A DNA stretch of 64,000 nt from Candidatus Wildermuthbacteria bacterium RIFOXYD1_FULL_50_12 (GTDB taxonomy: Bacteria; Patescibacteriota; Minisyncoccia; Minisyncoccales; UBA10102). Below the pieces are notes generated by a model. That model saw only the letters and a list, made by a program, of their open reading frames with translations, made no database searches and was not told the origin of the DNA. The stretch covers positions 155,476 to 219,475 of the forward strand of contig MHUO01000004.1 of the NCBI GenBank assembly GCA_001825035.1, given 5' to 3'. Positions 1 through 64,000 of this stretch are shown here, piece by piece. The first letter of the stretch is position 1, and every line of letters begins with the position of its first letter. A program made the translations under genes and the position numbers.

Positions 1-81
1 GGATGGGAGCCCAAGATTTCATTGGATGAAGGGATCGAGAAAACTATGGCTTGGTATAAAGAGCATTATGATTATCAGTAA
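1..81 (+). CDS. 3' end of an NAD-dependent sugar epimerase/dehydratase (partial, runs off window start)
   Basis: Frame 1 reads ...WEPKISLDEGIEKTMAWYKEHYDYQ*, a typical C-terminus of GDP/dTDP-sugar 4,6-dehydratase/epimerase family proteins. The stop overlaps the next gene start (ATGA). Not in the ORF track because it is partial. Confidence 0.4.
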   Translation, partial: GWEPKISLDEGIEKTMAWYKEHYDYQ

Positions 82-1060
82 AACCCCATTTCGCATATCT
101 TTTTTTGGCGGAGGGACCGACTATCCGGTTTGGTTCAGAGAGCATGGCGGCCAAGTATTGTCTACCACGATAGACAAGTATTGCTATTTGAGCGTTCGGT
201 ATTTCCCGCCGTTTTTCCCTTATAAGCACCGTATTGTGTACTCGAAGATTGAAACGGTCAATGACATTGGTGAGATTCTGCATCCGGCAGTAAAAGCAAC
301 GTTGGAATTTTTCAAAATCGAGAAGGGGCTGTCAATCCATCATGACGGCGATTTGCCCGCCCGCACCGGCTTAGGATCGAGTTCCTCCTTTACTGTTGGT
401 CTGTTGCACGCCTTACACGGTTTGCAGGGGCAGAACATTTCAAAGGAGGAATTAGCGAGAGAAGCAATTCACTTGGAAAGAGACATGCTCAAAGAAAATG
501 TTGGATCCCAAGATCAGGTTGCGGTTGCGTATGGGGGATTGAATAAGCTTGTGTTTTCCGGAGCGAACGACGTGAGTGTTCAGCCGATTGCCGTGAGTGA
601 AGCAAGGAGAAAAGAATTGGAATCGCATCTCGCCCTTTACTTTACAGGATTTTCCAGATACGCATCGGAAGTGGCGAAAGAACAAATTGAAAAGACGCCG
701 CAAAAGCAAAAAGAGCTGCAGGCAATAAGTGATATGGTAGATCAGGGAATAGATATTTTACAAAACGAAAAAGTAAGTATTTTGGGATTTGGGAAACTCT
801 TAGGGGAATCGTGGCAACTGAAAAGAAGTTTAACGGATAAGATATCCACTGTCCAAATCGACGCGCTCTATGAGAGGGCAGTAAGGGCTGGAGCGGTCGG
901 CGGGAAGCTCTTGGGAGCAGGCGGTGGAGGGTTTATGCTTTTATTTATTCCTCCTGACAAACAGCAGAACGTGAGAGAGGCATTGAAAGACCTGCTGGAG
1001 GCTCCATTCCATTTCGAAAGAGGAGGGAGCCAGATTATCTATCGTAATTCAACGGTATGA
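68..1060 (+). CDS. hddA: GHMP-family sugar kinase, D-glycero-D-manno-heptose 7-phosphate kinase (HddA-like)
   Basis: N-terminus MIISKTPFRISFFGGGTDYP is the GHMP/HddA signature, and there is a GLGSSSS ATP loop. The track ORF starts at 26, but ATG 68 overlaps the upstream stop and matches HddA N-termini. Confidence 0.7.
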   Translation: MIISKTPFRISFFGGGTDYPVWFREHGGQVLSTTIDKYCYLSVRYFPPFFPYKHRIVYSKIETVNDIGEILHPAVKATLEFFKIEKGLSIHHDGDLPARTGLGSSSSFTVGLLHALHGLQGQNISKEELAREAIHLERDMLKENVGSQDQVAVAYGGLNKLVFSGANDVSVQPIAVSEARRKELESHLALYFTGFSRYASEVAKEQIEKTPQKQKELQAISDMVDQGIDILQNEKVSILGFGKLLGESWQLKRSLTDKISTVQIDALYERAVRAGAVGGKLLGAGGGGFMLLFIPPDKQQNVREALKDLLEAPFHFERGGSQIIYRNSTV

Positions 1061-1575
1061 TTGAAGTTTCGAAAACAAATTTAAGAGGAGTGCTTCGGAT
1101 CGTTCCAGAAGTATTCCGTGACCATCGGGGGCAATTCGTGGAGACATACAGCAGGGAGCTTTATAAGAAAAGCGGAATTGGCTTTGATTTTGTGCAGGAC
1201 GATATTTCTCGTTCAAAAAAAGATGTTTTGCGCGGAATCCACGGCGACAAGGAAACTTCCAAATTGGTTTCCTGCACATACGGGAAATTGTTTTTTGTGG
1301 TGGTAAATTGCAACGAGGAATCCTCAGAGTTTGGGAAATGGCAATCGTTTGAGCTCTCTGACGAAAACAGAATGCAAATTTTTGTGCCGCCCACTTATGG
1401 CATTGCGTATTTGGTATTGAGCGATGAGGCCGTGTTTACCTATAAGCAATCTACGTACTTTGTGCACGGAAAGCAGTTCAGCTACCGATGGGATGATCCG
1501 CGATTTGGAATCAATTGGCCGATTACCAATCCTATTTTGTCGGAAAGAGACAAAGCGGGGCATTATGTCAGATAG
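1057..1575 (+). CDS. RmlC-like cupin sugar 3,5-epimerase (dTDP-4-dehydrorhamnose 3,5-epimerase family; could act on GDP-heptose)
   Basis: Motifs VLRGIHGD and FRDHRGQFVETY, at RmlC-like length (172 aa). Confidence 0.7.
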   Translation: MIEVSKTNLRGVLRIVPEVFRDHRGQFVETYSRELYKKSGIGFDFVQDDISRSKKDVLRGIHGDKETSKLVSCTYGKLFFVVVNCNEESSEFGKWQSFELSDENRMQIFVPPTYGIAYLVLSDEAVFTYKQSTYFVHGKQFSYRWDDPRFGINWPITNPILSERDKAGHYVR

Positions 1576-2884
1576 CATTACAAAAGCAGTTATCGTAGCT
1601 GGAGGGAAAGGAACGCGTTTGGCGACTTTTACCAACAATACGGCCAAAGCCCTGGTGGAAATTGGGGGGAAGCCGATTATCCAGCATCAAATTGAGCTTT
1701 TACGAGGACAGGGGGTCAAAGAGATTTGGCTGCTGTTAGGGCATTTAGGAGAGCAAATACAGCATTTTGCCGAGCAAAAAGATTGGGGAGTTGTTTTGCA
1801 TTTTCTGCATGAGAAGCAGCCGTTGGGTACTGCAGGCGCGCTCAAGCAGCTCGAAGGGGAAATACAAGAAGATTTTTTTGCTTTGTCGGGGGATGTCATG
1901 ATAAACATTGACCTCCAGAGATTCGTAGATTGGCACACACAAAAAGAGGGAATCGCATCTCTCATGGTTCATCCGAATGACCATCCGTTTGACTCAGATC
2001 TGGTGGAAGCAGACGGGAAAGGAAGGGTATTGTCGCTCTTGCGAAGGCCACACGCAGAGGACCTCGTGTTTCGCACTTTAAGCATCGCCTCTCTGTATAT
2101 TTTTTCGCCAAGAATTTTTCCTTATATACCCAAAGGAGAAAAATCCGACATGGAGAAAGATGTTTTGCCAAAGCTTTTGCAGGCAAATGAAAACATTTAT
2201 GCCTACAATACCCCAGAATACATTAAGGATATGGGTACGCCCAATAGGTTAGAAGAAGTACGAAAAGATTATGAATCGGGAAAAATATTCAGAATGAGTC
2301 TGAAAAATGAAAGGCGAGCAATTTTTCTTGATCGGGACGGCGTACTCAATGAAGAAGTTGATCAGCTTGCAAAGATTGAGGATTTCAGATTGTACGATTT
2401 TACTCCAGAGGCCGTGAAGAAAATTAATGAGAGTGATTTTATGGCAATCGTAGTCTCCAACCAACCCATGGTTGCCAAAGGATTTATGACAGAGAAAGAT
2501 GTGCAAGAGATGCAGAAAGAACTGGAAACAGAGTTAGGTAAGAAAGGCGCCAAGATAGACGCAGCGTATTATTGTTTCCACCATCCGGAGAAGGGGTTTG
2601 AGGGCGAGAGGCCCGAATTAAAAATCGAATGCGCCTGCAGGAAGCCAAAGCCCGGCCTTCTGTTGGAGGCACAAAAAGATTTTCATATAGATCTCAAGAG
2701 ATCCTATATGATTGGCGACCAGACGGTGGATATCTTGGCCGGCAGGAACGCGGGATGCAAAACAGTATTGGTGCAAACCGGCTATGCAGGGAAAGATGCA
2801 AGGTGCGAGGCAGAACCAGATGGAAGAGCGCAAGACGTTTTGGATGCGGTAAATAACATAATGCTTGCTCAAGCTGCTGTATGA
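1565..2884 (+). CDS. Bifunctional sugar-1-phosphate nucleotidyltransferase (HddC-like) fused to HAD-type D,D-heptose 1,7-bisphosphate phosphatase (GmhB-like)
   Basis: N-terminal half has AVIVAGGKGTRLATFTNNTAKALVEIGGKPII (NTP-transferase G-loop). C-terminal half has IFLDRDGVLNEE, CxC..RKPKPGLL and IGDQTVDILAGRNAGC (GmhB-like HAD motifs). Start taken at internal ATG 1565; the track ORF starts at 1424. Confidence 0.7.
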   Translation: MSDSITKAVIVAGGKGTRLATFTNNTAKALVEIGGKPIIQHQIELLRGQGVKEIWLLLGHLGEQIQHFAEQKDWGVVLHFLHEKQPLGTAGALKQLEGEIQEDFFALSGDVMINIDLQRFVDWHTQKEGIASLMVHPNDHPFDSDLVEADGKGRVLSLLRRPHAEDLVFRTLSIASLYIFSPRIFPYIPKGEKSDMEKDVLPKLLQANENIYAYNTPEYIKDMGTPNRLEEVRKDYESGKIFRMSLKNERRAIFLDRDGVLNEEVDQLAKIEDFRLYDFTPEAVKKINESDFMAIVVSNQPMVAKGFMTEKDVQEMQKELETELGKKGAKIDAAYYCFHHPEKGFEGERPELKIECACRKPKPGLLLEAQKDFHIDLKRSYMIGDQTVDILAGRNAGCKTVLVQTGYAGKDARCEAEPDGRAQDVLDAVNNIMLAQAAV

Positions 2885-4353
2885 ATTACGGGATCGAAAT
2901 AAAAAATCTTCTGTTCACGAACGGAACAGTCAAGCAAACGATTTTTAAGAATGTTGTTTGGGGGTCGGCAGGTAGTATGGTTAACAAGCTGCTTTCTTTT
3001 GTTTTACTGATTTATGCCGCCCGCATTTTGGGGGCAGAGGGGTACGGTCAAATCACCTTTGCGTTGGCTTTTGCATCTCTCTTTATCATACTTTCCCATT
3101 TTGGATTGCCTTCTATCATTACGCGTGAGTTTGCAAGAAAAGAGGGAGGGGAAGACGAATTCTATGCAATTCTTTGTTTGAAAATTATATTGGTTCTGTT
3201 AACCTTCGTTTTGATTGCAGCAGTAAGTTTTTTGACAATTTCATCGTCGGAAGTACGCATACTCACTGTAATCATAGGATCTTTCCTTTTAATGAATAGT
3301 CTCATCGGCACTGCATACTCTTTTTTCCACGCACGACAGAAAATGGAGTACGAGGCTTGGCTGGAGGGCGTCCAGATGCTGCTTATGTTAAGTTTGGGAT
3401 TATTTGTTTTGTTTCGTTTTCCTTCACCTCAAAACTTAAGCTACGTATATCTTGCATCTGCTTTTTTGGCTCTCCTGGCGACATACGTTTTCTTCGAAAG
3501 AAAGATTTTCCGCCTGAAGTTGAAATGCGATATTTCTATCTGGAAAAAGTATTTAAAAATGTCTTTACCGTTAGCGTTAAGTAGCATATTTGCCATGCTG
3601 TATGCATATACCGATTCAGTCATGCTCGGTTATTCGGACATGTTTGCGGAAACAGGGTGGTATAATGCTGCCCAAAGAATTGTATTGTTGGCTTTAATTC
3701 CCATGGGTCTTATTGCCTCGAGTTTTTATCCTGCTCTAAGCAAGCTGTCTAAGGAGTCGGGGCAACTTTTCCAGAAAATGTGGGACTACGAGTTGGAAAT
3801 AATGCTTGCGCTTGCTTTTCCCGTGGTAACGGGGGGAATTGTGTTAGCCTCAACCATTATCTTCTTTTTGTACACCGCAGATTTCACGCCTGCTATTCTG
3901 GCCCTTCAGTTTTCAGTCGTAACCGTGGGGCTTAATTTCTTGTATAGGCCATTTAACGATGTAATGATTATCTCAAATCATGAAGGGAAAATGTTTTGGA
4001 TTACGCTTGTTGGGGCTGGAATAAATGTAGCTCTAAACCTAATTCTTATTCCCCGGTACAGTTTGTATGGAGCAGCAGGAGCAACGGTAGCTACCTATAG
4101 CTTACTTCTGATAGTTATTATGGTTTTTGTAAAAAAGTTTACCACCTTGCGGTTTCCTCTTGCGCGCATTGGGCTTACGGTGTTGACGTCTGGTTTTTCA
4201 GCATTTCTTATGTATATGGCACTGCAATATCTGCTTTTATCCCACATGCATGTTGTGCTGTTGATGCTTGTGGGTGCGGCAGTGTATTTATTTGCTTTTT
4301 TGGGTTTTCGAAAGTTTGTTGTAACTAAATATTTCAAACAGGTATATGCATGA
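2881..4353 (+). CDS. wzx: Wzx-like oligosaccharide flippase (MOP superfamily polysaccharide biosynthesis protein)
   Basis: 490 aa with about 12-14 predicted TM helices. N-terminal region GSAGSMVNKLLSFVLLIYAARILGAEGYG is typical of Wzx/RfbX. Confidence 0.65.
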   Translation: MNYGIEIKNLLFTNGTVKQTIFKNVVWGSAGSMVNKLLSFVLLIYAARILGAEGYGQITFALAFASLFIILSHFGLPSIITREFARKEGGEDEFYAILCLKIILVLLTFVLIAAVSFLTISSSEVRILTVIIGSFLLMNSLIGTAYSFFHARQKMEYEAWLEGVQMLLMLSLGLFVLFRFPSPQNLSYVYLASAFLALLATYVFFERKIFRLKLKCDISIWKKYLKMSLPLALSSIFAMLYAYTDSVMLGYSDMFAETGWYNAAQRIVLLALIPMGLIASSFYPALSKLSKESGQLFQKMWDYELEIMLALAFPVVTGGIVLASTIIFFLYTADFTPAILALQFSVVTVGLNFLYRPFNDVMIISNHEGKMFWITLVGAGINVALNLILIPRYSLYGAAGATVATYSLLLIVIMVFVKKFTTLRFPLARIGLTVLTSGFSAFLMYMALQYLLLSHMHVVLLMLVGAAVYLFAFLGFRKFVVTKYFKQVYA

Positions 4354-5113
4354 AGACAAAAAGATTTTAGCTTTAATACCAGCTCGCGGAGGATCAAAGT
4401 CCATACCCAAGAAAAACATTGTTGATTTGGACGGGTTTCCGTTAATTGCCTATTCTATAGCTGCCGCCAAAATGTCACCACATATCTCAAGAATTGTGGT
4501 AAGCACAGATTCAAAAGAGATAGCCGAAATCGCGAAACAGTACGGCGCAGAAGTTCCTTTTATGAGGCCGGCAGAGTACGCCAGAGACGATTCTCCGGAC
4601 ATTGAGTTTTTTCGCCATGCGTTGGAGTGGCTGCAGGAACAAGAAAGATATATACCAGATCTGGTGGTGCACTTGCGGCCTACCACTCCGCTGCGGGAGC
4701 CGGCACTCGTAGACAAGGCCATCGAGGAGATCATTGCCGACGAAAACGCTACGGCGCTCCGAAGCGCTCACGAATCAGAACATACTGCTTACAAGTTGTT
4801 CCGAAAAGAAGGAGACTACATACATTTCTTCGGGCAGGAAGACTTTGCTCAAAACGAAGAGTATTATAACCGTGGGAGGCAGATTCTTCCGAAAACATAC
4901 AATCCGAATGGGTATGTGGACGTGATACGGCCGGAAGTGCTGCAGCAGACCGGCATGCTTCACGGGCTTCGCATACGCGCGTTTATTACCGAACGTGTAG
5001 CCGATATCGACCGGAAAGAAGACATTGCTTCTGCCGAGCAGCTGCTCAAAGAAGAGAAATTCCGACCCCTTCTACGCTTTTTAGAAAATCAAAAACCAAA
5101 TACTTATGCCTAA
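4346..5113 (+). CDS. neuA: Acylneuraminate (CMP-nonulosonate) cytidylyltransferase, NeuA/PseF/LegF family
   Basis: LALIPARGGSKSIPKKNIVDL matches the CMP-NeuAc synthetase glycine-rich motif. Family-typical length. Confidence 0.75.
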   Translation: MHEDKKILALIPARGGSKSIPKKNIVDLDGFPLIAYSIAAAKMSPHISRIVVSTDSKEIAEIAKQYGAEVPFMRPAEYARDDSPDIEFFRHALEWLQEQERYIPDLVVHLRPTTPLREPALVDKAIEEIIADENATALRSAHESEHTAYKLFRKEGDYIHFFGQEDFAQNEEYYNRGRQILPKTYNPNGYVDVIRPEVLQQTGMLHGLRIRAFITERVADIDRKEDIASAEQLLKEEKFRPLLRFLENQKPNTYA

Positions 5114-5810
5114 TTATTTGGAAACAGTATATTTTAGAGAAGAGTACGGAGCAGAAGAGTACCCGCAAAGGCTCTGTGATTATCTCTATGAACGATTTTT
5201 CAAATCGTATATGGACTCTCATCCCGACGGCAAGAAAAAGTTTTTGGATATTGGAAGCGGCAAGGGGAATCATTTGGTTGCTTTTTCAAGGCATGGGGTT
5301 GAGGCTTTTGGCATCGACAAAAGAGAAGAGTGCGTAGAGATTTTAGATTACTTTGATATTCGGGAGTGTGACATTGAAAAGGACCGATTCCCTTTTGAGG
5401 ATAATTCTTTCGATTTCATCTTCTCGAAATCCGTTATCGAACATGTGTACAACACGGATAATTTCCTCGACGAATCTTTTCGCGTATTAAAGCCCGGCGG
5501 AATTGTGGTGTTAATGACTCCTGACTGGCAGTCGCAAATGAAGTTTTTCTGGGACGATTATACCCATGTGCGGCCCTTTTCCAGAAAAGGTCTTCAGAAC
5601 GTGTTGAAACTCAAGAACTTCCAGGAAGTGGAGTGTTTCCGGTTCTTTCAGTTGCCGTTCGTGTGGAAATATCCGTTTTTGCGCTTTGTTCCCCGCATTA
5701 TTGCGTTGCTTCCCGATTTTTTGCGATTTCGCGACGCAGATGAGATGAGGTCGCGTGTTTTCGTTCGGTTTTCCAAAGAGCAAATGCTTATCGCAAAAGG
5801 AGTAAAATAA
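5106..5810 (+). CDS. Class I SAM-dependent methyltransferase
   Basis: LDIGSGKGNH (motif I) and LKPGGIVVLMTPD (motif post-II). Confidence 0.65.
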   Translation: MPNYLETVYFREEYGAEEYPQRLCDYLYERFFKSYMDSHPDGKKKFLDIGSGKGNHLVAFSRHGVEAFGIDKREECVEILDYFDIRECDIEKDRFPFEDNSFDFIFSKSVIEHVYNTDNFLDESFRVLKPGGIVVLMTPDWQSQMKFFWDDYTHVRPFSRKGLQNVLKLKNFQEVECFRFFQLPFVWKYPFLRFVPRIIALLPDFLRFRDADEMRSRVFVRFSKEQMLIAKGVK

Positions 5811-5827
5811 CCTTTAATATTTGTTCT

Positions 5828-6487
5828 ATGATACCACTACCAGATTTTAGTAAAGCATTCGACTACGAAAACGGCTTCTACCTTTCGTGCGATACTTCGC
5901 GCATGGCAAAAATGGCAGCGCATTACGAGCTGTACAAAATGTCGCTCAGCATTCCGGGTGACATCGCAGAATGCGGAGTATTCAAGGGTGTGGCACTGGT
6001 GCGTTTTGCTATGCTTCAAAAGCTGTTTGGCGAGATGCCTAAAAAAGTTGTTGGTTTTGATACTTTCGGCGTGTTCCCGGAAACCAACTTTGAAGGCGAT
6101 AAGGCTCCCCGCAAAAAATTTATTGATGACGCAGGGCAAGAAAGTATTACAGTTGAGCAATTGCAGGCTGTGTTGCGGCACAAAGCTTTGGAGCAAGATG
6201 TTGAGCTGGTACCGGGAGATATTACCGAAACAGTGCCTGCGTACGCCGCCTCGCATCCCGACATGAAGTTTTCGCTTATTAATCTGGATGTTGATATTTA
6301 TGAGCCAAGCGTCACGGTGTTGCAGTATTTGTATCCAAAATTAGAGAAAGGGGGCGTGCTTATTCTGGACGATTATGGCAGATTCCCAGGGGAAACCAAA
6401 GCAGTGGATGATTACTTTCAGGGCCAGGGCGTGGAAATCCACAAGTTTCCGTTTTGCAAAACACCGCAATATATTATTAAGGCGTAA
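5828..6487 (+). CDS. TylF/MycF-family (macrocin O-methyltransferase-like) sugar O-methyltransferase
   Basis: GDIAECGVFKGV, NLDVDIYEPS and GGVLILDDY are typical of the TylF/MycF family. Confidence 0.6.
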   Translation: MIPLPDFSKAFDYENGFYLSCDTSRMAKMAAHYELYKMSLSIPGDIAECGVFKGVALVRFAMLQKLFGEMPKKVVGFDTFGVFPETNFEGDKAPRKKFIDDAGQESITVEQLQAVLRHKALEQDVELVPGDITETVPAYAASHPDMKFSLINLDVDIYEPSVTVLQYLYPKLEKGGVLILDDYGRFPGETKAVDDYFQGQGVEIHKFPFCKTPQYIIKA

Positions 6488-6490
6488 TCC

Positions 6491-7312
6491 ATGACAGACG
6501 AGATGCAAAACAGTATCGGTATAATGCAGGGAAGGGTGGTGCCCCAAACTTTGGAGCGACTGCAAATTTTCCCCGAGCGTTGGGAGGAAGAGTTTCGCAC
6601 GGCAAGAGAGCTGGGCTTTGACCACATTGAGCTACTGGATGATAAAGAAAATCGCTTGCGCGATTTGCTCAAAACCCAAAAACAAGAAGTTTTTGCCAGT
6701 GTTTTGAACGCTGGCCTCCAGTGTACTTCTTTATGTGCTGACCAACTGTGCAGGTATTCGTTGCTGGGCAACCCTGTCGAGTTTAAGGAGCGTATAAAAG
6801 ATTTGCTGCAGCTGATAGAAGGGCAAGATGGATTTGTTGTGGTGGTGCCGTTTTTCGACGAAAATCAGCTCCGCTCGGCGGAAGAATTCAAGCAAGCGCT
6901 TGCGGCGTTGGCCCCGTTTGATAGGCTACTACAGCAAAAGGGTCTGCGTTTTGCCCTGGAAGTACTGCTGTCCGCAAAAGATATTATGGGGTCGTTTGAA
7001 GGATTTTCGTTTGGCGCCATCGGAATGTGCTATGACATTGGGAATAGTATTGGAAACGGCTTTCCGGTGCGCGAAGAAATTAGGAGTTTGGGAACTCTGA
7101 TAACTCATGTTCACGTAAAAGATAAAGAAAACGGGAAAAACGTGCGGATTGGAGCGCATCCAAAAGAACTGGGCGATGCCTTCGGAGCATTGAAAGAAAT
7201 AGGATACGGAGGGTTGCTTACCTTAGAAACATGCATTACGCCGGTTCCCGCGGAAGAAGCAAAGACGAATTTGGAGACAGTAAAAAAGCTAACGCGCGGG
7301 ATACCGCTATGA
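6491..7312 (+). CDS. Sugar phosphate isomerase/epimerase (xylose isomerase-like TIM barrel)
   Basis: HIELLDDKEN and MCYDIGN...HVHVKD...LTLE resemble AP-endonuclease-2/xylose isomerase-like TIM barrel proteins. Confidence 0.55.
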   Translation: MTDEMQNSIGIMQGRVVPQTLERLQIFPERWEEEFRTARELGFDHIELLDDKENRLRDLLKTQKQEVFASVLNAGLQCTSLCADQLCRYSLLGNPVEFKERIKDLLQLIEGQDGFVVVVPFFDENQLRSAEEFKQALAALAPFDRLLQQKGLRFALEVLLSAKDIMGSFEGFSFGAIGMCYDIGNSIGNGFPVREEIRSLGTLITHVHVKDKENGKNVRIGAHPKELGDAFGALKEIGYGGLLTLETCITPVPAEEAKTNLETVKKLTRGIPL

Positions 7313-8340
7313 AAATACTGTTTTTGGGTTTGGGTTCCATGGGTCAGCGCCACCTTCAGAATATCCAGAAGCTTCAGAAAGAGAAAAAACTTCCAGACAA
7401 CCTTGAGTTTTTTGGTTTGGTGCGGCCAGAAGACAGGCACCGCGTGATACGAGAAGGGCAGGAAAAGAAAGTGGCAGATATCAGCGAATATTACGGCATG
7501 ACTCCCGTAGTTTCCTGGACAGAAGCAAAAAAGGTGCGGCCAGATGCGGTGTTTGTTACCAACCCAAGCTCGCTGCATATCCCAAGTGCGCTCGAATTTG
7601 CCCGTTTGGGAAGTGACTTGTTTATTGAAAAGCCGCTGGGCCACACCACAAGGGGATTGAGTGAGCTAGAGCGTATTGTAAAGAGCAAAAAGCTGATTAC
7701 GATGGTAGGATTTCAAACCAGGTTCAACCCGCTGGTTACCAAAATAAAGGATCTTGTAGGGAGCAAAAGAGGAAGGATTATAAGTGCAGCCTTTACTTGG
7801 AACACGTTTTTGCCTGCGCACCATATATATGAAGATTATTCCAAAGGATACGCAGCAAGAAAAGATTTGGGCGGCGGGGTGGTACTTGGTTTAATTCATG
7901 AGATTGATTTGGTGTGTTATTTGCTTGGCTTACCCAAAAAGGTTATTGCTGTAGGAGGGAAGTTGAGCAATTTGCATATGAATGTGGAAGATACAGTAGC
8001 AGCCCTTCTTTTGTACGCGAAAAAAGGGAAAACATTTCCCGTGACACTTCGGCTTTCCTATGCACAAACAAAAGAAGTGCGCAAATTTGAGTTTCAATTC
8101 GAAGACAGTACATTATTTGTGGATAGTGTGGGAAACAGGTATGCTTTGTACGGGAAAGAAGGGGAATTGGTGGAAGAAAAAACCGACTCGACAATCAGAA
8201 ACGAATTGTTTGAAGCAGAGGTTTTACACCTTTTTGAGTGTGTTAACGTGCGCAAAGAGTCCAACGTCAATATCGTTGAAGCAAGAAAAAGTCTGCAAGT
8301 GGCGTTCGCAATAAAAAGGCAAATTGCAAAAAAGGTATGA
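7309..8340 (+). CDS. Gfo/Idh/MocA-family NAD(P)-dependent oxidoreductase
   Basis: MKILFLGLGSMGQRHLQN Rossmann N-terminus and EKPLGHT motif. Internal ATG 7309 overlaps the upstream stop (ATGA). Confidence 0.7.
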   Translation: MKILFLGLGSMGQRHLQNIQKLQKEKKLPDNLEFFGLVRPEDRHRVIREGQEKKVADISEYYGMTPVVSWTEAKKVRPDAVFVTNPSSLHIPSALEFARLGSDLFIEKPLGHTTRGLSELERIVKSKKLITMVGFQTRFNPLVTKIKDLVGSKRGRIISAAFTWNTFLPAHHIYEDYSKGYAARKDLGGGVVLGLIHEIDLVCYLLGLPKKVIAVGGKLSNLHMNVEDTVAALLLYAKKGKTFPVTLRLSYAQTKEVRKFEFQFEDSTLFVDSVGNRYALYGKEGELVEEKTDSTIRNELFEAEVLHLFECVNVRKESNVNIVEARKSLQVAFAIKRQIAKKV

Positions 8341-9125
8341 AACAAACAGAAACAATGAACAAATTTGATCTTTCGGGGCGTGTGTGCCTCATCACTGGAG
8401 GAATTGGTCTTTTAGGGCAAAGGCATAGAGGGGCAATTCGGGATGCGGGCGGCATACCCGTTACCTTGGATATCGTCGGAGAACCGGATTTTCTCGTCGA
8501 CATTACAGATAAGAAAGCTTTAGAGGAAACGCGAGAAAAGATTCTTGAGAAATATGGTCGTATTGATACTCTTATCAACAATGCAGCAAACAACCCCAAG
8601 ATGGAAAGTACGCAAGCCGGAAAGAATTGGACTAGGTTTGAAAATTTCCCAGAAAAAGTTTGGCAGGAGGATTTGGATGTCGGGCTTAAGGGAGCATTTC
8701 TATGCAGTCAGGTTTTCGGTTCATATATGGCTTCTCAAGGTAGAGGTGTTATTCTAAACATCTCTTCAGATCTTGGTTTGATCGCGCCGGACCAGCGCAT
8801 ATATCGAAAAGAGGGGCTTTCAGAAGAGCAGCAAATGGTAAAACCGGTTACGTATTCGCTCGTAAAGCACGGACTTATTGGGTTAACTCGCTACTTGGCA
8901 ACTTATTGGGCAGAAAAAGGTGTTAGAGTGAACGCGCTGTGCCCCGGTGGGATATTGAATGGGCAAGATGAAGATTTTGTAAAGCGGCTTTCAAATCTTA
9001 TTCCCATGGAAAGGATGGCAAATAAAGATGAGTATCAGGCCGTGGTTATCTTCTTGCTATCAGATGCTTCTTCGTATATGACCGGATCAGTTCTTGCAAT
9101 AGATGGGGGTCGAACGTGTTGGTAA
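8337..9125 (+). CDS. SDR-family short-chain dehydrogenase/reductase
   Basis: ITGGIGLLG glycine motif, NNAA motif, YxxxK (YSLVKHG). Confidence 0.7.
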   Translation: MKQTETMNKFDLSGRVCLITGGIGLLGQRHRGAIRDAGGIPVTLDIVGEPDFLVDITDKKALEETREKILEKYGRIDTLINNAANNPKMESTQAGKNWTRFENFPEKVWQEDLDVGLKGAFLCSQVFGSYMASQGRGVILNISSDLGLIAPDQRIYRKEGLSEEQQMVKPVTYSLVKHGLIGLTRYLATYWAEKGVRVNALCPGGILNGQDEDFVKRLSNLIPMERMANKDEYQAVVIFLLSDASSYMTGSVLAIDGGRTCW

Positions 9126-9149
9126 CAAATAATAAGGAGTAATAAAACT

Positions 9150-10022
9150 ATGGAAAGAAAAAAAGTGACAATCGGAGGAAAAACGATAGGAGAGGGCGAG
9201 CCGACGTTCATCATCGCCGAGATAGGGATTAACCATAACGGCAGTTTGGAAAACGCCCAAAAACTTATTGACGTTGCGGTGGACGCGGGATGCGACGCAG
9301 TAAAGTTCCAAAAGCGGACGATAGACGTTGTGTACACTCCAGAAGAATTAGTTCGGCCGAGAGAAAGCGTGTTTGGGAATACGAATGGAGATTTAAAGCG
9401 CGGACTCGAGTTTGGCGAGAAAGAATATGCGGAAATTGACCGATACTGCAAAGAAAAAGGCATTATGTGGTTCGCTTCCCCGTGGGATGAGGGGAGCGTC
9501 GATTTCCTTGCAAAGTTCGATATTCCGTGTTATAAAATAGCTTCACCCTCCCTTACGGATGACAACCTTTTAAGGCATGTTCGATCCAAGGGAAAGTCGA
9601 TTATTCTTTCAACGGGAATGAGTACGGTGGAGCAAATTCGTCATGCCGTGGAGGTTTTGAGTGAAGATGATCTGGTTCTTCTCCATTGCACTTCCACATA
9701 TCCAGGAGCAGACGAGGAACTGAATTTAAAGGTAATTCCATGGTTAAAAGAGCAGTTTTCCTGCCCTATCGGGTACAGCGGTCATGAGGTTGGAGTGTAT
9801 TCTTCGTTGGTGGCAGCTGTGCTGGGTGCTTGTGTAGTGGAGCGGCATATTACGTTGGATCGTGCAATGTGGGGGTCAGATCAAGCAGCCTCTCTGGAGC
9901 CACAGGGAATTGAACGACTGGTTGGCAGTATCAGATCTATCCCTATATGGTTGGGAGACGGCAAAAAAAGAGTATTCGAAAGTGAACTTCCCATTCTGCA
10001 GAAACTCCGGAGGGTAAAATAA
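9150..10022 (+). CDS. neuB: NeuB-family nonulosonic acid synthase (N-acetylneuraminate/pseudaminate/legionaminate synthase-like), apparently lacking most of the C-terminal SAF domain
   Basis: IIAEIGINHNGSLENAQKLIDVAVDAGCDAVKFQKRT is the NeuB TIM-barrel signature. At 290 aa it is shorter than typical ~340 aa NeuB proteins. Confidence 0.75.
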   Translation: MERKKVTIGGKTIGEGEPTFIIAEIGINHNGSLENAQKLIDVAVDAGCDAVKFQKRTIDVVYTPEELVRPRESVFGNTNGDLKRGLEFGEKEYAEIDRYCKEKGIMWFASPWDEGSVDFLAKFDIPCYKIASPSLTDDNLLRHVRSKGKSIILSTGMSTVEQIRHAVEVLSEDDLVLLHCTSTYPGADEELNLKVIPWLKEQFSCPIGYSGHEVGVYSSLVAAVLGACVVERHITLDRAMWGSDQAASLEPQGIERLVGSIRSIPIWLGDGKKRVFESELPILQKLRRVK

Positions 10023-10025
10023 ATC

Positions 10026-10592
10026 ATGAAAGAAATAATCAAAAGCCACATAGAGGCCCATATTGATACGGTACGTAAGTTTGTAAATGAGATGCCCGAC
10101 ATTGAAGGCGTGGCTGTGCTTTGCGTGGAAGCTTTACGATCGGGAAACAAGGTTTTGGTGGTGGGCAATGGCGGCTCCGTGGCAGATGCCCACCACTTTG
10201 CAGCAGAACTTGTGGGAAGATTCAGAAAGGAACGAAGAGCTCTGCCAGTTATTGCGCTGGACATAAATCCTTCGGCGATAACTGCCATTTCAAACGATTA
10301 TGCATTTAAGCATGTGTTCGCGAGGCAGGTAGAAGCATTGGCCAGACCAGGCGATGTGTTCTTCGGAATAAGCACTTCTGGCAATTCAGAGAATGTGTTG
10401 GAGGCAATAAAGGCCGCAAGGCAGGCTGGCTGCAAGGTAGTAGGCTTAACAGGGAGGGGAGGGGGAAACATGAAAGAGATATGCGATTTTCTGATTAATA
10501 TCCCCGCAGAAGATACCCCGCGCATTCAGGAAATGCACGCGCTTGTTATTCATATGCTATCGGATTTGATCGAAAGTACGCTGTTTGAATAA
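10026..10592 (+). CDS. gmhA: Phosphoheptose isomerase (SIS domain, GmhA)
   Basis: VLVVGNGGSVADAHHFAAELVGRF matches the GmhA signature. 188 aa, SIS domain only. Confidence 0.75.
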   Translation: MKEIIKSHIEAHIDTVRKFVNEMPDIEGVAVLCVEALRSGNKVLVVGNGGSVADAHHFAAELVGRFRKERRALPVIALDINPSAITAISNDYAFKHVFARQVEALARPGDVFFGISTSGNSENVLEAIKAARQAGCKVVGLTGRGGGNMKEICDFLINIPAEDTPRIQEMHALVIHMLSDLIESTLFE

Positions 10593-10595
10593 GAT

Positions 10596-11900
10596 ATGGC
10601 GAAAGTTCTTTTTCAATCCACAAATCCGCGTCTTCTTCGATCTACCCTTGTTGGATACTTATATGAAATCGCCCAGGAACATCAAGTAGTGCTGCTGGCT
10701 GATGGAATGGACGATTATACGAAGAGTCTGCTTCAGGACAAAGGTTTGTTTCCCGGATTGGCGAATATCATATTTTTCGAATCGCCGTTCGGAAAAAATG
10801 TGGTTCGGAAAAACAGCCGACTGCACGCTATCCTTGCAAAAGCAGTCAACGGGTATAAGCCAGATGTTGTTATCGTCCCAAGTGATTTATGGCCTGCCGA
10901 AATGTATTTGCTTCGACTGGCGAAAAGAGCGCGTGCAGTTACGCTCGCCATGCAGCCTGGGTTTAAAATGGCAGAGCAAAAGCGGCTTCTTTGGTGGGCG
11001 TACCAAAACTCCTGCGCGAGAATGCCGAGCTTTTTGCCGCTTTCGGTAAAGATGCCTATAGCAAAAACAAAAAAATTTCTTGGGTATGCGTTGTATCACT
11101 GGATATTGCCGCTTGCAGCAGGGGAAATGCCATTTGCTGGTAAAGCGAGCTTTATATTCTGGGACGAGAGTTCAGGAAAGCGTGATGCAGATTTTACAGC
11201 AGTTTTCTCAAAAAGAGACCGCGAGCTCTGCATAAAAGATGGAGTGCTGGCAGAAAAGATTTTTGTACTTGGGCATCCTTTAGAGCATACAGGGACAAGG
11301 AAATTTTTTGAAAAAGCCTATTCTGCTCACGGAAAAACACGAGAAGATTCAAAGACCTTAACAATCATGTGGCCAGGCGAGAAGGTCGGGTTTCGAGAAC
11401 AAGACCATTCCCTTATTTCAGAACAGGATATTTGGGGAAGAAGGGTTTCTACTGTAAAGCGTATTGCGGCCCATCTTGGAGACTGGAAAATTTTTATTAA
11501 ACCTCATCCTACGGAAAAAGAAGCTGCGCAAATTAAAGAATCGCTTGAGAGAATTTCGCCGAGTGTTGCAGTTGTGAATTCCTTAGAGCCAGCCGAGAAA
11601 TATATTGAGATGAGCCAATGTATCGTGGGCATTTCGCTGCCAAGCACAACTCTTTTTACCGCGCAGAAACAGTACCCTGGAAAAATCATCCTGTCGCTCA
11701 ACTTAGATAATGAATTTCTAGGGGATAGCTATAAAGATTTTGAGGGTATTGAATATATCGATACGGAAGAGAAGCTCGATGAGACAGTACATGCCATTGG
11801 GAATGAAACATATCGCAAAGAAGGAGAGGGTACCGAAACATTCGATTTTGGGAGCGCTGCAGAATTAGTTAATTATGTGTATGCAAAACGTATATCTTGA
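10596..11900 (+). CDS. Putative GT-B-like glycosyltransferase of the capsule/teichoic HP-motif class (KpsS/TagF-like); function uncertain
   Basis: 434 aa, soluble. IFIKPHP motif recalls the HP motif of beta-Kdo/CDP-glycerol-type transferases. No confident family match from sequence alone. Confidence 0.3.
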   Translation: MAKVLFQSTNPRLLRSTLVGYLYEIAQEHQVVLLADGMDDYTKSLLQDKGLFPGLANIIFFESPFGKNVVRKNSRLHAILAKAVNGYKPDVVIVPSDLWPAEMYLLRLAKRARAVTLAMQPGFKMAEQKRLLWWAYQNSCARMPSFLPLSVKMPIAKTKKFLGYALYHWILPLAAGEMPFAGKASFIFWDESSGKRDADFTAVFSKRDRELCIKDGVLAEKIFVLGHPLEHTGTRKFFEKAYSAHGKTREDSKTLTIMWPGEKVGFREQDHSLISEQDIWGRRVSTVKRIAAHLGDWKIFIKPHPTEKEAAQIKESLERISPSVAVVNSLEPAEKYIEMSQCIVGISLPSTTLFTAQKQYPGKIILSLNLDNEFLGDSYKDFEGIEYIDTEEKLDETVHAIGNETYRKEGEGTETFDFGSAAELVNYVYAKRIS

Positions 11901-12900
11901 TCCAAATTCATACGTGCATCTGCAGAATGTGTTGTTTGAAAGAAGTGATAGATATAATACAAACAACTGCCGCGAGCCAGTTATCTTTTTGAGCGAATAC
12001 TGCTCAAAGCGGGGAATTAATCTGCAGACAATTGATTTCTGGGATCGCGAAAAGGCAAGTGCGCAAGACATATATGTTTCTTTCGATCACAAGTTTTTCT
12101 TGCGAAAATGGTACTGGCGCAAAAGAAATCCTCAATACCCTCGAGTAGATCTCGCGAAATTCAAAAAGCGAATACTGTTTCATTTTGAGCCGCCCACTGT
12201 AATGGCCGAGATTCGCTATATTGCAAAGAGCGCCATGCGCGCATACGACAAAGCTTTCTTTACATGGAAAATCCCAGGCACAAACGCCCAATATTTTCAT
12301 ACTCCACAAGCACACGAGGGTTTGTTCTTTGAATATTGGCAAAATGAAAACCGCGCGTTTCTTACTCTTATCAATTCAAACCGGAGCTCCTTGTCACGCT
12401 ACAAAGAACTGCTTACAGAGCGAGTTCGGGCGATTCTGTTTTTTGGCAAAACGCATGACATAGATTTGTACGGCTTTGGATGGGATGCCCGCCCCCTTTT
12501 CCCGTATTGGTTTTCCGGAGATGCAATACGAAAAACCTATAAGGGTTCGGTGGAGGATAAGTACAAAACATTAAGCCAATATACATTTGCGTTTGCTGTC
12601 GAAAACTGCGAGCTTCCAGGATATATCACCGACAAAGTATTTGACTGCTTCTACGCAGGGACAATCCCTCTGTATTTAGGGGCGCCCGATATTGAAGAAT
12701 ATATCCCGAAAGATTGTTTTATTGATATGCGAGATTTCAGAAACTACGAAGAGCTGCGGAAGTTTTTAAAACAGCTATCGCAGGAAGAGATAAAAACATA
12801 TAAAGAAAACGGTCGTCGTTTCTTGGAGTCAGAGCACTATAAGCCTTTTACCAAAGAACATTTTGCGCGGCTGTTCGTGGAAGCTTGCCAAGACGCATAA
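11875..12900 (+). CDS. Glycosyltransferase family 10 (alpha-1,3-fucosyltransferase-like) protein
   Basis: C-terminal FAFAVENCELPGYITDKVFDCFYAGTIPLYLGAPDIEEYIPKDCFIDMRDF aligns closely with the FutA motif FCFENS..GYVTEKILDAY...IPIYWGSP...FNPKSFVNVHDF. Confidence 0.6.
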   Translation: MCMQNVYLDPNSYVHLQNVLFERSDRYNTNNCREPVIFLSEYCSKRGINLQTIDFWDREKASAQDIYVSFDHKFFLRKWYWRKRNPQYPRVDLAKFKKRILFHFEPPTVMAEIRYIAKSAMRAYDKAFFTWKIPGTNAQYFHTPQAHEGLFFEYWQNENRAFLTLINSNRSSLSRYKELLTERVRAILFFGKTHDIDLYGFGWDARPLFPYWFSGDAIRKTYKGSVEDKYKTLSQYTFAFAVENCELPGYITDKVFDCFYAGTIPLYLGAPDIEEYIPKDCFIDMRDFRNYEELRKFLKQLSQEEIKTYKENGRRFLESEHYKPFTKEHFARLFVEACQDA

Positions 12901-12913
12901 GCTGGCGCCATTT

Positions 12914-13714
12914 ATGGAAACATCTCAAAAAAATACTATTCCGGTCGTTATCCTCTGCGGAGGTATGGGTACGCGCCTCAAGGAAGAAACTGAGTTTAAG
13001 CCAAAGCCAATGGTGGAAATAGGAGGGAGGCCCATTCTGTGGCATATTATGAAAATATATGCTCATTATGGATTTTACGATTTTGTGTTGGCGCTTGGGT
13101 ATAAAGGGGATTCCATTCGCGATTACTTTTTGAAACATCGGTATTACGAATCGGATTTTGCGGTTGAAACTGGCGGGCTAAGGAAGATTGAGTTTTTAAG
13201 CAACGGTAAGCTAGAGCAAGACAATTTTCGTATTATCTTTGCCGAAACCGGCTTGGAAACGCCGCATGGAGAGCGCGTATTGATACTGCAAAAATATCTC
13301 AAAGACAGCGACTTGTTTATGGTAACCTACGGGGATGGTGTGGCAGATATTAATATTGAAAAACTGGTTGCCTTCCATAAGGCGCATGGGAAGATCGCAA
13401 CCATTACGGGCGTACACCCTATCTCGCGGTGGGGGCTCGTAAATGCCAATGAAGACGGTACAGTAACAACATTGGATCAAAAGCCAATGCTCTATGATTA
13501 CGTGAATGGCGGTTTTATGGTGTTCGACAAACGATTCTTCGAATTTTTGAAGCCAGGCGACATGATTGAAGACTCTTTGGCGCGGCTTATTCCGCAGCAG
13601 CAATTGGCCCTCTTTAAACACGAAGGGTTTTGGTATGGCATGGACACGTATCGCGATTTTTTGGTGTTGAACGAGCTTTGGGCAAAAGATCCAAAATGGA
13701 AAGTATGGAAATAA
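12914..13714 (+). CDS. rfbF: Glucose-1-phosphate cytidylyltransferase (RfbF/DdhA)
   Basis: IPVVILCGGMGTRLKEETEFKPKPMVEIGGRPILWHIMKIYAHYGFYDFVLALGYKGDSI is nearly diagnostic of RfbF. Internal ATG 12914; the track ORF starts at 12863. Confidence 0.8.
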   Translation: METSQKNTIPVVILCGGMGTRLKEETEFKPKPMVEIGGRPILWHIMKIYAHYGFYDFVLALGYKGDSIRDYFLKHRYYESDFAVETGGLRKIEFLSNGKLEQDNFRIIFAETGLETPHGERVLILQKYLKDSDLFMVTYGDGVADINIEKLVAFHKAHGKIATITGVHPISRWGLVNANEDGTVTTLDQKPMLYDYVNGGFMVFDKRFFEFLKPGDMIEDSLARLIPQQQLALFKHEGFWYGMDTYRDFLVLNELWAKDPKWKVWK

Positions 13715-13763
13715 ATCCCGTTAGAAATGCGATTGTCATACGCTATAAACGGGACACAAAAAC

Positions 13764-14747
13764 ATGATGCAAGGGAATATTTCTAACGGGATAAATCTCA
13801 AAGGCAAAACAGTTTTGGTCACTGGAGGCGCGGGGTTTATCGGCAGCCATGTGGTGGATCGGCTTGTTGAAGAAGGCGCCCGCGTTGTTGTGTTGGACAA
13901 TTTGTCTTCCGGAAGCAAGGAAAACCTGAATTCCAAAGCCGTGTTCTATCAGGCAGATGTGAAAGACATGCAGGAGGTGCGAGGTATAATCCAAAAGGAA
14001 GCGCCCTCGGCAGTTTTCCATTTGGCTGCCCAACCTCTTGTGGAGACCGCGTACGAAAACCCTTTAGAGACGCTCGAGGTGAATTTTATGGGTACTGTGC
14101 ATGTGCTGGAAGCTTGCAGACTAAATGGAAATCTCGAAGCAATTGTTGTGGTTTCTTCAGATAAGGCATACGGCAAATCGAAAACATTGCCTTACGCAGA
14201 AGATATGCCGGTCGGGGGAGACCACCCGTACGAAGTTTCAAAGGCGGCCGGCGATCTGACGGCCCAGAGTTATTTTAAAACTTATGGAATGCCAGTGGCT
14301 ATTGCGAGATTCGGCAATACCTTTGGGCCGCGCGACCGGAATTGGGGGAGAATTATTCCAGATTGTTTCCAGGCCATTTTGAAGAATAAAGAGCTGGTTA
14401 TACGGAGCGACGGGAAAATGGTGCGGGAGTATGTGTATGCAAAAGACGTGGCAGAAGCATGCTTCAGGCTTGCTCAGCACATTGAGAGTAGTAAGGGAGG
14501 GGCGTTCAATTTTGGAAGCGACAATATCTTAAACGTGCTTGAGGTTGTGCAGGAGATAGAAAAGATATTGGAAGTAAAAATTCCTTATAAAATATTGAAC
14601 ACCGCCAAGAACGAAATCCCCAAGCAGTATTTGGATTGGAGCAAAGCAAAACGCATGCTCGCCTGGCAGCCAAAGTATACCTTCGCCCAAGGCATCCGCG
14701 AATCCTTTGAGTGGTATAAAGAGAATATGATGCACTTTGAAAAATAA
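13764..14747 (+). CDS. rfbG: CDP-glucose 4,6-dehydratase (RfbG/DdhB)-like NAD-dependent dehydratase
   Basis: FHLAAQPLVETAYENPLETLEVNFMGTVHVLE, VVVSSDKAYG and GGDHPYEVSKAAGD align with Salmonella RfbG motifs (FHMAAQPLVRLSYEQPIETY..., ITSDKCY, YSNSKGCAEL). GxxGxxG N-terminus. Confidence 0.7.
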   Translation: MMQGNISNGINLKGKTVLVTGGAGFIGSHVVDRLVEEGARVVVLDNLSSGSKENLNSKAVFYQADVKDMQEVRGIIQKEAPSAVFHLAAQPLVETAYENPLETLEVNFMGTVHVLEACRLNGNLEAIVVVSSDKAYGKSKTLPYAEDMPVGGDHPYEVSKAAGDLTAQSYFKTYGMPVAIARFGNTFGPRDRNWGRIIPDCFQAILKNKELVIRSDGKMVREYVYAKDVAEACFRLAQHIESSKGGAFNFGSDNILNVLEVVQEIEKILEVKIPYKILNTAKNEIPKQYLDWSKAKRMLAWQPKYTFAQGIRESFEWYKENMMHFEK

Positions 14748-14854
14748 AAGAACCCACCTGAAGCTTTGGAAAGCTAAAGGTGGGCTTGGGAGGCGAGGCG
14801 GCATAGAGAAAATGTCAAGTAGAAAAGATGGGTATTGTATGATATAAAGTTCCT

Positions 14855-15550
14855 ATGGACAAGTCCTTGATGACAAATGAAAATACAGAATTTCGCAGCA
14901 AGGTTTTGTCGACGTTGAGAGCTCTTAAGTTTGACAGGGGCAGCAAGCTGATGATTCCGATTTATAACAAAGAGGAAGTGGTAGCTCATTTGGTGCCATT
15001 GACCGCGGATTTTACCAACGAAGAGGTGAAGCTTCTTGCCGAATGGCGGGAAGCAAACGCCCAATGGTTCCCTTCGCAATTTAAAGTTACAGAAGAAGGA
15101 ACAAAAAAGTGGGTGCAAGCCCAAGTGATTGAAGCTGAAGACCGGATCTTGTTTTGGATTCAAGCTTTAGACGGTTCTTTGCTCGGTCACATAGGTCTTT
15201 ACCGATTCGATTTTGAAGACCGTTCATGCGAGATTGACAACGTCATGAGAGGAAAGCAAGATGCAATGCCGGGGATTATGACCATGGCGCTTAAGAGTTT
15301 ATTGCACTGGTCATTCACTACCTTAGAGCTTCAAGCTCTTACGTTGCGGGTATTTTCTGATAACGAAAGAGCAATAGTTTTGTATCAACGGTGCGGGTTT
15401 GAAAAGGTAAGAGATATACCACTCAAGAAAGTGGTGAGCGAAACCATGACCCAGTGGGTGGAGAGCGAAAACGGCTCTGAAGAAAAAGTCGAACGATATT
15501 TTAGACAGTTTCGCATAACAAAACTAAAGTACGATACGCAGAACAAATAA
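14855..15550 (+). CDS. GNAT-family N-acetyltransferase (possible sugar N-acetyltransferase, PseH-like role)
   Basis: LGHIGLYRFDFEDRSCEIDNVMRG...RAIVLYQRCGFEKV has the GNAT fold signature. Confidence 0.5.
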   Translation: MDKSLMTNENTEFRSKVLSTLRALKFDRGSKLMIPIYNKEEVVAHLVPLTADFTNEEVKLLAEWREANAQWFPSQFKVTEEGTKKWVQAQVIEAEDRILFWIQALDGSLLGHIGLYRFDFEDRSCEIDNVMRGKQDAMPGIMTMALKSLLHWSFTTLELQALTLRVFSDNERAIVLYQRCGFEKVRDIPLKKVVSETMTQWVESENGSEEKVERYFRQFRITKLKYDTQNK

Positions 15551-15560
15551 AAATAAATAT

Positions 15561-16682
15561 ATGAACGAGAAACACATCATAGACAAAATGATACTTACTG
15601 CTGGGCCATCTATAACCCAGAAAGAAATTGATTATGTTATGGACGCCGTGAAAAACGGCTGGTATGAGAATTGGAACGGCTACCTCAAAAAGTTTGAGCA
15701 AAAATTTGCTGAATACGTGGGAACAAAATATGCCATAGCCACGTCTTCTTGCACGGGAGCTATGCATATAGCGTTGGCAGCCTTGCGCGTAGGAAGGGGC
15801 GATGAAATTATTGTTCCTGAAACAACCTGGGGGGGGACGGCTGCTGTCGTAACGTATGTGGGCGCCACGCCTGTTTTTGTGGATATTGAAAGAGATACGT
15901 GGACCATGGATCCTGAAAGCTTAAAAAAGGCGATAACTCCGAAAACAAAAGGGATCCTTTCTGTGCATTTATATGGCCATCCCGCCAATATGGACGAAAT
16001 CACACGCATCGCGAAAGAGCATGGCCTCTTTATCTTGGAAGACGCGGCTCCCTCTATTGGTTCAGAATACAAGGGCAGGAAGACAGGAAGCTTGGGAGAC
16101 GCGGCGGCCTTTAGTTTTCAAGGAGCAAAATTATTGGTTACGGGAGAAGGAGGAATGCTGGTAACAAGCGATGAGAATATATATGAACGAGCATGTTTCT
16201 TGGCTGATCAGGGCAGAGATTCTCATAGGCAATTTTACATAAATGAAATCTCGTATAAATACAAGATGTCTAACATTCAAGCTGCTCTCGGTTTGGCGCA
16301 GCTGGAAAGGATAAACGAGCTGCTGGAGAAGAAAAGGCGTATTTATGAATGGTATACATCCAGTCTTGGAGGGAAGAAAGGCATTACCTTAAGTGCGGAG
16401 AAAGACTGGGCCAAAACCAATCACTGGATGTCTTCTATACTTTTAGAAGATACCGTTCAAATCGACAGGGAAGAATTGAGGGCAAAATTGAAAGAGAGAA
16501 ATATAGATACACGGCCTATTTTCCCTCCGATAAGCAACTTTCCTATGTTTACAAAGGGTAAGAACCCGGTTGCTGAATTTGTGGGGCAGAGAGGGATTAA
16601 TCTTCCGAGCCCAATGACCTTAACCAAAGAACAGGCAGATTATGTCGCAGAGAATGTGCTGGATTTAACTGGAGTTTCGTAA
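15561..16682 (+). CDS. DegT/DnrJ/EryC1/StrS-family PLP-dependent sugar aminotransferase
   Basis: Family-typical N-terminus with ATSSCTGAMHIALAAL. Active-site Lys region FSFQGAKLLVTGEGG. Confidence 0.8.
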   Translation: MNEKHIIDKMILTAGPSITQKEIDYVMDAVKNGWYENWNGYLKKFEQKFAEYVGTKYAIATSSCTGAMHIALAALRVGRGDEIIVPETTWGGTAAVVTYVGATPVFVDIERDTWTMDPESLKKAITPKTKGILSVHLYGHPANMDEITRIAKEHGLFILEDAAPSIGSEYKGRKTGSLGDAAAFSFQGAKLLVTGEGGMLVTSDENIYERACFLADQGRDSHRQFYINEISYKYKMSNIQAALGLAQLERINELLEKKRRIYEWYTSSLGGKKGITLSAEKDWAKTNHWMSSILLEDTVQIDREELRAKLKERNIDTRPIFPPISNFPMFTKGKNPVAEFVGQRGINLPSPMTLTKEQADYVAENVLDLTGVS

Positions 16683-17486
16683 ATGGATTATAGCAGTTTG
16701 GCAAAACAGATCCGGCAGAATATCGTGCGTATGGCTTTTTTGGCCAAAAATTCTCATGTGGCTTGTGCCTTGTCGTGCGCCGATATTCTTACGGTCTTGT
16801 ATTTCGGCATCTTATCAATAGATCCGAAAAATCCTCAGGGGCCGCGCGACCGGTCTATTCTAAGCAAAGGGCACGCGGCATCGGCTTTGTACGCTACGCT
16901 CGCCCAGCGAGGATTTTTCCCTGCGGAGGTTCTTGATTCCTATTGTAAAGATGGAGGAATGCTGCCGGGACATTGCACAAAGGACTGTGTGCCTGGCGTT
17001 GAAGTTTCCACAGGATCTCTTGGCCACGGCTTGTCTATTGGAGCCGGCATGGCGCTTGCTGAAAAGAGGGGCAATGGAAAGGAGCGAGTATTTGTGCTTT
17101 TGAGCGATGGAGAATGTGACGAAGGTGCCTTGTGGGAAGCGGCACTCTTTGCCAGCCATCATGAGCTGGACAATCTTGTTGCTATTGTAGACTACAATAA
17201 GTTTCAGGGCTTTGGAAAAACAAGCGATATTTTGAACTTGGAACCTTTCCAGGAAAAGTGGGAAGGCTTTGGCTGGGCTGTAGTAAGCGTAGACGGGCAT
17301 AACTATGAGGAACTCGAGCGAGCGCTGAAAGCTATTCCGCAAGAGCAGAGGAAACCCACAGTGCTTGTGGCGCATACCATAAACGGGAAGGGAGTATCGT
17401 ATATGGAAAATAAGTTAGAGTGGCACTATAAATCGCCAAACGAAGAACAATATCAGCAGGCGCTAGAAGAAATTCGATCTCTATGA
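16683..17486 (+). CDS. Transketolase, N-terminal (ThDP-binding PP domain) subunit
   Basis: SKGHAASALYATLAQRGFF and GSLGHGLSIGAGMALA...LLSDGECDEGALWEAALFASHHELDNLVAIVDYNK are split-Tkt N-subunit motifs. Confidence 0.8.
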   Translation: MDYSSLAKQIRQNIVRMAFLAKNSHVACALSCADILTVLYFGILSIDPKNPQGPRDRSILSKGHAASALYATLAQRGFFPAEVLDSYCKDGGMLPGHCTKDCVPGVEVSTGSLGHGLSIGAGMALAEKRGNGKERVFVLLSDGECDEGALWEAALFASHHELDNLVAIVDYNKFQGFGKTSDILNLEPFQEKWEGFGWAVVSVDGHNYEELERALKAIPQEQRKPTVLVAHTINGKGVSYMENKLEWHYKSPNEEQYQQALEEIRSL

Positions 17487-18412
17487 GAAAAGCGTTTTGC
17501 GACAGTTTACTTGAAACGGCAGAAAAAGACGAAAGTGTTATTCTTATTACCAACGATTTGGGGTTTTCTGTGTTGGAGCCGTTTGAACAAAAATTTGCCA
17601 AACGCTTTTTGAACGTGGGAGTCGCAGAACAGAATATGATTGGTGTCGCGGCAGGGCTTGCGCTTTCAGCGAAAAAAGTTTTCGTGTATTCCATTGTGCC
17701 TTTTGTTACCATGCGCTGTTTTGAGCAGATTCGAAATGATATATGTTCTGCAAATTTGCCCGTTGTATTGGTTGGAGTGGGAGGCGGCTTATCATACGGC
17801 ACCGCAGGTCTTACCCACCATTCTTTAAACGACATTGCGATTATGAGAAGTCTGCCAAATATGGAGGTTTTTTGTCCGGGAGATCCTGCAGAAACGCGGG
17901 CAGTTATGGCGTATCTTGCTATATCGCAAAACCCTGCATATCTGCGTATTGGGAAAGGAAATGATCCTATGGTGTATGAGAAGACACCTGATTTTACGCC
18001 TGGAAAGGCAATTCTTCTGCAGGATGGGAGCGATATTAGCATTTTCGCAACGGGGAATATTTTATGGAATGCGAGAGAAGCTGCAAAGATTCTCGGCCAA
18101 ACTGGGTTGAGTGTGCGTTTGCTCAGCATGCCAAGCGTGAAACCCATTGATGAAGAGGCAATACACAAAGCGTCGCGAGAGACGAAGGCCATTTTCTCTA
18201 TTGAAGAACACAGTATTATCGGCGGGTTAGGAGGGGCAGTTGCCGAAACGGTGGCAGAGTATAAAGATGCAAAGCCGTTTTTTGCGCGTATTGGATTTCC
18301 GGACAGCTTTTGCAAAGAGGTTGGGAGCCAGGAATATCTGCGGCAAGCATACGGATTATCAGCGCAAGCGATAGCAGAACGCGTCCAGAACCTTATAAAG
18401 GGTATTCTATGA
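17483..18412 (+). CDS. Transketolase, C-terminal (Pyr + C-terminal domain) subunit
   Basis: FLNVGVAEQNMIGVAAGLALSAKKVFVYSIVPF and LPVVLVGVGGGLSYGTAGLTHHSLNDIAIMRSLPNM. Full length, 309 aa. Confidence 0.8.
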   Translation: MRKAFCDSLLETAEKDESVILITNDLGFSVLEPFEQKFAKRFLNVGVAEQNMIGVAAGLALSAKKVFVYSIVPFVTMRCFEQIRNDICSANLPVVLVGVGGGLSYGTAGLTHHSLNDIAIMRSLPNMEVFCPGDPAETRAVMAYLAISQNPAYLRIGKGNDPMVYEKTPDFTPGKAILLQDGSDISIFATGNILWNAREAAKILGQTGLSVRLLSMPSVKPIDEEAIHKASRETKAIFSIEEHSIIGGLGGAVAETVAEYKDAKPFFARIGFPDSFCKEVGSQEYLRQAYGLSAQAIAERVQNLIKGIL

Positions 18413-19710
18413 AAACAGAGAAACAATTGCGAAAAGAAATTTTAAATCTGACAAAAGAATTTTATCGGGCGCGAAAACAGCAAGAGCCGTTTATCCCCGG
18501 GGAAACGCAGATTAGCTATGGTGGTCGCGTGTACAACGAAAAAGAAATGATGAATTTGGTAGATGCTGCTTTGGATTTTTGGCTTTCCATGGGCAGATTT
18601 GCAGAGCAATTCGAAAAAGAATTTGCCTCGTTCCTCGGAGTAAAGTATTGTTTACTCACAAATTCTGGGTCTTCTGCAAACCTGCTTGCTGTTTCGGCGC
18701 TCACTTCTCCAAAACTGGGGGAAAGGCGGCTGAAGCCGGGTGATGAAGTTATCACCACTGCGTGCGGATTTCCTACCACACTCAATCCCATTGTGCAGAA
18801 TAATCTTGTTCCTGTTTTTCTCGATGTTGAGCTCGACACGTATAATATTAAGGTTGGAGATATTGAAAAGGCGCTTTCTCCAAAAACAAAGGCAATTTTT
18901 GTGGCTCACGGTCTTGGCAATCCCGCGAACCTTCGGGAGCTTGGGCGTATCGCAAAGAAATATAATCTATGGCTTATTGAAGACAATTGCGATGCCGTAG
19001 GATCGAAGTATCAGGGAAAGTACACGGGAACCTTTGGCGATATTGCTACCTGCAGTTTTTACGCAAGCCACCATATGACTATGGGGGAAGGAGGCGCGGT
19101 GCTCACGAGCAACGGAACACTCAAGAAGATTATTGCTTCTTTTCGAGATTGGGGCAGGGAGTTCGACGAACCTGGAATGCAAACCGACCGGTTTTCCTCG
19201 AAAGTGGGAGAATTGCCTTTCGGATACGATCGCAGGTACATCTTTTCCCATATCGGATACAATCTAAAGATTACTGATCTACAGCCTGCTATTGGTTTGG
19301 CGCAGCTCGAAAAGCTGCCCTCGTTTATAGAAGCACGGAAAAAGAATTTTGCCGCGCTTAAAAAAGCTCTTGAGCCCTATAGCGGGTTTCTTGCTTTTCC
19401 CCGGCAAGAAAAAGAGGCAGATCCCTGCTGGTTTGGCTTTCCGATGCTTGTAAAGCAGACTGCTCCTTTCACCAGAAAAGAAATGGTGGAGTTTTTGGAA
19501 GAGCGGAAAGTCATGACGCGTATGTTCTTGGGCGGCAATCTTTTAAAGCAGCCCGCGTACAAAGACATACAATATCGGGTTTTCGATTCTCTAAGCAACA
19601 CCGATTCGATTATGGAGCATTTGCTGTGGATTGGCGTCTATCCTGGCATCACGAAAGAAAAAATGCGCTATATGACTGGCGTACTGCTGGGGTTTTTTGG
19701 AGCCGTATAG
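18409..19710 (+). CDS. rfbH: CDP-6-deoxy-D-xylo-4-hexulose 3-dehydrase (E1, RfbH/DdhC), PMP-dependent
   Basis: FEKEFASFLGVKYCLLTNSGSSANLLAV is the RfbH signature. Internal ATG 18409 overlaps the tktC stop (ATGA). Confidence 0.75.
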   Translation: MKTEKQLRKEILNLTKEFYRARKQQEPFIPGETQISYGGRVYNEKEMMNLVDAALDFWLSMGRFAEQFEKEFASFLGVKYCLLTNSGSSANLLAVSALTSPKLGERRLKPGDEVITTACGFPTTLNPIVQNNLVPVFLDVELDTYNIKVGDIEKALSPKTKAIFVAHGLGNPANLRELGRIAKKYNLWLIEDNCDAVGSKYQGKYTGTFGDIATCSFYASHHMTMGEGGAVLTSNGTLKKIIASFRDWGREFDEPGMQTDRFSSKVGELPFGYDRRYIFSHIGYNLKITDLQPAIGLAQLEKLPSFIEARKKNFAALKKALEPYSGFLAFPRQEKEADPCWFGFPMLVKQTAPFTRKEMVEFLEERKVMTRMFLGGNLLKQPAYKDIQYRVFDSLSNTDSIMEHLLWIGVYPGITKEKMRYMTGVLLGFFGAV

Positions 19711-19721
19711 AGATAAGATGC

Positions 19722-20699
19722 ATGAAGAATAAAGTAGCTGTTGCTATCCCAACATATAACAGACTTGCGTATCTCAAAGAATGTATCGAAAGTATCCTGA
19801 ACCAGATGTTTCAGGATTTCTCTCTTTTTGTATTTGATAACGCTTCAGACGAGCCGGTCGAACAGGAACTGCAAAAGTACCAAGACGAGAGGTTGCATTT
19901 TATCGGCAGCACTCAAAATACAGGACCTGTCGGAAATATTAACCGTATTTTGGAGTATCCCTTCGATTCAGAATACGTAGCCATATTTCATGATGATGAT
20001 GCGATGCATCCAAAAAAACTTGAGCTGCAGAGTTCTTTTTTGGACGCCCATCAGGATGTGCTATTTGTAGCTTCAGATTTCAATGAGGTTTCAGACAAAA
20101 CTATTCACGCTTTTGCAGGTTTTGACGAGAACAACGTAAAGAGCGCTATGTATAAAAATCCCTATGAGTTTGTGCGAGCGGAGATGTCGTGGTTGCGGTG
20201 TGCGTTTGGTTCAGTTATGTATAGAAAAAACGCTTTTCTTGCTGGTCGAATGCAGGCGGACAAGTTTTCAGAGTTTGCCGATTTGGTGTTCCTTATGGGA
20301 ATTTCCAAAAAAGGGCCTTGTGCTTTCTTGAAAGCTCCCTTGATGAATTATCGCATTCACCCCGGGCAAAACAGAGTGCTTGGTCAAGAATACGAACAAG
20401 GCGCTATGGAAATGCTTTCTTTTTGCAGAGAAAGCCTGCCTGCTGCGTTAGATAAGAAGGATGAAATGCTGCTTCGCAGATATTCTGTCAATTTCTTGCT
20501 TAGGGCTTGCGCCCATATCAACAAAGGATTTTTTTATTCACTGCGATTTCTACAAAAGTGCCATCAGCAACAGTTTATCCGATACAGAGATTTTCGATAT
20601 ATTGATGCGCACGGATTGGTTTCTGCAGTAAGCATAGTATTAAAAAGCAAAAAAATAATTAGCGCAGCACGATGGGCGAGAAGTTTGTTTCGATTATAG
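19722..20699 (+). CDS. Glycosyltransferase family 2
   Basis: VAVAIPTYNRLAYLKECIESILNQ...FVFDNASDE (GT2 DxD context). Start at ATG 19722, because the upstream ATG 19718 runs into a stop. Confidence 0.7.
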   Translation: MKNKVAVAIPTYNRLAYLKECIESILNQMFQDFSLFVFDNASDEPVEQELQKYQDERLHFIGSTQNTGPVGNINRILEYPFDSEYVAIFHDDDAMHPKKLELQSSFLDAHQDVLFVASDFNEVSDKTIHAFAGFDENNVKSAMYKNPYEFVRAEMSWLRCAFGSVMYRKNAFLAGRMQADKFSEFADLVFLMGISKKGPCAFLKAPLMNYRIHPGQNRVLGQEYEQGAMEMLSFCRESLPAALDKKDEMLLRRYSVNFLLRACAHINKGFFYSLRFLQKCHQQQFIRYRDFRYIDAHGLVSAVSIVLKSKKIISAARWARSLFRL

Positions 20700-21619
20700 T
20701 CCCTTGCTTCAACGAGGAGCGGCATATTGCAGAGTGTTTGGATTCGATACTTGCAAATAACTATCCTGCAGGGAAGGCGGAGATTTTAGTAGTGGATGGA
20801 ATGAGCAAGGATCGCACGCGAGAAATCATACAAAGGTACTCTATACCCAATACTCAATACTCTATACGTCTCCTAGATAATCCAAAAGTTATCACACCCG
20901 CGGCAATGAATATTGGGATTCAGGCAGCGAAGGGAGACGTGATTATCAAGATGGACGCACACTGCGTATATGCGAAAGATTACATCTCAAAGTGTGTCCG
21001 GCACCTGCGGGAATCCAACGCTGATAATGTGGGTGGGGTTCTAAAAGCCGTTCCCCCTAAAAATACTCTTATGGCGAAAGCCATAGCCCTTTCTCTTTCG
21101 CATGTATTTGGGGTAGGGGGTTCCTATTTCAGGACGGGCGCGGACCAGCCAAGAGAAGTAGACACCGTTGCCTTTGGTTGCTATCGCAGAGAAGTCTTTG
21201 AGAAGATCGGCCCGTATGATGAACGGATGGAAAAAACCGAGGATCTAGAGTTGAATTATCGGTTAGGAAAGGCAGGAGGGAGAATAATGTTGTTCCCCGA
21301 TATTAAGGCCGTATATTATCCTTCATCTGACACGCTGGGTTCATTTTTCCGTCACAACTTTACCGATGGCATCTGGGCGACTTATCCTCTGAAATATGGC
21401 TTCAAAGTTTCCTTGCGACATCTTATTCCCTTAATTTTTGTTCTAACCCTCCCAGTAAGTATCTGGCTCTACATTCCGGTCTCCTTGTTTTTCTCCTTAA
21501 AAATTGCGATAGTAGAGAACAACGTTGCATTATTTCTTGTTCTGCCGTTCGTTTTCGCAGCTCGTCATATCGGGTACGGCTTGGGATCTTTAGTTGGTCT
21601 CGCAAAAATAATTCTATGA
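20672..21619 (+). CDS. Membrane-anchored GT2 polyprenyl-phosphate glycosyltransferase (DPM1/GtrB/ArnC-like)
   Basis: VSIIVPCFNEERHIAECLDSIL...VVDGMSKDRT, plus C-terminal TM helices. Confidence 0.65.
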   Translation: MGEKFVSIIVPCFNEERHIAECLDSILANNYPAGKAEILVVDGMSKDRTREIIQRYSIPNTQYSIRLLDNPKVITPAAMNIGIQAAKGDVIIKMDAHCVYAKDYISKCVRHLRESNADNVGGVLKAVPPKNTLMAKAIALSLSHVFGVGGSYFRTGADQPREVDTVAFGCYRREVFEKIGPYDERMEKTEDLELNYRLGKAGGRIMLFPDIKAVYYPSSDTLGSFFRHNFTDGIWATYPLKYGFKVSLRHLIPLIFVLTLPVSIWLYIPVSLFFSLKIAIVENNVALFLVLPFVFAARHIGYGLGSLVGLAKIIL

Positions 21620-22446
21620 CTACACAAGAACTCCTGCAACGGTTAGAAGCTCTCAATGAGAAGGCAAGCTCAGAATGGCTCGCGTCTTTGGAAGAGAGAA
21701 AGCGCAAAGAAATTGAGTTTCACAACGTTGATAAGGCGGGTAAAGAAAACGTCTCTCAAGATATCTATGAGAAAATTCATGAAAACGCAAAGTTTTACAA
21801 AACAACCCAGTTGAGCGGCGAGTATATAAACGACTGGATTGCGCGTCATTCTAGGGGCAAGATATTTCTTGACTATGCGTGCGGCAATGGGACCAATGCC
21901 ATAAAGGCGGCAAAAGCAGGGGCCGAGCTTGCTATTGGTTTGGATATCAGCGATGTTTCCATAGCGAACGCCCGGGCGCTTGCGCAAAAGGAAGGAGTTT
22001 CAAGAAATACGTATTTTGTCCAAGGCGATTGCGAAAATACCGGTCTCCCGGACAACTGCATTGATGTAGTTCTTTGCGCCGGCATGCTGCACCATTTGGA
22101 TTTAAGTTACGCTTTTCCCGAATTGAGAAGGATTATAAAAAAAGGTGGAGTGATACTGGCGGTTGAAGCGCTGGACTGCAATCCCGCTATTAAGGCCTAT
22201 CGCATGCTTACCCCTCATTTGCGCACCGATTGGGAAAAACGCCACATTCTTTCCTACAAAGAGATTGCCTTTGCAAGAAGGTTCTTTGAGGTCAAAGAGA
22301 TTAAGCATTGGCATTTGTTTAGCATTTTGGGTGCGTATGTGCCTTCCGGTCTGGCTTTTCTCAATACCTTGGACAAATTCGTACTCAACCTCCCCCTAAT
22401 TAAGTTGATGTCGTGGATGTTCACCTTTGAGCTGCACAAAGAGTAG
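21616..22446 (+). CDS. Class I SAM-dependent methyltransferase (paralog of 22622..23386)
   Basis: LDYACGNGTNAIKAAKAGAELAIGLDIS. Shares an EERKRKEIEFHN-like N-terminus with the next methyltransferase. Confidence 0.6.
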   Translation: MTTQELLQRLEALNEKASSEWLASLEERKRKEIEFHNVDKAGKENVSQDIYEKIHENAKFYKTTQLSGEYINDWIARHSRGKIFLDYACGNGTNAIKAAKAGAELAIGLDISDVSIANARALAQKEGVSRNTYFVQGDCENTGLPDNCIDVVLCAGMLHHLDLSYAFPELRRIIKKGGVILAVEALDCNPAIKAYRMLTPHLRTDWEKRHILSYKEIAFARRFFEVKEIKHWHLFSILGAYVPSGLAFLNTLDKFVLNLPLIKLMSWMFTFELHKE

Positions 22447-22450
22447 AAAT

Positions 22451-22482
22451 TTGACATTCTCACTCTTTTGTGCTTCTATAAG
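22451..22482 (+). promoter_or_regulatory. Candidate sigma70 promoter (TTGACA ... TATAAG) at the head of a structured intergenic element
   Basis: TTGACA at 22451-22456, with a TATAAGAT / TTCTAT -10-like element 17-20 nt downstream. Confidence 0.35.
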
Positions 22483-22621
22483 ATGCAGAGGATTGAGTAA
22501 CCTCTAATCTGCTGCAGGAGGCAGACAGTGGGTAGTGAAGGGGTTCACGTGTGCAACGTGGACCCCTTATCTTATAAGAATTGTTTTTGCGAGAGAAAAT
22601 GGGTAAGATTGAACATATTGT

Positions 22622-23386
22622 ATGGAAGAAAGGAAGCGAAGGGAAATTGAATATTATGACGCTGAAGCGGTCCGCCAAAGAGTAAGCAGTTTTGTGCCTT
22701 CGGCTTTGGGAAGTTATCAATTTTTGTACAAAGTTGCGACACCCTGGATAAAGGGCAAAAAAGTGCTGGACTACGGATGTGGCGATGGCCGGCATACGCA
22801 GTTTCTCGCCGAACATGCGAAAGAAGTGATAGGAATTGATTTGTCAGAGAGATCTTTGGAAATAGCAAAGAAGATTGCGGTGCGAGAAGGTGTAGAGGAG
22901 AAAGTGAAGTTTTTGAAAATGGACTGCGAGGCAATGGAGTTTCCTGACAATTCGTTTGACGTAGTATTTGACGGCGGCACGTTTTCTTCTCTGGATTTTG
23001 AAAAGGCGATAGGAGAAATTATGCGCGTGCTGCAGCCGGACGGAGCGCTCGTGGGCATCGAAACGTTTGGGCACAATCCTTTGACAAATGCAAAGCGGGT
23101 GCTGAACCGCCTTACGGGCAAGAGAACGGCATGGGCCGCCTCGCACATCGTGCAGCAAAAAGAACTTGAGCGTTTAAGGCAGAATTTTGAGCAAATTGAG
23201 GTTTTCTATTTCCATCTTATTTCTTTGTCCGCGTTTCCGTTGCTCGATTTACCAGGAGGGCGCCTTGTGCTACGATTGCTTGAAGGAATTGATAACTTAC
23301 TCCTGCACATTCCTTTTCTGCAAAAGTACTCGTTCAAAGTAGTATTCTTGTGCAAAGACCCACGATATGGTAAAAAGATTACTTGA
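22622..23386 (+). CDS. Class I SAM-dependent methyltransferase (paralog of 21616..22446)
   Basis: VLDYGCGDGRHTQFLAEHAKEVIGIDLS and DVVFDGG. Confidence 0.6.
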   Translation: MEERKRREIEYYDAEAVRQRVSSFVPSALGSYQFLYKVATPWIKGKKVLDYGCGDGRHTQFLAEHAKEVIGIDLSERSLEIAKKIAVREGVEEKVKFLKMDCEAMEFPDNSFDVVFDGGTFSSLDFEKAIGEIMRVLQPDGALVGIETFGHNPLTNAKRVLNRLTGKRTAWAASHIVQQKELERLRQNFEQIEVFYFHLISLSAFPLLDLPGGRLVLRLLEGIDNLLLHIPFLQKYSFKVVFLCKDPRYGKKIT

Positions 23387-23960
23387 TCTCGTACTCTCTT
23401 CTATCGGACTGTTTCTCGCCTCGCCTTTTCTTCTTATCATTGCGCTTGCAATAAAGCTGGATTTGCCGGGGCCTGTATTTTACAGAGGCGTGCGGGTAGG
23501 GAAGCATGGAAAACAGTTTCGCATGTTTAAGTTTCGCAGCATGGTAGCAAACGCAGACAAAATCGGAGGGCCATCAACAGCAGGAGATGATCCTCGGCTT
23601 ACTCCTGTAGGGAAGCTTTTGAAGAAATATCAGTTGGACGAACTTCCCCAGCTTTTCAATGTGCTGAGAGGCGAGATGAGTATTGTGGGGCCGAGGCCTG
23701 AGGTTCCTTTGTATGTGGATATGATGACAGAAGAGGAGAAACGTGTTATTCTCTCTGTGCGGCCGGGGATGACGGACTGGGCTTCTTTGTGGAATTTTCA
23801 CGAAGGGGAAATTTTGCGGGGAAGCAAGGATCCGGAAAAAACATATCAGGAGAAAATTCGGCCCGAAAAAATCCGCCTGCAGATGAAGTACGTGAAAGAA
23901 CGAAATCTTTGGGTGGACTTAAAAATTATTGTCAAGACGGTTCTGGAGATATTTCAATGA
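23367..23960 (+). CDS. Small monotopic polyprenyl-phosphate sugar-1-phosphate transferase (PglC/WbaP C-terminal-domain-like initiating transferase)
   Basis: KRLLDLVLSSIGLFLASPFLL...DLPGPVFYRGVRVGKHGKQFRMFKFRSM...LDELPQLFNVLRGEMSIVGPRPE is the bacterial sugar transferase family signature. Confidence 0.8.
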   Translation: MVKRLLDLVLSSIGLFLASPFLLIIALAIKLDLPGPVFYRGVRVGKHGKQFRMFKFRSMVANADKIGGPSTAGDDPRLTPVGKLLKKYQLDELPQLFNVLRGEMSIVGPRPEVPLYVDMMTEEEKRVILSVRPGMTDWASLWNFHEGEILRGSKDPEKTYQEKIRPEKIRLQMKYVKERNLWVDLKIIVKTVLEIFQ

Positions 23961-24748
23961 CAGCCAATGAATACAACAACATAGCGAACGACGCTCGGAA
24001 AAAAGTGCTTGAGATGATTTATCGGGCTCAATCGAGTCATCTTGGAAGCAATTTTAGTTGCATTGATATCTTGAGCGTTCTTTTTGAACGGATGGATTTA
24101 AAGAAAGATAAGTTTATTGCAAGTAAGGGTTGGGTTGCAGCTTCCGTGTATTATTTTCTTTCCCAAAAGGGTGTTATACCCGAGGCGGATTTGGAACGAT
24201 ATTGTCAGCCGGGCGAAGAGAAGTACATCGGTCTCGTTGAGCCAAGAGGAGTATTCGGTATGGAATTTGCGGGAGGGAGTATGGGGTATGGCTTGCCTGC
24301 TGGCGTTGGTTTTGCGCTCGCAAAAAGATTAAACAGAGAGGAGGGGAATATTCACGTACTTATGTCAGACGGAGAGATGCAAACAGGAACGACATGGGAA
24401 TCGGTGCTTATTGCTAAACACCACAATCTTTCCAATGTGGTGGTTTGGGTGGACAACAATCGCCTGCAGGCGATGGGAGAAACAAAAGCTATCCTCAACG
24501 TGGAGCCTATAGATGAGCGCGTGCGATTGTTCGGGTGGGACGTCCAGCGAATAGACGGTCATGATTTTCTCGCTACTGAGTCTGTCTTCCAGAAACTTGG
24601 AGGATCTTCACCGCATATGATTGTATGCGACACGGTGAAAGGGAAAGGGTGGAAGCGAGCGGAACATAACAATCTTTATCATTATAAGAACATTTCCGAG
24701 GAAGAATTTACCGAAGCAATGCAAGAATTATCAGCTTCCCATGGGTGA
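23957..24748 (+). CDS. Transketolase N-terminal subunit, second copy
   Basis: HLGSNFSCIDILSVLF and GSMGYGLPAGVGFALAKRLNREEGNIHVLMSDGEMQTGTTWESVLIAKHHNLSNVVVWVDNNRLQ. Internal ATG 23957 overlaps the upstream stop. Confidence 0.7.
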   Translation: MTANEYNNIANDARKKVLEMIYRAQSSHLGSNFSCIDILSVLFERMDLKKDKFIASKGWVAASVYYFLSQKGVIPEADLERYCQPGEEKYIGLVEPRGVFGMEFAGGSMGYGLPAGVGFALAKRLNREEGNIHVLMSDGEMQTGTTWESVLIAKHHNLSNVVVWVDNNRLQAMGETKAILNVEPIDERVRLFGWDVQRIDGHDFLATESVFQKLGGSSPHMIVCDTVKGKGWKRAEHNNLYHYKNISEEEFTEAMQELSASHG

Positions 24749-25247
24749 AATAATCCAACAACAGGATAATCGGCGAGCGTTTATTGACACGCTCTGCGAA
24801 CTGGCTGAAAAAGACAAGAACATCGTTTTTATTATCCCGGATGTCGGGTTTAACTATGCAGAGAAATTCCAGAAATTGTATCCGGAGCGTTTTTTCAATT
24901 TCGGCGTGACAGAAGCAAGCTCAACCATTATTGCAGCCGCCCTGGCTTTGGACGGAAAGAAACCCTATCTTTATTCCATGATCAATTTTGTTACGTTCCG
25001 CGTGCACGAAATGTTACGCAACGCCGTGTGTATGCACCAGGCAAATGTCAAAATACTCGGAGTAAAGGGATCTGAAAAATACAAACTTTTGGGCTTTAGC
25101 CATAATCTTCTTGCCGAAGACGAGGAGATAGATTTTTTGAATAAGTTGCCTGGCATGAAAACGTATATTCCCCAAACCCCAGAAGAAACAAGGAATATTA
25201 TTTTGGAAACGTACCAGTCGCCAACTCCTGCTTACATTAGATTGTAA
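24741..25247 (+). CDS. Transketolase C-terminal subunit, second copy, truncated (Pyr domain only, 168 aa)
   Basis: FNFGVTEASSTIIAAALALDGKKPYLYSMINF. It lacks the ~130-aa C-terminal domain present in the 309-aa first copy. Confidence 0.6.
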   Translation: MGEIIQQQDNRRAFIDTLCELAEKDKNIVFIIPDVGFNYAEKFQKLYPERFFNFGVTEASSTIIAAALALDGKKPYLYSMINFVTFRVHEMLRNAVCMHQANVKILGVKGSEKYKLLGFSHNLLAEDEEIDFLNKLPGMKTYIPQTPEETRNIILETYQSPTPAYIRL

Positions 25248-25273
25248 AAGCGCGAGGACAAGAATTTGTCAAA

Positions 25274-25302
25274 TTGCGGAGGGGAGGTGTGTGAGGTATA
25301 AT
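25274..25302 (+). promoter_or_regulatory. Candidate promoter TTGCGG-17-TATAAT within the conserved leader element R1
   Basis: TTGCGG at 25274-25279, TATAAT at 25297-25302. ATG 25311 lies 9 nt downstream, giving a leaderless or short leader. Confidence 0.45.
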
Positions 25303-25310
25303 TTTGCTAT

Positions 25311-26525
25311 ATGGCAAGATCTGCTTTTGGAGCTTTGGGCCGCGAGGTTCGAACAAGGAATATTTCCAAACGTATCCAAAAAACAGTCCTCTCGCCGATT
25401 AAAGAGATGTCGCTTTTGGCTGACGAGGCTGGAGGGGATATTATCTCTTTTGGTCAAGGCATCCCATACTTTGATACGCCAGAGTATATTAAAGACGGCA
25501 TCCGCGCCGCCCTGCAAGAAAAAGATACGGCGCGCTATACGTTAGAGCCCGGCATTACCGAACTGCGAGAGCTTATCGCAAAAGATTTAATGACGCGCAA
25601 GGGGATTCAAGGCGTCAATTTCAGGCGCGAAGTTATGGTAAACAGCGGCTGCCAAGAGGCGATTATGTGCGCTCTGGCCACGCTTATTGATGAGGGCGAC
25701 GAGGTGCTTTTGCTTTCGCCTTCCTTCGCTTCCTATTCAGAACAGATTCTCCAACTTGGCGGCACACCCGTGTTTGTGCCGCTGGAGGAGGAGCGTGGCT
25801 GGCGCTTGAATACGCAAGCGGTACGCGACGCGATAAGCAAGAAAACGAAAGCGATTTTGTTTTCCCATCCGTCAAACCCCACAGGCACTGTTTTTACCAA
25901 AGAAGAGCTGAGGAGTTTAACTGATATTGCCAAAGAAAACGATTTAGTGGTGATTGTTGACGAAACATACGATTTTCTTACCTACGAAGGCATTGAGCAT
26001 GTTTCGCCAGCTTCTTTTCCCGACATTCGAGACCGCGTGATTCTGTGCGGGAGTTTTTCCAAAAAGTACGCGCTTACCGGTTACCGAGTGGGGTATGCGT
26101 TTGCCGAGCAGGGGATTATGGATCATATGCTCAAAGTGCACGACGCCCTGCAGATTTGCGCGCCCGCCATTTCTCAAAAGGCCGCCATTGCCGCGTTGCG
26201 CGGAGATCAGAAAAGCGTTGCAGAATTCAGGGAGAAGCTTGGAGAGAATCGCGAACGTATGTGTCAGAAATTGGACGAACTCTCCGATTTTTTTGAATAC
26301 CAAAAACCAGATGGTGCTTATTATATCCTTGCCAAGGTGGAAAAACCGCAGATGCCTTCGGTTGAGCTCGCGATAAAAATTCTCCGAGAGGCCAAAGTGA
26401 TTACCATCCCCGGAATTGCGTTTGGGCCCGCGGGCGAAGGCCACTTGCGGTTCTCTTTTGCCTGCAGTCCCGAGGAGATTGAAGAGGGTTTCCGCCGTCT
26501 TGCAAACTGGTTCAAGGCCCTTTAG
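25311..26525 (+). CDS. Class I/II PLP-dependent aminotransferase (AspC-like)
   Basis: NISKRIQKTVLSPIKEM...GDIISFGQGIPYFDTP aligns with the AspC N-terminus (LSKRVQSIKPS...GEPDFDTP). Lys region SFSKKYALTGYRVGY. Confidence 0.7.
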   Translation: MARSAFGALGREVRTRNISKRIQKTVLSPIKEMSLLADEAGGDIISFGQGIPYFDTPEYIKDGIRAALQEKDTARYTLEPGITELRELIAKDLMTRKGIQGVNFRREVMVNSGCQEAIMCALATLIDEGDEVLLLSPSFASYSEQILQLGGTPVFVPLEEERGWRLNTQAVRDAISKKTKAILFSHPSNPTGTVFTKEELRSLTDIAKENDLVVIVDETYDFLTYEGIEHVSPASFPDIRDRVILCGSFSKKYALTGYRVGYAFAEQGIMDHMLKVHDALQICAPAISQKAAIAALRGDQKSVAEFREKLGENRERMCQKLDELSDFFEYQKPDGAYYILAKVEKPQMPSVELAIKILREAKVITIPGIAFGPAGEGHLRFSFACSPEEIEEGFRRLANWFKAL

Positions 26526-27340
26526 GAGATGAGGATGGATAAGACCGTGCGATCCGAACCGAATGTTTCCGGGTTCTCTTTCGCCTTTTGGGCGGAAAAT
26601 GCATCCAACGTCGATGTATTTCCTTTCCGAAGTAGGTTTACGAATTCGGGGAATTGGAAATACGGCTCAAAACCATCGGAGTATAACACGATAAGATCTT
26701 CAGAATGGACGCGTACGGTGCCTATTCTGTAATACAACGCGGCCTCTTGCTCTCCGGTAAAAGCGCCGTATCCTGATCCGTTAGAATTATTGCGCAGTTC
26801 TTTTTTTATCAATTCTCGTCTCTCTCTTACGTCTTCCATCTGCATGTAAGGAGCAATTATTGGTTTGAGTGTGTTTTCCGTTTGAAACAAGAGCTCGTTA
26901 TTTTTATTGAACAAAGCGAGGCCGCAATCGCTGAGATACCCATAGAGAAGAGCGGAGCGAGAGATTGTCGCGGCAACGCCTACGCAGTCAAAAAAGTCCC
27001 GCTCCCGATAATTGATGGCGCTCTTGGTCATCCCCTCGTTTTCGTTCATCTCGCGGATTCTGTCGTTTGCGAAGTTGAGTGCTTCGCGGATTGTTTCTTC
27101 CTGCGGATTCGCGCCTTTCTCAAATTCTTTTTCGAGATACTCAAGGATACTCTGACAGAAAATTTGAGCCGCGGCTCTCGCGCCCGCAGGATAAGAATAG
27201 CGCAGATCTTCAGCTACATATCGTGTGACGCCGTCTGCAACTGAAAAAATGGGGTACTTTTCTGAAGCCAAAAAATAATCCTCGTTGGGCTTTCGATTGA
27301 ATTTAACGGCATCCGTGTAGGTGGCGGAAAATGTGCGCAT
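26522..27340 (-). CDS. PP2C/PPM-family protein phosphatase domain protein (paralog 1)
   Basis: KPNEDYFL...FSVADGVT (motif 1-2 like), LYSDGF (motif 8), SDRTVLSI (motif 11). Similar architecture to the upstream paralog. Confidence 0.5.
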   Translation of the reverse strand: MRTFSATYTDAVKFNRKPNEDYFLASEKYPIFSVADGVTRYVAEDLRYSYPAGARAAAQIFCQSILEYLEKEFEKGANPQEETIREALNFANDRIREMNENEGMTKSAINYRERDFFDCVGVAATISRSALLYGYLSDCGLALFNKNNELLFQTENTLKPIIAPYMQMEDVRERRELIKKELRNNSNGSGYGAFTGEQEAALYYRIGTVRVHSEDLIVLYSDGFEPYFQFPEFVNLLRKGNTSTLDAFSAQKAKENPETFGSDRTVLSILIS

Positions 27341-27370
27341 ACGAGCTGATTATACCTGCGGCGTAGCTCG

Positions 27371-27410
27371 AATGAAAGAGCCCCCGACACGGTCGTGCGG
27401 TGTCGGGGGC
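27371..27410 (-). terminator. Candidate intrinsic terminator between the two PP2C-like genes
   Basis: 11-bp stem GCCCCCGACAC/GTGTCGGGGGC (27380-27390 / 27400-27410), followed on the minus strand by UCUUUCAUU. Confidence 0.45.
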
Positions 27411-27438
27411 TTTGCAGTTGCGAGACGGTGGCGTTCGT

Positions 27439-28335
27439 TTAGAACACGAGCGCTATCGCTGTTGCTTCAGCCTGCTTTATATAGTTGGTTGCTGCGATTT
27501 GTTTCTCTGCGGCGCGCGCCGAGAGCAGAAGGCCTGCGAGTCCGCCGAGTTTAAACTCAGCAAGAAGTGTGCGGCAGGCTTCCTCACCGCTCGAGGTCTC
27601 CACGGATTTCGGCATCATACCGTCCGTGACGAGTAAGAGAGTGCTTACCTCTTCGAGGGGGAGAGCCCATTCTTGAAGCAGGTGGACGAGCGCGTCTTGC
27701 CCGTTGAGGATACCGTATCCTTGCGGACTTGCAGGATTGTTGGCATCTCGGCGTCTCGCATTGCGGAGCGGCTGGTAGAAGCGATTCCACATCTCACTCC
27801 GCACGGTGTCGCGATGTTCTTCTGGTACTTTTTCGAGGGTGAGTCCGAATAGTTCTCGCGCGACTTCGCGCTGGAGTCGTTTGATCTGAGCACGCATCTC
27901 TTCTTCATGGCGTTTGGCCTGGTTTGGCGTCACGAGAATTGTGTCACCTTTTAGCTCCACAATCGCCAGGCAGTTGCCTGCCTGTACTATGTTTACGCTT
28001 TTGTCATCAACCCATGCGAAGGCGAGAACGGCACCGGCAAGCTCTCCCGCGTCATCCAGCACGCCGGCATCTCGCTGTACCTTGCCAACCACCTTGTTTA
28101 TATCCAGAACAAGGTTGCGAAGGTCGGGCGACGTTGTGTGGATATGAGCAAACCTCTCGCACGTTCGCGCTACCATTTCACCGCCCGACATCCCGTCAAA
28201 CATCCGAGGAGGGGACTTTGGTGCGTATGGCGCGCTTGTGCCGTCGAGAACTCCGAAAACCCGGCTTCCCACCACGATGAGTCCGTCCTCGCGGTGTGGG
28301 GCGGAACCTTGATCATAGATTGTGCTGACCTTCAA
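27439..28335 (-). CDS. PP2C/PPM-family protein phosphatase domain protein (paralog 2)
   Basis: HREDGLIV...FGVLDGTS, LLLVTDGM and AIALVF. Same motif order as 26522..27340. Confidence 0.5.
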   Translation of the reverse strand: MKVSTIYDQGSAPHREDGLIVVGSRVFGVLDGTSAPYAPKSPPRMFDGMSGGEMVARTCERFAHIHTTSPDLRNLVLDINKVVGKVQRDAGVLDDAGELAGAVLAFAWVDDKSVNIVQAGNCLAIVELKGDTILVTPNQAKRHEEEMRAQIKRLQREVARELFGLTLEKVPEEHRDTVRSEMWNRFYQPLRNARRRDANNPASPQGYGILNGQDALVHLLQEWALPLEEVSTLLLVTDGMMPKSVETSSGEEACRTLLAEFKLGGLAGLLLSARAAEKQIAATNYIKQAEATAIALVF

Positions 28336-28437
28336 TTCCTTGCCTCCTTTGGTAACGAGCGGTTGATTGTAGCGAGAAAAGTGTATTATAAATTTTAACT
28401 TCTGTCAACCTTGCGGAGGGGGGGGGTTTGAGGTAGG

Positions 28438-29568
28438 ATGAGGCATATCATGGAATACAAAGTGCGGTTTGCGAACCCGGCAAAACAGTATGCCGAGCAT
28501 CGGGAAGAATTCATCAAGGCGTTTGACGACACGCTTTCTCGGGGCGCCATTGTCAACAAAGAAGAGCTTTGGCGATTTGAAGAGGAGTTTGCCAAATTCG
28601 TTGGTGTCAAATACGCGGTGGGCGTGAATTCAGGCACATCTGCGCTGGATGTGGCATTTCAGGCAGCCGGTATTGGTCCGGGAGACGAAGTAATCACCGT
28701 AGCTCACACTTTTATTGCAAGTATCTCAGTCATCTATTTGACTGGCGCCAAGCCCGTGCTCATTGACGTGGGGGAGGATTTTAATATGGATGTCAGTCAG
28801 ATTGAGAAAGCGCTTACACCAAAAACTAAAGCGATTGAGCCCGTGCATTTGAACGGACGTCTGTGTGATATGGAGGTGATTATGGAAATTGCAAAGCGGA
28901 AGGGGTTGATAGTAATTGAAGATGCGGCGCAGTCGCTCGGAGCAACCTTAAAGATGGGGGACGGAAACGTGAAGTCGGCTGGGTCCTTTGGGCTCGTCGG
29001 ATGTTTTAGTTTGTATTGGGCAAAAACGCTTGGCGGATTTGGAAATAACGGTATGGCAGTTACTGACGACCCCGAGATTGCGCAGAAAATGCGGCTGATG
29101 CGCTACAACGGAGAAAACCGAGAAGACCGAAAGTTTTATTATCACGCCCATAATTTTTTGATGGACAATGTGCACGCGGCGCTTCTGCAGGTAAAAATGA
29201 AATACCTCGCGCAATGGCTGGCACGCCGCAAAGAGATAGCCGAGCTTTATCGCAAAGAGCTTTCTACCGTGTCGCAGATCCGGCTTCCACACTTTAAGGA
29301 TTCGCGTTTCTCTGACGTCTATACCAACTATGTGATTCGGGCGGAGCGCCGCGACGAGTTAAAGCAATATCTTCAAGAACAAGGCGTGGAAACGCTCGTT
29401 TCGTGGGATACCCCTATGTACCGTCAACCATTGATGCAGCCAAACGATATTTTTCTCCCCGCAACCGAGAATGTCTGCAAGGAGGTGCTTTCCTTGCCCA
29501 TGTACCCAGAGCTCACGGATGAGGAAGTAAAGTATGCGGCCGATCAAGTTCGGAAGTTTTACTCGTAG
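28438..29568 (+). CDS. DegT/DnrJ/EryC1/StrS-family PLP-dependent sugar aminotransferase/dehydratase
   Basis: VGVNSGTSALDVAFQAAGIGPGDEVIT and SFGLVGCFSLYWAKTLGG. The start could be ATG 28450, which is the ATG aligned between the two repeated leader elements. Confidence 0.8.
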   Translation: MRHIMEYKVRFANPAKQYAEHREEFIKAFDDTLSRGAIVNKEELWRFEEEFAKFVGVKYAVGVNSGTSALDVAFQAAGIGPGDEVITVAHTFIASISVIYLTGAKPVLIDVGEDFNMDVSQIEKALTPKTKAIEPVHLNGRLCDMEVIMEIAKRKGLIVIEDAAQSLGATLKMGDGNVKSAGSFGLVGCFSLYWAKTLGGFGNNGMAVTDDPEIAQKMRLMRYNGENREDRKFYYHAHNFLMDNVHAALLQVKMKYLAQWLARRKEIAELYRKELSTVSQIRLPHFKDSRFSDVYTNYVIRAERRDELKQYLQEQGVETLVSWDTPMYRQPLMQPNDIFLPATENVCKEVLSLPMYPELTDEEVKYAADQVRKFYS

Positions 29569-29583
29569 TGAGCTCGTCGAACT

Positions 29584-31458
29584 ATGAATCTTGGAAAATT
29601 CCAGAGGAAATTGCTTGAGCGCACGCGGAGAAGGCGTCTTGCGTTTTTTTTGACTATAGATATTGGTTCAATAATTGTGGCGGTAGTGCTGGCATTTCTC
29701 TTACGTTTTGAGGGCACAATCCCTTCACAGTATTTTCAAGGAGGATTGCAGGCGGCAATTGTTTTGGTGCTTATCTCTGTTGTCCCAGTGTTGCTTCTAT
29801 CTCGGCTGTATTCTTTTACATGGGCTTACGTGAGCTTGGAGGATTTGCTGCTTTTGGGGCGAGCTTTGGCTTTAAGCGCCCTCATTACGGGAGCTCTCTT
29901 TGTGCTTCTGCGTAGCCAGGAATTTTTCCTCGGATTTCCGCGATCCGTACTGCTCATCACTTACGTGCTTTTGTTTTTGTTTATGGCTGGATTGCGTTTA
30001 TCCAAACGCGCGTATCTCCAATGGAGCGCCGCCAGAAAGCAGGGGATAGGCAAGGAGCGAACGCTTATTGTGGGTGCGCGCGACGAAGGTGAGGAGATTC
30101 TGCGCAGTATGCTGCAGTCGCAAAAAAGTGCGTACGTTCCCCTTGGGTTTGTGGACACGCATCTCTCGCGGGTGGGAGCTACCATACACGGCGTGCGAAT
30201 ATTGGGAACTGTGGACGACCTTGTCAGAATCATTCCCGAGTACGGCGTGCAAACGCTCGTTATCGCGCTCCCCGAGCATGCCTCAGCTGATATACGCAAA
30301 GCGGTGGAATTGGGCAGGAAGGCAGGCCTGCAGAACATTCAGATTGTGCCCCCGCTTTCAGAATTGATAGGAGGTCAAATTTCCATACGAGAACTTCGTG
30401 GGGTGCAGGTGGAAGACCTTATGGGCAGAGAACAAGTTTCTTTGGATGCGCAGACGATTAAGCAATTTGTTGCAGATAAAAAAATACTGGTAACCGGAGC
30501 CGCGGGCTCCATTGGAGCCGAGCTCTGCCGCCAGATAGCAAGATTCTCGCCCGCCTCTTTGATTCTAGTAGATCAAGATGAAACCGGCATGTTTTGGATT
30601 GCGCGGGAACTGCGCGCCAGGTTTCCCCAGGCGCCTTTGGAGTCCTTTGTCGCAGATATTACAGACGAACAAAAAATGCGCTCCATACTTTCTCGGTATA
30701 AGCCAGAGATTATTTTTCATGCGGCAGCGTATAAGCACGTGCCCTTGATGGAAGAACAGGTAGACGAAGCCGTAAAGAACAACGTGTTTGGCGCGTTTGC
30801 GATAGCTTCTCTCGCCGTGGAACAAGGAACAGAAAAGTTTGTGTTCATTTCAACAGATAAAGCAGTGAATCCAAAGTCGGTAATGGGAGCTACGAAGCGC
30901 TTGGGCGAGATGATTTGCCAGATGCTGAACGGGAAAGACCATACCAAGTTCGTGTCGGTGAGATTCGGAAACGTGTTAGATAGTAGGGGAAGCGTTATCC
31001 CGATTTTCCGCGAGCAGATTAGGCGCGGAGGTCCTGTAACCGTAACGCATCCCGACATGCGGAGGTATTTTATGAGTACGCCTGAAGCATGCTTGTTGGT
31101 GCTCCAAGCCGCTGCCATAGGAGAGGGGGGGGAAGTGTTTGTGCTGGATATGGGTAAACCCGTGAAGATTCTTGACCTGGCAAAAGAAATGATACGACTC
31201 TCAGGATACGAGCCCGATAAAGACATTCCCATTGTGTTCACCGGCCCAAGGCCGGGAGAGAAATTTTTTGAAGATGTGCTTTCAGCAGAAGAGGGTACCG
31301 AAGCCACGAAACACGAGAAAATTTTTGTTGCAAAACTCTCGTCCGTAGAGGAACAGAAACTCCGTGAAGGATTGGAGCTGTTGCGAGAAAAAGTGTCTGT
31401 TGACGACAGGGAGGCGATTCTGCTTGCTCTCAAATCCATCGTGCCGAATTACGATTGA
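29584..31458 (+). CDS. pglF: Membrane-anchored UDP-GlcNAc 4,6-dehydratase (PglF/CapD/WbpM family)
   Basis: Four N-terminal TM helices, then KKILVTGAAGSIGAELCRQI, IIFHAAAYKHVPLME and FVFISTDKAVNPKSVMGATKRLGE. Confidence 0.85.
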   Translation: MNLGKFQRKLLERTRRRRLAFFLTIDIGSIIVAVVLAFLLRFEGTIPSQYFQGGLQAAIVLVLISVVPVLLLSRLYSFTWAYVSLEDLLLLGRALALSALITGALFVLLRSQEFFLGFPRSVLLITYVLLFLFMAGLRLSKRAYLQWSAARKQGIGKERTLIVGARDEGEEILRSMLQSQKSAYVPLGFVDTHLSRVGATIHGVRILGTVDDLVRIIPEYGVQTLVIALPEHASADIRKAVELGRKAGLQNIQIVPPLSELIGGQISIRELRGVQVEDLMGREQVSLDAQTIKQFVADKKILVTGAAGSIGAELCRQIARFSPASLILVDQDETGMFWIARELRARFPQAPLESFVADITDEQKMRSILSRYKPEIIFHAAAYKHVPLMEEQVDEAVKNNVFGAFAIASLAVEQGTEKFVFISTDKAVNPKSVMGATKRLGEMICQMLNGKDHTKFVSVRFGNVLDSRGSVIPIFREQIRRGGPVTVTHPDMRRYFMSTPEACLLVLQAAAIGEGGEVFVLDMGKPVKILDLAKEMIRLSGYEPDKDIPIVFTGPRPGEKFFEDVLSAEEGTEATKHEKIFVAKLSSVEEQKLREGLELLREKVSVDDREAILLALKSIVPNYD

Positions 31459-31483
31459 CATAAACCTTGTTTTGTGATAGAAT
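31455..31483 (+). promoter_or_regulatory. Consensus sigma70 promoter TTGACA-17-TGnTAGAAT driving the FN3 secreted protein
   Basis: TTGACA at 31455-31460, 17-nt spacer, extended -10 TGATAGAAT ending at 31483. ATG 31491 follows 8 nt later. Confidence 0.6.
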
Positions 31484-31490
31484 ATTTATC

Positions 31491-32741
31491 ATGAAACGCG
31501 TTGTTTTTGGATTTACATTTCTTTTGATTTTAACGCTTGCCATTGGAGCTGCGCCTGTTTTTGCGCAGGGTCAAGAGGCGAGTGAACAGGAGCGTATTCA
31601 AGAGCTCCAAGCCGTTGTGCTTCAACTGTTTAAACTTGTGGCAGAGTTGCAGCAGCAGATTTTCAATATACAAGCAGCGCGTATATCTGGCGTCCCCGCA
31701 GTAGCTACATCTATTTTGAGTTGCGGGCAGGCAGAAGTAACATGGGAAAAGGTTTCGGGGGCGACCGGATATGTGCTATATCGCAATGATAGCGAAGTGT
31801 ACGACGGAAAAGATCTCAAGTTTTTGGATACAGGACTGATGCCAGGCGCTATGTATGCCTATACCGTACGCGCGAGAAACGCGGGCGGCCTCAGTGCGGC
31901 CTCTCCGGTACAAACAATTACCGTTCCTTCAGAGTGCCCGCCTTCCCCGCCCATTGTGTGGGCGCAGGCAGGAGTGTGCGGCGGAACCGTGCAGGTTTCG
32001 TGGAGCAGGCCAGTGGGAGCTGTGTTCTACGAGGTGTATCGGGGGAGCAAGCTGGTATTTAGCGGAAGCACGTTTTCTTTCCTCGATGGGGGATTGAGCG
32101 TTGGCAAAACCTACACCTACAAAGTGCGCGCCGGGAACGCGGGCGGATGGGGAGCGTTTTCAAAAGAGGTAAGCGCCACCTCTTCTGTCGTGTGCCCGCC
32201 TTTGGCTCCCGAAGCCCCAGAAGTGGGAAGCCCGCTTTTGCAGGATACTGCAAGCGAAGGAATTCTGAAGCTTACCATTCAAGGCAGTCCGTCGGGTGCC
32301 ACAGCAAAGTCAGGAGAAGCTGGCGTAAACGTGTTGAGTTTCCGGGTAAGCTCCGTGCTTTCTTCCATGGTGGTGGAGCGCGTGGATGTTGAGTTTACGG
32401 ACCGACCGTGGCTCTTTCTCTCTGACGTGGAACTTCGCGACGGCTCCAAGACCATTGCGCGCATGCAAGTCTCCGAGAATTCGTTTGCGCGTACGGATAC
32501 AGACAGGTATCGTTTGAGCTTTACCGGATTATCGGTGCAGGTTTCAAAAGGAGGAAGCAAAACATTAACGGTGCGCGTTGTGGCAAAAGAAGATTTGCTT
32601 TTGGCAGAGCCACGGGCGCTTACCGTTGCAATACCCGAAAACAGTGTGCGAACAAGAGATCAAATTGGCGTGGTTCACACCGGCCCCGTTGCAGAGCAGG
32701 CAAACTCCTTTGCAAAGACCTTTTTCGTGAAGAAAAAGTAG
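31491..32741 (+). CDS. Secreted protein with signal peptide, coiled-coil segment, two fibronectin type III-like repeats and a C-terminal beta-rich domain
   Basis: MKRVVFGFTFLLILTLAIGAAPVFAQG is a signal peptide. Repeats TWEKVSGATGYVLYRND...YAYTVRARNAGGLSAAS and VSWSRPVGAVFYEVYRG...YTYKVRAGNAGGWGAFS. The track ORF starts at 31467. Confidence 0.55.
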   Translation: MKRVVFGFTFLLILTLAIGAAPVFAQGQEASEQERIQELQAVVLQLFKLVAELQQQIFNIQAARISGVPAVATSILSCGQAEVTWEKVSGATGYVLYRNDSEVYDGKDLKFLDTGLMPGAMYAYTVRARNAGGLSAASPVQTITVPSECPPSPPIVWAQAGVCGGTVQVSWSRPVGAVFYEVYRGSKLVFSGSTFSFLDGGLSVGKTYTYKVRAGNAGGWGAFSKEVSATSSVVCPPLAPEAPEVGSPLLQDTASEGILKLTIQGSPSGATAKSGEAGVNVLSFRVSSVLSSMVVERVDVEFTDRPWLFLSDVELRDGSKTIARMQVSENSFARTDTDRYRLSFTGLSVQVSKGGSKTLTVRVVAKEDLLLAEPRALTVAIPENSVRTRDQIGVVHTGPVAEQANSFAKTFFVKKK

Positions 32742-32759
32742 GGCTGAGAGTCGTGGGGG

Positions 32760-32787
32760 TTGACAATTTCTTTGGTAGGAGTATAAT
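32760..32787 (+). promoter_or_regulatory. Perfect-consensus sigma70 promoter TTGACA-(16/17)-TATAAT upstream of the murB leader
   Basis: TTGACA at 32760-32765, TATAAT at 32782-32787. Confidence 0.6.
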
Positions 32788-32833
32788 GTTGAAATGAGTT
32801 CAGCGCAGTTTTACTGCCTGATCCCGTGAAACG

Positions 32834-32870
32834 GCAAAAGACCTCCCCTAGGCGAGGCCTTTTGCTTTTT
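32834..32870 (+). terminator. Intrinsic terminator inside the murB leader (~45-70 nt after the predicted TSS)
   Basis: GCAAAAGACCUC / GAGGCCUUUUGC hairpin (11 of 12 bp), followed by UUUUU at 32866-32870. Confidence 0.6.
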
Positions 32871-32975
32871 ATAAAGATATTGCTATGATGAAACTGAAAC
32901 CGGGGGCTGAACTCATTAAGTTTCACAACAGGGGTTACCGCCCCGGTTTCATTTTGAGTATAATAGAGCAATGAC

Positions 32976-33926
32976 ATGGGAGAATTTGAGACATTAAAAC
33001 AGCAGTTTCCGCGAGTGCGGCGAGGTGTGCCGCTCAAAAAGCATACGACGTTTCGCATTGGGGGGGCTGCCAAATATTTTTTTGCTGCGCGTACGAGCGA
33101 CGAGCTCGAAAGCGCGGTACGGACCGCAAAGGAGTTGGAACTGCCTTTTTTCCTGTTGTCTGGAGGCAGCAATGTTTTAGTTTCTGACAATGGTTTTCCT
33201 GGCCTCGTGATACAAATTAAAAATTCAAAATTCAAAATTGAAAATTCTGCTGTGCGGGCTGAGGCAGGAGTGCAGATGGCGACGCTCGTGAAAGAAACAG
33301 GAAAGCGGGGATTGCAGGGATTGGAATGGGCGGGCGGATTGCCTGGCACTTTGGGAGGAGCTGTGCGGGGGAACGCGGGTGCTTTTGGAGGCGAGATAAA
33401 GGACTCTGTTTTGCGAGTGGAAGCGATTGATCAGAAAGGGAAACGCAGAATGTTTTCAAAAAAGCAGTGCAAATTTTCGTATCGTTCCTCCATTTTTAAA
33501 GAAAGGGGATATATTGTATTGTCAGCGACCTTGCAGTTAAAGAAGGGCGACAAGAAAAACATTCAGACAATTGCGAAAAAGCATATCCAGTACCGAAAGG
33601 AGAAGCATCCCTTAGAATATCCGAGCGCGGGAAGCATTTTTAAGAATTGCGATCTCGCGAAAACTCCAAAAAAAATGCAGGAGCACTTCAAAGACGTAAT
33701 TAAGATGGATCCTTTCCCCGTAATTCCCACTGCAGTAATAATCGCGCGCGCGAATTTGCCCGGATTGCGCTGCGGCGGTGCGCAAGTTTCAGAAAAACAT
33801 CCAAATTACATTGTGAATCGCGGAGACGCGCGCGCAAAAGACGTGTTGGAACTCATTGCGAAGGTAAAGCGCGAGATAAAAAACAAATTTGGAGTTGATT
33901 TGGAAGAAGAAATCACGATTTTATAG
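32976..33926 (+). CDS. murB: UDP-N-acetylenolpyruvoylglucosamine reductase (MurB)
   Basis: FRIGGAAKYFF (FAD-binding) and SAGSIFKN. Length and domain order fit MurB. Confidence 0.8.
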   Translation: MGEFETLKQQFPRVRRGVPLKKHTTFRIGGAAKYFFAARTSDELESAVRTAKELELPFFLLSGGSNVLVSDNGFPGLVIQIKNSKFKIENSAVRAEAGVQMATLVKETGKRGLQGLEWAGGLPGTLGGAVRGNAGAFGGEIKDSVLRVEAIDQKGKRRMFSKKQCKFSYRSSIFKERGYIVLSATLQLKKGDKKNIQTIAKKHIQYRKEKHPLEYPSAGSIFKNCDLAKTPKKMQEHFKDVIKMDPFPVIPTAVIIARANLPGLRCGGAQVSEKHPNYIVNRGDARAKDVLELIAKVKREIKNKFGVDLEEEITIL

Positions 33927-33981
33927 TTTTCCCCATTGACACGGGTTTTTGCAAATGAAAAAATAAAGGAAGAGAAGGTCG

Positions 33982-34110
33982 ATGCGATACAAACGTTGCA
34001 TATTGCAAAAACCAATGCCAGCAAGAAAAAGAAAGAGAGCTTCTGCGAAAGGAAAGAGTCGTAAGAGAACGACGAAGAAGAAGACGACCCGACGCAGAAG
34101 GAGAAGATAA
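33982..34110 (+). CDS. 42-aa polybasic mini-ORF (MRYKRCILQKPMPARKRKRASAKGKSRKRTTKKKTTRRRRRR) with SD and its own terminator
   Basis: AAGGAAGAGAAGG precedes ATG 33982. A strong terminator follows at 34125-34160. Not in the ORF track because it is under 60 aa. Confidence 0.3.
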   Translation: MRYKRCILQKPMPARKRKRASAKGKSRKRTTKKKTTRRRRRR

Positions 34111-34124
34111 TTCTCTTTCCGAAT

Positions 34125-34160
34125 CCCGCCCCGACGTTATGTCGGGGCGGATTTGTTTTT
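34125..34160 (+). terminator. Intrinsic terminator (10-bp GC stem CCGCCCCGAC/GUCGGGGCGG plus U-tract)
   Basis: Perfect stem at 34126-34135 / 34141-34150, loop GUUAU, then AUUUGUUUUU. Confidence 0.65.
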
Positions 34161-34191
34161 GCGCGAAAACGTGGTATACTCAAACCTTACA

Positions 34192-36729
34192 ATGGCGCTC
34201 TTGGGCAACATCTTTAAAAAATCGCAGGATTCCTTTCTGAAGGAAGCACAGGAAATTGTTTTGCGTATAAACGTGCTGGAGTCGGAATTTGAGAAACTCA
34301 GTTCAGAAGCGCTCAAAGCAAAAACGCAAGAACTCAAAGAAAAACTTGAAGCAGGGGCTTCTCTTGCTGACTTGCTTCCCGTTGCATTTGCACTCATTCG
34401 CGAATCCTCAAAACGCACGCTCGGCCAGCGGCATTTTGACGTGCAGCTGGTGGGAGGCATAGTGCTCCACGCAGGCAAGATCGCGGAAATGAAAACGGGC
34501 GAAGGGAAAACGCTCGTTGCCACCTTGCCTGCGTACCTCAACGCGCTGGAAGAGAAAGGAGTACACGTGGTTACGGTAAACGATTATTTGGCAAAGCGTG
34601 ACGCCGTGTGGATGGGACAGATTTATTATACGCTCGGAATGAGCGTGGGGTGCATTGTGCACGACGCTTCCTATATATACGATCCCGCATTCGCGCAAGA
34701 AAACGCAGAGAGAGATGAGGCGCGCGACACTCTCGGTAGTTTTCGAGTTGAAGACACATATCTGCGGCCCGTGTCGCGCAAGGAAGCATACGCGGCAGAC
34801 ATTACCTATGGCACGAACAATGAGTTCGGATTTGATTTTCTGCGCGACAACATGGTGTACGATTTGAGTCAGCAGACGCAGCCCCGCCTGCGCGGGCAGG
34901 GAGGACATCACTTTGCCATTATCGACGAGGTAGATTCCATTTTGATTGACGAGGCAAGAACTCCCTTGATTATTTCAGCTCCCGACGAAGAGAGTTCTTC
35001 TTGGTACAGGGATTTTGCGAAAATAACGCCCCAGCTCAAAAAGGATACGGACTACGAAGTAGATGAAAAGCTGAAAGCCGTAACTATTACGGACGCTGGC
35101 ATCAATAAAGTGGAAGGGCTTTTGGGTGTGCAGAATATTTATGAAGAACGGGGAATGAAATATGTTCGCCATTTGGAGAACGCCCTGCGCGCGCAAGCAT
35201 TGTTTCAGAGAGATCGAGATTATGTGGTGCGCCAAGGCCAGGTGGTAATTATTGATGAATTCACGGGCCGCTTGCTTCCCGGGCGCCGGTATTCAGCTGG
35301 ATTGCATCAGGCACTGGAAGCGAAAGAAGGAGTTCAGGTACAGCCAGAGTCGCTCACGTTGGCCTCTGTGACGTTTCAGAATTATTTTAGAATGTACAAA
35401 AAACTTGCGGGGATGACCGGAACTGCTTTTACGTCAGAAGAAGAGTTTTATAGTGTGTATGGTTTGGAAGTGAAGGTGGTTCCCACGAATAAACCCATGA
35501 TCAGGCAGGATTTGTCAGATCGCATTTACCGGACAGAACAGGGAAAATTTCGCGCCGTGGTCCGGGAAATTAAAGCGCGGCACGAAAAGGGCCAGCCCCT
35601 GCTTGTGGGCACCGTGTCTATACAGAAAAACGAGTATCTCGGCAAATTGCTCCAAACAGAAGGAATTCCCCATAACATTCTCAACGCAAAACACCATGAA
35701 CAGGAAGCGCAGATTATTGCGCAAGCCGGGCGTTTGGGAGCTGTAACCGTGGCAACCAATATGGCTGGTCGCGGTGTGGATATTGTCTTGGGCGGGAATC
35801 CGCCAAGCGAGGAGGAGGCGACAAAAGTGAAAGAAATGGGTGGCCTGCATGTAATTGGCACCGAACGCCACGAAGCTCGGAGAATAGACAACCAGCTGAG
35901 GGGGCGGGCAGGCAGACAAGGGGATCCTGGCTCCACGCAATTCTTTGTTTCCATGGAAGACGATTTGATGCGTATTTTCGGGGGAGAGCGCATCAAAGGG
36001 TTGATGGAAAAACTCCGTATGCCAGAAGACGAGTCTATTGAGAATAGAATACTTTCGAACGCGCTTGAGTCGGCGCAGTCCAAAATTGAGGGTTTTCATT
36101 TTGACGCGAGAAAGCACGTATTGCAGTATGATGATGTGTTAAACAAGCACCGAGACGCTTTGTATCGCCAACGCCGCGAAATTTTAGAGAAAGCAGAAAA
36201 GGGAGAGCTGAGAGAATATATAATACATATGGCAGGGGAGCACGGTGTCTCTAAAGACGATTACGAGAAGAAAGAGCGGGAGTTGGGCGAGGAAAATATG
36301 CGGCAAGCGGAAAAAATTGTCGCCTTGCGCGCCATTGACTCTTTGTGGGTGGGGCATTTGGAAGAAATGGAACATTTGCGAGATTCTGTGCGTTTACGCG
36401 CCTATGGTCAGCGCGATCCCTTGGTGGAATATAAGACCGAAGGACATCGTATGTTCCAGCAGTTGTTGAGCGCCGTGGAGGAAACCATTGCAAAAACTCT
36501 TATGCAGGTGCAGCTTGCGCCCCAAGCAACCCCTCCCATTCAGCAAAATGTGAGTTATTCCAGCCCGGCGAATATGTCTGCTTCAGCTGTGGGTGCGGCC
36601 GCCTCCGTCCGCCCCGGGCGGACTTCGGCGGCTCAAAAGGTGGGGCGTAACAACCCCTGCCCCTGCGGAGCGACCCATCCCGATGGTCGTCCAATGAAGT
36701 ACAAGCATTGCCATGGGAAGAATCCTTGA
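34192..36729 (+). CDS. secA: Preprotein translocase ATPase SecA with C-terminal SEC-C zinc motif
   Basis: DEAD-like motor motifs (MKTGEGKT, DEVDSILIDEARTPLIIS) and C-terminal CPCGATHPDGRPMKYKHCHG. Start at internal ATG 34192 (MALLGNIFKK...). Confidence 0.9.
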   Translation: MALLGNIFKKSQDSFLKEAQEIVLRINVLESEFEKLSSEALKAKTQELKEKLEAGASLADLLPVAFALIRESSKRTLGQRHFDVQLVGGIVLHAGKIAEMKTGEGKTLVATLPAYLNALEEKGVHVVTVNDYLAKRDAVWMGQIYYTLGMSVGCIVHDASYIYDPAFAQENAERDEARDTLGSFRVEDTYLRPVSRKEAYAADITYGTNNEFGFDFLRDNMVYDLSQQTQPRLRGQGGHHFAIIDEVDSILIDEARTPLIISAPDEESSSWYRDFAKITPQLKKDTDYEVDEKLKAVTITDAGINKVEGLLGVQNIYEERGMKYVRHLENALRAQALFQRDRDYVVRQGQVVIIDEFTGRLLPGRRYSAGLHQALEAKEGVQVQPESLTLASVTFQNYFRMYKKLAGMTGTAFTSEEEFYSVYGLEVKVVPTNKPMIRQDLSDRIYRTEQGKFRAVVREIKARHEKGQPLLVGTVSIQKNEYLGKLLQTEGIPHNILNAKHHEQEAQIIAQAGRLGAVTVATNMAGRGVDIVLGGNPPSEEEATKVKEMGGLHVIGTERHEARRIDNQLRGRAGRQGDPGSTQFFVSMEDDLMRIFGGERIKGLMEKLRMPEDESIENRILSNALESAQSKIEGFHFDARKHVLQYDDVLNKHRDALYRQRREILEKAEKGELREYIIHMAGEHGVSKDDYEKKERELGEENMRQAEKIVALRAIDSLWVGHLEEMEHLRDSVRLRAYGQRDPLVEYKTEGHRMFQQLLSAVEETIAKTLMQVQLAPQATPPIQQNVSYSSPANMSASAVGAAASVRPGRTSAAQKVGRNNPCPCGATHPDGRPMKYKHCHGKNP

Positions 36730-36806
36730 GAATCTTCCAAACGAAGCGGAGTCCGCCGTAGCCTTGGCGAAGGCGGGCGGCTCTGGCAAAAAATATAAAA
36801 GATGTC

Positions 36807-37334
36807 ATGGGGCGTAAGAGAATGAATATTATTGAAGAATTCAAAAAAGTAAGAGATATCCCGTACCGAATTCCGTTGTCTCCGCAAGAACCCGATAATT
36901 GTTGCTCTGGAAAATCGGAGCGATTGTTTAAGATATTCGAGGAAGTCGGTTATGAGGTGCGGTATATAGTTTGCACTTTTCACTGGAGCGATATGAGGTT
37001 ACCAGCAAAGGTGCAAGAAATTGCCCACGAAGATAAATGTACGCACAGCTATCTTGAAGTAAAGATAGGAGATGAATGGATAAAAGTTGACGCGACGTGG
37101 GACAAAGAGTTAAAAAGCGTGTTTAATGTTAATGATTGGAATGGCAAATCGCACACAAAAGTGGCAGTTCCAGTAAAAGAATGCTTCTCGTCGGAAGAAA
37201 GCGCGGAGATTATGCAGAAAGGCACAACAGAAGAAGCCACAAAGGAAGACCGGCAGAAAAATGGAGAATTCTATAAAGCATTCAACGATTGGTTAGCAGA
37301 AATTAGAATAAAATCCCTGCGGGGTAGTGAATAA
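36807..37334 (+). CDS. Transglutaminase-like cysteine peptidase superfamily protein
   Basis: Cys...His...Asp spacing (NCCSGKSERLF ... THSYLEVKIG ... KVDATWD) as in transglutaminase-like cores. Begins MGRK, with the ATG inside the upstream CHG codons. Confidence 0.45.
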   Translation: MGRKRMNIIEEFKKVRDIPYRIPLSPQEPDNCCSGKSERLFKIFEEVGYEVRYIVCTFHWSDMRLPAKVQEIAHEDKCTHSYLEVKIGDEWIKVDATWDKELKSVFNVNDWNGKSHTKVAVPVKECFSSEESAEIMQKGTTEEATKEDRQKNGEFYKAFNDWLAEIRIKSLRGSE

Positions 37335-37398
37335 AGCGTAAAAGTGCCATGGGGCGTGAATGTGCCAACCGGCTGGCGCATTTGGAAAAGGATAAGAA

Positions 37399-38118
37399 GT
37401 GCCGTGGGAAGTAAGTATGGTAGTTGAACCAAAATTTTATCAAAACTGGGAGGATGACAGTCACTGCCTTCAATCGTCCGTGATGATAGTTTTGAATACA
37501 TTAAACAGAAAGGTAACATGGGATGAGGTAAATAAAATGACAGATTATGAAGACGGCTTATACTCTTGGGTGCCGCGCGCTGTTGTTGCGCTTGCAGAAC
37601 GAATTCCTGGGACGAGGCATATTAGTGTAATGGACTATGGAAAATTCGCGGAAAAAGGTGAGGAATATCTAAAAGAGTTTATGCCTGGAGAGTGGTTTGA
37701 GGATCAAAAAAGAAATGCTTCTGTTGGATTCCAGAAAGAGCAGAAGGCAGCACAAGACCTCATTCAGAAGAACCTTCTTGAGCAAAAAGTAAGATTTACA
37801 AAAGAGGACTTCGAGAGTTTACTTGATAAACATTTGTTGATAGCGCTTGTTAATGGGAAAAAATTAGCTCAACTTGAGGGTAACGTGGGACATTTTGTTG
37901 TAGTTTATGGGCAAGATGAGGAAAACTTTATTATTCATGATCCTGGATTGCCAGCACGAGAAGCCTGGAAAGCCCAAAAGGATTTATTTTTACACGCATT
38001 TCAGGGAGAATTGATTCTCGTACCTAAAGGTGATGTACCGATTGGAGTAGAAGTCAGCCGCAACGATCCCTGCCTCTGCGGAAGCGGCAAAAAATATAAG
38101 AAGTGTCATGGGAAATAA
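37399..38118 (+). CDS. Papain-like (C39-like) cysteine peptidase domain protein carrying a C-terminal SecA-type SEC-C zinc motif
   Basis: YQNWEDDSHCLQSSVMIVL (Gln/Cys), GHFVVVYG..IHDP (His/Asp), and C-terminal NDPCLCGSGKKYKKCHGK*. Confidence 0.45.
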   Translation: MPWEVSMVVEPKFYQNWEDDSHCLQSSVMIVLNTLNRKVTWDEVNKMTDYEDGLYSWVPRAVVALAERIPGTRHISVMDYGKFAEKGEEYLKEFMPGEWFEDQKRNASVGFQKEQKAAQDLIQKNLLEQKVRFTKEDFESLLDKHLLIALVNGKKLAQLEGNVGHFVVVYGQDEENFIIHDPGLPAREAWKAQKDLFLHAFQGELILVPKGDVPIGVEVSRNDPCLCGSGKKYKKCHGK

Positions 38119-38470
38119 AACCATGGAAGGAGCATCTTTACAAGCAATTGAGGATTATTATTACCGACACGGTTTGAGAGGTAGTAAACTTAGAAAAGCG
38201 ACCGAAAACGATCAGGAGTATATGACGATTCTTAAAGATCGCTGGGCAAAACTGACTAAAAAATTTCCAGTTAAATCACGGGACAGAAAAAGGTATATTT
38301 TATCTACCGATCAAGATTATCAAATTTTAGATAAGATATATAAGCTTGAACGTAAGAAACTGTCAGACAAAGATAAGGCCCTGGTAAAGTTAGTAAGAAC
38401 TCAGCTTGAGCATCACTGGAGAGCACCGATTATAAAATTTCTAAATCAACTACTTAAGAAATACCGTTAA
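38108..38470 (+). CDS. Hypothetical Lys-rich 120-aa protein
   Basis: Complete ORF. Start MGNK is embedded in the CHGK codons of the upstream gene. Confidence 0.35.
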   Translation: MGNKTMEGASLQAIEDYYYRHGLRGSKLRKATENDQEYMTILKDRWAKLTKKFPVKSRDRKRYILSTDQDYQILDKIYKLERKKLSDKDKALVKLVRTQLEHHWRAPIIKFLNQLLKKYR

Positions 38471-38504
38471 TCCCTGTGGATGTAGAGATAAGATCAAGTA
38501 GATC

Positions 38505-39044
38505 ATGATTTATTTCATTACCGGCAACAAGAATAAACTCGAAGAGGTGAAAGCGGTATTGCCCGAAGTAGAACAATTAGATATTGACTTGCTTGAAATT
38601 CAAGAGATTGATTCAAAGGAAATCATAAAGAAGAAGTTGTCAGAAGCGTTCAATCGCGCCGAAGGAGAGTTTATTGTAGAGGATACATCTTTGCACCTGA
38701 ATTGTTTAAAAGGATTGCCAGGACCATTGGTAAAATGGTTTTTGAAAACGATCGGAAATGATGGTTTGGCTGGAATTGCTGAAAAATTAGGAAGCAGCAG
38801 GGCCGAAGCAAAAACGATTATTGGGTACGCGAAAAATCATGAAGAAATCTATTTTTTCGAGGGTGTAATAAAAGGGCAAATAGTAAAACCGCGGGGAGAA
38901 TCAGATTTCGGCTGGGATCCGATATTTTTACCAGATGGTCATGAAAAGACATTTGCTGAAATGGGCAGAGAAGAAAAGAATAAAATCAGCATGAGGAGGG
39001 AGGCACTAAATAAGCTAAGTGAATTCTTGCGGGCGCAGGAATAA
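38505..39044 (+). CDS. rdgB: Non-canonical purine NTP pyrophosphatase (Ham1/RdgB, ITPase)
   Basis: TGNKNKLEE and FGWDPIF motifs. Confidence 0.8.
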
Positions 39045-39057
39045 AAACAAAAAGGCC

Positions 39058-39474
39058 ATGGGAGATAACGGTAATCAATTTGTAGGGGTTCGGAAGAGCG
39101 AAAAGCACGGGAGGGGATTGTTTGCATTAAGAAATTTTGTAAAGGGAGAAATGATATATTCTTTTCCTTTGGAAAGAGTAGTAAGTCCACGTCAAATCCA
39201 GGGACTTTCGGAAGAAGAGCGAGATCATCTTGATAAGATAGGTGAAGATGAATATGAAATTATCCAGCCCCCTCTCTGTTATGTGAATCATTCTTGCGAT
39301 CCGGATATTTAGGAGGCGCTAGAAGGGAGGGCAAGAGTAGGATATGCTTTGCGAGATATAATGAGCGGAGAAGAGTTGACGGTGGATTATGATAAGACGG
39401 CGTATCTTGAGATGCCATTCGAATGCCACTGCGGCTCAAAAAACTGCAGAGGACTCGTGCGAGGTAAGAGGTAA
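39058..39474 (+). pseudogene. SET-domain protein gene interrupted by an in-frame TAG (nonsense or sequencing error)
   Basis: GRGLFA...NHSCDPDI, then TAG at 39313-39315, then in the same frame EALEGRARVGYALRDIMSGEELTVDYDK...CHCGSKNCRG (post-SET Cys cluster). TAG is a normal stop elsewhere in the window. Confidence 0.55.
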
Positions 39475-39487
39475 AAACAGAGAAAAT

Positions 39488-39916
39488 ATGGAAGGTAAAA
39501 AAGAGCAACAAAAAGTAGTGGTGGCGGCGTGCATTCGTGATGAAAAGGGAAAAATTCTTTTGGCAAAAAGAGTTGACTTTTTGAATCTTAAAGCAAATGG
39601 GAAGTGGGAGTTTCCGGGCGGGGAAGTAGAGTTTGGCGAATCGCCCGAAGCCGCACTTATGCGTGAATGTCGAGAGGAAATTGGGTGTACAATAGAAATT
39701 GTACGCTTGCTGCCATATCTTCATCAAAATGTGGGGCACCGGACAACGGGCGAGGTGGTGCAGGCGTTTGTGTCGTGTTTTGAGGCGAAAATTACGGAAG
39801 GGGAGCCAAAGCCCGCAGAACGGGAGATTTCCGAACTGCAATGGTATAAAAAAGAAGAGATACCTGCGCTGGACTCCCTCCCCGGCACCAACGAATTTAT
39901 AAATTTGCTTGAATAA
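39488..39916 (+). CDS. NUDIX hydrolase (MutT-like)
   Basis: NUDIX box GGEVEFGESPEAALMRECREEIG. Start at internal ATG (MEGKKEQ). Confidence 0.75.
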   Translation: MEGKKEQQKVVVAACIRDEKGKILLAKRVDFLNLKANGKWEFPGGEVEFGESPEAALMRECREEIGCTIEIVRLLPYLHQNVGHRTTGEVVQAFVSCFEAKITEGEPKPAEREISELQWYKKEEIPALDSLPGTNEFINLLE

Positions 39917-39921
39917 AAAAT

Positions 39922-40128
39922 ATGAGACAGAAAGGATTCGGATTAATTATGCTAATGATTGCTATGGCTATTATTGCCTTTCTCGTAGTGGGAGGGGTAT
40001 ATGTTTCTGGCGTCAGGAGGGAACGATCAGTCATCGAGACGGGGATTGATGCCACGCAGCAGATTGAAGATATCCAGAACATGCTTAACGCGCACGGCGA
40101 ACAGATAAAAACTGAATCACAGGAATAA
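39922..40128 (+). CDS. Small membrane protein with prepilin-like N-terminal hydrophobic helix
   Basis: QKGFGLIMLMIAMAIIAFLVV resembles a type IV pilin/pseudopilin N-terminus but lacks the canonical Glu5. Confidence 0.3.
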   Translation: MRQKGFGLIMLMIAMAIIAFLVVGGVYVSGVRRERSVIETGIDATQQIEDIQNMLNAHGEQIKTESQE

Positions 40129-40130
40129 TT

Positions 40131-40904
40131 ATGGACTACCAAAAAATTGTGTTCCCCGTATTGAGAGAGGCGGGGGAGGAGCTGAGGAAAGGTTTTGGGA
40201 AGGCCGAAATTATACAGGAGAAAGGCGATCTTGCGGTGGATGTGGTAACTGCGCTTGATAGGAAGACAGAAGAGTTTCTTGCAACAAAACTTCGCGCAGC
40301 AGATCCTTCCGCAGATTTTTATGGGGAAGAAAACGGTGGGCACGAGGATGGCGAGCGATTTTGGGTATGCGACCCCATAGACGGGACTGCGCATTTTATA
40401 CGAGGACTGCCTTTTTGTACCACCATGCTGTGCCTGATTGAAAATGGTCAGGTCGTATTTTCTGCGATTTATGATTTTGTGAAAGACGACATCTATTGGG
40501 CAGAAAAAGGGAAAGGCGCTTGGAGGAACGATGATCCAATTCACGTGAGCAAGCGCACCTTGCAACAGGCATATCTTTCGTTTGAAACGCATGAGGATAA
40601 TCCGCAGGATGCAGAAAAACTTCACGCATTGCGCAAACGATGTATTCTTGTGAATACGATAAGCGCCGGCTTTGAATACGCGATGGTAGCTTGTGGCAAA
40701 CTGGAAGGCAGGATTACGTTTGATCCGTATGGCAAAGTTTGGGATTATGCGTCCGGCCCTCTTTTGGTGGAAGAAGCGGGCGGGGTTGCGGTGAACATCG
40801 GGAAGGAAAGTTATGACTATCGCAATTTTGACGTTATCGCTACGAACCCCGTTATTTACAAAGAGCTCACCGAAGGAGAACACGCAATCTTTCCTATTCG
40901 ATAA
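40131..40904 (+). CDS. Inositol monophosphatase-family phosphatase (SuhB/CysQ-like)
   Basis: WVCDPIDGT and FYGEE motifs. Confidence 0.8.
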   Translation: MDYQKIVFPVLREAGEELRKGFGKAEIIQEKGDLAVDVVTALDRKTEEFLATKLRAADPSADFYGEENGGHEDGERFWVCDPIDGTAHFIRGLPFCTTMLCLIENGQVVFSAIYDFVKDDIYWAEKGKGAWRNDDPIHVSKRTLQQAYLSFETHEDNPQDAEKLHALRKRCILVNTISAGFEYAMVACGKLEGRITFDPYGKVWDYASGPLLVEEAGGVAVNIGKESYDYRNFDVIATNPVIYKELTEGEHAIFPIR

Positions 40905-40906
40905 AT

Positions 40907-41356
40907 ATGCCAAGCAATAAAGAACGACATCGAATTATTCCAGCCGCATATGTGATTTTCCGTGATGGGGATAAGATTTTATTGCAGAGGAGAATGAATA
41001 CGGGATATGAAGATGGAAATTACGGACTTGTCTCTGGACATGTGGAGCAGGGAGAATCGTACAAGGCAGCAATAGTTCGTGAGGCGAGAGAAGAAACAGG
41101 GATAGAGTTGCGGCAAGAAGATTTGAGATTTGTGCACTTCATGCATCGGAGCCAAAAAGATGTGTATAACGAAAGGGCAGATGTATTTTTTGTTGCAGAA
41201 CGCTGGGAGGGGGAGATTACGAACGCGGAACCTGAAAAGTGCGACGATTTGAGCTGGTTTGATAAAAACAATCTTCCAGAGAACCTCATTCCATATATTC
41301 GCGAAGCTTTGCGGTATATAGAGGAAGGTATAATGTACAGCGAATATGGCTGGTAA
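40907..41356 (+). CDS. NUDIX hydrolase
   Basis: NUDIX box SGHVEQGESYKAAIVREAREETGIE. Confidence 0.8.
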   Translation: MPSNKERHRIIPAAYVIFRDGDKILLQRRMNTGYEDGNYGLVSGHVEQGESYKAAIVREAREETGIELRQEDLRFVHFMHRSQKDVYNERADVFFVAERWEGEITNAEPEKCDDLSWFDKNNLPENLIPYIREALRYIEEGIMYSEYGW

Positions 41357-41362
41357 TTAGCA

Positions 41363-42361
41363 ATGATTTTTTCCATCACAAAACCAGATCCATTCAATAT
41401 TCTTGCTTCAACAAAGGGGGTCTTGGAGGAAGCAAAGTTTGTTGCCATTAACCAAAAGGCAGTTGAGAGCAATGTCACGCGCATTGGCGGGTATCTCAAG
41501 CAACATGCTGATTTCCCCGATTTTGGGCACCGACTTACGGGAAACTTTGAAGCCGATCTCCAATTGATTTTCTTTGAATCGATGATGGGTTTTTGCTTTT
41601 GGACGATTCCCGGAAAGCCCAAGTGGGGCATTGAAATGTCGGATGGCGAAAGGGTTGATGGATGGTACGGGGTGTGTGCGTCGTTTAAGCGCGCGTACGA
41701 TGAAGGCACACCCGTAGGCGATGCGAATTTTTTTGCGAAGGCAGATAGAAAAGATGTACAGAATATATTTCGTTCTGCAACTGGTGCTGAGATTCCATTG
41801 CTCGACGAGCGAGTCGCGATCCTCAATGAGAACGCGCGTGTTCTCAATGAGCATTTTGGCGGCAAGACGCTAAATCTTCTTGAGGCCGCCGATCGGGACG
41901 TAATAAAACTTCTTCATCTCTTGCTTCAATGTTTTCCATCGTATCGAGATGTTGCGACATACAATGCCCGTGAGGTTGTATTTCTTAAAATTGCCCATTT
42001 GCTTGCACTTGATTTGGAGTATCGATTGACTCCGCAGTCGCAACGACCGTTCTTGAAGAATTTTGATCAGTTGTGCGTGTTCGCCGACTATAAATTGCCG
42101 CAGCTATTGCGAGCTTTTGGCGTGTTAGAGTATAAGCAGTCGCTTGCCGATACGGTTGATTCTTATACAATCATTCCAAAAGGATCGGAACAGGAGGTTG
42201 AGATTCGATCTGGCGCGATATGGGGCGTGGAGCTTTTGCGGCAACAGCTTCCCGAGTATTCTTCTGTTCAGGTCGGCCACGTCATCTGGCTGTTGAGCCA
42301 GGATCAGGAATTGCAGTCCAAGATCAAACCTTATCATCGTACGCATACAACATTTTATTAA
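41363..42361 (+). CDS. Queuosine-salvage-like protein (DUF2419/Qng1-like); tentative
   Basis: 332 aa, soluble. FLKIAHLLALDL resembles the FxKRAQI region of DUF2419. Weak, composition-based call. Confidence 0.3.
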   Translation: MIFSITKPDPFNILASTKGVLEEAKFVAINQKAVESNVTRIGGYLKQHADFPDFGHRLTGNFEADLQLIFFESMMGFCFWTIPGKPKWGIEMSDGERVDGWYGVCASFKRAYDEGTPVGDANFFAKADRKDVQNIFRSATGAEIPLLDERVAILNENARVLNEHFGGKTLNLLEAADRDVIKLLHLLLQCFPSYRDVATYNAREVVFLKIAHLLALDLEYRLTPQSQRPFLKNFDQLCVFADYKLPQLLRAFGVLEYKQSLADTVDSYTIIPKGSEQEVEIRSGAIWGVELLRQQLPEYSSVQVGHVIWLLSQDQELQSKIKPYHRTHTTFY

Positions 42362-42384
42362 ATGGAAAACCAAAGTGCCTAAAT

Positions 42385-42918
42385 ATGCCAAAGAGATTGG
42401 GAGAGAAAGAAATCTTTAAATCGAGAATCTTTACCATTAAAGAAGCCGAGCTTGAGTTTGCATCGGGGAGAAAAGTAAAACATGAATTCCTTGATCTAGG
42501 AGATTCGGTGATGGTGGTTCCGATTGCGGAAGACGGAACATTGCTTCTCATAAATGAGTATCATACTGCAATCAACGAGTTTCAGCTTGGGCTTTGTAAG
42601 GGGGCCTTACACAAGGGGGAAGATCCAAGGGAACGAGCCAATACTGAATTGCAAGAAGAGGTTGGCCATAAGGCACAAAAGTTAGACGAGCTGATCGTGT
42701 TGAATGCATTCCCTGGTTATCAGACCAACAAAACGTTTGTGTATCTCGCAAGAGATTTGGTGAAAAGCAAGCTGGCGGGGGATGTAGATGAGGAAGAGCT
42801 TGAAGTTTTTCCATACCCATTTTTGGATTTCGAAAAACTTATTGAGGATGGAAGATTGAAAGAAGCAAGGGCGATTGCGGCGCTATATCTTGCAAAAAAA
42901 TTTCTCAATAATTCTTAA
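42385..42918 (+). CDS. NUDIX hydrolase, ADP-ribose pyrophosphatase-like
   Basis: IFKSRIFTIKEAELEFASGRKVKHEFLDLGDSVMVVPI is a NudF-like N-terminus. NUDIX box GLCKGALHKGEDPRERANTELQEEVG. Confidence 0.7.
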   Translation: MPKRLGEKEIFKSRIFTIKEAELEFASGRKVKHEFLDLGDSVMVVPIAEDGTLLLINEYHTAINEFQLGLCKGALHKGEDPRERANTELQEEVGHKAQKLDELIVLNAFPGYQTNKTFVYLARDLVKSKLAGDVDEEELEVFPYPFLDFEKLIEDGRLKEARAIAALYLAKKFLNNS

Positions 42919-42921
42919 TGT

Positions 42922-43394
42922 ATGTCACACATTCACGAACTTATCGATTGGACCGTAGTAGCTTATGTGGTGCATGGGGAGAAGGTTCTTATGGTATACC
43001 ATAGAGAACTTCAAAAGTGGTTGCCGTTGGGCGGGCACATTGAGTTAAATGAAGATCCCGACGAAGCGTTGATGCGTGAAGTGCAAGAGGAGAGCGGCAT
43101 TGAGGAGATAGAAGTGCTTGCCGCAAAACCTACAGTTGAAGGTGATACGAGCGAGCGCAAATTTCTATATACCCCTGCATATATGGATATCATAAGATCA
43201 ACGATCGACATAGGCACATTGGACTGGTATATTTTCTCCGCACGAGAACCGATGCGATTCGGCTCGCAGAGAGTGAGCATGAGGGAATCCGCTGGTTTAC
43301 TATAAAAGATTTAGAGAGACCCGAATTTCACATTGAACCTTCCATCAAATTTTACGCAAAAGAAGCCTTAACAAGGGCATATGACGACGATTGA
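42922..43394 (+). pseudogene. NUDIX hydrolase gene with an apparent frameshift near 43280-43300
   Basis: N-terminal frame carries the NUDIX box GGHIELNEDPDEALMREVQEESG and stops at 43305. A second frame continues as ...EHEGIRWFTIKDLERPEFHIEPSIKFYAKEALTRAYDDD* to about 43394. Confidence 0.5.
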
Positions 43395-43716
43395 AGATTT
43401 TGAAAAAGTGGATATACGGGTGGGGAATATAATTGAGGTGGAGGATTTCCCGGAAGCAAGGAAGCCGGCGTATAAACTCAAGATTGATTTTGGGCAGGAA
43501 GTTGGCGTGAAACAATCTTCTGCGCGGCTGGTAGATTTATACACAAAAGAAGAACTTAATGGAAAGTTAGTGTTGGGAGTGGTGAATTTTCCTCCGAGAC
43601 AAATCGGTCCATTTGTTTCTGAAGTTTTGACGCTCGGCGTTCCTGATGAAAACGGAAACGTAATTTTAGTGGTGCCAGACAAAGAAAATTCTCCGCTTGG
43701 GGGCAAACTATTTTGA
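43381..43716 (+). CDS. tRNA-binding domain protein (CsaA/Trbp111-like)
   Basis: VDIRVGNIIEVEDFPEARKPAYKLKIDFG...LNGKLVLGVVNFPPRQIG. Confidence 0.7.
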   Translation: MTTIEDFEKVDIRVGNIIEVEDFPEARKPAYKLKIDFGQEVGVKQSSARLVDLYTKEELNGKLVLGVVNFPPRQIGPFVSEVLTLGVPDENGNVILVVPDKENSPLGGKLF

Positions 43717-44288
43717 CTATGAAAATTATATTGGGGTCGAGGTCGGAGGGAAGACAAGAGATGCTGAGGGAGATGGGGTATGAGTTTGAGGTGATGCCGG
43801 CGGATATTGATGAAAAGGCGATTCGGCATGAGAATCCGAGAGAGTTGGTTTTGATGTTGGCGAACGCGAAAGCAGATGCATTATTGCCAAAGATCAAGGA
43901 GCCCGCGATTTTGATTACGGCAGATCAGGTAGTGGCATGGAATGGCCAGATCCGAGAAAAGCCGGAGAATGAGGAAGAGGCAAAAGAGTTTTTGCGAACA
44001 TATTATCAGGCCCCAGCAGAAGTCATAAATGGAATCGTGGTAGTGAATACGGGAACGGGGAAAAGGGCGTCTGCGGTGGATTCAAGCAGGGTATACTTTA
44101 AGGAAATTCCGACAGATGCACTTGAGCAGTTTGCAAAGCTCGAACACATTTATCGGAGAGCAGGCGGTTTTGCGATTAGAGATCCCTTGCTTCAGCCATA
44201 CATTGAGAAAGTGGAAGGAACAGACGATAGCGTAATGGGCCTGCCAAAGGAACTTACCAAGCAATTAATTCGTGAGGTCATAGCGTAA
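43713..44288 (+). CDS. maf: Maf-family nucleoside triphosphate pyrophosphatase
   Basis: IILGSRSEGRQEML N-terminus. Length ~190 aa. Confidence 0.75.
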   Translation: MTMKIILGSRSEGRQEMLREMGYEFEVMPADIDEKAIRHENPRELVLMLANAKADALLPKIKEPAILITADQVVAWNGQIREKPENEEEAKEFLRTYYQAPAEVINGIVVVNTGTGKRASAVDSSRVYFKEIPTDALEQFAKLEHIYRRAGGFAIRDPLLQPYIEKVEGTDDSVMGLPKELTKQLIREVIA

Positions 44289-44929
44289 TGGCACTGGTGT
44301 TTATTCTCATAGCGTTTGTTGTTGCGATTCCGTTTTTGGTGCTGTTTGGATTGTTTCATGTTGCGACATCTGGTTTTGAAAAATTAGGATTGCCTCCAGA
44401 AGCAGTGTTTGGAGTGCTATTCTTTATGCTTGTGGGCTCGTTAATCAATATTCCCATCGGAAGGCGGCGGCTGGTGGAAGTAGAGGAATCCCGCTTTTTT
44501 GGATTGGTACGCCGGCGGGGATTTCAGCAGCAAGGGCTTTCCCTGAACGTGGGCGGAGTAATTATCCCTCTGCTTTTAGTTTTGTATCTTTTGCCGAGGG
44601 TGCCGCTTCGCGAGACCTTGCTTGCCTCTTTACTTATGATTGTGCTCTGTTTTCTGCTCGCCAGATTCGTGCCGGGCAAGGGAATAGCGATTCCCATATT
44701 GTTTCCTGCCCTGTTTGCAACCATATTCGGCTTGGTGCTTGCGTTTGAGGCGGCGGCGGCCGTGGCTTTTGTTTCAGGGGTGCTGGGCGTGATTATCGGA
44801 GGCGATTTGCTCCACTTGCCGCGAGTGATGCGAGAGAATCAGGGCATAATGTCCATCGGGGGAGCCGGCGTGTTTGATGGTATCTTTCTCATTGCCATTA
44901 TTGCGACTTTCCTTGCCGGACTGCTCTAA
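44288..44929 (+). CDS. Integral membrane protein (DUF1614-like)
   Basis: Multiple TM helices. No catalytic motifs recognised. Confidence 0.35.
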   Translation: MALVFILIAFVVAIPFLVLFGLFHVATSGFEKLGLPPEAVFGVLFFMLVGSLINIPIGRRRLVEVEESRFFGLVRRRGFQQQGLSLNVGGVIIPLLLVLYLLPRVPLRETLLASLLMIVLCFLLARFVPGKGIAIPILFPALFATIFGLVLAFEAAAAVAFVSGVLGVIIGGDLLHLPRVMRENQGIMSIGGAGVFDGIFLIAIIATFLAGLL

Positions 44930-44948
44930 ATGTGGTAACGTAGTGCGT

Positions 44949-46301
44949 ATGCAAAGATGGAGGGTAGTTAGTATTGTTGCTCTCGCGCTTCTGGCAGGGG
45001 TGGCTGCCGGATTTTTTGTTTTCCCAGAGCAGGTTAATCTCCGGCTCGCAAAGCTTCCAGGCAGCCCACAAGTTCCCGTGATACCGTTTCGTTTGGGACT
45101 GGATTTGCAGGGAGGCGTGCACTTGGTATACGAGGCGGATCTGTCTCGGGTGGATTCTGCTGATTATGACTCTGCTACGGAAGGACTGCGCGATATCATT
45201 GAGCGGCGCGTGAATATTTTTGGCGCCAAAGAATCCGTAGTGCAGATTGAGGGCGGGGGAGACGACCGGCGCCTCATCGTGGAAATTGCCGGAGCAGTTG
45301 ACGCTGGAGAAGCCATCGAAATGATTGGGCGAGCACCGTTTCTTGAGTTTCGGGAGCTGAAGAGGGATTACGAAGAAATCGTTCAAAGAAATCAACAAGT
45401 ACTTGAAAGCGGAGAGGATCCGCCAGCTGGCGGATTTGAGAATATCTATGTTTCTACCCAACTCAACGGAAGTTTTCTCCAGCGCGCCGAGGTGGGGTTT
45501 GAGCAAGTAACGCAAAGTCCCAATATTCTTTTGACGTTCAATGACGAGGGAGCGCGCCTTTTTCAAGAAATAACCGGCCGCAACGTGGGTAAACCTCTCG
45601 CGATTTTTTTGGACAACGAATTGCTTGAGGAGCCGGTTGTGCGGGGGGAAATTTCAGGTGGCAAGGCGCAGATTACGGGACAATTTACTTTGGAAGAGGC
45701 GCGTCAGTTCGTGCGCGATCTCAACGCGGGCGCCGTGCCGGTTTCTATCTCTCTACTTTCTCAGCAGACAGTTGGGCCTACACTCGGCAAGGTGTCGTTA
45801 GCGCAGAGTCTAAAGGCAGGGATTATCGGATTTTTCCTCGTGGTGGCTTTTATGATCGCGTTCTATAGAGTTCCGGGCGCTCTGGCGATTTTGACGCTTT
45901 CCTTGTATGGAGTGTTTTTGCTGTTTTTGTTAAAGATCTTCGGGCTTACCTTTACCTTGGCAGGAATTGCAGGTATCATTCTTTCCATAGGCATGGCGGT
46001 GGATGCTAATATTCTTATTTTTTCAAGATTTCGCGAAGAGATGGACGAAGGCAAATCATTTTCCGTGAGCATGGAAGAAGGTTTTCGCAGGGCATGGCCT
46101 TCCATTCGCGATGGAAACGTTACCACCCTGCTTGCGGCATTCATTCTTTTCTGGTTCGGTACCTCTTTCGTACAGGGGTTTGCGCTTACCTTGGCTGTCG
46201 GCATTTTTGTGAGCATGTTTTCCGCGATTTTCGTGACCAAGAACTTTATGCGCTTGTTCATAAACACGCGACTTGAGAAAATTGCGTGGCTGTGGAAATA
46301 G
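44949..46301 (+). CDS. secD: Protein translocase subunit SecD
   Basis: LGLDLQGGVHLVYEAD and a C-terminal RND-like 6-TM domain. Start at internal ATG 44949. Confidence 0.85.
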   Translation: MQRWRVVSIVALALLAGVAAGFFVFPEQVNLRLAKLPGSPQVPVIPFRLGLDLQGGVHLVYEADLSRVDSADYDSATEGLRDIIERRVNIFGAKESVVQIEGGGDDRRLIVEIAGAVDAGEAIEMIGRAPFLEFRELKRDYEEIVQRNQQVLESGEDPPAGGFENIYVSTQLNGSFLQRAEVGFEQVTQSPNILLTFNDEGARLFQEITGRNVGKPLAIFLDNELLEEPVVRGEISGGKAQITGQFTLEEARQFVRDLNAGAVPVSISLLSQQTVGPTLGKVSLAQSLKAGIIGFFLVVAFMIAFYRVPGALAILTLSLYGVFLLFLLKIFGLTFTLAGIAGIILSIGMAVDANILIFSRFREEMDEGKSFSVSMEEGFRRAWPSIRDGNVTTLLAAFILFWFGTSFVQGFALTLAVGIFVSMFSAIFVTKNFMRLFINTRLEKIAWLWK

Positions 46302-46302
46302 T

Positions 46303-47181
46303 ATGAAGATTTTAGATTATTCCAAATATTGTCTCTTTCTTTCCGTTGTTTTGGTTGTCGCGAGCATATTCGCCATTGCGGTTTTTGGATTGAAACCCGG
46401 CATTGAGTTCACGGGAGGGAGCATATTGGGGGTGGAATATGCAAAAGAGCGTCCTTCTCTGGAGTTCGTGCGCGGCCGACTTGCCGGCATGGACGTGGGT
46501 TTGGTTTCTGCTCAGGAGGCGGGTGAGCAGGGGATTATTCTTCGTATGAGAGATCTTTCGGAAAAACAGCATCAAGCGGTATTGACTGTTCTCGGGTCAG
46601 ATGCGCGGGAGGTGCGTTTTGAATCCATTGGGCCGGTTATCGGCAAAGAGTTGAGAGGGAAATCACTCATTCTTTTGATGCTCGTCCTCGGAGCCATTAC
46701 TCTCTACGTTATGTTCGCCTTCAGAAAAATGAGACAGCCCGTGCATCCTTTTCGCTGGAGCTTGGCAGCTCTTGTGGCATTGCTGCACGATATCTTGATT
46801 CCTCTTGGCGCACTTGCCGTTTTGGGCGCAATGTACGGCGAACAGATTACGATTCCCGTGGTTGTTGCGCTTTTGACCGTGGCGGGTTATTCCGTAAACG
46901 ACACGGTGGTGATATTTGACCGCATACGAGAGAATTTCCTTAAAAAAACGGGGACTGATTTTGCAGACACGGTTCGTAAGGGCTTGGAGCAGACGCTCGT
47001 CCGCTCCGTGAATACTTCCCTTACCACGTTGCTTGTGGTGCTTGCCATTGTATTCTTCGGAGGAGAAACGCTCCGGCTTTTCGCGCTTACTTTGGCAATA
47101 GGCATGGGAGCAGGGGTATGGTCTTCTTTGTTTGTTGCTCCCTTTGTCTTGACGAGAAAAGGAAAGTTTGGTTTAATCTAG
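46303..47181 (+). CDS. secF: Protein translocase subunit SecF
   Basis: GIEFTGGS and HDILIPLG. Start at internal ATG 46303. Confidence 0.85.
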   Translation: MKILDYSKYCLFLSVVLVVASIFAIAVFGLKPGIEFTGGSILGVEYAKERPSLEFVRGRLAGMDVGLVSAQEAGEQGIILRMRDLSEKQHQAVLTVLGSDAREVRFESIGPVIGKELRGKSLILLMLVLGAITLYVMFAFRKMRQPVHPFRWSLAALVALLHDILIPLGALAVLGAMYGEQITIPVVVALLTVAGYSVNDTVVIFDRIRENFLKKTGTDFADTVRKGLEQTLVRSVNTSLTTLLVVLAIVFFGGETLRLFALTLAIGMGAGVWSSLFVAPFVLTRKGKFGLI

Positions 47182-47183
47182 GA

Positions 47184-48239
47184 ATGGCTATTCCATACGA
47201 AAGATTAACTGCCGCCCTTGTCGCCGATTTGCATCCTCGGACGCAAGATGTGCTAATGAGGAGATTTGGGTTGCAAGCTGAGGAATCGGAAACGCTGGAG
47301 GCAATCGGTCAGAGCCACGGCATAACGAGAGAGCGGGTGCGCCAAATCGTGGAAGACGGTTTGGCTCAGGTGAAAGAGGCGGCTGCCCGCAGGAGGGAGC
47401 GAGAGAAGTTGGAGGAAATTTATGAGCAACTTGGCGCGATCCTTGGGAAGTCAGGTTATGTGAAACGGCAGGATCTTCTCGTGCGGGAAGCGGGAGCTCC
47501 GGAAGCCGCAAACTCCATCATTTTCCTTTTGCATTTGGGAGACAGGTTTTATAGGCACAAAGAAACCGAATACGCGCATCCGTTTTGGGCAAGCAAAAAA
47601 GAGCTCGTGGAAATCAGTCCTCGGCTTTTGGAAGCAATCTGCGCATATTTGCGAGAGCGGGGAGAGGTGCTTGAATTTGAGCATTTGGTGCAAGCGCATA
47701 GTTCCCATGATGGCGAGAAGCTTTCTCCGCGCACGTTAGCTTCCTTGCTTGAGATCTCCAAGTTCATCGGCAGGACGCACAACGGAAAATGGGGACTGCT
47801 GGAGTGGCCCGAAGTATACCCGAGGGGGATGCGCGATAAGGCCTATGTCGCGCTTTGCGACGCGGGCAAGCCCCTGCATTTTATTGAAGTGGCAAAACAC
47901 ATAGAGCAGTTGCAAGAATCGCTTGATGAGCAATTGGGCAATTGGAGGAAAAGGGCGGTGCTCCCCCAGACCGTTCACAACGAGCTCATCAAGGATCCCC
48001 GCTTTGTGCTTGTGGGAAGGGGAACATACGCGCTCCAGGATTGGGGATACAGGCCGGGAACCGTGAAAGATGTGATTATGAGCATTTTGCGGGAAAGCGG
48101 ACAGGCACTGCCCAAGGAAGAAATCATAGAGAAAACACTGAGCCAGCGCCAAGTAAAGGAGAGTACCATTCTCTTGGCTCTCCAGGACAAGACCTGCTTT
48201 GTCCGCGAAGGCGGCGGCTATATCTGCATTGGGGAATAG
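47184..48239 (+). CDS. Sigma-70 region 4 (HTH) domain-containing protein with C-terminal uncharacterised domain
   Basis: TLEAIGQSHGITRERVRQIVEDGLAQV matches sigma-70 region 4.2. Confidence 0.55.
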   Translation: MAIPYERLTAALVADLHPRTQDVLMRRFGLQAEESETLEAIGQSHGITRERVRQIVEDGLAQVKEAAARRREREKLEEIYEQLGAILGKSGYVKRQDLLVREAGAPEAANSIIFLLHLGDRFYRHKETEYAHPFWASKKELVEISPRLLEAICAYLRERGEVLEFEHLVQAHSSHDGEKLSPRTLASLLEISKFIGRTHNGKWGLLEWPEVYPRGMRDKAYVALCDAGKPLHFIEVAKHIEQLQESLDEQLGNWRKRAVLPQTVHNELIKDPRFVLVGRGTYALQDWGYRPGTVKDVIMSILRESGQALPKEEIIEKTLSQRQVKESTILLALQDKTCFVREGGGYICIGE

Positions 48240-48300
48240 GAAGCCCTGCGAAGAACAGGGCTTTATTTTTATAAGCGAGAAAGTGTAGTATAATAGGGAA

Positions 48301-49617
48301 ATGGAGACGATTTGGCAAATTTTCCTGCCAATTTTCCAATTTTTTTGGCAGTTTTTAAAAACGTGGTGGTGGGTGTTTGCTCCCTTTGTGCTTTTGTCTC
48401 AAGCCAAGTACTTTTGGCGTTGGTGGCGCACGTATCGGTTTGAACTGACTTTGAGAAGGATTGTGCTGGAGATTAAATTGCCTCCTGACGTGGAAAAGCC
48501 CATCAAAGCAATGGAGAGCGTGTTTGCGGGCTGGTGGCAGATACACGATCCCCCCAACTTCCGGGAAATATGGCTGGACGGAGAGTATCAGCTTGGATTC
48601 AGCTTGGAAGTCGTTTCCACCGAGGGCGCCGTGCATTTTTACATGCGCATACCCGACGAGTCGCGCAGGATTATGGAAGCCGCGCTCTACGCCCAGTTTC
48701 CGGACGCCGAGCTCATAGAGGTAGACGATTACACAAAAGCGGTTCCCCAGAACGTGCCCAATAAGGATTGGCGCATGTGGGGGGCAACTATTAAGCTTGC
48801 AAAGTCGGACGTTTATCCGCTTCGCACGTATAAACACTTTTTTGAAGAGCGGGAAGATATACGGCCGGAACAGCGGGTGGATCCGGTGGCTCAATTGGTG
48901 GAAGGAATGGCAAAGCTCGGCGAAGGAGAGCATTTGTGGCTGCAGTTTCTGCTGACTCCCCGCGCCCCCAACGAGACGGATTTTGTGGAGCGGGGCAAGG
49001 CAGAAGTTGATAAGCTCGTGCATCGCGTGGCCGAAACCGGAAAGAAACCCACCATCCCTATTTCCGAGGACATTCGCGCCGTGGGTCATATGCTCGCGAC
49101 CGGCGAGGATACCGAGCGGCAGATGGTCGGAGGAATAGAAGAGGAGCGGGGGTTAATGGCCCCCGAACTCCGCTTAACGACAGGGGAGCGGGAAGTGGTG
49201 TCTGCTATTGAAGAAAAAACCAGCAAACAAACTTTCAGGACGACCCTGCGATATATTTACCTTGCGAGAACCGAGAAATATCAAGGCGTTACTAAGGTAC
49301 TTCCGTTTCAGTACTTCCAGCAGTTCAACACGGCAAACCTCAATTTTATCCGAGCTCTGCAAACCACCAAGGTGTACACGGTAAGAACGTTTTTCTGGGA
49401 CGAACGGAGACGATACATCAGGCGGAGGCGTCTGTTTCGGCTGTACTGCTCGCGCGATAACTTCTACTGGCCCAGAGGAGGGGGGATGTTTATGATGACT
49501 ATAGACGAGCTGGCGACTATGTTGCATTTCCCGAGCAGGGGTGCGGTTCCTTCAGAAGCCGTGCCGCGCGTGGAGACCAAAAAAGGAGAGGCGCCTTCCG
49601 GATTGCCCTTTGAGTAA
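48301..49617 (+). CDS. Membrane protein (2 N-terminal TM helices plus large soluble domain), partner of the downstream ATPase
   Basis: IFLPIFQFFWQFLKTWWWVFAPFVLL hydrophobic N-terminus. No known catalytic motif. Confidence 0.4.
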   Translation: METIWQIFLPIFQFFWQFLKTWWWVFAPFVLLSQAKYFWRWWRTYRFELTLRRIVLEIKLPPDVEKPIKAMESVFAGWWQIHDPPNFREIWLDGEYQLGFSLEVVSTEGAVHFYMRIPDESRRIMEAALYAQFPDAELIEVDDYTKAVPQNVPNKDWRMWGATIKLAKSDVYPLRTYKHFFEEREDIRPEQRVDPVAQLVEGMAKLGEGEHLWLQFLLTPRAPNETDFVERGKAEVDKLVHRVAETGKKPTIPISEDIRAVGHMLATGEDTERQMVGGIEEERGLMAPELRLTTGEREVVSAIEEKTSKQTFRTTLRYIYLARTEKYQGVTKVLPFQYFQQFNTANLNFIRALQTTKVYTVRTFFWDERRRYIRRRRLFRLYCSRDNFYWPRGGGMFMMTIDELATMLHFPSRGAVPSEAVPRVETKKGEAPSGLPFE

Positions 49618-49623
49618 TGCGAT

Positions 49624-51261
49624 ATGGAAGAAATCAATTTTTTCGGAGAAACAAATTTTCGGAATATGCGGCGGAAATTCGGCATTAAGGTTGACGACCG
49701 GCGCCGCCATTTTTACGTGATTGGGAAAACCGGCATGGGCAAAACTGAAATGCTGAAAAACATGGCCGTACAGGATATAAAGTTGGGCCACGGAATCGGT
49801 TTTGTGGATCCGCACGGAGAAGCGGTGGAAGAACTTCTGGATTTCGTTCCCGAAGCGCGCGTGAAAGACGTTGTCTATTTTAATCCTGCGGATACCGAGC
49901 ATCCGATCGCTTTTAACGTCATGGAACAGGTGGATCCAGACAAGCGGCACATGGTGGCTTCAGGATTGATGTCGGTGTTCAAGAAAATTTGGCCCGACGT
50001 GTGGTCCGCCCGCATGGAGTATATTTTGAATAATGTGGTGCTTGCGCTCCTGGAGTATCCGGACTCCACGCTTTTGGGCATCAATCGAATGCTGGCCGAC
50101 CCCGAATACCGCCAGAAAGTGGTGGACTATGTGAAAGACCCCGTGGTAAAGACGTTTTGGTTGCAGGAATATGCGAGATACACCCAGCGTTACGAAGTGG
50201 AAGCAACGGCCGCCGTGCAGAATAAGGTTGGGCAGCTCACGTCCAACCCCTTAATCAGAAATATCGTAGGGCAGACGCGATCCTCCATTGATATGCGCAA
50301 GGTAATGGATGAAAAGAAAATTCTTCTCGTGAATATTTCAAAGGGACGCATCGGCGAAGATACCTCCCGACTTATCGGTGGGCTTTTGATTACCAAACTT
50401 CAGTTAGCCGCAATGTCTCGCGTGGATATTCCAGAAGAGGAACGAGAGGATTTCTTTCTGTACATTGACGAGTTTCAGCATTTTGCCACGGAGAGTTTCG
50501 TAAACATTCTCTCTGAAGCAAGGAAATACCGCCTTTCCTTAATTTTGAGCCATCAGTATATTGCCCAGCTTGGAGTAGGAACGGAGGCAAAGGTGAGAGA
50601 TGCGGTGTTTGGGAACGTGGGAACCATTGTGTCCTTTCGCATCGGAGCAGAGGATGCCGAGGCCTTAGAGAAAGAATTCTTCCCCGAGTTCACGGCAATT
50701 GACTTTATGAACCTCGGTAAATATACCATATATGTAAAACTGATGATTGAGGGGGTGGCATCTCGGCCCTTTTCCGCAAACACTCTTCCGCCACCTTCGC
50801 CGCTCGAACGTTCCTGGCGTCAAGAAGTCATTCAGTTTTCGCGGGAACAGTATGCGAGCGCGGCTTCCAAAGTAGAGCAAGGTATTATGGAATGGACTGG
50901 CGTGGGGGCGATGGGGGCGATGCCCGTTGCTCTTGCTTCAGTCCAGCCGCAGGTGCTGTACGATGCAAGATGCTCAAAGTGCGGTAAGGATACCAAGGTG
51001 GTATTTCCTCCCGACGGCAAGAGGCCGGTGTACTGCAAGTCCTGCCGGAAAAAATTGAAGCGGAAAGGAGAAAGCGATCGTCCGCGCACGCCCGAGGAAC
51101 AAGGAGTCAAGAAAAAGAGGGATACGCAAGGATTAAAGCAAGTGCTGCAGGAGGCCTTGCGCAAGGTCAATCAGGGCTCTCCAGCTTTGAATCTGAAAGA
51201 AGAACTCGGCGGCAAAGAAGGAGTATTAAAACCCGGGGAAACCGTGCGTTTTGACCAATGA
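49624..51261 (+). CDS. TraD/TrwB/VirD4-like (FtsK-HerA superfamily) P-loop ATPase with C-terminal zinc ribbon
   Basis: Walker A FYVIGKTGMGKT, Walker B LYIDEFQHFA, SHQYIAQL (TrwB/TraD-like), and C-terminal CSKCG...CKSC. Confidence 0.55.
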   Translation: MEEINFFGETNFRNMRRKFGIKVDDRRRHFYVIGKTGMGKTEMLKNMAVQDIKLGHGIGFVDPHGEAVEELLDFVPEARVKDVVYFNPADTEHPIAFNVMEQVDPDKRHMVASGLMSVFKKIWPDVWSARMEYILNNVVLALLEYPDSTLLGINRMLADPEYRQKVVDYVKDPVVKTFWLQEYARYTQRYEVEATAAVQNKVGQLTSNPLIRNIVGQTRSSIDMRKVMDEKKILLVNISKGRIGEDTSRLIGGLLITKLQLAAMSRVDIPEEEREDFFLYIDEFQHFATESFVNILSEARKYRLSLILSHQYIAQLGVGTEAKVRDAVFGNVGTIVSFRIGAEDAEALEKEFFPEFTAIDFMNLGKYTIYVKLMIEGVASRPFSANTLPPPSPLERSWRQEVIQFSREQYASAASKVEQGIMEWTGVGAMGAMPVALASVQPQVLYDARCSKCGKDTKVVFPPDGKRPVYCKSCRKKLKRKGESDRPRTPEEQGVKKKRDTQGLKQVLQEALRKVNQGSPALNLKEELGGKEGVLKPGETVRFDQ

Positions 51262-52373
51262 TCCCTACGCTTAAAGATGTTGAAATTCAAGGGAGGCGAG
51301 TTCTGGTTCGCGCAAGCTTGAATGTCCCCGTGGAGAATGGAGTAATCCAAGATGATTTTCGCCTGCGGGAAAGTACGGCAACCATCCGTTTCCTTACGGA
51401 ACGCAACGCCAAATGCGTGGTGTTTGGGCATTTGGGGAGACCAGCACCAATCTGGGAAATCCACCCCGTCATCCGACAGGGTGCCCCGTCGCATGACGGG
51501 GCAGATCCAAAAGAACTCAGCCTCTCGCCGATTGCAAAGCGGATGGAGGAGCTTTTAGGGAAAGAGGTAAAGTTTCTTGCAGATCCCATCGGAGAAGGGG
51601 TGCGAAAACGCATTGAGGCGGTGCAATTCGGAGATGTTGCGCTGCTCGAGAATATTCGCTTTTACTACGGAGAGAAGGAGAATGATCCTGTTTTTGCCAA
51701 GCACCTTGCGGCATTGGGAGATTTGTATGTCAATGACGCGTTTGCCGTTTGCCATCGGGCGCATGCTTCTGTTGTGGGGCTCCCTCCTTTGCTTCCTTCT
51801 GCCATGGGTCTGCTTTTGGAAAAAGAGGTGAGCGTGTTGGGGAAAATTCGAGAGAGGCCCGAAAAACCGATGGTTGTTGTGGTGGGTGGAGCGAAAGTGG
51901 AAACAAAAGCCGCTTTTTTGACAGCAATATCAAAGCATGCCGATGTGATTCTCCTGGGCAACCTCATTTCAGAAGAAATCAAAGAAAAAGGCCTGCCTGC
52001 CGGTAGGCAGGGACTGCAGGTTGTCGAGGATGCGGAGCTGGTATATGCGACAGACGGGGTGGATGGCGGCTTTGATCTCGGTCCGGACACCGTTCAGCGC
52101 TTCATCGGAAAAATGAAAGGGGCAAGAACGATTTTTTGGGCGGGACCTTTGGGTAAGATAGAAGAGGAGAAGTATGAAAAAGGATCGCTTGCAGTCGCAG
52201 AGGCCATTCTCAAAAGCGGCGCGTTTGCAGTGGCAGGAGGAGGAGATTTAGGAGCATTCTTGAATAAACACAATCTTCGGGAGAAATTCGACCATGTGTC
52301 TACGGGCGGGGGAGCCATGCTCGCCTTTTTAGCCGGCGAAAAACTTCCGGGTTTGGAGGCATTGGAACAATGA
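51258..52373 (+). CDS. pgk: Phosphoglycerate kinase
   Basis: RVLVRASLNVPVENGVIQDDFRL N-terminus and C-terminal GGGA motif. Confidence 0.85.
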   Translation: MIPTLKDVEIQGRRVLVRASLNVPVENGVIQDDFRLRESTATIRFLTERNAKCVVFGHLGRPAPIWEIHPVIRQGAPSHDGADPKELSLSPIAKRMEELLGKEVKFLADPIGEGVRKRIEAVQFGDVALLENIRFYYGEKENDPVFAKHLAALGDLYVNDAFAVCHRAHASVVGLPPLLPSAMGLLLEKEVSVLGKIRERPEKPMVVVVGGAKVETKAAFLTAISKHADVILLGNLISEEIKEKGLPAGRQGLQVVEDAELVYATDGVDGGFDLGPDTVQRFIGKMKGARTIFWAGPLGKIEEEKYEKGSLAVAEAILKSGAFAVAGGGDLGAFLNKHNLREKFDHVSTGGGAMLAFLAGEKLPGLEALEQ

Positions 52374-53524
52374 AAATCAAAAACTTAACAAAGGCCGCCA
52401 ATAGGGTTCAAAAGGCGATCGCTCAAGAAGAGCGCATTATTTTATATGGCGACGCGGACTTGGACGGCGTTACTGCCGTGCTCATAGCAGACGAAGCTAT
52501 CAAGAGCTTGGGGGGAAAGGTGGCGGCATACTATTTTCCAGAGCGTGAAAAAGAAGGGTATGGAGTAACACGAAAAGCGCTGAAACATCTCAAGCAGTAT
52601 GCCCCCGGCCTGCTGATTACTTTTGACTTGGGAATTTCCAATTTTGAGGAAATTCCTTTGGCAAAAAAACTCGGCTTTAGCGTGATTGTGATGGATCATC
52701 ACAAGGCCCTGGGAAAGTTGCCCAAAGCAGATATTATTGTAGACCCCAAGCAACCTGGCGAAAAGTATCCGTTTAAGGAATTCGCGGCGTGCGGCTTATC
52801 TTTGCAGCTCGCAAAAGCGCTCCTCGGCAAAAAAATGTCAGACACCTTATACCAAAGCATGGTAGAATTAGCGGCAGTGGGCACGATAGCGGACATGATG
52901 GCGCGCGAACAGGACAACTCGCAGATTATTCAGGATGGCCTGGACGCGCTTCCGTATTCTTGGCGGCCCGGCATCCGGGCATTTTTGGAGTCCGATATCT
53001 TCGGGGACGACGCGTCCTTGGAGCAAAAAGTTCAGCATATGATTGCCATACTCAACGTGCGCGACACCAAAAACCGGCGGCCCGGTGCATTCCGCTTGCT
53101 TTCCTGCCCTTCTCTGCCCAAAGCAAAGCGGACGATTGACGATTTTGTGGAAAAGCACAAACTTCGGAGAGAGCGGGTTGATCGCGCCGCAGATGAGATT
53201 CGTATGCGCATATTCCACAAAAAAGCGGATCCCTGGGTGTTTGAAGGGGACGCGGCGTTTGAATATGTGCTGCTGGGTGCGCTGGCTTCCATCATATCGC
53301 AAGAAACCCAAAAGCCGGCCTTCATTTACACAAAAAGCAAAACGACTCTCCTGGGCAGCGTTCGCGCGCCCTCAGGGCATGACACGGTAAAAGCGATGCA
53401 GTCATGCCGCGAATTTTTGGATACGTACGGCGGTCATCCCCAAGCATCCGGATTCCAGACAACTGCGGACAAGGAAAAAGATTTGCGAGCTTGCCTCACT
53501 CAATATTTCCAAAAGAATAAGTGA
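52370..53524 (+). CDS. DHH-family phosphoesterase (NrnA/RecJ-like)
   Basis: DADLDGVTA and MDHHK (DHH motif). Confidence 0.7.
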   Translation: MKIKNLTKAANRVQKAIAQEERIILYGDADLDGVTAVLIADEAIKSLGGKVAAYYFPEREKEGYGVTRKALKHLKQYAPGLLITFDLGISNFEEIPLAKKLGFSVIVMDHHKALGKLPKADIIVDPKQPGEKYPFKEFAACGLSLQLAKALLGKKMSDTLYQSMVELAAVGTIADMMAREQDNSQIIQDGLDALPYSWRPGIRAFLESDIFGDDASLEQKVQHMIAILNVRDTKNRRPGAFRLLSCPSLPKAKRTIDDFVEKHKLRRERVDRAADEIRMRIFHKKADPWVFEGDAAFEYVLLGALASIISQETQKPAFIYTKSKTTLLGSVRAPSGHDTVKAMQSCREFLDTYGGHPQASGFQTTADKEKDLRACLTQYFQKNK

Positions 53525-53525
53525 T

Positions 53526-53966
53526 ATGAGGATATTTGTCATTCATGCAGACGGCGGAGCGAGAGGAAATCCCGGCCCTGCGGCCATCGGCGCCGTCATC
53601 GAAGACGAAAAGGGAAAAGTTCTAAAAGAGATTTCAGAGTACATTGGCGAGACCACGAATAACGAAGCAGAATATCGGGCCGTTATTACAGCTCTCAAAA
53701 AGCTCAAGGCACTCATTGGAAAAGCAGAAGCAAAGAAAGCGCACGTGTGGATATATGCAGATTCTGAATTGCTTGTTCAGCAAATGAACGGCCATTATAA
53801 AATTGATAACGCGAATATCCAGAAGTTTTTCTTGGAGCTTTGGAATTTGAAAATAGATTTTGGTAAGGCAACATTTGAGGCGGTACCCCGGGCGCAAAAC
53901 AGAGAGGCCGATCGATTGGTGAACGCCGCGCTTGACGAGAAAATCCGACCCCAAAAACTTTTCTAA
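53526..53966 (+). CDS. rnhA: Ribonuclease HI
   Basis: IHADGGARGNPGPAA and TNNEAEY. Confidence 0.85.
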   Translation: MRIFVIHADGGARGNPGPAAIGAVIEDEKGKVLKEISEYIGETTNNEAEYRAVITALKKLKALIGKAEAKKAHVWIYADSELLVQQMNGHYKIDNANIQKFFLELWNLKIDFGKATFEAVPRAQNREADRLVNAALDEKIRPQKLF

Positions 53967-54002
53967 CGAAAAACCGCCCTGAGCGTAGTCGAATGGACGG
54001 CT

Positions 54003-54338
54003 TTTCGTGTCGGAGGAAACCTATAAGCCGAATTCTGTCCTCCCGCTTTCGCGGAATGGGCAATCATCTATCTGTCTCGTACATTACTGCACGGATCAAG
54101 CGAGTTGTTTTTCACAGAAGCTCCGCATGAAAGCAGCTCTTCTGATCCACTCTTGCACTCTACACGGATTTAGCCGTTTCACCCCCGAAGTTGCCTTCGG
54201 GGCTCGTCTCTGTTCGCACCGCTCGCCTTACGGCGGCCGGGTGTTACCCGGAGTAGTTGATCCGCCAACTGGCGGAGAGTGTTCGGACTTTCCTCCCCGC
54301 CAACTGGCGGGGCAATTGCCCAGCTTCCTCCGACGCCG
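54003..54338 (-). ncRNA. rnpB: RNase P RNA (rnpB), bacterial type A-like
   Basis: The minus strand reads ...GGCGUCGGAGGAAGCUGGGCAAUUGCCCCGCCAGUUGGCGGGGAGGAAAGUCCGAAC... (P1, P2, P3 hairpin, CR-I GGAAAGUCCG) and ...GACAGAAUUCGGCUUAUAGGUUUCCUCCGAC (CR-V ACAGAAnnCGGCUUA, then the P1 3' strand). Ends are approximate. Confidence 0.75.
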
Positions 54339-54340
54339 TT

Positions 54341-54369
54341 ATTCTACCAACGTGCTTTGGATTTGTCAA
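54341..54369 (-). promoter_or_regulatory. Consensus promoter TTGACA-17-TAGAAT for rnpB (minus strand)
   Basis: Minus-strand TTGACA is the complement of 54364-54369, and TAGAAT the complement of 54341-54346. The predicted TSS falls at the start of the P1 5' strand. Confidence 0.6.
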
Positions 54370-54390
54370 GATGAGAAATTTGCGTATAAT
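54363..54390 (+). promoter_or_regulatory. Promoter TTGTCA-16-TATAAT for murJ (plus strand), sharing its -35 hexamer region with the rnpB promoter
   Basis: TTGTCA at 54363-54368, TATAAT at 54385-54390. ATG 54397 sits 7 nt downstream, so the mRNA would be leaderless. Confidence 0.55.
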
Positions 54391-54396
54391 AGACAG

Positions 54397-56040
54397 ATGA
54401 CTGTTTCTGCATTGCTCAACGGCAAAACCGGCACCATAGGGGCGGCGGCAGGTATTCTTTTTGTCTCTTCGCTCGTGAGCGGACTTTTGGGCTTTGCAAG
54501 GAACGGCTTGCTCTCATGGCGCTTCGGAGCCGGAGAAGCAACCGATATGTATTTCGCCGCTTTTCGCATTCCAGATTTCCTCTACGGAATACTCATTATG
54601 GGAGGCATTTCAGCGGTCTTTCTTCCGCTGTTTTCTGAGCGCATGGCGCAGGGCAGAGAGGAGGCGTGGAAGTTTGCGAGCAATCTTCTTAATATTATTA
54701 TTGGCTCATTGGCCGTGTTCGCCGCTTTGGTGTTTCTATTCGCGCCCCAACTCATCCCTCTTGTGGCTCCCGGATTCTCAGCCGCGCAAATTGAGACGAG
54801 CGCGAATCTTACGCGCCTTATGCTCTTGAGTCCCATTCTATTCGGAATATCTGCCGTGCTCTCCGGAGTCCTCCATTATTACCAGAGATTTTTCGCGTAT
54901 GCCTTGGCTCCGGTGCTGTACAACCTCGGCATCATTTTGGGCATTTTGTTTCTTGCTCCCTTATGGGGCATTTGGGGAGTCGCTGTCGGCGTGATTCTGG
55001 GGGCTCTGCTTCACGTGCTCATTCAGGCGCCGGTTGCCTGCAAGGAAGGGTTTTCGTGGCAGCCCCTGTGGAATCTCAAAGACGCCTCGGTGAGAAAAGC
55101 CGCCGTTCTTGCCTTTCCCCGCACTATTGCGACGGCCGCCTTCTACGTTAACATCATAGTGATGACGGCGCTTGCTTCCCTTATTGCAGAAGGAAGCATT
55201 ACCATATTTGAATACGCAAATCATATTCAGCAGCTGCCCGTGGGTTTGATTGGGGTGTCTTTTGCGCTCGCGGCCTTTCCCGCGCTCTCACGCTTTGCCG
55301 TAGAGCAGAATTCCGCGAAAATGCGCCAGGCATTTTCGCGGACGGCTTCTAACGTTTTGTTCTTTGTTTTGCCGTTATCTGCTCTCATATTTCTTTTGCG
55401 CGCACAAATAGTGCGCCTTATTTACGGAGCGGGACCGCACTTTGGCTGGGATGAAACGCGCCTTACCGCGGCGGCGCTCGGCATATTTGCTTTTGGCATT
55501 GTTTTTTACGCGCTCATTCCCTTGTTCACGCGCTTATTCTTTGCTTTGCAAGACACCAAAACCCCAACCTTTGCGAGCGTGTCTGCGGTTGTGTTAAACA
55601 TTGTCTCTGCTGTCTTCTTTATTGGCGCATTCGCTGCCCCGAACACGTTTTCGCAGTTCTTTGTTTCTGCTCTGCGGTTGGAAGGCATTGAAGATATACG
55701 CATTCTCGCTCTGCCCTTGGCTTTTGTGTTAGCCGGCATATTTCAGGCAAGCTTGCTTTTGTTGCTCCTTGCGCGCAAAACAAAAGGGGTAGGTAAAAAG
55801 GATTTTCTTTCCTCTGCGGCCAAAACGGCAATTGCAACCTTGGCTTCTGGCGTCGTGACCTACGGAATGTTGCAGTTGTACGGAAGGCCTTTTCCGTTGG
55901 AAACATACGCACGCGTGCTCACGCAATTTTTGCTCGCGGGAGCCATCGGCGCTCTTGCGTTTGTAGCTACCGCCTTTCTGCTCCGTTCCTCTGAAATACT
56001 TTCTCTTTTCGTTCGCTTCCGGTCCTTTCTTAAAAAGTAA
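54397..56040 (+). CDS. murJ: Lipid II flippase MurJ (MviN)
   Basis: About 14 TM helices. N-terminal GLLGFARNGLLSWRFGAGEATDMYFAAFRIPDFLYG is typical of MurJ. Start at internal ATG 54397; the track ORF starts at 54007 and overlaps rnpB. Confidence 0.8.
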   Translation: MTVSALLNGKTGTIGAAAGILFVSSLVSGLLGFARNGLLSWRFGAGEATDMYFAAFRIPDFLYGILIMGGISAVFLPLFSERMAQGREEAWKFASNLLNIIIGSLAVFAALVFLFAPQLIPLVAPGFSAAQIETSANLTRLMLLSPILFGISAVLSGVLHYYQRFFAYALAPVLYNLGIILGILFLAPLWGIWGVAVGVILGALLHVLIQAPVACKEGFSWQPLWNLKDASVRKAAVLAFPRTIATAAFYVNIIVMTALASLIAEGSITIFEYANHIQQLPVGLIGVSFALAAFPALSRFAVEQNSAKMRQAFSRTASNVLFFVLPLSALIFLLRAQIVRLIYGAGPHFGWDETRLTAAALGIFAFGIVFYALIPLFTRLFFALQDTKTPTFASVSAVVLNIVSAVFFIGAFAAPNTFSQFFVSALRLEGIEDIRILALPLAFVLAGIFQASLLLLLLARKTKGVGKKDFLSSAAKTAIATLASGVVTYGMLQLYGRPFPLETYARVLTQFLLAGAIGALAFVATAFLLRSSEILSLFVRFRSFLKK

Positions 56041-56093
56041 AGGAGCGTGCTTTGAAAGTCGCCCCGAGGGCGGCTTTTTGGTATGATGGAGTA

Positions 56094-58826
56094 ATGTTTA
56101 CGCCAAACCATTGGTACGCAAAAGACGTTTTTGAGGTGCTTGGAGAACTGCGTGGAACTGAGCAGGGCTTGAGCGAGCAGGAAGCAAAGAAGCGCTTGGA
56201 GAGCGAGGGGCAGAACATCCTGCCAGAACCCAAGACAGACAGCGTATTGATTATTTTTCTCCGTCAATTCAAAAGCCCGCTTATTTACATCCTCTTGGGG
56301 GCCGCTGTCCTTGTGTTTGCGATGGGAGATTACGTGGACGCCTTGATCATTGCGACGGTGCTCGCGCTCAACGCCACCATCGGGACGTATCAGGAGGGAA
56401 GGGCGCAGAACACCTTGCTCGCTCTTAAGAAATTCGCGGAAACCAAATCAACGGTGGTGCGTGGCGGGAAGGAATATATCGTGCGAGATAGAGAATTGGT
56501 GCCGGGGGATGTTATTATTTTGCAGGAAGGGGAGAAAGTGCCTGCCGACGGTCGGGTTTTCGTTTCCAATAACCTTCGTGCGGACGAGTCCGGCTTTACG
56601 GGAGAATCCACTCCCGTGCACAAGATGGTAGAGATGCCGTCTGAAGTGTTGGAGTTGGGAGAGGGCATTCCGGTTTCAGAACAGCGCACTATGGTATTCA
56701 AGGGGACTATGATTGTGGCCGGCAACGGAAAAGCAATTGTCACGGCAACGGGCGTGCGCACCATCATAGGGAAAATTTCCCAGGAGATTGGAGCAATCAG
56801 CACGGATGTTCCCTTGAAGGCGAACATACAGTTGCTCTCTCGGTTTATCGTCGGGGCGACTTTCAGCATCTCCGCCTTCTTGTTTCTGACGGGCGTGTTC
56901 GTTTTCGGAAAAGATCTGCTGGAAATGTTTAAGCTCATTGTGGCTCTCGCAGTTTCCTTTATCCCCGAAGGGTTGCCGGTCGCATTAACGCTTGTGCTGG
57001 TTGCCGGCGTGTGGCGCATGGCAAAGCGGAACGCATTGGTGAAGCGCCTGCAGGCGGTAGAAGCCCTCGGGCAGGCACAGGTGATAGCGGTGGACAAAAC
57101 CGGCACCGTTACCACAAACGAACTGGTAACACGGAAAGCGTATATCGCAGGCAGGGTGTTTCATGCGACGGGGGACGGATATAATCCCGAGGGCAATTTC
57201 TTTCTCTACGAGGAACTCGTGCATCCGCAAGATTTTCCCGAACTTCAGTTTGCCGGGAAGGCGGCGGCGTTTTCCGCCAGCGCGAATGTGTCGTTCGACG
57301 AAAAAGCAAAACGCTGGAACGTAACCGGAGATCCCACGGAAGCCGCCATCCTCGTGTTTGGGCAAAAGCTCGGATACCAAGGAGAGAAGTGGGAGGAACA
57401 ATTCCCGCTTGTGTATGAACTGCCATTTGATTTTACGCATAAAGTGCGCCTCGTGGTGCGGGAAGACGGGAATGAATACCGAGTGTTTGTTACGGGCGCG
57501 CCGGAGCACGTGATGGCATTATGCGGCATGATCTGGATGCCCTCTGGTCGGCAGTCCCGCATGACAGAAAAGGAGCGGACACAGCTTGAGGCGGTATTTC
57601 ACGGGATGACGCGGGAGGGTCTGCGCGTGGTTGCGTTTGCGACGGCAGTGGTGAAGCCGAGGCGCAGAACAGAAGCCGCAAACCCGTTTGACTGGATTCA
57701 GTTAAACTCCATGCCAAAACTTGCCTTTTGCGGATTTTGGGGTATGCAAGACACCGTGCGCCCCGAGGCAAGGGCGGCTTTGACGCGCGCGAGGGAAGCC
57801 GGCATGCGCGTGGTGATGGTGACGGGAGATCACAAGCTTACGGCGCAGGCCATTGCCCGGGAAGTAGGCATTTGGCAGGAGGGGGACGATGTCCTCACGG
57901 GATATGACATCGGCACCTTGAGCGATGAGGAGCTGGACGCGCGTCTTGGAAAGGTAAGCGTGTTTGCCCGCGTTGCGCCCGAGCATAAGCTCCGCATTAT
58001 TCAAGGATTTCGTCGCCGAGGAGAGATTATTGCAATGACGGGGGACGGCGTAAACGACGCTCCGTCTTTGGTTGCCGCAGATTTGGGGGTGAGCATGGGA
58101 CGCGTTGGCACGGAGGTGGCAAAAGAAGCATCGGATATCGTGCTTCTCGACGATGATTTTGGGAGCATCGTTTCTGCGGCAGAAGAAGGGAGGAGTATCT
58201 ATCGCACCATCCGGAAGATATTGCAGTATGTGCTCTCCACGAATACGGGGGAGGTGTTGACGATTGCTGCGGTGCTCTTTTTGTTTCCCGAACACCCTCT
58301 GCCTTTAATAGCAGTCCAGATTTTGTGGATGAATTTCGTGACCGATGGGTTTCTGATGACGGCGCTTGCCATGGAGCCCAAGGAAAAGAATTTGTTGAAC
58401 GGATTTCAGAAAAAGCCGGGGAAGTATCTGGTGGACGCACCTCTCCTCGGAGTTAGCTTGTTCATTGGATTGACCATCGCGGTGGGAAGCGTACTCGTAT
58501 TTTCCCATTATCTGCAGGAAGGAGTGGTCGTTATGCAAACTATGGTGTTGACTACTATGGCTTGCTATCAATGGTTCCGCGCGTGGAGCGCGAGGGCGGG
58601 GGATTCTTCGCTGTTTCGAATCAGCCCGTTTTCCAACCGTTGGCTGCTCCTCGCTACCGTGCTCGTTGTGAGCTTGCAGATGATGGCGGTGTACGCGCCC
58701 TTTATGAATAAGATTCTGCGCACAGCCCCTCTTGAGTGGTCCGACTGGTTGTTGGCGTTTGGCATGGGGTCAACGGTGCTTGTCGCAGAAGAACTGCGCA
58801 AACTTCTCAAGAAGATTCGGCCCTAA
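56094..58826 (+). CDS. P-type cation-transporting ATPase (P2-type, Ca2+/Mg2+-ATPase-like)
   Basis: DKTGTVT phosphorylation site, MTGDGVNDAPSL, TGES. Start at ATG 56094. Confidence 0.85.
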   Translation: MFTPNHWYAKDVFEVLGELRGTEQGLSEQEAKKRLESEGQNILPEPKTDSVLIIFLRQFKSPLIYILLGAAVLVFAMGDYVDALIIATVLALNATIGTYQEGRAQNTLLALKKFAETKSTVVRGGKEYIVRDRELVPGDVIILQEGEKVPADGRVFVSNNLRADESGFTGESTPVHKMVEMPSEVLELGEGIPVSEQRTMVFKGTMIVAGNGKAIVTATGVRTIIGKISQEIGAISTDVPLKANIQLLSRFIVGATFSISAFLFLTGVFVFGKDLLEMFKLIVALAVSFIPEGLPVALTLVLVAGVWRMAKRNALVKRLQAVEALGQAQVIAVDKTGTVTTNELVTRKAYIAGRVFHATGDGYNPEGNFFLYEELVHPQDFPELQFAGKAAAFSASANVSFDEKAKRWNVTGDPTEAAILVFGQKLGYQGEKWEEQFPLVYELPFDFTHKVRLVVREDGNEYRVFVTGAPEHVMALCGMIWMPSGRQSRMTEKERTQLEAVFHGMTREGLRVVAFATAVVKPRRRTEAANPFDWIQLNSMPKLAFCGFWGMQDTVRPEARAALTRAREAGMRVVMVTGDHKLTAQAIAREVGIWQEGDDVLTGYDIGTLSDEELDARLGKVSVFARVAPEHKLRIIQGFRRRGEIIAMTGDGVNDAPSLVAADLGVSMGRVGTEVAKEASDIVLLDDDFGSIVSAAEEGRSIYRTIRKILQYVLSTNTGEVLTIAAVLFLFPEHPLPLIAVQILWMNFVTDGFLMTALAMEPKEKNLLNGFQKKPGKYLVDAPLLGVSLFIGLTIAVGSVLVFSHYLQEGVVVMQTMVLTTMACYQWFRAWSARAGDSSLFRISPFSNRWLLLATVLVVSLQMMAVYAPFMNKILRTAPLEWSDWLLAFGMGSTVLVAEELRKLLKKIRP

Positions 58827-58860
58827 CATTGCGGGGGATTTTAGGATAAGATGGGAGGGT

Positions 58861-60636
58861 ATGGAGGGGAAAATTCGGAATTTTGTCATCATTGCGCATA
58901 TTGACCATGGAAAGTCCACGTTGGCGGACCGGTTTTTGGAATTGACCGGAGCCGTGGAAAAGCGGCACATGAAAGAGCAATTTTTGGATCAAATGGAGCT
59001 GGAGCGGGAGAAAGGAATCACCATTAAACTTCAGCCCGTTCGCTTAAAGTATAAAGATTACATTCTCAATCTGATCGATACTCCCGGGCATGCGGATTTC
59101 AGCTATGAGGTATCGCGCTCGCTTGCCGCGGTGGAAGGAGCAATTCTGCTGGTGGATGCCACCAAGGGCGTGCAGGCGCAGACTTTGGCGAATCTGAAAC
59201 TTGCAAGAGAGGAAGGACTTACTATTGTGCCCGCCATAAACAAAATTGATTTGCCCTCAGCGCGAGTGGAGGAAGTGTCGAGATCCATTGCGGATTTGCT
59301 TACCATTGAGGAACGCGACATTCTGCGCATTTCAGCAAAGACGGGGGAGGGCGTGAAAGAACTTTTGGAAGCGGTGGTGGCACGGGTGCCCTCGGCCAGG
59401 GAAGAAACAGAGAAGCCACTCCGCGCGCTCGTATTTGATTCGCATTTCGACGCTTTCAAAGGAGTGGTGGCGTACGTGCGCGTGGTGGAGGGTATGGTGA
59501 AGACAAACGACGCGCTTTTTCTTATGGCATCGCGCGCCGAGAGTACGGCAAAAGAGGTAGGGCATTTTACGCCCGAGGAGGCGCCAGACCCGGAAGTGCG
59601 CGCAGGGCACATTGGCTATATTGCAACCGGACTCAAGGAATCGGAACTCGTGCGTATCGGAGACACCATCACGCTTAGTCAGAGCGCTCAGATTGCGCCC
59701 TTGGAAGGATATAAAAGGCCAAAACCCGTGGTGTTTGTGAGTTTTTATCCGCAAGATCCCCAGGATTTTGACGTGCTCAAAGACGCGCTTTCTAAACTTA
59801 GGTTGAACGATCCTTCCTTTGAATATGAGCCAGAGTCGCACGAGGCGCTCGGCAGGGGATTCAGGTGTGGATTTTTGGGCGTGCTTCATTCTGAAATTAT
59901 TTCAGAGCGCCTGCAGAGAGAATATGGAATTCAGCTGGTTATTTCGCGGCCGTCGGTTGAGTTCAAAGTTACGGATCTGAAAGGTAAGGAATTTTCCATA
60001 AAGACCGCGGCAGAGTGGCCAGAGGAGCATCAGATTCAGTCGGCAAAAGAGCCCTGGGTGTGGCTGGAAATTGTCACGCCATCCTCCTACTATTCACAAA
60101 TGGTACAACTGCTCTCCCAGCTCGAAGGGCAGCTGCTGGAAACCAATACTATTTCACAGCACGCACTCTCGGTTATTTTTGAAACACCCCTGCGAGAAAT
60201 TGTGATTGACTTTTACGACAAACTCAAAAGCGCCACGCAGGGCATGGCCTCCATGGATTATCAAATTGCGGACTGGAGGCCGGCAAACTTGGTGAAGCTT
60301 GAAATTCACATTGCAGGGCAAGTGGAGGAGGCGTTTTCGCAGGTCGTTTCCCGCGGCAAGGCGTATCGGGAAGGAAAGGCGGTCGCGGAAAAACTGAAAG
60401 AACTGCTGCCGCCGCAATTATTCGCGATGCCCATTCAAGCCGTGTCAGAAGGCAAGGTCATTGCGCGAGAAACCATAAAGGCACGCCGCCGCGACGTGAC
60501 CGCTCCTTTGTACGGCGGAGATGTAACGCGCAAGCGGAAATTGCTTGAGAAACAGAAAAAAGGCAAAAAAGAACTCGCCGCAAAAACCCGCGTGCACATT
60601 CCCTCCAAAGTGTTTCTTGATGTGTTCCGGAGTTGA
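58861..60636 (+). CDS. lepA: Translation elongation factor 4 (LepA)
   Basis: IIAHIDHGKSTLADR and DTPGHADF, with the LepA-specific C-terminal region. SD GGGAGG precedes ATG 58861. Confidence 0.9.
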   Translation: MEGKIRNFVIIAHIDHGKSTLADRFLELTGAVEKRHMKEQFLDQMELEREKGITIKLQPVRLKYKDYILNLIDTPGHADFSYEVSRSLAAVEGAILLVDATKGVQAQTLANLKLAREEGLTIVPAINKIDLPSARVEEVSRSIADLLTIEERDILRISAKTGEGVKELLEAVVARVPSAREETEKPLRALVFDSHFDAFKGVVAYVRVVEGMVKTNDALFLMASRAESTAKEVGHFTPEEAPDPEVRAGHIGYIATGLKESELVRIGDTITLSQSAQIAPLEGYKRPKPVVFVSFYPQDPQDFDVLKDALSKLRLNDPSFEYEPESHEALGRGFRCGFLGVLHSEIISERLQREYGIQLVISRPSVEFKVTDLKGKEFSIKTAAEWPEEHQIQSAKEPWVWLEIVTPSSYYSQMVQLLSQLEGQLLETNTISQHALSVIFETPLREIVIDFYDKLKSATQGMASMDYQIADWRPANLVKLEIHIAGQVEEAFSQVVSRGKAYREGKAVAEKLKELLPPQLFAMPIQAVSEGKVIARETIKARRRDVTAPLYGGDVTRKRKLLEKQKKGKKELAAKTRVHIPSKVFLDVFRS

Positions 60637-60641
60637 AGGTA

Positions 60642-60670
60642 TTGACAAGATTGCTTGCCCTTGCTATACT
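60642..60670 (+). promoter_or_regulatory. Consensus promoter TTGACA-17-TATACT
   Basis: TTGACA at 60642-60647, TATACT at 60665-60670, upstream of the yerC-like gene. Confidence 0.55.
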
Positions 60671-60710
60671 TTAGTCAATTAAAGTGCTTTAGTAGGATAA
60701 AGCAGATGGT

Positions 60711-61031
60711 ATGGCAAGATGGGATAATAGAACAACTGAAGAATTGCTAGAAGCGTTTGTCTCTCTGAAAAATAGATCAGAAGCAAAGAAGTTTTTGCGC
60801 GACTTGCTGACCGAGCAGGAGATTATTGAATTTGGCAAACGATGGAAAACAGCGCGCATGCTTAGCAAAAATGTGCCTTATTCCAAGATCGCGAAAGAAA
60901 CGGGGCTGAGCTCTACCACTATTGCCCGTATTTCCCGCTGGCTGAATAAAGGCATGGGTGGCTACGAACTTATGATTAAGCGCCTTGTAAACGATCATCA
61001 TCGCAATCTGACCCTCGTGAGAAGGGAATGA
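60711..61031 (+). CDS. TrpR-related YerC/YecD-family small DNA-binding protein
   Basis: 106 aa. The HTH region IAKETGLSSTTIARISR matches the YerC/YecD family. Confidence 0.55.
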   Translation: MARWDNRTTEELLEAFVSLKNRSEAKKFLRDLLTEQEIIEFGKRWKTARMLSKNVPYSKIAKETGLSSTTIARISRWLNKGMGGYELMIKRLVNDHHRNLTLVRRE

Positions 61032-61067
61032 TTGTGATTGCTTTATTTTTGATATTTTAATCACACT

Positions 61068-61098
61068 CGCTCCCTTCTTAGAAGGGAGTTTTCTTTTC
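61068..61098 (+). terminator. Intrinsic terminator (GCUCCCUUC/GAAGGGAGU stem plus U-tract)
   Basis: Stem 61068-61076 / 61081-61088, loop UUAG, then UUUUCUUUUC. Confidence 0.6.
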
Positions 61099-61319
61099 TG
61101 AGAAGAATAGATCTTTCATAAAAAGGGGGAGAGAAGTGAGTGATAGGAGAGGTTTTATTCTCGTCGTGATCATATGGCTTGTCCTTATAAGCATCGCGCT
61201 TTTCGTTGGGTTTCCGCGTCCACCTCCTATCGGTGAAAGGGAAGAATGCCATATAGTTTTTCCAAGAGTGGGAATAAGCAGCTGCGATATAAGAAGATAG
61301 AAAAGGAGAGAAAAGAACG

Positions 61320-62144
61320 GTGATTAAGATAGCATTCCCGAAGGGGCGTAATTTAGCGCGCGCAGTAGGAGCTGCCGATAATCTTTTAAGGGAGAGCTTC
61401 GGAGCAGACCTTTGGATAAAATACGTAGCAAAGTACGTCTACGAATGGAACGGTGGTGCGGGCAAGGAGCCACTTTTTCGCGGCGTGTTTATGCGAGCTC
61501 GCCATATCCCCGAGCTGGTTGCAAAAAGGAATTACGAACTCGGAATTTGTGGGCGAGATTGGGTAGCTGAGAGCGGCTGGGGGGTCTTGCGCGATCACTA
61601 CGAGGCAAGGCATAGGGGGTTCGGCTACCACGAGATAGAGGTTTGGTCGCAGGAGAAGGAGAACAGCCTTATTGTCACACAGCCTCTCGATCGTTTGGTG
61701 GACATCGTTCTCTTTTGCGCAGAGAACGATCCCGTTGCCGCTGGTCTGGACGATGCGGGGCTGCCTGGGCACTATTCAAGGATAGCCCAAGTACTGAGGA
61801 ATCAAATTCTGAGTGAATACCCCAGGATTACTCAGAAGTACGGCCTGGATTGCTTAACCTACAACTGGCCGTTGGACCTTGAATTGCCCCAATACCCTAA
61901 AGTTGTAGCTTGTTCAGGTTCGGCAGAGTCGCATATTCCCCACGACTACCGCTTTGGCGTTTGTGTGAGAGAGACGGGAAAAACACTTGAGCTGAGTCAT
62001 CAGCGGGTGCTCCACGTGATATTTAAGACAGGCGCTGTGTTAATCGCAAATTACGAATGGGAGGAAAATGAGTCAAGTGGGATTTTCTATCGTATCTACG
62101 AGGCAATGAGGCGAACGAAAGCTTTCGCAGGACGAAGCAAGTAA
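61320..62144 (+). CDS. ATP phosphoribosyltransferase (HisG)-like protein
   Basis: IKIAFPKGRNLARAVGAADNLL resembles the HisG N-terminal motif (KIALPKGRL). GTG start. The remainder is only weakly HisG-like. Confidence 0.4.
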   Translation: MIKIAFPKGRNLARAVGAADNLLRESFGADLWIKYVAKYVYEWNGGAGKEPLFRGVFMRARHIPELVAKRNYELGICGRDWVAESGWGVLRDHYEARHRGFGYHEIEVWSQEKENSLIVTQPLDRLVDIVLFCAENDPVAAGLDDAGLPGHYSRIAQVLRNQILSEYPRITQKYGLDCLTYNWPLDLELPQYPKVVACSGSAESHIPHDYRFGVCVRETGKTLELSHQRVLHVIFKTGAVLIANYEWEENESSGIFYRIYEAMRRTKAFAGRSK

Positions 62145-62162
62145 AAGGGAGACGAGAACGCA

Positions 62163-62197
62163 AGGGCGGTTTCATCTGAAACCGCCCTTCACTTTTT
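62163..62197 (+). terminator. Intrinsic terminator (12-bp stem AGGGCGGUUUCA/UGAAACCGCCCU plus U-tract)
   Basis: Perfect 12-bp stem at 62163-62174 / 62177-62188, then UCACUUUUU. Confidence 0.65.
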
Positions 62198-62340
62198 AGG
62201 CAAAAGCGGGTATAATGCGCGTGCGGAGAGGATTGTTAAAAGAGAGGAGCCAAGAGAAACACAAACATTGAGAGTACGATAAGGAAGACAACAACAATCC
62301 ACACCCCGCGAATTATTTGTTTTGATTTCATGATTGGTTT

Positions 62341-62748
62341 ATGGTAGCAAAAATTTCCAGGTTCGACAAACAAAAAAGGCAGGTGCTTGAGGGCATGGTT
62401 GCGGCTGCGGCATTTGTGATTGTACTTGCGAGCATTATGGGATTTTTCGTGTACCAGAACGTGAGCACCTATCAGAAACGCGCTGGGCTCGAAAACAGAT
62501 TGCAGGAGCTTCAAGCACAGGCGATTGATCTCGCCCTGCAGAAGGAGATGCTGGAGGCAGCCGTTGCAGATACCCAGACCGAAGAATATCAAGAGCGCAT
62601 GCTGCGTGAGCAGGGGCTGTATAAGAAAGAAGGGGAACAGGTGGTAACTGTTTTGCCGCCCGAAATCACTTCCGAAACAATATCCCAGGAAGAAAATATA
62701 AAAGAGCGTGTGTGGTGGAAACCCTGGACGTGGTTTGAACGTGAGTAG
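62341..62748 (+). CDS. ftsB: FtsB/DivIC-like septum formation initiator (TM helix plus coiled coil)
   Basis: One N-terminal TM helix, a coiled coil, and C-terminal EYQERMLREQGLYKKEGEQVV, typical of PF04977. Confidence 0.5.
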   Translation: MVAKISRFDKQKRQVLEGMVAAAAFVIVLASIMGFFVYQNVSTYQKRAGLENRLQELQAQAIDLALQKEMLEAAVADTQTEEYQERMLREQGLYKKEGEQVVTVLPPEITSETISQEENIKERVWWKPWTWFERE

Positions 62749-62751
62749 GCT

Positions 62752-62825
62752 GCGGGATTCGTATAGTGGTAGTACGTAACCTTCCCAAGGTTGAAGCGCC
62801 GGTTCAATTCCGGTATCCCGCTCCA
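62752..62825 (+). tRNA. tRNA-Gly (anticodon CCC), CCA encoded
   Basis: Acceptor GCGGGAU/AUCCCGC, anticodon stem-loop UAACC-UUCCCAA-GGUUG, T-arm CGCCGGUUCAAUUCCGGU, 3' CCA. Confidence 0.8.
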
Positions 62826-62834
62826 GAGGGCGAC

Positions 62835-62906
62835 GCCGATGTAGCTCAGTGGCAGAGCAACTCTTTCGTAAAGAGTAGGCCGTCGGTTCAAATCCGACCA
62901 TCGGCT
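62835..62906 (+). tRNA. tRNA-Thr (anticodon CGU), CCA not encoded
   Basis: Acceptor GCCGAUG/CAUCGGC, D-arm GCUCAGUGGCAGAGC, anticodon loop UUCGUAA, T-arm GUCGGUUCAAAUCCGAC. Confidence 0.8.
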
Positions 62907-62931
62907 CCGTATCATTAGGTGTTCGGATATT

Positions 62932-64000
62932 GTGACGGCTCGCGATTTTTTCAAATTATCAGCAGTTCTGGTTCTTGAGATTTTCATCGCGTATGGGATG
63001 ATTTTCGTTTTGGAAGAAGCTGAAGAAATTGCTGAGATCGCGAATTTTCCTCAAGCGCCAGCGCCCGCACGCGCCTTGTCGGTGATAGGGCCGGTCGTCC
63101 AAGATTTGCCGGAGGAGCCGTCTCAGCCTTTGCTCCAAGACGGGCTGGCAAATCCCCCCGAAATCATCAAGGCGGTGTATCTTACGAGCTGGTCTGCGGG
63201 AACTTCAGCGAGGATTGATTATGTGGCTAATCTTGCCAAGACCACGGAACTCAACGCCGTCGTTATTGACATTAAGGACTTTTCGGGCGAGATCGCGTAT
63301 TTTACCAATGTGCCGGAAGCTTTCACATACGGCGCTCATCGAATAAAGATAGGGGATATTGAAGCCCTGCTGAAGCGGCTGCACGAGGAGGGGTTATACG
63401 TTATTGCGCGCGTTACGGTGTTCCAAGACCCGGTGCTGGCGAGGGCGCGGCCCGATCTTGCGGTGCAGAGCATCGCAAAAGAAGGCGTCTGGGCCGACTA
63501 CAAAGGGTTAGCATGGGTGGATCCCGCGTCTCGCCAAGTTTGGAACTATATTGTGTCCATCACAAGGGATGCGGCAAGCAGGGGGTTTGACGAAATAAAT
63601 TTTGACTACGTGCGTTTTCCTTCGGACGGCAATCTGCAGGACATGCGTTTCCCTGTCTGGGACGGACGGATGCCACAACAGCAGATTATACGGGAATTTT
63701 TCGCTTACTTGCGGGAACATCTGTCAGACGTAACGATTTCCGCGGATTTGTTCGGCCTGTCAACGTCCAGCAGAGACGATCTTGGCATCGGGCAGATAAT
63801 TGAAGATGCTTTTGAGTACTTTGATTATGTGTATCCTATGGTATATCCTTCCCATTACGCTGACGGATACCGAGGATACTGGAACCCCGCAGAATATCCT
63901 TATGAGGTAGTGCATTTTTCTCTCGCGAGCGCGCAGGTGCGTCTGGCGGCGCTGCGCGCCGCCAGACCGGAACGTCAGTTTGCCAAACTCCGCCCTTGGC
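62932..64000 (+). CDS. Partial (5' portion) membrane-anchored TIM-barrel glycoside-hydrolase-like protein (DUF4015-like); runs off window end
   Basis: Open frame from GTG 62932 to the window end: N-terminal TM helix, then IKAVYLTSWSAG...VIDIKDFSGE...INFDYVRFP. Absent from the track because it has no stop codon. Confidence 0.4.
   Translation, partial: MTARDFFKLSAVLVLEIFIAYGMIFVLEEAEEIAEIANFPQAPAPARALSVIGPVVQDLPEEPSQPLLQDGLANPPEIIKAVYLTSWSAGTSARIDYVANLAKTTELNAVVIDIKDFSGEIAYFTNVPEAFTYGAHRIKIGDIEALLKRLHEEGLYVIARVTVFQDPVLARARPDLAVQSIAKEGVWADYKGLAWVDPASRQVWNYIVSITRDAASRGFDEINFDYVRFPSDGNLQDMRFPVWDGRMPQQQIIREFFAYLREHLSDVTISADLFGLSTSSRDDLGIGQIIEDAFEYFDYVYPMVYPSHYADGYRGYWNPAEYPYEVVHFSLASAQVRLAALRAARPERQFAKLRPW

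What the first reader, a model, noticed from the sequence alone, without database searches (positions are those of the whole stretch)
48301..51261. Two-gene module: membrane protein plus TraD/VirD4/FtsK-HerA-like ATPase with a C-terminal zinc ribbon, embedded among housekeeping genes
The 545-aa ATPase has Walker A (GKTGMGKT), Walker B (LYIDEFQHF), a TrwB/TraD-like SHQYIAQL motif and a terminal CxxC...CxxC ribbon. The upstream 438-aa protein supplies the transmembrane anchor that coupling proteins normally carry in cis. No relaxase, VirB genes or integrase are nearby. A split coupling-protein-like DNA/substrate translocase in a chromosomal housekeeping context could serve DNA uptake, or an uncharacterised export or defence function.
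Basis: partly seen in the sequence, partly recalled or inferred. Interest (0 to 1): 0.55.

Follow-up and report, generated by a model that had tools for sequence, protein, structure and literature searches.

The report
Split VirD4-like translocase of CPR bacteria
Two adjacent genes of a Parcubacteria (CPR) genome encode the two halves of one conjugation-type 'coupling protein'-like pump, a membrane-anchored docking subunit and a motor ATPase with a zinc ribbon; the same unit is a single fused protein in other CPR bacteria and in Bacillus phages, and its family is known but its cargo is not.

Summary
ORFs 48301-49617 (438 aa) and 49624-51261 (545 aa) exist, lie 6 nt apart in the same frame, and carry the reported motifs. 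The ATPase is a VirD4/TrwB-type coupling-protein (T4CP) homologue by sequence and by predicted fold. It is not VirB4, FtsK or KaiC. The partner is Pfam DUF8128: an aromatic N-terminal membrane helix followed by a ~380-aa cytosolic domain. The only significant PDB fold matches of that domain are to VirB4. The pair is adjacent in 73 of 77 evaluable Paceibacteria loci. More decisively, both halves map collinearly onto single polypeptides: fused DUF8128+T4CP proteins in Berkelbacteria, Falkowbacteria, Saccharibacteria and Gottesmanbacteria, and phage family phrog_5156 (Bacillus phage G gp156, SPO1-like phages, TP-84). The window pair is therefore a lineage-specific split of one membrane-anchored translocase, with an added CxxC-x17-CxxC ribbon. 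A 2025 survey already reported VirD4-type homologues in 96% of Patescibacteria genomes, mostly far from virB4, with no known role. The N-terminal module, the gene fission and the phage link appear undescribed. Cargo and direction of transport remain unknown. Verdict: a new variant of a known kind, of moderate interest.

The parts
48240..48264 (+). Terminator-like hairpin with a T-run directly after the stop of the upstream Sigma70_r4/HARE-HTH gene; it probably marks the end of the preceding transcription unit
   Evidence: 9-pair stem, 5 GC pairs, tail ATTTTTAT; sequence
48289..48294 (+). TATAAT hexamer 6 nt upstream of the ATG; inferred -10 element, possibly giving a leaderless or very short-leader transcript for the DUF8128-ATPase unit
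   Evidence: read directly; inference only, no -35 was found by the scan
48301..49617 (+). DUF8128 (PF26449) subunit, 438 aa: the membrane-anchoring and docking half of the split translocase
   Evidence: collinear with the N-terminal half of fused proteins
48304..48450 (+). Aromatic hydrophobic N-terminal helices (aa 2-50, conserved KTWWW..LPF motif followed by a W/R-rich amphipathic helix): predicted membrane anchor with the globular domain in the cytoplasm
   Evidence: the equivalent position in fused homologues is a clear TM helix (KD 2.8-3.2)
49531..49614 (+). Conserved but disordered C-terminal tail (PRVExKKGEAPxGLPxE); it corresponds to the inter-domain linker of the fused proteins and so marks the fission point
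   Evidence: compare P0422 'GSKKGEPPANLPVKE...'
49624..51261 (+). VirD4/TrwB-type (T4CP-like) P-loop ATPase, 545 aa, with no transmembrane segment
49723..49746 (+). Walker A GKTGMGKT (aa 34-41)
50455..50472 (+). Walker B FLYIDE (aa 278-283)
   Evidence: aligned to TrwB LWLFIDE
50521..50571 (+). EARKYRLSLILSHQYIAQL (aa 300-316). It aligns to TrwB GRKAGLRVVAGLQSTSQL, the segment that in TrwB holds the arginine finger and the sensor glutamine (from my knowledge of TrwB)
   Evidence: alignment; R300, K301 and Q311 are invariant
50956..51054 (+). CxxC-x17-CxxC treble-clef zinc ribbon (aa 445-477; PF23477, TIGR04272)
51232..51252 (+). Conserved C-terminal motif PGETVRF, after a variable basic low-complexity linker

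Best explanation
The two genes encode the two halves of a single membrane-anchored VirD4/TrwB-type translocase (T4CP-like). Shown: the 545-aa protein is a catalytically intact T4CP-family P-loop ATPase with an all-alpha insertion. The 438-aa DUF8128 protein is its cognate N-terminal module. The two are one polypeptide in other CPR classes and in Bacillus/Geobacillus phages. In Paceibacteria the gene has split in the inter-domain linker, and the ATPase half carries a C-terminal zinc ribbon, a basic tail and a PGETxxF motif that the fused CPR forms examined lack. Inferred: the DUF8128 N-terminal hydrophobic helix inserts in the cytoplasmic membrane, and its cytosolic VirB4-NTD-like domain docks the ATPase. 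The ATPase assembles into a TrwB-like hexamer whose ATP hydrolysis threads a polymer through its central channel at the membrane. The zinc ribbon and basic tail recruit the substrate or a partner. My best guess for the cargo is nucleic acid, handed to or received from the Patescibacteria monoderm-type T4SS (VirB4/VirB3/VirB6) that is encoded elsewhere in the genome, rather than classical relaxase-dependent conjugation. Confidence is about 0.9 for 'split halves of one T4CP-like membrane motor' and about 0.4 for 'works with the T4SS on nucleic acid'. The figure given below is a blend of the two.
For: Family assignment: Pfam TrwB_AAD_bind, T4SS-DNA_transf and TraG-D_C all score above gathering thresholds. 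The profile search against PDB finds TrwB at 6.7e-7 and DotL at 1.6e-4, with no VirB4. hhalign against TrwB gives probability 94.9% and E 4e-8 over 264 columns, from Walker A to the sensor region, whereas against VirB4/TrwK only the P-loop aligns. The AF2 model's best folds are DotL 7.5e-11, TrwB ~1e-8 (TM 0.6 on the target) and Cagbeta, ahead of HerA and VirB4. Catalytic motifs are invariant.

One functional unit: the ATPase lies immediately downstream on the same strand in 73 of 77 evaluable DUF8128 loci from GTDB species genomes. Phage G gp156 (825 aa) aligns at residues 33-316 to the DUF8128 profile (probability 97.2%, E 3.4e-11) and at residues 372-789 to the ATPase profile (probability 99.9%, E 6e-33). 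Both window proteins hit the same PHROG, phrog_5156, collinearly: positions 75-300 at E 7e-7 and positions 408-806 at E 1.6e-61. Dozens of CPR proteins of 725-990 aa carry PF26449 together with PF10412/PF02534/PF12696. By BLASTP, the window DUF8128 matches P0422 residues 26-381 (5.5e-29) and the window ATPase matches P0422 residues 390-801 (52% identity, 5e-158).

Membrane anchor.

VirB4-like N-domain: the only PDB fold hits with E<1e-3 are R388 TrwK/VirB4 chains.

T4SS link: one fused homologue lies beside a PrgI/VirB4/M23 cluster near dnaN. PMC12102498 reports VirD4-type T4CPs in 2,918 of 3,035 Patescibacteria genomes and VirB4 in 2,417.
Against: There is no T4SS gene in the window, in the 80 related loci, or in 5 of the 6 fused-gene contexts examined. 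The published survey found only 148 of 5,713 T4CP genes near virB4. It found T4CP in more genomes than VirB4, and it noted that the t4cp of Ca. [quoted passage not shown] I did not show that this t4cp is the DUF8128 type. Phage homologues occur in phages with no VirB4, so the unit can presumably act without a T4SS. The VirB4-NTD resemblance rests on Foldseek alone (TM 0.31-0.37), and no profile similarity to TrwK, TrsD or TrsE was found. Hexamer formation, the contact between the two halves, and the substrate were not and could not be tested here. The ATPase model has low confidence for residues 312-381. The hydrophobic N-terminus fails a Kyte-Doolittle threshold.
Confidence: 0.55

Rival explanations
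1. An autonomous, T4SS-independent DNA pump for nucleic-acid import. The DUF8128-anchored hexamer pulls incoming DNA, for example through ComEC, into the cytoplasm. It would feed nucleotide scavenging and transformation in organisms that cannot make nucleotides.
For: The ATPase family translocates DNA. A zinc ribbon and basic tail are present. T4CP homologues are near-universal in Patescibacteria whereas relaxases are rare (109) and most T4CP genes are far from virB4. Phage homologues function without a VirB4. Neighbours are often DNA-metabolism genes: RNase H and a DHH phosphoesterase here, dnaX or gyrBA next to fused forms. There is an archaeal precedent of VirB4-like ATPases (CedB/CedD) that import DNA.
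Against: No com gene is linked in any of the ~90 loci examined. The similarity to CedD is confined to the P-loop: 24 bits against a cutoff of 600. The gene order around the pair is conserved as a block in Paceibacteria, so the neighbours carry little functional information. There is no experimental link.
Confidence: 0.2
2. A housekeeping chromosome-handling translocase (FtsK-like) acting in segregation, or at the division septum or replication site.
For: Sequence conservation is very high, 62-86% identity among the 120 best hits across Parcubacteria lineages. The gene has a chromosomal housekeeping context and overlaps PGK by 4 nt. Replication genes lie next to fused forms. Cell-division genes lie about 10 kb downstream.
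Against: There is no FtsK_SpoIIIE Pfam hit, and no FtsK structure appears among the 50 best fold matches. Saccharibacteria TM7x has an annotated ftsK of its own, and Saccharibacteria also carry the fused protein. The t4cp of Southlakia is reported as non-essential. A housekeeping segregation role does not explain the phage homologues.
Confidence: 0.1
3. An anti-phage or anti-plasmid defence ATPase (MADS Mad8-like or HerA-like) with a membrane partner.
For: In PADLOC the ATPase matches mad8 at 7.8e-15 and has weak HerA hits. Defence HerA complexes appear among the fold matches.
Against: DUF8128 has no PADLOC hit. No methyltransferase, nuclease, Sir2 or other effector is adjacent in the window or in related loci. 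The gene shows stable synteny and near-universal distribution, not island-like variability. There is no GC anomaly at the locus. Phages themselves encode the fused form.
Confidence: 0.05
4. The two genes are neighbours only through inherited gene order and have unrelated functions.
For: The whole block SecD-SecF-SigR4/HARE-DUF8128-ATPase-PGK-DHH-RNaseH is syntenic across Paceibacteria, so adjacency alone is weak evidence.
Against: Both halves occur as single polypeptides, in the same N-to-C order, in four other CPR lineages and in phages. The spacer is 6 nt.
Confidence: 0.02

Closest known systems
Type IV coupling proteins VirD4/TrwB/TraD/DotL (Pfam PF02534, PF10412, PF12696)
   Same: The P-loop nucleotide-binding domain with Walker A/B and the arginine/glutamine segment. 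An all-alpha insertion between Walker A and B. These are the best sequence and fold matches. Membrane attachment is through an N-terminal element.
   Different: There is no cis two-helix TMD; the anchor is a separate DUF8128 protein with a large cytosolic domain. A C-terminal CxxC-x17-CxxC ribbon replaces the usual acidic or TraM-binding tails. No relaxase or T4SS is linked. All NCBIfam T4CP equivalogs score far below cutoff. Similarity to the Firmicutes pGO1 T4CP is weaker than to TrwB.
VirB4 (TrwK) with VirB3: the T4SS ATPase whose N-terminal domain ties the motor to the inner-membrane complex
   Same: The overall architecture of membrane hairpin, ~350-400-aa N-domain and FtsK/HerA-superfamily ATPase. 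The DUF8128 model's only significant PDB matches are TrwK chains. Split and fused VirB3/VirB4 arrangements also exist in T4SSs (my own knowledge).
   Different: There is no profile-level similarity of DUF8128 to TrwK, TrsD or TrsE. The ATPase domain is VirD4-type, not VirB4-type. TM-scores are low (0.31-0.37).
phrog_5156: unknown-function proteins of Bacillus phage G (gp156), SPO1-like Herelleviridae (SP8, CampHawk, CP-51, JL, Shanette) and Geobacillus phages TP-84 and D6E
   Same: Full-length collinear homology to the window pair. Pfam's own PF26449 is recorded on gp156.
   Different: It is a single polypeptide. gp156 has no N-terminal TM helix; it has an internal hydrophobic stretch at aa 181-207 instead. 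It lacks the zinc ribbon. It sits in an early-gene context in TP-84. Identity to the CPR ATPase is about 27%.
Fused DUF8128-T4CP proteins of other Patescibacteria (for example P0422 Berkelbacteria, P0428 Falkowbacteria, P0449 Saccharibacteria, P0463/P0484 Gottesmanbacteria-type)
   Same: Same two modules in the same order. The ATPase domains are 40-52% identical to the window ATPase. Most have an N-terminal TM helix.
   Different: They are one gene rather than two. They have no zinc ribbon. The Microgenomatia-type proteins lack the TM helix, and one sits next to a T4SS cluster.
Archaeal Ced DNA-import ATPases CedB/CedD
   Same: They are membrane-associated VirB4/VirD4-superfamily ATPases that move DNA without relaxase-based conjugation. 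The VirB4 N-domain features are distributed over separate proteins.
   Different: Only the P-loop region matches (NF053655, 24 bits against a cutoff of 600). They occur in a different domain of life, and no CedA-like channel gene is present here.

Membership tests
Type IV coupling protein (VirD4/TrwB/TraD) | Scores above Pfam gathering thresholds for T4SS-DNA_transf, TrwB_AAD_bind and TraG-D_C | tested here: met
   33.5 bits against 20.1; 40.6 against 20.5; 23.1 against 22
Type IV coupling protein (VirD4/TrwB/TraD) | Intact Walker A, Walker B and the arginine/glutamine segment aligned to TrwB | tested here: met
Type IV coupling protein (VirD4/TrwB/TraD) | TrwB-like fold, including the all-alpha domain inserted in the nucleotide-binding domain | tested here: met
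   Helices at aa 105-215 lie between the core strands. Best folds are DotL, TrwB and Cagbeta. The model pLDDT is only 71.9.
Type IV coupling protein (VirD4/TrwB/TraD) | N-terminal transmembrane domain in the same polypeptide | tested here: not met
   The ATPase has no hydrophobic segment at its N-terminus. A non-homologous anchor is supplied by the DUF8128 protein.
Type IV coupling protein (VirD4/TrwB/TraD) | Genetic linkage to a relaxase and/or a VirB4-containing T4SS | tested here: not met
   None is present in the window or within 7 kb beyond its 3' end or in the 80 related loci. One of six fused homologues is next to VirB4/PrgI.
Type IV coupling protein (VirD4/TrwB/TraD) | Recruits substrates to a T4SS channel | not testable with these tools
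   Needs genetics or biochemistry
Named T4CP equivalogs (SXT TraD, F TraD, CD1115, MobC) | Scores above the NCBIfam cutoff | tested here: not met
   51.7 against 366; 16.6 against 521; 42.6 against 250; 18.1 against 900
DUF8128-T4CP fused family (PF26449 + PF10412; phrog_5156) | Both modules present, collinear, in N-to-C order | tested here: met
   here they are two ORFs 6 nt apart
VirB4 | VirB4-type ATPase domain (CagE_TrbE_VirB, AAA_10) | tested here: not met
   There is no such Pfam hit. hhalign to TrwK aligns the P-loop only. The VirB4 fold match is weaker than the T4CP matches.
VirB4 | VirB4 N-terminal domain | tested here: inconclusive
   Foldseek against TrwK gives E 1.5e-4 to 5e-3, probability 0.98-1.0 and TM 0.30-0.37. 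There is no sequence-profile signal. The region of TrwK that aligned is not reported by the tool.
FtsK/SpoIIIE | FtsK_SpoIIIE motor domain and gamma domain | tested here: not met
   No Pfam or NCBIfam hit; no FtsK among the 50 best fold matches
HerA (DUF87) | DUF87 scoring above threshold; HAS-barrel; NurA or effector partner | tested here: not met
   DUF87 scores 22.2 against a threshold of 23.2 and covers only aa 22-94. The HerA fold ranks below the T4CPs. No partner gene is present.
MADS defence system (Mad8) | Mad8-like ATPase embedded in a multigene mad locus | tested here: not met
   The ATPase hits mad8 at 7.8e-15, but no other defence component is adjacent.
Ced DNA-import system (CedD) | Scores above the NF053655 cutoff | tested here: not met
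   24.3 bits against 600, covering aa 8-75 only

The most novel reading that the evidence does not exclude
DUF8128-T4CP may be a third, previously unrecognised lineage of the VirB4/VirD4 ATPase clade. It would pair a VirB4-like N-terminal docking domain with a VirD4-like motor and work on its own, without a T4SS, as a membrane DNA pump. On this reading it is near-universal in CPR bacteria, where it would be the motor for importing host or environmental nucleic acid, and it has been borrowed by (or from) large Bacillus phages for genome entry or host takeover.
Probability: 0.18. Interest if true: 0.8.

Novelty: new variant of a known kind. Interest (0 to 1): 0.5.

Why it matters
CPR/Patescibacteria make up a large share of bacterial diversity. 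They cannot synthesise nucleotides and live off host cells. A 2025 survey found VirD4-type ATPases in 96% of their genomes but could not assign them a role, because almost none sit near a secretion system. This analysis gives the window's member of that group, and the related CPR proteins examined here, a defined architecture. It has a dedicated DUF8128 N-terminal module with a possibly VirB4-like fold, it can be split into two genes, and in Paceibacteria it carries a zinc ribbon. The analysis also links these proteins to an unknown-function protein conserved in SPO1-like and jumbo Bacillus phages. That link makes the question testable in tractable systems: B. subtilis phages, competent Saccharibacteria and cultured Minisyncoccus. 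It also bears on how the two T4SS ATPases VirB4 and VirD4 diverged.

Tried and rejected
- DUF8128 gave no hit in the local Pfam-A copy, in NCBIfam or in PADLOC, and none in the PDB by sequence profile. PF26449 is known only from precomputed annotations.
- hhalign of the DUF8128 profile against R388 TrwK, pGO1 TrsD, pGO1 TrsE and phage G gp155 found nothing. Against the SP8 906-aa protein the result was only a weak, non-significant collinear alignment.
- tblastn of DUF8128 against GenBank phages found no match. The IMG/VR viral-contig scan with the DUF8128 profile found no relatives.
- I tested whether a VirB4-like and T4CP-like gene pair is a general phage module. It is not: the gp155 type occurs with gp156 only in phage G.
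- I considered whether the upstream Sigma70_r4/HARE-HTH gene is part of the unit. It is conserved next to the pair in 72 of 80 Paceibacteria loci. However, it is separated from the pair by a terminator-like hairpin and is absent next to the fused forms. I treat it as a neighbour, not a component.
- The FtsK-replacement idea is weakened, because TM7x has an annotated ftsK.
- Literature searches for DUF8128, PF26449, 'TrwB_AAD_bind + CPR' and 'Bacillus phage + VirD4' returned nothing relevant.
- Accession BR000038 is not in the collection. The look-up of window:71-1060 is not on record.
- A complex prediction of the two proteins was not possible with the tools available.


Full report
**Observation**

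The window carries two same-strand, same-frame ORFs at 48301-49617 (438 aa) and 49624-51261 (545 aa), separated by 6 nt. The ATPase stop overlaps the start of the phosphoglycerate kinase gene (51258). A terminator-like hairpin (48240-48264) follows the upstream gene. A TATAAT hexamer (48289-48294) lies 6 nt before the first ATG. The pair therefore probably starts its own transcription unit; this is an inference.
- Walker A GKTGMGKT at aa 34-41
- Walker B FLYIDE at aa 278-283
- SHQY at aa 309
- CSKC-x17-CKSC at aa 450-474

These motifs are invariant in 38 homologues. The ATPase is 100% identical to a protein of Parcubacteria group bacterium GW2011_GWA2_50_10, so the window comes from a CPR/Patescibacteria genome.

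The surroundings are housekeeping genes: Maf, DUF1614, SecD, SecF and a Sigma70_r4+HARE-HTH protein upstream; PGK, a DHH phosphoesterase, RNase H, RNase P RNA, MurJ, a P-type ATPase and LepA downstream. Further upstream lie a glycan-biosynthesis cluster and SecA. Just beyond the window are DivIC, FtsEX and FtsZ. There is no relaxase, VirB4 or integrase, and no GC anomaly at the locus.

**What the ATPase is**

Pfam places it above gathering thresholds in TrwB_AAD_bind, T4SS-DNA_transf and TraG-D_C, and in the treble-clef zinc-finger family PF23477. NCBIfam gives only sub-threshold hits to named TraD/VirD4 equivalogs, plus the CxxC-x17-CxxC domain.

Sequence and fold comparisons agree:
- A profile of 38 homologues finds TrwB (6.7e-7) and DotL (1.6e-4) in the PDB, and no VirB4.
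- hhalign against R388 TrwB gives 94.9% probability over 264 columns, running from Walker A through the arginine/glutamine segment.
- Against R388 TrwK/VirB4, only the P-loop aligns.
- The AF2 model (pLDDT 71.9) has an all-alpha block between the core strands. It matches DotL, TrwB and Cagbeta best, then HerA, then VirB4.

The protein is therefore a VirD4/TrwB-type T4CP homologue. It has no transmembrane segment, and it has a C-terminal extension: helices, a zinc ribbon, a variable basic linker and a conserved PGETxxF end.

**What the partner is**

Its homologues are annotated PF26449 (DUF8128). The local Pfam copy, NCBIfam, PADLOC and the PDB sequence search give nothing.

An exhaustive profile search finds 2,836 cluster representatives, 939 of them below 1e-30.

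The AF2 model is good (pLDDT 83.5, pTM 0.78). It shows N-terminal helices 2-31 and 33-50, then alpha/beta domains, a flexible region at about aa 245-290, and a disordered but conserved tail.

The N-terminus is Trp/Phe-rich. It is strongly hydrophobic on the GES and Wimley-White scales but not on Kyte-Doolittle. In fused homologues the same position is an unambiguous TM helix.

Against the PDB, the only matches below 1e-3 are R388 TrwK/VirB4 chains (E 1.5e-4, probability 1.0, TM 0.31-0.37). The next unrelated folds start at E 0.04. No profile similarity to TrwK, TrsD or TrsE was found. I therefore treat a VirB4-N-terminal-domain relationship as tentative.

**Are the two a unit?**

A scan of one genome per GTDB species found 548 relatives of the DUF8128 protein. 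In 80 fetched loci, the ATPase lies directly downstream on the same strand in 73 of 77 evaluable cases. The exceptions are:
- a frameshift-like case
- two loci where other genes follow, one of them a Fic-type insertion
- Minisyncoccus archaeiphilus, where a 1,164-aa pilin-like gene is inserted between the two genes

Because the whole block SecDF-SigR4/HARE-DUF8128-ATPase-PGK-DHH-RNaseH is syntenic in this class, adjacency alone is weak evidence.

The decisive evidence is fusion:
- The DUF8128 model hits Bacillus phage G gp156 (2.2e-16), a phage JL protein of 913 aa and a phage Slash protein in BFVD.
- The window ATPase hits the same gp156 by tblastn (5e-37), along with 80 other records, mostly Bacillus and Geobacillus phages.
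- gp156 aligns at residues 33-316 to the DUF8128 profile (97.2%, 3.4e-11) and at residues 372-789 to the ATPase profile (99.9%, 6e-33).
- Both window proteins hit phrog_5156 collinearly.
- A search with gp156 returned dozens of CPR proteins of 725-990 aa that carry PF26449 together with T4CP domains. They come from Berkelbacteria, Falkowbacteria, Saccharibacteria and Gottesmanbacteria.
- By BLASTP, the window proteins map to P0422 residues 26-381 and 390-801.
- The P0422 linker (…GSKKGEPPANLPVKE…TIFGKTDYRH…FGIKIPDRRYHMYAIGKTGTGKST) matches the window DUF8128 tail followed by the ATPase N-terminus.

The Paceibacteria pair is therefore a fission of one gene in its inter-domain linker. The fused CPR forms I read lack the zinc ribbon. 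A 748-aa ATPase-only relative has it.

**How it probably works**

Shown: a catalytically intact T4CP-type motor and a cognate membrane/docking half.

Inferred: DUF8128 tethers a TrwB-like hexamer to the cytoplasmic face of the membrane, and ATP hydrolysis drives a polymer through the ring. The zinc ribbon and basic tail recruit cargo or a partner.

For cargo and context I favour cooperation in trans with the Patescibacteria monoderm-type T4SS. The family is the T4SS coupling family. One fused homologue sits beside a PrgI/VirB4/M23 cluster at dnaN. Both systems are widespread in the phylum.

The evidence against this reading is substantial. Most T4CP genes are far from virB4, they occur in more genomes than VirB4, and the t4cp of Southlakia is reported to be dispensable while T4SS genes are essential. 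I did not show that this t4cp is the DUF8128 type. Phage homologues lack VirB4 partners, except in phage G.

The rivals are:
- an autonomous DNA-import motor, consistent with the rarity of relaxases, the phage homologues and the archaeal Ced precedent, but with no com linkage
- an FtsK-like housekeeping role, weakened by the presence of ftsK in TM7x
- defence, supported only by a mad8 hit, with no system context and stable synteny

**Comparison with what is known**

PMC12102498 (2025) reported 5,713 VirD4-type homologues in 2,918 of 3,035 Patescibacteria genomes. Only 148 of these lie near virB4, and relaxases are rare. The authors suggested possible exaptation. The ATPase as a class is therefore known.

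I found no paper that mentions DUF8128 or PF26449. The following appear undescribed in the searchable literature:
- the split-versus-fused architecture
- the zinc-ribbon variant
- the VirB4-like fold of the N-module
- the homology to phrog_5156 of SPO1-like phages, phage G and TP-84

**Verdict**

The function is still open. I rate this a new variant of a known kind, with interest about 0.5.

Noticed in passing
window 54008-54331 (-): A bacterial class A RNase P RNA (131 bits) lies under the 5' part of the mechanical ORF 54007-56040. The real MurJ start must be further downstream, and gene callers disagree on it (products of 677, 637 and 547 aa).
   Followed up: partly
window 1-26500: A large surface-glycan cluster with a nonulosonic-acid-type branch: NeuB, a CMP-transferase, SIS, DegT aminotransferases, several glycosyl- and methyltransferases, a split transketolase and a Wzx-like flippase. 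GC is 0.44-0.46 here against about 0.50 further on. This is notable for a reduced CPR genome.
   Followed up: partly
window 38500-43700: A run of nucleotide-sanitising and salvage genes: Ham1, five NUDIX paralogues, an inositol monophosphatase-like gene, Q_salvage and a tRNA_bind protein, just upstream of Maf.
   Followed up: no
window 47184-48239 (+): A protein with Sigma70 region 4 (aa 14-65) and a HARE-HTH domain (aa 218-287). It is conserved immediately upstream of the pair in 72 of 80 Paceibacteria loci but is absent next to fused forms. It has a weak PADLOC hit to the MzaA C-terminus (5.5e-6). Its function is unknown.
   Followed up: partly
L050 7363-10857 (Minisyncoccus archaeiphilus PMX.108 chromosome): In this cultured parasite of a methanogen, a 1,164-aa protein with a type IV pilin N-terminus (FTLIELLVIIAIIAILAA) and a large Ser/Gly-rich ectodomain is inserted between the DUF8128 gene and the ATPase gene.
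   Followed up: no
L092 7519-7998; L094 7519-7998; L096 1063-1542; L091 7651-7995; L095 7641-7997: Each fused DUF8128-T4CP gene in ABY1-type and Saccharibacteria genomes is preceded, at a gap of 2 to 7 nt, by a small soluble ORF with no Pfam hit. The ORF has a disordered N-terminus and a helical C-terminus (…DADL[IV]EKEWV…ADYLKKRYNKD… in the two Saccharibacteria proteins read). It may be an additional subunit. The fused gene is followed by dnaX in three loci. In the two Saccharibacteria loci gyrB-gyrA follow, directly in one and after two opposite-strand genes in the other.
   Followed up: partly
L093 500-10200: A CPR T4SS cluster lies beside dnaN: a PrgI-like gene, VirB4 split into 387- and 231-aa ORFs (a frameshift or assembly error), a 431-aa gene of unknown function and an M23 peptidase. 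It is divergently adjacent to a TM-less fused DUF8128-T4CP. IS200-like Y1 transposase fragments are nearby.
   Followed up: no
L087 3223-4872 (Bacillus phage G gp155): A VirB4-like ATPase (P-loop_TraG, AAA_10) sits directly upstream of gp156. Its PHROG (phrog_2666) is labelled 'terminase large subunit', which looks doubtful. Its relatives are mostly in unannotated human-gut phage contigs and in Streptococcus phages, where the gene is annotated TrsE-like.
   Followed up: partly
L089 5514-8053 (Geobacillus phage TP-84): The TP-84 phrog_5156-type homologue (754 aa) lies in a block of small early genes between the lysis and recombination/replication modules. It overlaps an upstream 'putative membrane protein' gene, which may be an anchor supplied in trans, as in the CPR split.
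   Followed up: no
window 1-64000: Nearly all genes are on the + strand, and GC skew is positive almost throughout, with cumulative skew rising to 4.7. The window therefore lies on one leading-strand replichore. tRNA-Gly(CCC) and tRNA-Thr(CGT) lie at 62752-62908.
   Followed up: no
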